A DNA stretch of 12,864 nucleotides from Candidatus Hodarchaeota archaeon (GCA_016839785.1 JAEOTQ010000173.1:1-12864), one strand, 5' to 3'; shown: positions 1 through 12,864, counted from the first letter of the stretch. Program-made: numbers and translations. The notes: a model not told the origin generated them from the letters alone.

Positions 1-198
1 GGGAACGTAGCGAAGCTAGTGGACTCGCTAGTTTCTAGCGAGACCGGACAAGTATCGCGCCGGGCTCCAGAACCCCTGTGAACTCCACTGGGTTGACTGA
101 AACTCATGATGAAGTTCTGGAAAAATGAGGAAACTCGGTGTCATTCTTGCTTGTCGCAAGATGAACGAAAATCGCCAGTTCAAATCTGGCCGTTCCCA
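1..198 (+). tRNA. tRNA-Trp(CCA) with three introns (20-51 at tRNA position 18/19; 71-132 at 37/38; 141-170 at 45/46)
   Basis: Removing the three inserts gives a 74-nt cloverleaf: GGGAACG TA GCGA AGCTAG|GTA TCGC G CCGGG CTCCAG|A CTCGG TG|ATC GCCAG TTCAAAT CTGGC CGTTCCC A. Acceptor 1-7 pairs with 191-197, T-arm 174-190, anticodon CCA at 67-69. Junctions fit relaxed BHB geometry (2-3 of 4 central bp), so they may be off by 1 nt. CCA end not encoded. Confidence 0.9.
71..132 (+). ncRNA. Intron-encoded box C/D guide RNA (predicted Cm34 and Cm39 of pre-tRNA-Trp)
   Basis: C-like GTGAACT 78-84, 12-nt spacer, D' CTGA 97-100, C' ATGATGA 106-112, 12-nt spacer, D-like ATGA 125-128. 114-121 pairs with 66-73, with the fifth base upstream of D opposite C67 (tRNA position 34). 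86-94 pairs with 132-140, with the fifth base upstream of D' opposite C134 (position 39). Same layout as the known Haloferax/Pyrococcus tRNA-Trp intron guide. Confidence 0.8.
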
Positions 199-586
199 CT
201 TCCCTTATTAATGAAATTCCTGTAAAATAGGTCACTATTTTTTTTTGCATCTAAGTCCAGATTGAGTTCAGGTGGATACGATTAGAAACTTTTCTAGGAT
301 CTAATACCAAAAAGCAGTATATTAGGGACGTACAGGATTGAAGAATTAAGAAATTATTGGCTGTGAACAATTTATTTCTCTTAAATAATGTGAAATACAC
401 CAAAGGAAGGAGTGGGTTTTACAGTAAACAGATAAATGTCATTAAGAAGAAGCAAAAAACAGAAGAAAACCAGTTCTAGTAGATAGAAATACTTCTTTCA
501 ATGCGGAGAAGAGACTAGCAAGCTGCTACGAACTGATAAATCTGACTATATTAGTAATTTCAATAGAACCCATTTGGAAGTGACAA

Positions 587-898
587 TTGTTGCAATATTT
601 ACACGCTGCACTAGTATTACACTCATCAGGAAAAGGAATTTCTGAAAAAGGAATAACGGCAATTATTAAAGCGGCTGGTGATAAACCAGACGAAGCCAAG
701 ATTAAGGCTTTAGTTTCGACACTAGAATCAGTAGACATTGATGAAGCCATTAAAGGAGCAAGCTTTGTGGCTGCAGCTGCACCTGGAACCACAAGTACAG
801 CAGATTCTGGGAAGGAAGCTGCCGTTAGCACGACAGAACCTGAGGAAGAAGAGGAAGAAGAAGGCGACGATCTCGGTTTATCTTCACTATTCGGTTGA
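587..898 (+). CDS. rpl12: Ribosomal stalk protein aP1 / L12p (P1/P2 family)
   Basis: N-terminus QYLHAALVLHSSGK.I, Ala-rich hinge, acidic tail ending GLSSLFG. TTG start at 587 or 590. Confidence 0.95.
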   Translation: MLQYLHAALVLHSSGKGISEKGITAIIKAAGDKPDEAKIKALVSTLESVDIDEAIKGASFVAAAAPGTTSTADSGKEAAVSTTEPEEEEEEEGDDLGLSSLFG

Positions 899-938
899 TA
901 ACTTCCGATAGTAGTCCTCATACTTTCTATACCATAAT

Positions 939-990
939 TTAGTGACTCATCGTCAACATCAGAGTCATTAATTCTTTCTTTTTATTTGTT
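939..990 (+). terminator. Hairpin plus T-rich tract downstream of rpl12
   Basis: TTAGTGACTC (939-948) pairs with GAGTCATTAA (962-971), one G-U pair, 13-nt loop, followed by TTCTTTCTTTTTATTT. Confidence 0.4.
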
Positions 991-1182
991 TTATTCGTTT
1001 AAGAATTGTATTTTTCTTACCCACTTACATAATGCTAAATCGGAATGAATAATCCCGATTTGAGAAATTTAAATGTCAAATTCATCAAAAAGGATATTCT
1101 AAAAATACCTTGGAAAAATTAATGATTTAAGAGCTGGAACAAATTTTTGAGGTGTTTCAAGTAAACGTATAAATAAAATTAT

Positions 1183-1279
1183 GGGCCGATGGTGAAGCTG
1201 GTATCACGCTGCCTTCGCAAGGCAGAGATCGCTCGAAAGCGACTGTATCCCCCGAGTTCAAATCTCGGTCGGTCCACCA
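1183..1279 (+). tRNA. tRNA-Ala(CGC) with a 21-nt intron (1228-1248) at position 45/46
   Basis: Acceptor GGGCCGA/TCGGTCC with the G3:U70 Ala identity pair, anticodon CGC 1216-1218, T-arm 1252-1268, encoded CCA 1277-1279. Clean BHB: central helix GCAG 1222-1225/CTGT 1243-1246, bulges AG|A and AT|C, inner hairpin TCGCT-CGAA-AGCGA. Confidence 0.95.
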
Positions 1280-1315
1280 TAATCATGATAATAGAAAACG
1301 TTGAATGGAATTTAA

Positions 1316-2353
1316 ATGTCAGTTAAAGCAAATACGCATAAAAATGAGTTATTAAACAGTGCAAAAAGGGAGTTCCGCAACGCTGGATACACACTATCTG
1401 ATAATAGTATTAATTCCTCCTCCTTTGATTTTATTGCTAAGAAAAATGAAAATCAGACACCTTTTGAAACAAAAAAGATGATTATTCGCGTTTTAGCTGA
1501 ATTAGATTTATTCAAAATTCATACATCCCAAGATCTTCGATTAATTGCCAAGTTAATCCAAGGTAATCCTTTGCTAATTGCAAAATTTGCAACTGGAAAG
1601 AGAATAAAACCTTCTACCCTTTATACACGTCATGAAGTTCCAGCGATATCACTGCAAACTTTGAGAACTGTCCTTCACGATGAAGTCTCAGGAAAAGGGC
1701 CCAAAATAACTAAAATCACACGTAGAGGGGGAATTTTTGTAAATCTTTCAACTTCGCGTTTTATTGAGAGAAGAAAACAGCTTGGGTTGGATATCAGTCT
1801 CCTAGCTGACAGGCTTGGGATCTCACGTCAATCATTATATAAATATGAGAAGGGTGATAGCAAACCGAAATTAGAAAGTTACGCCCGTATTATTGAGATT
1901 ATGGGGCTTGATCTTGATCATCCTGTTGATATCTTTAAAAAGACTGACAAAGACTTAGATTTCGATATCAATGAAATTTTTAAACCTAAATCGTCACTAC
2001 AAAAAGAAATTTCTGGTTACCTTCAAGAAAAAGGGATTCAGATTCTGTGGTTCAGAAAAGAGCTTTTTGATGGCATGTTTGTCAACGAACACCAAGAAGA
2101 GGTTAACAAAAGTGATATAAATACAGGAACCTCAATTATTACTGGTGTTACTTCAACAAATGAAGAAAAGGATAATGATCGTATATTACTATTGGACAAA
2201 CTCTCCTATTTCCTAGGAAAAAAAGGGATTTGGTTTGAGGACGAAGAATCGGGAAAGGAATCAAAATCAATTAAAACTACGAATTTCTTTACAATATTGA
2301 CAATTTCTGATTTGGAACGTATGGGAAACAAAGAACTTTCAAAATTTCTGTAA
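1316..2353 (+). CDS. Archaeal putative HTH-type transcriptional regulator (COG1395-like; N-terminal nuclease-fold-like domain plus XRE/Cro HTH)
   Basis: SSFDFIAKK and ..RRGGIFV motifs, followed by HTH RRKQLGLDISLLADRLGISRQSLYKYEKG. 345 aa is typical for the family. Confidence 0.8.
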   Translation: MSVKANTHKNELLNSAKREFRNAGYTLSDNSINSSSFDFIAKKNENQTPFETKKMIIRVLAELDLFKIHTSQDLRLIAKLIQGNPLLIAKFATGKRIKPSTLYTRHEVPAISLQTLRTVLHDEVSGKGPKITKITRRGGIFVNLSTSRFIERRKQLGLDISLLADRLGISRQSLYKYEKGDSKPKLESYARIIEIMGLDLDHPVDIFKKTDKDLDFDINEIFKPKSSLQKEISGYLQEKGIQILWFRKELFDGMFVNEHQEEVNKSDINTGTSIITGVTSTNEEKDNDRILLLDKLSYFLGKKGIWFEDEESGKESKSIKTTNFFTILTISDLERMGNKELSKFL

Positions 2354-2605
2354 GAATCTAATACTCCTCTAGGGAATAAATCCAATTATCAAGAAAGAAA
2401 TTATGAATCATAATGATAGAAAGGAAATTAAAACCTATTCATTTGACCCCGTCTCGTACAATTACAGACATTGCCAGCCCTGAATGTAAAGGTATGACGT
2501 TTCCAATAAAGTTTAGGGTTAAACAACAAAAGCGATAGAGATTATTCAATAATTGGTAAAGTGATTTGACAAAACTTTCTAGTATATTTGATAGAGGTAT
2601 AATAC

Positions 2606-3058
2606 ATGTCTAAAAAAGAAAATGCGCAAGAAGAAACAAAAGAGTCATCAGTACCTTGGATTCCAGGCTTTAAAAAGCCAACAATTGATTTCAGAAGACC
2701 AAATTTCGAACTTCCCTACGAGGCACCTCACAAATACATTATATTCGTTATTATTCTTTCTACTATCTTTATATTAGCAGGAGGCATATATGATATTGCT
2801 GAAAATCCTTTACCGATGGGACAAACTCAATCTGCGCTTGTTCCTGTTTTTCAATCACCTAGCGAACAATTTCTGATAGAATCGCTGATTGCTGCTCTGT
2901 TTTTTGGCCTTGGAGCAGGTGGACTTTTCATGATTAGATATTCCACACGTTTTGCATATGATGTTAGAACATCCATTACTCTCTTAATCCTTGGTATTAC
3001 TCTTACCATCATCGCTGCTGGTGGAACAGTAATTATGTACGACTTCAAAACAAGCTAG
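2606..3058 (+). CDS. Oligosaccharyltransferase accessory subunit, OSTC/DC2-like (OST3/OST6 membrane-domain family)
   Basis: 150 aa with three hydrophobic segments. Motifs FILAGGIYDI..NP and QFLIESL.A..FF.LG..G resemble eukaryotic OSTC (GGIIYDVI.EP, QYIMEGLAS.FLF.MG..G, from recall). Confidence 0.8.
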   Translation: MSKKENAQEETKESSVPWIPGFKKPTIDFRRPNFELPYEAPHKYIIFVIILSTIFILAGGIYDIAENPLPMGQTQSALVPVFQSPSEQFLIESLIAALFFGLGAGGLFMIRYSTRFAYDVRTSITLLILGITLTIIAAGGTVIMYDFKTS

Positions 3059-3080
3059 TATAATTATAACCATCCGTTTT

Positions 3081-3264
3081 GCCGGGGTTTCAGTCAATAA
3101 CTGGGATGAATTAAATCCTCAACGACCCGATAGCCAAGCGGACGGGTTTATACTTTATAATGCCCTGTATTACGGCGCTGGCCTTGAGATCTCGATAATC
3201 AATTATTGAGGTTAGATAGCCAGTGTACAATGTGTACTCGAGGGTTCAAATCCCTCCCCCGGCG
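3081..3264 (+). tRNA. tRNA-Ser(TGA) with three introns (3089-3131 at 8/9; about 3144-3170 in the D-loop; 3189-3217 at 37/38)
   Basis: Acceptor GCCGGGG 3081-3087/CCCCGGC 3257-3263, discriminator G3264, anticodon stem CTGGC 3178-3182/GCCAG 3219-3223, anticodon TGA 3185-3187, long variable arm GTACA/TGTAC, T-arm 3240-3256. Spliced length about 85 nt. Each insert has BHB-like junctions. Confidence 0.9.
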
Positions 3265-3430
3265 CTTAACTATGAATAAACTGGGATTTTTCTTTTGAGG
3301 ATTTTTCTCCAATAATTTAGATACTCCTTAGCCAATATAAAGAAGCTTCTAAGGAGGTAGAGCTAGAACCAATAATGCTTTTAACTCCAAATTATTCACC
3401 CCAGCTGAACATTCTAGCAACAAGAATTGC

Positions 3431-3766
3431 ATGGATATACTGGAGAAAGATATTTTGGTATCCGTAGCGCGTATTCGATTAATGAGCACTGATGTCGGAC
3501 AACTAGACGGCATTTGCAAAGAAATGAAGAGGATAGCAGATAAATCGGGGGTAAAGATGAGAGGTCCAATTCCTTTACCAACAAAAAAATTGAATTTACC
3601 CGTTAGAAAATCACCTAGCGGCCAAGGAACTGCGACTTGGGAGAATTATGAGCTTCGAATACATAAGCGGTTAATCGATATTGATGCGGATGACCGGACT
3701 ATGAGACAAATTATTCGACTAAATGTCTCTCGCACTATTTTTGTTGAAATTGAATTACGAACTTAA
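3431..3766 (+). CDS. rps10: 30S ribosomal protein uS10
   Basis: Motifs ARIRLMST, GPIPLPTK.L..PVRKSP.GQGTATWE.YELRIHKRLIDI. True start may be a few codons downstream. Confidence 0.97.
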   Translation: MDILEKDILVSVARIRLMSTDVGQLDGICKEMKRIADKSGVKMRGPIPLPTKKLNLPVRKSPSGQGTATWENYELRIHKRLIDIDADDRTMRQIIRLNVSRTIFVEIELRT

Positions 3767-3782
3767 ACTGAAGGAATAGAAA

Positions 3783-4358
3783 ATGAGTGCTTCAGATACC
3801 ATGAAAATATTTGGACTTTGGGATTCCCAAGATGTTGAAGTCGCCGATATCAGTCTAAAACGATATATAAATCTCGAAGAACGATTTTTACCTCATAGTT
3901 CAGGACGACATGAGCATAAACGATTTCACAAGTCATATGTCCATATTGTTGAGCGTCTTGCCAACAAATTGATGAGTCCAGGTAAAAATACAGGAAAAAA
4001 AATACTAGCTCTCAATATTGTTAAAGCAGCCATGCAAATTATTGAATTGAAAACCAATCAAAATCCAATTCAAGTAATTGTTGATGCTATAGTTAACTGT
4101 GCACCTCGAGAAGAAACCACTCGAATTTCCTATGGAGGAATTGTATATCATACCGCAGTCGATAGCGCACCGCAGAGAAGAGTTGATGTAGCACTTCGAT
4201 TACTCGCTAATGCGGTAAGAAGATCTTCATTCAACAATGTACGCGCAGTGGACGAAATTTTAGCAGAACAATTAATTCTTGCAGGTACAAACAATACAAA
4301 CTCAAGCGCAATAAAAAGAAAACAGGATATTGAACGTGTAGCGTTAAGTGCACGGTAA
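3783..4358 (+). CDS. rps7: 30S ribosomal protein uS7 (archaeal/eukaryotic type)
   Basis: PHSSGRHEHKRF.K, NPIQV.VDAI.N.APREETTRISYGG, AVD.AP.RRVDVALR, C-terminal ERVALSAR. Confidence 0.97.
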   Translation: MSASDTMKIFGLWDSQDVEVADISLKRYINLEERFLPHSSGRHEHKRFHKSYVHIVERLANKLMSPGKNTGKKILALNIVKAAMQIIELKTNQNPIQVIVDAIVNCAPREETTRISYGGIVYHTAVDSAPQRRVDVALRLLANAVRRSSFNNVRAVDEILAEQLILAGTNNTNSSAIKRKQDIERVALSAR

Positions 4359-4470
4359 AATATTTCTAAATTATTTCTCCTCTTATTGCACACAGGCAAA
4401 TCTGCATTTTTTCGGAAGAATTATCACTCTGGACTTTGATTATTTGGTCTAGATAGTCAGATATATGAGA

Positions 4471-5811
4471 TTACTCACTAGATATTAGTTCGTTTACAAT
4501 ACCTACAGCTATTGTACTTCCAGAATGCCGTAAGATTATTCTTCCTAGCTCTGCGTAGTCTGTGAATTTCTCAACAACAAGAGGTGCATTGATAATTAAA
4601 TCCACTTCTACTAATTCCCCTTCGAATGCTATCGTAATGCGTCCATCAAAATCTCTTGGTAATTTTTTATATTTTGGGCTTTTATTCAGAATTTTCGTAA
4701 TTGACTCAATTTGAGCGGTAGAATATGAAGCACCACAATGAAAAACAACTGATGATCCTGGAACAAACGTACCTTCTAAAATTAAAAGTCGAGAGCGAAT
4801 TTTTGTACTAAACTGATATTTTGTGTTCCTAGGAGCTAACACTATGCCTTCTTCCAAGATATCTTTAGGCAAGTTTCTCAATAAAACTGATCCGTGTTCT
4901 CCTGGATTGAGAAATTCTTGCTTATCATCCTCAACCCATAATTCTTTGATTTCTGATTCTATCCCTTGAGGGAGTATTTTCACTTTTTCCCCAGAGTTAA
5001 GTGGCTGACACAGGACTTTTCCTAATAAAAATGTCCCAAATCCATGTCTCTCTATTATATCATAACCTACGAACCGCATCTCCATATCTTTCTCATATTT
5101 TACTCCTTCCAACGAATTCAAAGCTTCTAAAAGTGTTTGACCTTGATACCATTCCATTTGGCTTGAATGTTCTGATAGATTCTCCCCAGCTAAACCACTG
5201 ATCGGAATAAAAGGTATACTATCAATTTGTTGAGTCCAAGGAGATTGGATCTCCCGAAATAGCTGTTTTATTTTTTCAACTGCTTCGTGATATCTCTCCT
5301 GTGTGTAACCGACTTGATCCATTTTATTTATGGCAATTATTACTTGATTAATTCCTAGTACGGAGGCTAAAATTGCATGTTCTCTTGTTTGACCCCCTGG
5401 ATCTTGAGGGCCTCCTACCTTCAATCCCGATTTCAAATCATTTGGTACTGCACTTATCACTAATACGCAAGCATCTGCCTGAGATGCTCCTCGAATCATA
5501 TTCTTTACAAAATCCCTATGACCCGGAGAATCAATCAACATAAAGTTTCTTTCTTTTGTTTCAAATGGATAAAAAGCAATATCAGATGTAATACCTCGTT
5601 GTTTTTCCTCTGGAAGTGTATCAAGGACGTAAGCCCACTTCCATGATTCCATTTGATGTTCGATAGCTTCTTCCTCTAGTTTTTCTATCACCCGAACATC
5701 AATAGCGCCAATCTGCGATAGAAGATGGCCCAATGTAGTAGATTTACCATGATCCACATGGCCAATCCATATCAAAGAAATAGTTGGTTTGGAATTAACC
5801 ATAAGAATCAC
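4471..5811 (-). CDS. EF-1alpha-family translational GTPase, divergent paralog (Hbs1/eRF3-like features)
   Basis: G1 GHVDHGKST, RGIT, G3 DSPGH, GQTREH, G4 NKMD, G5 SGL, with domains II and III present but divergent. Likely start is ATG at 5802. Confidence 0.9.
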   Translation of the reverse strand: MILMVNSKPTISLIWIGHVDHGKSTTLGHLLSQIGAIDVRVIEKLEEEAIEHQMESWKWAYVLDTLPEEKQRGITSDIAFYPFETKERNFMLIDSPGHRDFVKNMIRGASQADACVLVISAVPNDLKSGLKVGGPQDPGGQTREHAILASVLGINQVIIAINKMDQVGYTQERYHEAVEKIKQLFREIQSPWTQQIDSIPFIPISGLAGENLSEHSSQMEWYQGQTLLEALNSLEGVKYEKDMEMRFVGYDIIERHGFGTFLLGKVLCQPLNSGEKVKILPQGIESEIKELWVEDDKQEFLNPGEHGSVLLRNLPKDILEEGIVLAPRNTKYQFSTKIRSRLLILEGTFVPGSSVVFHCGASYSTAQIESITKILNKSPKYKKLPRDFDGRITIAFEGELVEVDLIINAPLVVEKFTDYAELGRIILRHSGSTIAVGIVNELISSE

Positions 5812-5859
5812 TGCCTAGAATAAGGCTGAATATAAAAAAGAATGAGAAAAAAGAAAAGT

Positions 5860-7389
5860 TTAGGAGGCGTATTTACCTCGTTCGACTTTTTGGACTACTC
5901 CAACAGCAACTGTTTTTCCAGAATCACGGAGAGCAAATCGTCCAAGTGCTGCAGTTTTTGCCATTGGTTCTACTACTAAAGGAGTCAAAGGAGTCATCCA
6001 CACCATACCTCTCTCACCTTGACCTAGATTGTCCTTTTCTTGGACTGCGGTTACTCGGCAAGCGACTTGGGCAGTTCCACAATGGACTACAGGAGAGTAA
6101 TTTTCATGAATTCCCCAGGCTTCGTCCTTCTTCTTTGCTTTTTTACCCAGTCCTCTGACCACGAGTACTAAGGATAAAAATCCATCAACATTTGGTTTTA
6201 AAGCTTCTGCAGGGTCAGCTGGATCACTCATTACAGCACCACGTATAATATCCTTTGCACCAACATTTTTCGTTTTAATATTAAAACCGATATTATCTCC
6301 GGGTGTTGCTTGTGGAATATCTTTGTGAAATTCTTGTATCGATTTCACCGTAATTGGTACGGGTTCAATGCTCTGTTTTGTAGGAGAAATTACCATCTCT
6401 GAATTTGGTTTTAACACTCCAGTAGAAAGCCTTCCAGTTAAGACCGTTCCTACACCACTAATATTGAGGGTTTGCTGAATTGGTAAGCGAATTGCTTGTT
6501 TTGCCAACGCATCTTTACGAACTGCGGGTGATTCCAGAATATCAAGAGATTCAATAAGGGATGGTCCATCATACCATTTTAATCCCTCAAAACCTGCTTT
6601 TATATCCTCAATTTCTTTTTCTAACGATGTAATGAACTCAGGATCTGCATTTCCAGCTTTTGCTGCAGTTACATGTCCTTCTAAGTTTTTAATTGAATTT
6701 TCTTTAGAGAGAAGATTTACACCCACTAATCCACTAGTAGGGACGTATTTAATTGCTGCTAAACGGGCCTCTTTATTCTCTATCTGTAATGCTCCCATTA
6801 ATTGAGTAAAGATTGTATGAATTGCGGTTTTAATCTGTTCATATCGTTCCTTACCCCAGTCAACAACGTCCATCTTATTGATAGCTACAACTATATTTGT
6901 AACTCCAAGTGAAGTTAGGAGTAGCATATGCTCTGTGGTCATTCCTATAACGTTAGCATATTTTCCAGAAGCGGTTCCAGCGACTTTGGTACCATCTTCA
7001 AATTCTCCTTTTCTCGCAGATACGACTAAAATAGCGGCATCTGCTTGAGAAGCGCCGGTAATCATATTTTTTATAAAATCACTATGGCCTGGAGCGTCGA
7101 TTAAGTTATAGATGAATTTCTTGGTCTTAAATTCTTGAAAAGATATGTTAATTGTGAGACCTCGTTCTCTTTCATCCATCAGAGGATCCAAAATCCAGGC
7201 GTACGACCAGCTACCCATGCCTGTAGCTTTGCTATCTTTATAGTATTTTTCAGCAATTCGCCAAGGTTGTCGTTTCTTTTTAGGATCATGTATCTGACCT
7301 AGTAAGAACAACATGTGGCCAAGACCGGTAGATTTTCCGTGATCAACGTGTCCAGTGACCACTAAATTCATTCTTTCGAGATCTGCCAT
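5860..7389 (-). CDS. tuf: Elongation factor 1-alpha (aEF1A), divergent, with several insertions
   Basis: GHVDHGKST, ERERGLTI, DAPGH.DFIKNMITGASQAD, NKMD, RLPIQ....ISGVGTV.TGR, PGDNIGFN, LGRFALRD.GKTVAVG. Family is secure; whether this is the main elongation factor is inferred. Confidence 0.85.
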   Translation of the reverse strand: MADLERMNLVVTGHVDHGKSTGLGHMLFLLGQIHDPKKKRQPWRIAEKYYKDSKATGMGSWSYAWILDPLMDERERGLTINISFQEFKTKKFIYNLIDAPGHSDFIKNMITGASQADAAILVVSARKGEFEDGTKVAGTASGKYANVIGMTTEHMLLLTSLGVTNIVVAINKMDVVDWGKERYEQIKTAIHTIFTQLMGALQIENKEARLAAIKYVPTSGLVGVNLLSKENSIKNLEGHVTAAKAGNADPEFITSLEKEIEDIKAGFEGLKWYDGPSLIESLDILESPAVRKDALAKQAIRLPIQQTLNISGVGTVLTGRLSTGVLKPNSEMVISPTKQSIEPVPITVKSIQEFHKDIPQATPGDNIGFNIKTKNVGAKDIIRGAVMSDPADPAEALKPNVDGFLSLVLVVRGLGKKAKKKDEAWGIHENYSPVVHCGTAQVACRVTAVQEKDNLGQGERGMVWMTPLTPLVVEPMAKTAALGRFALRDSGKTVAVGVVQKVERGKYAS

Positions 7390-7514
7390 TATTATTCACC
7401 AGAATATTATTTATTACTTGTGTATTGGATTAATTAAACACATTTTTTCTCTAAAATTGGTTTTAATCCTAAGAAACAGCGAAACAAAAAACTGTTTATC
7501 TCATTTTGCATTCA

Positions 7515-7643
7515 TGGGGGCTGGTGAAATTTTGGAGCGAGGGGGAGACTTCAGCATTTTTTGGGTTACTATAAAGATGTAACAAGTTTGTGGGGTGAGG
7601 TAATGTAAGATGAGCCCTCCACAAGATCACCCCCCAGGTTTTT
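7515..7643. ncRNA. Candidate structured RNA or small non-autonomous element, unassigned
   Basis: GC-rich island in an AT-rich intergenic. Ends pair (TGGGGG..GGTGA with TCACC..CCCCA). Inner stems TTGTGGGG 7588-7595/CTCCACAA 7617-7624 and GTTAC 7565-7569/GTAAC 7579-7583. T5 run at 7639-7643. Confidence 0.35.
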
Positions 7644-7744
7644 AAGTCTAATTCCTATTCTAATTTTGAATAGTTCCCTTTTCCATTCCTTTTTTTTTCT
7701 GTTCTATATAATTCAATTGACTGATAGTTCGCACAGCTAACGCA

Positions 7745-8752
7745 TTAATATAGTTGAACTAGAGGTTTAGCAAGTAGTAGATAATGTTCTCTCAGTGTAA
7801 ATTCAGCAATTTCTAGGATTTCAGATAATTTCTTTTGGGTTAACACCCCACGTCTACTTTGTCTTAAATAACACTCTGGAAAAACTTTTTGCCTTGCTAA
7901 TAGTATATCAGCAGCATTTATCATTGCAGCAGCCAAGATGAACGGATTACGGCCACCTCGCTTTGTCAATGGGAATCGATTCAGTAATTGTTTCGCAACA
8001 ACTCGAAGCTGTTGAAAAAATTCTTCTCGATTCCTGGTTCTTTTTTGTATAGCATTTCTAAGAAGATAATCTTTCTGAATTCTTCCTATTATCGTATCAA
8101 GATATTCCTCAGACTTTACATGCCTAACTCGAATTTTCGCATATTGACGAATTAAGGAGGCTGATCTAATAATATCTTTACCTGCTATTGAGTATCCATT
8201 GAACTGTACTGCTTTTACTAGCCTACTCAACTCAATATTTTCTTTTCTTGTCCGTACAGCTAAATATAATGCTCCCATTATAATACAGGATAACTTCATT
8301 TTCCTTTTTAACTGGTGATGGACCTTTTGGAAAAGAAATAGGGCATCTGCTTTTGTTGCATCAGTCACTTCGAGGGAACTACACACTCGTGATAGCAGAC
8401 CAAATCCTCTGTATTCTCTTTGGCGGCCATTTAAATGTAAATAGATATCATTTAATGACTTTAACCTTCGATATTGGAGTTTCTTTGATAATGTTAATTG
8501 TGATCCACTGGAGTCCACGAAATTCTTCTTTTGAAATGCTCCAATAAATGTGCCTAGAGTTTTCATTTTACTAGGTTGTTCACTTATTGAGGCATACTGA
8601 CTTCCGTAGCTTCCTTCGGAACTTATTAATTGGATAGAGGGTTTTTCATAGATCTGCTGAGCAATCAATCCGCAATTTATACATACAATGTCAGAATCCG
8701 TTTGTATTAGATTTCCATCACACTCTAGGCATCGATATTTCATCGTATTCAC
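7745..8752 (-). CDS. tfb: Transcription initiation factor TFB/TFIIB family protein, divergent paralog
   Basis: Zn ribbon CLEC..CINCG, RRLKSLN linker, two cyclin-like repeats, GRNP..LAAA and TQKKLSEILEIAEFTLREHY HTH. Likely ATG start at 8743. Confidence 0.85.
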   Translation of the reverse strand: MNTMKYRCLECDGNLIQTDSDIVCINCGLIAQQIYEKPSIQLISSEGSYGSQYASISEQPSKMKTLGTFIGAFQKKNFVDSSGSQLTLSKKLQYRRLKSLNDIYLHLNGRQREYRGFGLLSRVCSSLEVTDATKADALFLFQKVHHQLKRKMKLSCIIMGALYLAVRTRKENIELSRLVKAVQFNGYSIAGKDIIRSASLIRQYAKIRVRHVKSEEYLDTIIGRIQKDYLLRNAIQKRTRNREEFFQQLRVVAKQLLNRFPLTKRGGRNPFILAAAMINAADILLARQKVFPECYLRQSRRGVLTQKKLSEILEIAEFTLREHYLLLAKPLVQLY

Positions 8753-8962
8753 AGATGGAACATGACATACACTAGTATCTAAACTAAGTATAGAATGAGA
8801 GACTTATGTGAAAATGAAGCTTTCTGGCTATAGTAATTATTCTTGTATGAGCAGTACTATTCAATTTAATTTATAATTGAAAGAGAAAAAGGGAGGAAAT
8901 TATCATTAAAATATAAAAGACAGAGACCCCTACAAAAAAAATAACGAGAAATAGATTAATTC

Positions 8963-8970
8963 TATAAATA
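8963..8970 (+). promoter_or_regulatory. Putative TATA box for the DUF655-rsmA unit
   Basis: TATAAATA ending about 24 nt before ATG 8994, the usual archaeal spacing for a short or absent leader. The AT-rich background lowers its significance. Confidence 0.35.
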
Positions 8971-8993
8971 ACACCTCCAGAGGAATACAGCTG

Positions 8994-9596
8994 ATGAAAA
9001 GACAAGTGGATGGATCAAAAAAAGGAAAAAGATTTCCACCCAGAAACAAGCAGGGAATAGGAAAAGTTCTTGTCTTAGATTATTACCCTCAAGGGAAATC
9101 TTTAAGTCGCAAATCTGCTGAAGCTTTTAATCCATTAGCTGTTGTTATTTCAATTAATCGCTTGCAGTTTTTTGATATAATTCTGTCCAGAGGAAAAAAT
9201 GTAAAGGCAGGTCAAACGATAGAGACTTCTGCATTAAAATCAGATATTTTTAAAATAAATAAAATTGGATTTAATGAATTATCGGATTCTGCTGTCGATA
9301 TCCTTCCCGAAATCATAAAAGAAATCGTAATACTTTCAGAATCAAGATTTACCAACTTTCTAAATCATGCACGTCCACTAACAACTCAAATGCATCAACT
9401 TCAATTATTGCCCGGTATAGGGAATAAACGGCTTTGGCAAATCATTGAAGCAAGAAGAAAAACTCCATTTAAGAACCTTAACGATTTTACTGAAAGAACT
9501 GGGATCTCAGATCCAATTGGGTTATTTTCTAATAGAATTCTCCAAGAGATCCGTGGAGATGAAAAATATCAACTTTTTATTAAAAAACCGAAATGA
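8994..9596 (+). CDS. DUF655 family putative RNA-binding protein (COG1491-like)
   Basis: VLDYYPQG, F..FLN.A.PLTT.MHQLQLLPGIG.K helix-hairpin-helix, RI..EI....KY.LF. Sits directly upstream of rsmA, as is usual in archaea. Confidence 0.9.
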   Translation: MKRQVDGSKKGKRFPPRNKQGIGKVLVLDYYPQGKSLSRKSAEAFNPLAVVISINRLQFFDIILSRGKNVKAGQTIETSALKSDIFKINKIGFNELSDSAVDILPEIIKEIVILSESRFTNFLNHARPLTTQMHQLQLLPGIGNKRLWQIIEARRKTPFKNLNDFTERTGISDPIGLFSNRILQEIRGDEKYQLFIKKPK

Positions 9597-9602
9597 TTTA
9601 GT

Positions 9603-10502
9603 TTGAGCCACTTCCACTTTCTAAACGAGGGGGATTTGAAGAGTTATACTCAATCAATAATCACTGATTACGCTATTACTCCCCACAAACCATATGGCCA
9701 AAATTTTGTCATAAAAAAGCAACTCGTTGAAGAGATACTTACGTCTGCACAGATTATAGATGATGAGACCATCCTTGAAATAGGGGGAGGAATTGGAACC
9801 TTAACCTATTATTTATTACAGGAAACGAAAAACGTTATCACATATGAAATTGATCCGATATTAGCTTCTGTCCTTAAAAAGGAATTTTATCCTTATAATA
9901 ACCGATTAAAAGTTATTTCAAAAGATTTTCTCAAAGAAAAAGATATACCACACGGGAAAATCGTCTCAAATCTTCCATATTCAATTTCCTCTCCAGTAAT
10001 TTGGAAGATTTCAAAGATGGCAAATCCACCGAAAACGATAGTACTCACCCTTCAGGAGGAATTTGCTAATCACCTTTGTGCAAAAGTCGGATCCAGAGAT
10101 TATAGTAGATTATCTGTCTACTCGTCATATTTCTATGATATTAAAAAGATATCAATCTTTCCATCAAATTATTTCTATCCAAAACCTAAAGTGTCTTCAT
10201 GTCTTGTACGAGGAGAATCAATTATTCCAGCAGATATGGTTAAAGAAAAATCCTTTTTTATTTTTCTAACAGCTCTTTTCTGTAGAAAGAATAAGAAAGC
10301 ACGAAATAATTTACTGGTTTATCAAAAGAAACTTGACCGTCAATTTAGACCGAAATATCGTAATCTTCTTGACACATTAGAATTATCACAGATACAACCG
10401 ATTCATCTCTCACCTTATGAAATCTTAACGTTCTATATAGATTACCGTCAAATGATGATTGACAACTTTGAAGTTAGTGATTTTAGAGATTTTATGGAAT
10501 GA
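9603..10502 (+). CDS. rsmA: SSU rRNA adenine dimethyltransferase RsmA/KsgA/Dim1
   Basis: GQNF, LEIGGGIG.LT SAM-binding motif, YEID, SNLPYSISSP, QEEFA..L.A, DYSRLSV, F.PKPKV.S. Confidence 0.95.
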   Translation: MSHFHFLNEGDLKSYTQSIITDYAITPHKPYGQNFVIKKQLVEEILTSAQIIDDETILEIGGGIGTLTYYLLQETKNVITYEIDPILASVLKKEFYPYNNRLKVISKDFLKEKDIPHGKIVSNLPYSISSPVIWKISKMANPPKTIVLTLQEEFANHLCAKVGSRDYSRLSVYSSYFYDIKKISIFPSNYFYPKPKVSSCLVRGESIIPADMVKEKSFFIFLTALFCRKNKKARNNLLVYQKKLDRQFRPKYRNLLDTLELSQIQPIHLSPYEILTFYIDYRQMMIDNFEVSDFRDFME

Positions 10503-10770
10503 AAGGGTAAATCAATGGAAGACCCGCAAAAAAAAATGGAACTGTAACAGCTATGAATGTTATCCCTGTAGCTACAATATTTATCTCAATTTCTTTTTTG
10601 TTCCGGACCAATCTATCACCAAGACGTATTAACAACATTATTAATGAGATAGCTCGAACTAACCATGCAATAAAAACCAGTAAGGTCCATAATATCTGAT
10701 CTCCAGACTCAATAAGAAGTTGCCACCCCCTAATATAGTCGTCCCACTGGCTTAAATAATATACAAGCAT
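10492..10770 (-). CDS. Small hypothetical membrane protein
   Basis: 92-aa ORF with two clear hydrophobic segments filling the gap between rsmA and the IS. 11-nt tail-to-tail overlap with rsmA. No family recognised. Confidence 0.55.
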   Translation of the reverse strand: MLVYYLSQWDDYIRGWQLLIESGDQILWTLLVFIAWLVRAISLIMLLIRLGDRLVRNKKEIEINIVATGITFIAVTVPFFFAGLPLIYPFIP

Positions 10771-10809
10771 TTAACACACCATGATCAAACCAATATAATG
10801 TGTTAAGTC

Positions 10810-12218
10810 TCACTTATAATCTCCCAAATTCCAGTTTTCACGCATCACCTCCGCGAAATTGAAGCTGTGGTAGTATTTCATACCGTAACAAACGGAGAAA
10901 ACAACGAGCAATGCATACTAACTCATCAGCTTGCTTAATAATCACTAAAGTCTCATCTAATAGTTTAAAAGAACGCCCTTCTCTCAAACGTTGAATTAAA
11001 GAAGAATAGACAATCCAAAGAGCATTAAAAACCATGGCTAAGCCGTAGAGAAGTAATCGGAGTTGGGGCTTGGTACTATTCGTAACAGCTTTAAATTCAT
11101 TGGTACAGCGAATATCAGTCTCTACAATCCATCTCTTACTATATAATCGGACTACAGTCCGTGGAGAGACGGTAGTATTGGTTAAATACAGAAATAAAAA
11201 ATAACCCGCCCTTTTATAGGGATTTTTACAATGAGTCCGATGTCGTACAAATGCTGCTACGAGTGGAACTGGCTTCCGTCGTTTACCAGTCGAGAAGTAC
11301 TCGACACGATAAGTATCTAGCCCCTTCTGCCGTAACCAACGACCCAACGCCAGTGAATCCGTTGTATTAACCCCCGCTTAGTGTGCAAGGATATGTACAG
11401 TTTCCTGAATCGTCTGGGCCGCCTGTTTGATCCGACTATGGCGAATGGCTGCAATGACGTATTCCAACCTTCTGTCTTCCACTAATTGAATAATACTCTC
11501 TTGACAGAACCCACGATCGAAAAGTACCCGTTTAACAGGCAACCAGACAAACAATTCATCCAAAATCTCACTAACAATATCTGCTTTGCGTTTTAATCGT
11601 TCTTTCGGCATTAAGCGGACGGCAACAGGACATCGAATGTTTTGAGTGGCGATTGTGACGACCAAATAGCTGATAGCATAGTTACTTCCTTTCTTCTTGT
11701 TTACTCCGACCACCCAGTTGTGAGACGATTTTCCATAAAAGGGTTGGTTGTATAAATCGAAAGCTAAAGTAATTTTGGTCTTAGGATGAAATTTCAATCT
11801 GAAAACCACCTCGATGAGCCAACCATTGACTAACTGCTCTGTTTGCTCGAATTGAAGTTCGGCACACCGTTTATGGACAGTATCAGCTGAGGGACCGTTA
11901 CTCATCGAACAAATGTCTTCAAGTGAGGTACGCTCTAAACACACTTGAATTAGTCTTTTAACGATGTTCTTAGATTGCCAGGTGCTCTTAGAGGAGTATT
12001 TACCGATAATTTTTGAGGTATCATATCCAGCACAAACTTTATAAAGTTCGTTTTTTATGAATTTCTTGGTAGTTCTTTGAAAATGCATATAGTTTGATCT
12101 CCAATCTCTATATGCGGAACTACCACTATTCAAACTTTTTTGTTGGAAATAAAATCTATTCCTTCATTTTCGTAGTTACGTGAAGACTGAAATTCAATAG
12201 ATAGAAATACATAAGTGA
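10810..12218 (-). mobile_element. Insertion sequence, ISH3/IS4-like, boundaries tentative
   Basis: Transposase bracketed by a short inverted match TCACTTAT 10810-10817 / ATAAGTGA 12211-12218, giving about 1.4 kb. Only 8 bp match and no target duplication is seen. Confidence 0.5.
10838..12133 (-). pseudogene. DDE transposase (ISH3 / IS4-like) with a single in-frame stop
   Basis: The two tracked ORFs share a frame and are joined by TAA (11378-11380) plus AGVNTTDSLA. Catalytic motifs LAFD, LFDRGF and YSKRWIVET. Probable ATG at 12088. Confidence 0.85.
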
Positions 12219-12715
12219 TTAAAACCCTCAGTATATTCTTTATTGATCTGTACAAAATTGTTTCCTCATCAATCCCATTCTTTCTAAATCATTGGAAAAA
12301 AGATGTGACTTCGACGAATATGTGAAAAATATTTTGGATTGGTATAAATGAAACATAACATAAACCTGATTTGTACAAACTATGTGTATTCTAACTGAAC
12401 TAATTCGATTGAATTCACTAAGATTTCGAATTGAATTAAGAGATTATTTATAGAGGTGCTCAGATAATTAATTAATTGACGAGATTATTCATTAAATTGT
12501 CTTCGATCCATTTTAAGTAAGTAAAATACCAATTCACTCAAAAAGAAACCAGATCCAGAAAAAAACATTTAAAGATAACTCAAGTGTTGCCAAACTGGAC
12601 ATAATAACGTAATTTTAGCCACAGGACGGATAAAGAAGAAATGTTCTCCTGTAATTTTACGTTCAATTAAAATAGATTAGATTAGATCAACTGAATAAGC
12701 AGCAGATGGACAATA

Positions 12716-12864
12716 ATGGAACTAGAGATAATAGAACAGCATGAGAATTTTGTGAAGTTTGTTCTCTCTGGTATTACTCCTACTTTCGCAAATACCTTAC
12801 GTCGGCTTATAATGAGTGAGGTACCGACTATGGCGATCGATGAGGTAATTATCATTGAAAATAC
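12716..12864 (+). CDS. rpoD: DNA-directed RNA polymerase subunit D (Rpo3), partial, runs off the window
   Basis: Manual translation MELEIIEQHENFVKFVLSGITPTFANTLRRLIMSEVPTMAIDEVIIIEN carries the ANxLRR...EVP.MAID.V...EN signature. Not in the ORF track. Confidence 0.93.
   Translation, partial: MELEIIEQHENFVKFVLSGITPTFANTLRRLIMSEVPTMAIDEVIIIEN

Follow-up and report, generated by a model that had tools for sequence, protein, structure and literature searches.

Non-canonical BHB introns, several of them per gene and cut by a two-subunit EndA, are textbook knowledge for the Thermoproteales, as set out in the available part of one review (PMC4090602). The positions listed there are 3/4, 20/21, 22/23, 25/26, 29/30, 30/31, 45/46, 53/54, 56/57 and 59/60, followed by an 'etc.' (PMC4090602). 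In Asgard archaea, 92-95% of the tRNA genes of three complete genomes carry introns, often non-canonical and multiple (PMC11291895), and in the accessible text of two studies these introns fall at BHB boundaries far above chance, with gains and losses recurring among close relatives (PMC11291895, 10.64898/2026.10.13.758758). A further group consists of the split and permuted tRNAs of Nanoarchaeum equitans, Caldivirga maquilingensis, Thermofilum pendens and Cyanidioschyzon merolae (PMC4090602, PMC3218864, PMC3728597, each for the portion available). For C. merolae, a red alga, the available text describes how energy and position determine the sequence in which a precursor's motifs are processed (PMC3728597).

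The window analyzed here, a stretch of 12,864 nucleotides from Candidatus Hodarchaeota archaeon (GCA_016839785.1, JAEOTQ010000173.1:1-12864), contains at 3081-3264 on the plus strand a gene for tRNA-Ser(UGA) with three introns of 43 nt, 27 nt and 29 nt, the first of which lies between bases 8 and 9. The gene shares 3-nt bulges, a 4-bp helix and two EndA subunits with the archaeal non-canonical BHB introns in the available descriptions (PMC4090602, PMC4033280). Up to three introns per gene are reported in the same texts, and three are present here (PMC4090602, PMC4033280). Common to both is also that the intron position disrupts the tRNA body, so that an alternative precursor fold is needed. 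Whereas the hosts in those accounts are hyperthermophilic crenarchaea, the host of this gene is a low-G+C Asgard archaeon of the Hodarchaeales type, and the outer helix of the first intron appears to be extended by the 5' leader. The two Asgard studies deal with the same phenomenon, in which most tRNA genes are interrupted and many are missed by annotation; they center on Atabeyarchaeia, Freyarchaeia and Jordiarchaeia, and their accessible text names neither position 8/9 nor a leader helix (PMC11291895, 10.64898/2026.10.13.758758). As in split and permuted tRNAs, where by the available accounts a leader or trailer outside the mature tRNA builds the BHB helices (PMC4090602, PMC3218864), sequence upstream of the gene seems to contribute to the splice signal. 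The four exons, however, are colinear in one gene of 184 nt, which rules out a split or permuted tRNA gene, and the leader would only lengthen the outer helix of a cis-intron. The 8/9 intron of this serine tRNA is not a fundamentally new kind of intron; the only potentially new feature is the leader helix, which covariation supports. An initial annotation of this DNA had suggested that 8/9 might not be among the commonly listed archaeal intron sites, and 8/9 is indeed absent from the positions listed in the available review text, but the 8-nt first exon is not extreme: an intron at 3/4 is in print, so this exon is not the shortest known (PMC4090602). No paper naming an 8/9 intron or a leader-extended cis-intron was found in a literature search for which '8/9' is an unsearchable term and outside which the main position catalogues lie; 8/9 introns may well be listed in the tables of those catalogues.

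The leader, exons and introns are given below in window coordinates.

3073-3079, plus strand: 5' leader strand TCCGTTT, predicted to pair with 3136-3142 (tRNA positions 13-19)
3081-3088, plus strand: exon 1, the acceptor 5' strand (bases 1-7) and U8; pairs with 3257-3263 in the spliced cloverleaf
3089-3131, plus strand: intron 1, 43 nt, position 8/9, hBHBh' motif, with cuts after 3088 and 3131
3132-3143, plus strand: exon 2, comprising A9, the D-stem 5' strand and the start of the D-loop, from the spliced alignment and the ARAGORN cloverleaf
3144-3170, plus strand: intron 2, 27 nt, a D-loop insertion following mature base 20, with a relaxed HBh' motif
3171-3188, plus strand: exon 3, comprising the end of the D-arm, the anticodon stem 5' strand and the anticodon loop to base 37, with TGA at 3185-3187
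3189-3217, plus strand: intron 3, 29 nt, at the canonical 37/38
3218-3264, plus strand: exon 4, comprising base 38, the anticodon stem 3' strand, the 5-bp variable arm, the T arm, the acceptor 3' strand (3257-3263) and the discriminator G3264

Joining the exons by script gave an 85-nt class II cloverleaf, which ARAGORN called tRNA-Ser(tga). The product has an acceptor of 7 bp, a D stem of 3 bp, a variable arm of 5 bp and a T arm without mismatch; no mismatch is present in any stem, and the G+C content is 63.5%, in contrast with the A+T-rich introns. The raw gene was detected neither by ARAGORN on the window nor by Rfam at the gathering threshold, nor by Rfam at E up to 10 over 3040-3300, nor by a genome-wide run of the Rfam tRNA model at E up to 1. 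The matches that Rfam returned in 3040-3300 at E up to 10 were sub-threshold, fell on the T arm only and belonged to unrelated families, and were rejected. The expectation that standard annotators would miss the gene is therefore true for ARAGORN and Rfam/Infernal. Assembled into 248 contigs, the genome (G000) totals 4.04 Mb at 84.5% completeness, and a DNA search of it found no second UGA isoacceptor.

Intron 2 has a central helix at 3138-3141/3165-3168 with two G:U pairs and an inner helix at 3145-3147/3162-3164, without an outer helix. In intron 3, the central helix (3183-3186/3212-3215) contains one U.U mismatch, the role of outer helix falls to the anticodon stem, and 8-9 bp make up the inner helix (3190/3191-3198 with 3203-3210/3211). 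An intron at the D-loop site is present in all 22 orthologous copies of the gene, with lengths of 23-28 nt, and so is the 37/38 intron, at 20-32 nt. The initial annotation had seen intron 1 and overlooked these two further introns and the leader-extended outer helix.

The strict hBHBh' form of the splice motif has flanking helices on both sides, with a minimum of 2 bp. Intron 1 shows this form, with two 3-nt bulges, a 4-bp helix, symmetric cuts and helices on both sides. The outer helix is made of G3081-C3134 and C3082-G3133, the central helix of C3083-G3129, G3084-C3128, G3085-C3127 and G3086-C3126, and the inner helix of T3090-A3125 and C3091-G3124. The 5' bulge is G3087 T3088 | T3089 and the 3' bulge A3130 T3131 | A3132, the bar marking the cut. 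The layout is that of the canonical archaeal BHB, in which the 3' bulge adjoins the outer helix and the 5' bulge adjoins the inner helix; cleavage 3' of the second base in each bulge removes 3089-3131. Our own BHB scan scored the site with 4 central, 2 outer and 2 inner pairs. Each base pair that had been proposed for 3081-3134 is present in the sequence, and the BHB geometry and the spliced 85-nt cloverleaf agree on an 8/9 intron that leaves a first exon of 8 nt. A permissive scan (4 central pairs with 2 pairs on either side) returns about 75 sites in about 190 nt, so the motif on its own is weak evidence. When the intron was shuffled in place with its exact boundaries, 4/4 central pairs with at least 2 inner pairs arose in 4 of 5000 shuffles at this locus and, over 15 loci, in 4-55 of 5000 per locus. 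The motif is more than a chance product because joining the exons yields a perfect tRNA-Ser and because 7 of the 22 orthologs lack exactly this segment. Two other intron classes were considered for intron 1 and rejected: the canonical 37/38 class, as the insertion lies between bases 8 and 9, and a self-splicing group I or II intron, as the insertion is only 43 nt long and drew no Rfam match of that type, either at the gathering threshold or with E relaxed to 10.

A DNA search for the gene covered 60 relatives in addition to G000 and found it in 20 of the 21 other genomes of the genus. The Asgard ortholog search that the initial annotation had called for thus yielded 22 gene copies in 21 loci, 15 of them with the 8/9 intron; the copies outnumber the loci because one genome has a tandem pair, as determined from the spliced alignment and anchor motifs. 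Gene order is kept: all 21 loci, drawn from 21 genomes of the genus, have a membrane-protein gene on the upstream side, and S10 and S7 follow downstream in every case where the contig is long enough. The intron is 36-49 nt long and lies between U8 and A9 in the 15 copies that carry it. In the seven intron-free copies, GCCGGGGT is followed directly by AGCC at exactly the same boundaries, the very junction predicted from removal of 43 nt. Only one of the 15 intron-bearing copies deviates in exon 1. Over the 21 genomes the exons are nearly invariant, whereas the intron sequences diverge almost completely between clades.

Does the intron lie exactly at 8/9? In this window a cut at 7/8 would give the same product, as T3088 equals T3089 and the intron ends in AT, and in L008 a 9/10 cut would do likewise. 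A 7/8 cut, on the other hand, would lose U8 in nine copies whose intron ends in AA or AG, and the BHB geometry, with the cut after the second bulge base, gives 8/9 in 15/15 copies. A position of 7/8 or 9/10 is accordingly very improbable.

The splice motif itself is retained through this divergence. The central helix is complete (4/4) in 14 of the 15 intron-bearing copies and 3/4 in the other, and all 15 have an outer helix of 2 bp and an inner helix of 2-8 bp. The intronic strand of the central helix varies among CCCG, CCTG, TTCG, CTCG, TCCG and ACTG, and all of these except ACTG pair fully with the fixed exon strand through G:C or G:U pairs. The inner helix changes on both sides, as TC/GA, TTGTAA/TTACAA, TTCTCTTC/GGAGAGAA, TAGTA/TACTA and others. 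These pairings were quantified in alignment A1, which holds the 15 intron-bearing rows with the structure written out by hand. Standard pairs fill 95.5% of its 264 cells, compared with 24.6-44.0% after the 3' partner has been shifted by 1-3 columns; these slid controls preserve the relatedness of the rows, yet the pairing collapses. Changes on both sides occur in five pairs of the whole structure; of the 5 inner pairs, 4 show them. None of 500 shuffles equaled the observed pairing or covariation score, a count that is not a probability because the rows are related. Judged from these alignments, the splice motif is maintained by compensatory change and is under selection.

The same comparison bears on whether the locus could be a decaying pseudogene or carry an unspliced 43-nt insertion, for instance a mobile-element scar, with another tRNA reading UCA/UCG. 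A further copy could be hidden in the unassembled part of a genome that is 84.5% complete, and one ortholog does resemble a pseudogene. Decay is contradicted by exons that stay nearly invariant across 21 genomes while the introns diverge, by the compensatory upkeep of the motif, by a spliced product free of stem mismatches and by the failure to find a second UGA gene, and we give this explanation hardly any weight. The pseudogene-like ortholog belongs to the tandem pair in L013 (G013 contig C266). Of the two, the upstream member has retained both intron 1 and the leader helix; its exon 1 is changed at two positions and no acceptor 3' strand matches it, which makes it a probable pseudogene. Neither intron 1 nor the leader helix is present in the downstream member, which looks intact. 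The intron at 8/9 is real and conserved and very likely protein-spliced, and it sits in an essential tRNA gene that is invisible to two standard tools.

A search pattern consisting of this gene's own exon 1 and exon 2 sequence with a gap of 25-55 nt matched in 15 of 83 genomes of the class, all of them in one genus, and the same pattern read backwards had no match. Among 61 genomes in 17 other genera of the class the interrupted-gene pattern was found in none, a result that does not show the absence of 8/9 introns there because the pattern is fixed to the exon sequence of this gene. Some orthologs contain an additional intron of about 29-33 nt in the T-loop or T-stem (the second copy of L013, L014, L016, L017 and L019-L022); in L014 and L017 this brings one tRNA gene to four introns (8/9, D-loop, 37/38 and T arm).

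Upstream of the gene, the leader strand at 3073-3079 can continue the outer helix of the intron 1 motif across a 1x1 mismatch (T3080/C3135), lengthening it from 2 bp to about 9 bp. At least 6 of the 7 leader pairs are present in 15/15 intron-bearing copies and in 3 of the 7 intron-free copies; the remaining four intron-free copies have only 2-4 of the 7. The pair at leader position -5 (A1 columns 8/77) is GC in 12 rows, AU in 2 and GU in 1, and that at -4 (A1 columns 9/76) is UG in 13 and CG in 2, corresponding to a compensatory change from g-C to a-T in two copies and from t:G to c-G in two. An a/C mismatch in the leader helix occurs in none of the 22 copies.

The history of these copies was followed on a tree of three flanking proteins (447 columns, rooted at the midpoint for display purposes only). 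L016, L019 and L021, the three copies with the helix but without the intron, form one clade with support 100/99, nested in a 96/92 clade whose other six members carry the intron, a pattern that would be explained most simply by one recent intron loss. Three of the copies without intron and without helix (L009, L020 and L022) make up a separate 84/90 clade, and the fourth helix-free copy is the second member of the L013 tandem pair. The chance that four helix-free copies all fall among the seven intron-free ones is 35/7315, calculated by hand on copies that, being kin, are not independent; the association between leader and intron amounts to about 2-3 independent evolutionary events.

From this pattern we infer that the leader is transcribed, and the upstream RNA probably helps intron 1 to fold for cutting. 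A helper role of the leader is one towards which we lean slightly. The fuller proposal is that the leader is a built-in folding helper that completes the splice signal, frees the acceptor 5' strand, tethers the 8-nt exon and imposes an order of processing, and that leader and intron evolve as a unit, with the helix decaying after intron loss; we put this forward tentatively, as not quite an even prospect. The intron might instead be spliced with the leader uninvolved, the upstream bases being a promoter-proximal or RNase P-context element, their complementarity to the D-arm incidental, and EndA cutting a motif with an outer helix of 2 bp. The complementarity kept in 3/7 intron-free copies is in accord with that explanation, as is the acceptance of a relaxed motif without any outer helix both in the same gene (intron 2) and in the available literature text (PMC4090602). 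A DNA-level element, however, would not be expected to covary as the leader pairing does or to avoid an a/C mismatch in 22 copies. The three helix-keeping intron-free copies, moreover, are a single nested clade consistent with recent intron loss, and the four intron-free copies outside it have only 2-4 of the 7 pairs. Non-involvement of the leader is thus conceivable, at roughly one chance in three.

Two scans were made of the sequence around the gene. A sigma-70 and terminator scan of 2950-3320, bacterial in type whereas the host is archaeal, gave one promoter-like site against 0.8 expected and no terminators. No spare acceptor 5' strand was found upstream on the plus strand in 2454-3080; GCCGGGG with at most one mismatch has 8 matches in the window against 6.3 expected.

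Then, how can a motif that is built on acceptor bases form at all? The motif uses bases 1-6 and so excludes the acceptor stem. Minimum-energy folding misses the exact BHB register, and constrained energies were used for this reason. For 3081-3143, the minimum is -12.2 kcal/mol and the BHB conformer has -7.8, 4.4 above it. Adding the leader (3066-3143) lowers the minimum to -21.5, in a fold that itself contains the leader helix and the two outer pairs; the exact BHB conformer, at -18.0, is 3.5 above it. The most stable fold of the full precursor (3066-3270), at -69.8, is acceptor-closed; the BHB conformer reaches -60.8 and is less stable by 9 kcal/mol. The greater stability of the acceptor-closed fold suggests that cutting would take place before, or instead of, acceptor closure. 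The initial annotation had rightly seen that the acceptor 5' strand is used; its statement that splicing must occur while the acceptor stem is open would fit these predicted energies. The leader helix covers bases 15-18, which are also needed by the central helix of intron 2 (3138-3141), so the leader helix motif and the intron 2 motif cannot coexist. The 3' end of intron 1 (GACCCG, 3124-3129) can also pair with CGGGTT at 3143-3148, on the border of exon 2 and intron 2; this pairing, which the acceptor-closed minimum-energy fold contains, could be a competitor of both splice motifs.

These considerations lead to the following proposed order of events. The precursor would be at least 184 nt long, with its three introns cut by EndA and its exons joined by RtcB. 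Acceptor bases 3-6 would pair with the intronic CCCG as the central helix, and bases 1-2 with 10-11 as the outer helix. As the motif consumes the acceptor 5' strand, we infer that it would have to form on RNA still being transcribed, while the acceptor 3' strand, which follows 125-180 nt later, has yet to be made or paired. The leader at 3073-3079 would pair with the D-arm (13-19), stabilize the motif and hold the tiny 5' exon for ligation. After removal of intron 1, the acceptor stem would close and RNase P would cut off the leader; the D-loop intron could fold after that, once bases 15-18 are freed from the leader. We consider it very likely that 3081-3264 is a functional tRNA-Ser(UGA) gene with three EndA-cut, RtcB-joined introns, and we are still a little surer of intron 1 itself.

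Metagenome runs were inspected for the joint. Five runs came into question, each with a small share of sampled words, and the contigs of four were compared with the window. The contigs of X1 stop at 3050-3054, and X4 gave no contig at the locus. In X2 and X3, recorded as RNA in two studies, one contig each skips exactly 43 nt, the joint running from 3087 to 3131 or equally from 3088 to 3132, as one letter fits both sides. Introns 2 and 3 are still present in both contigs, which extend upstream by 116 nt or more into the protein gene, reaching 2965 in one and beyond 2950 in the other, and that of X3 ends at 3264. They are 90-95% like the window, with 1 and 10 differences before the joint and 18 and 10 after it, most of them in introns, and therefore come from other strains or species. 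Whether of RNA or DNA origin, these joined contigs confirm the boundaries of intron 1.

The contigs could be true splicing intermediates from which intron 1 has been removed first, with the leader and introns 2 and 3 kept. X2 and X3 come from separate studies and skip exactly 43 nt at the predicted cuts, and the end of the X3 contig coincides with the discriminator base 3264. The 123 nt upstream of the joint in X2 differ from the window by a single letter, and the intron is in the DNA of all five genomes of the window's clade, which supports this origin mildly. Several points speak against it: the 10-18 letters that differ downstream of the joint indicate other strains, intron-free genomic versions exist in the genus (7/22 copies), RNA libraries can hold DNA, and in mixed communities contigs frequently break off at the edge of conserved sequence. 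The contigs may simply be DNA or RNA of intron-free relatives rather than spliced RNA, and we regard splicing intermediates as a serious candidate that falls somewhat short of probable.

The enzymes for such processing appear to be encoded in the genome. Two matches to PF01974, the EndA catalytic domain, exceed the cut-off with 99.4 and 64.8 bits. The two ORFs encode 182 aa (contig C116) and 215 aa (contig C222), and as predicted from sequence these paralogs would fit the two-subunit type of Asgard archaea described in the available text (PMC5829648). PF01139 (RtcB) has matches on two contigs. They lie at C169 3109-3975 and C135 49341-49904 and cover family positions 1-284, up to the contig end, and 245-426, which could reflect either an assembly break or an interrupted gene (e.g. 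by an intein).

The Rfam tRNA model finds only 20 genes above the gathering score in this 4.04-Mb, 84.5% complete genome. A census of tRNA genes, anchored on U8, an intact T arm and a 7-bp acceptor paired along its whole length and blind to genes with T-arm introns, gave 35 candidates, from which 6 A+T-rich pseudo-acceptors were dropped by eye. Among the 29 left, this tRNA-Ser is the sole gene in which a strict BHB in the range 6/7 to 12/13 restores the start of the D-arm. A tRNA-His(GUG) gene on the minus strand of contig C209 (reverse-complement 4500-4599) contains a 29-nt intron that the alignment allows at 8/9 to 10/11. The motif fits 10/11, with central pairs 4/4 (bases 5-8), 9 inner pairs and 1 outer pair, which leaves a first exon of 10 nt; G-1 is encoded, and ARAGORN called the spliced gene tRNA-His.

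The window itself has two other tRNA loci. At 1-198 on the plus strand is a candidate tRNA gene with a perfect 7-bp acceptor (GGGAACG/CGTTCCC), U8, a normal start of the D-arm and a T arm; tRNA landmarks spread over 198 nt imply about 120 nt of introns. Brute-force removal of BHB segments from it gave 1661 products acceptable to ARAGORN out of 34,353 combinations, with dozens of anticodons, which makes intron reconstruction without orthologs unreliable; by eye, the gene may be Trp(CCA). At 1183-1279 on the plus strand lies a tRNA-Ala(CGC) with about 24 nt inserted between the anticodon and T arms, seen as an insert in the Rfam model (54.6 bits), which is probably a non-canonical intron near 45/46. 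Opposite the S10-S7 genes, the minus strand carries adjacent genes for EF-1-alpha-like GTPases of 446 aa (4471-5811) and 509 aa (5860-7389), the latter with a long insert; they are possibly a pair of paralogous translation GTPases.

To standard tools, tRNA sets appear incomplete in the Hodarchaeales, a group that ranks with the closest archaeal relatives of eukaryotes, and genes such as this tRNA-Ser(UGA) explain part of the gap. A splice signal built on the acceptor strand would mean that EndA substrates need not resemble a tRNA when they are cut, and the gene with intron 1 would be a natural test case for co-transcriptional, ordered tRNA splicing. Within one genus, the presence and absence of the intron, together with a leader helix that appears to outlive it, would provide a rare dated series for the loss and gain of introns.
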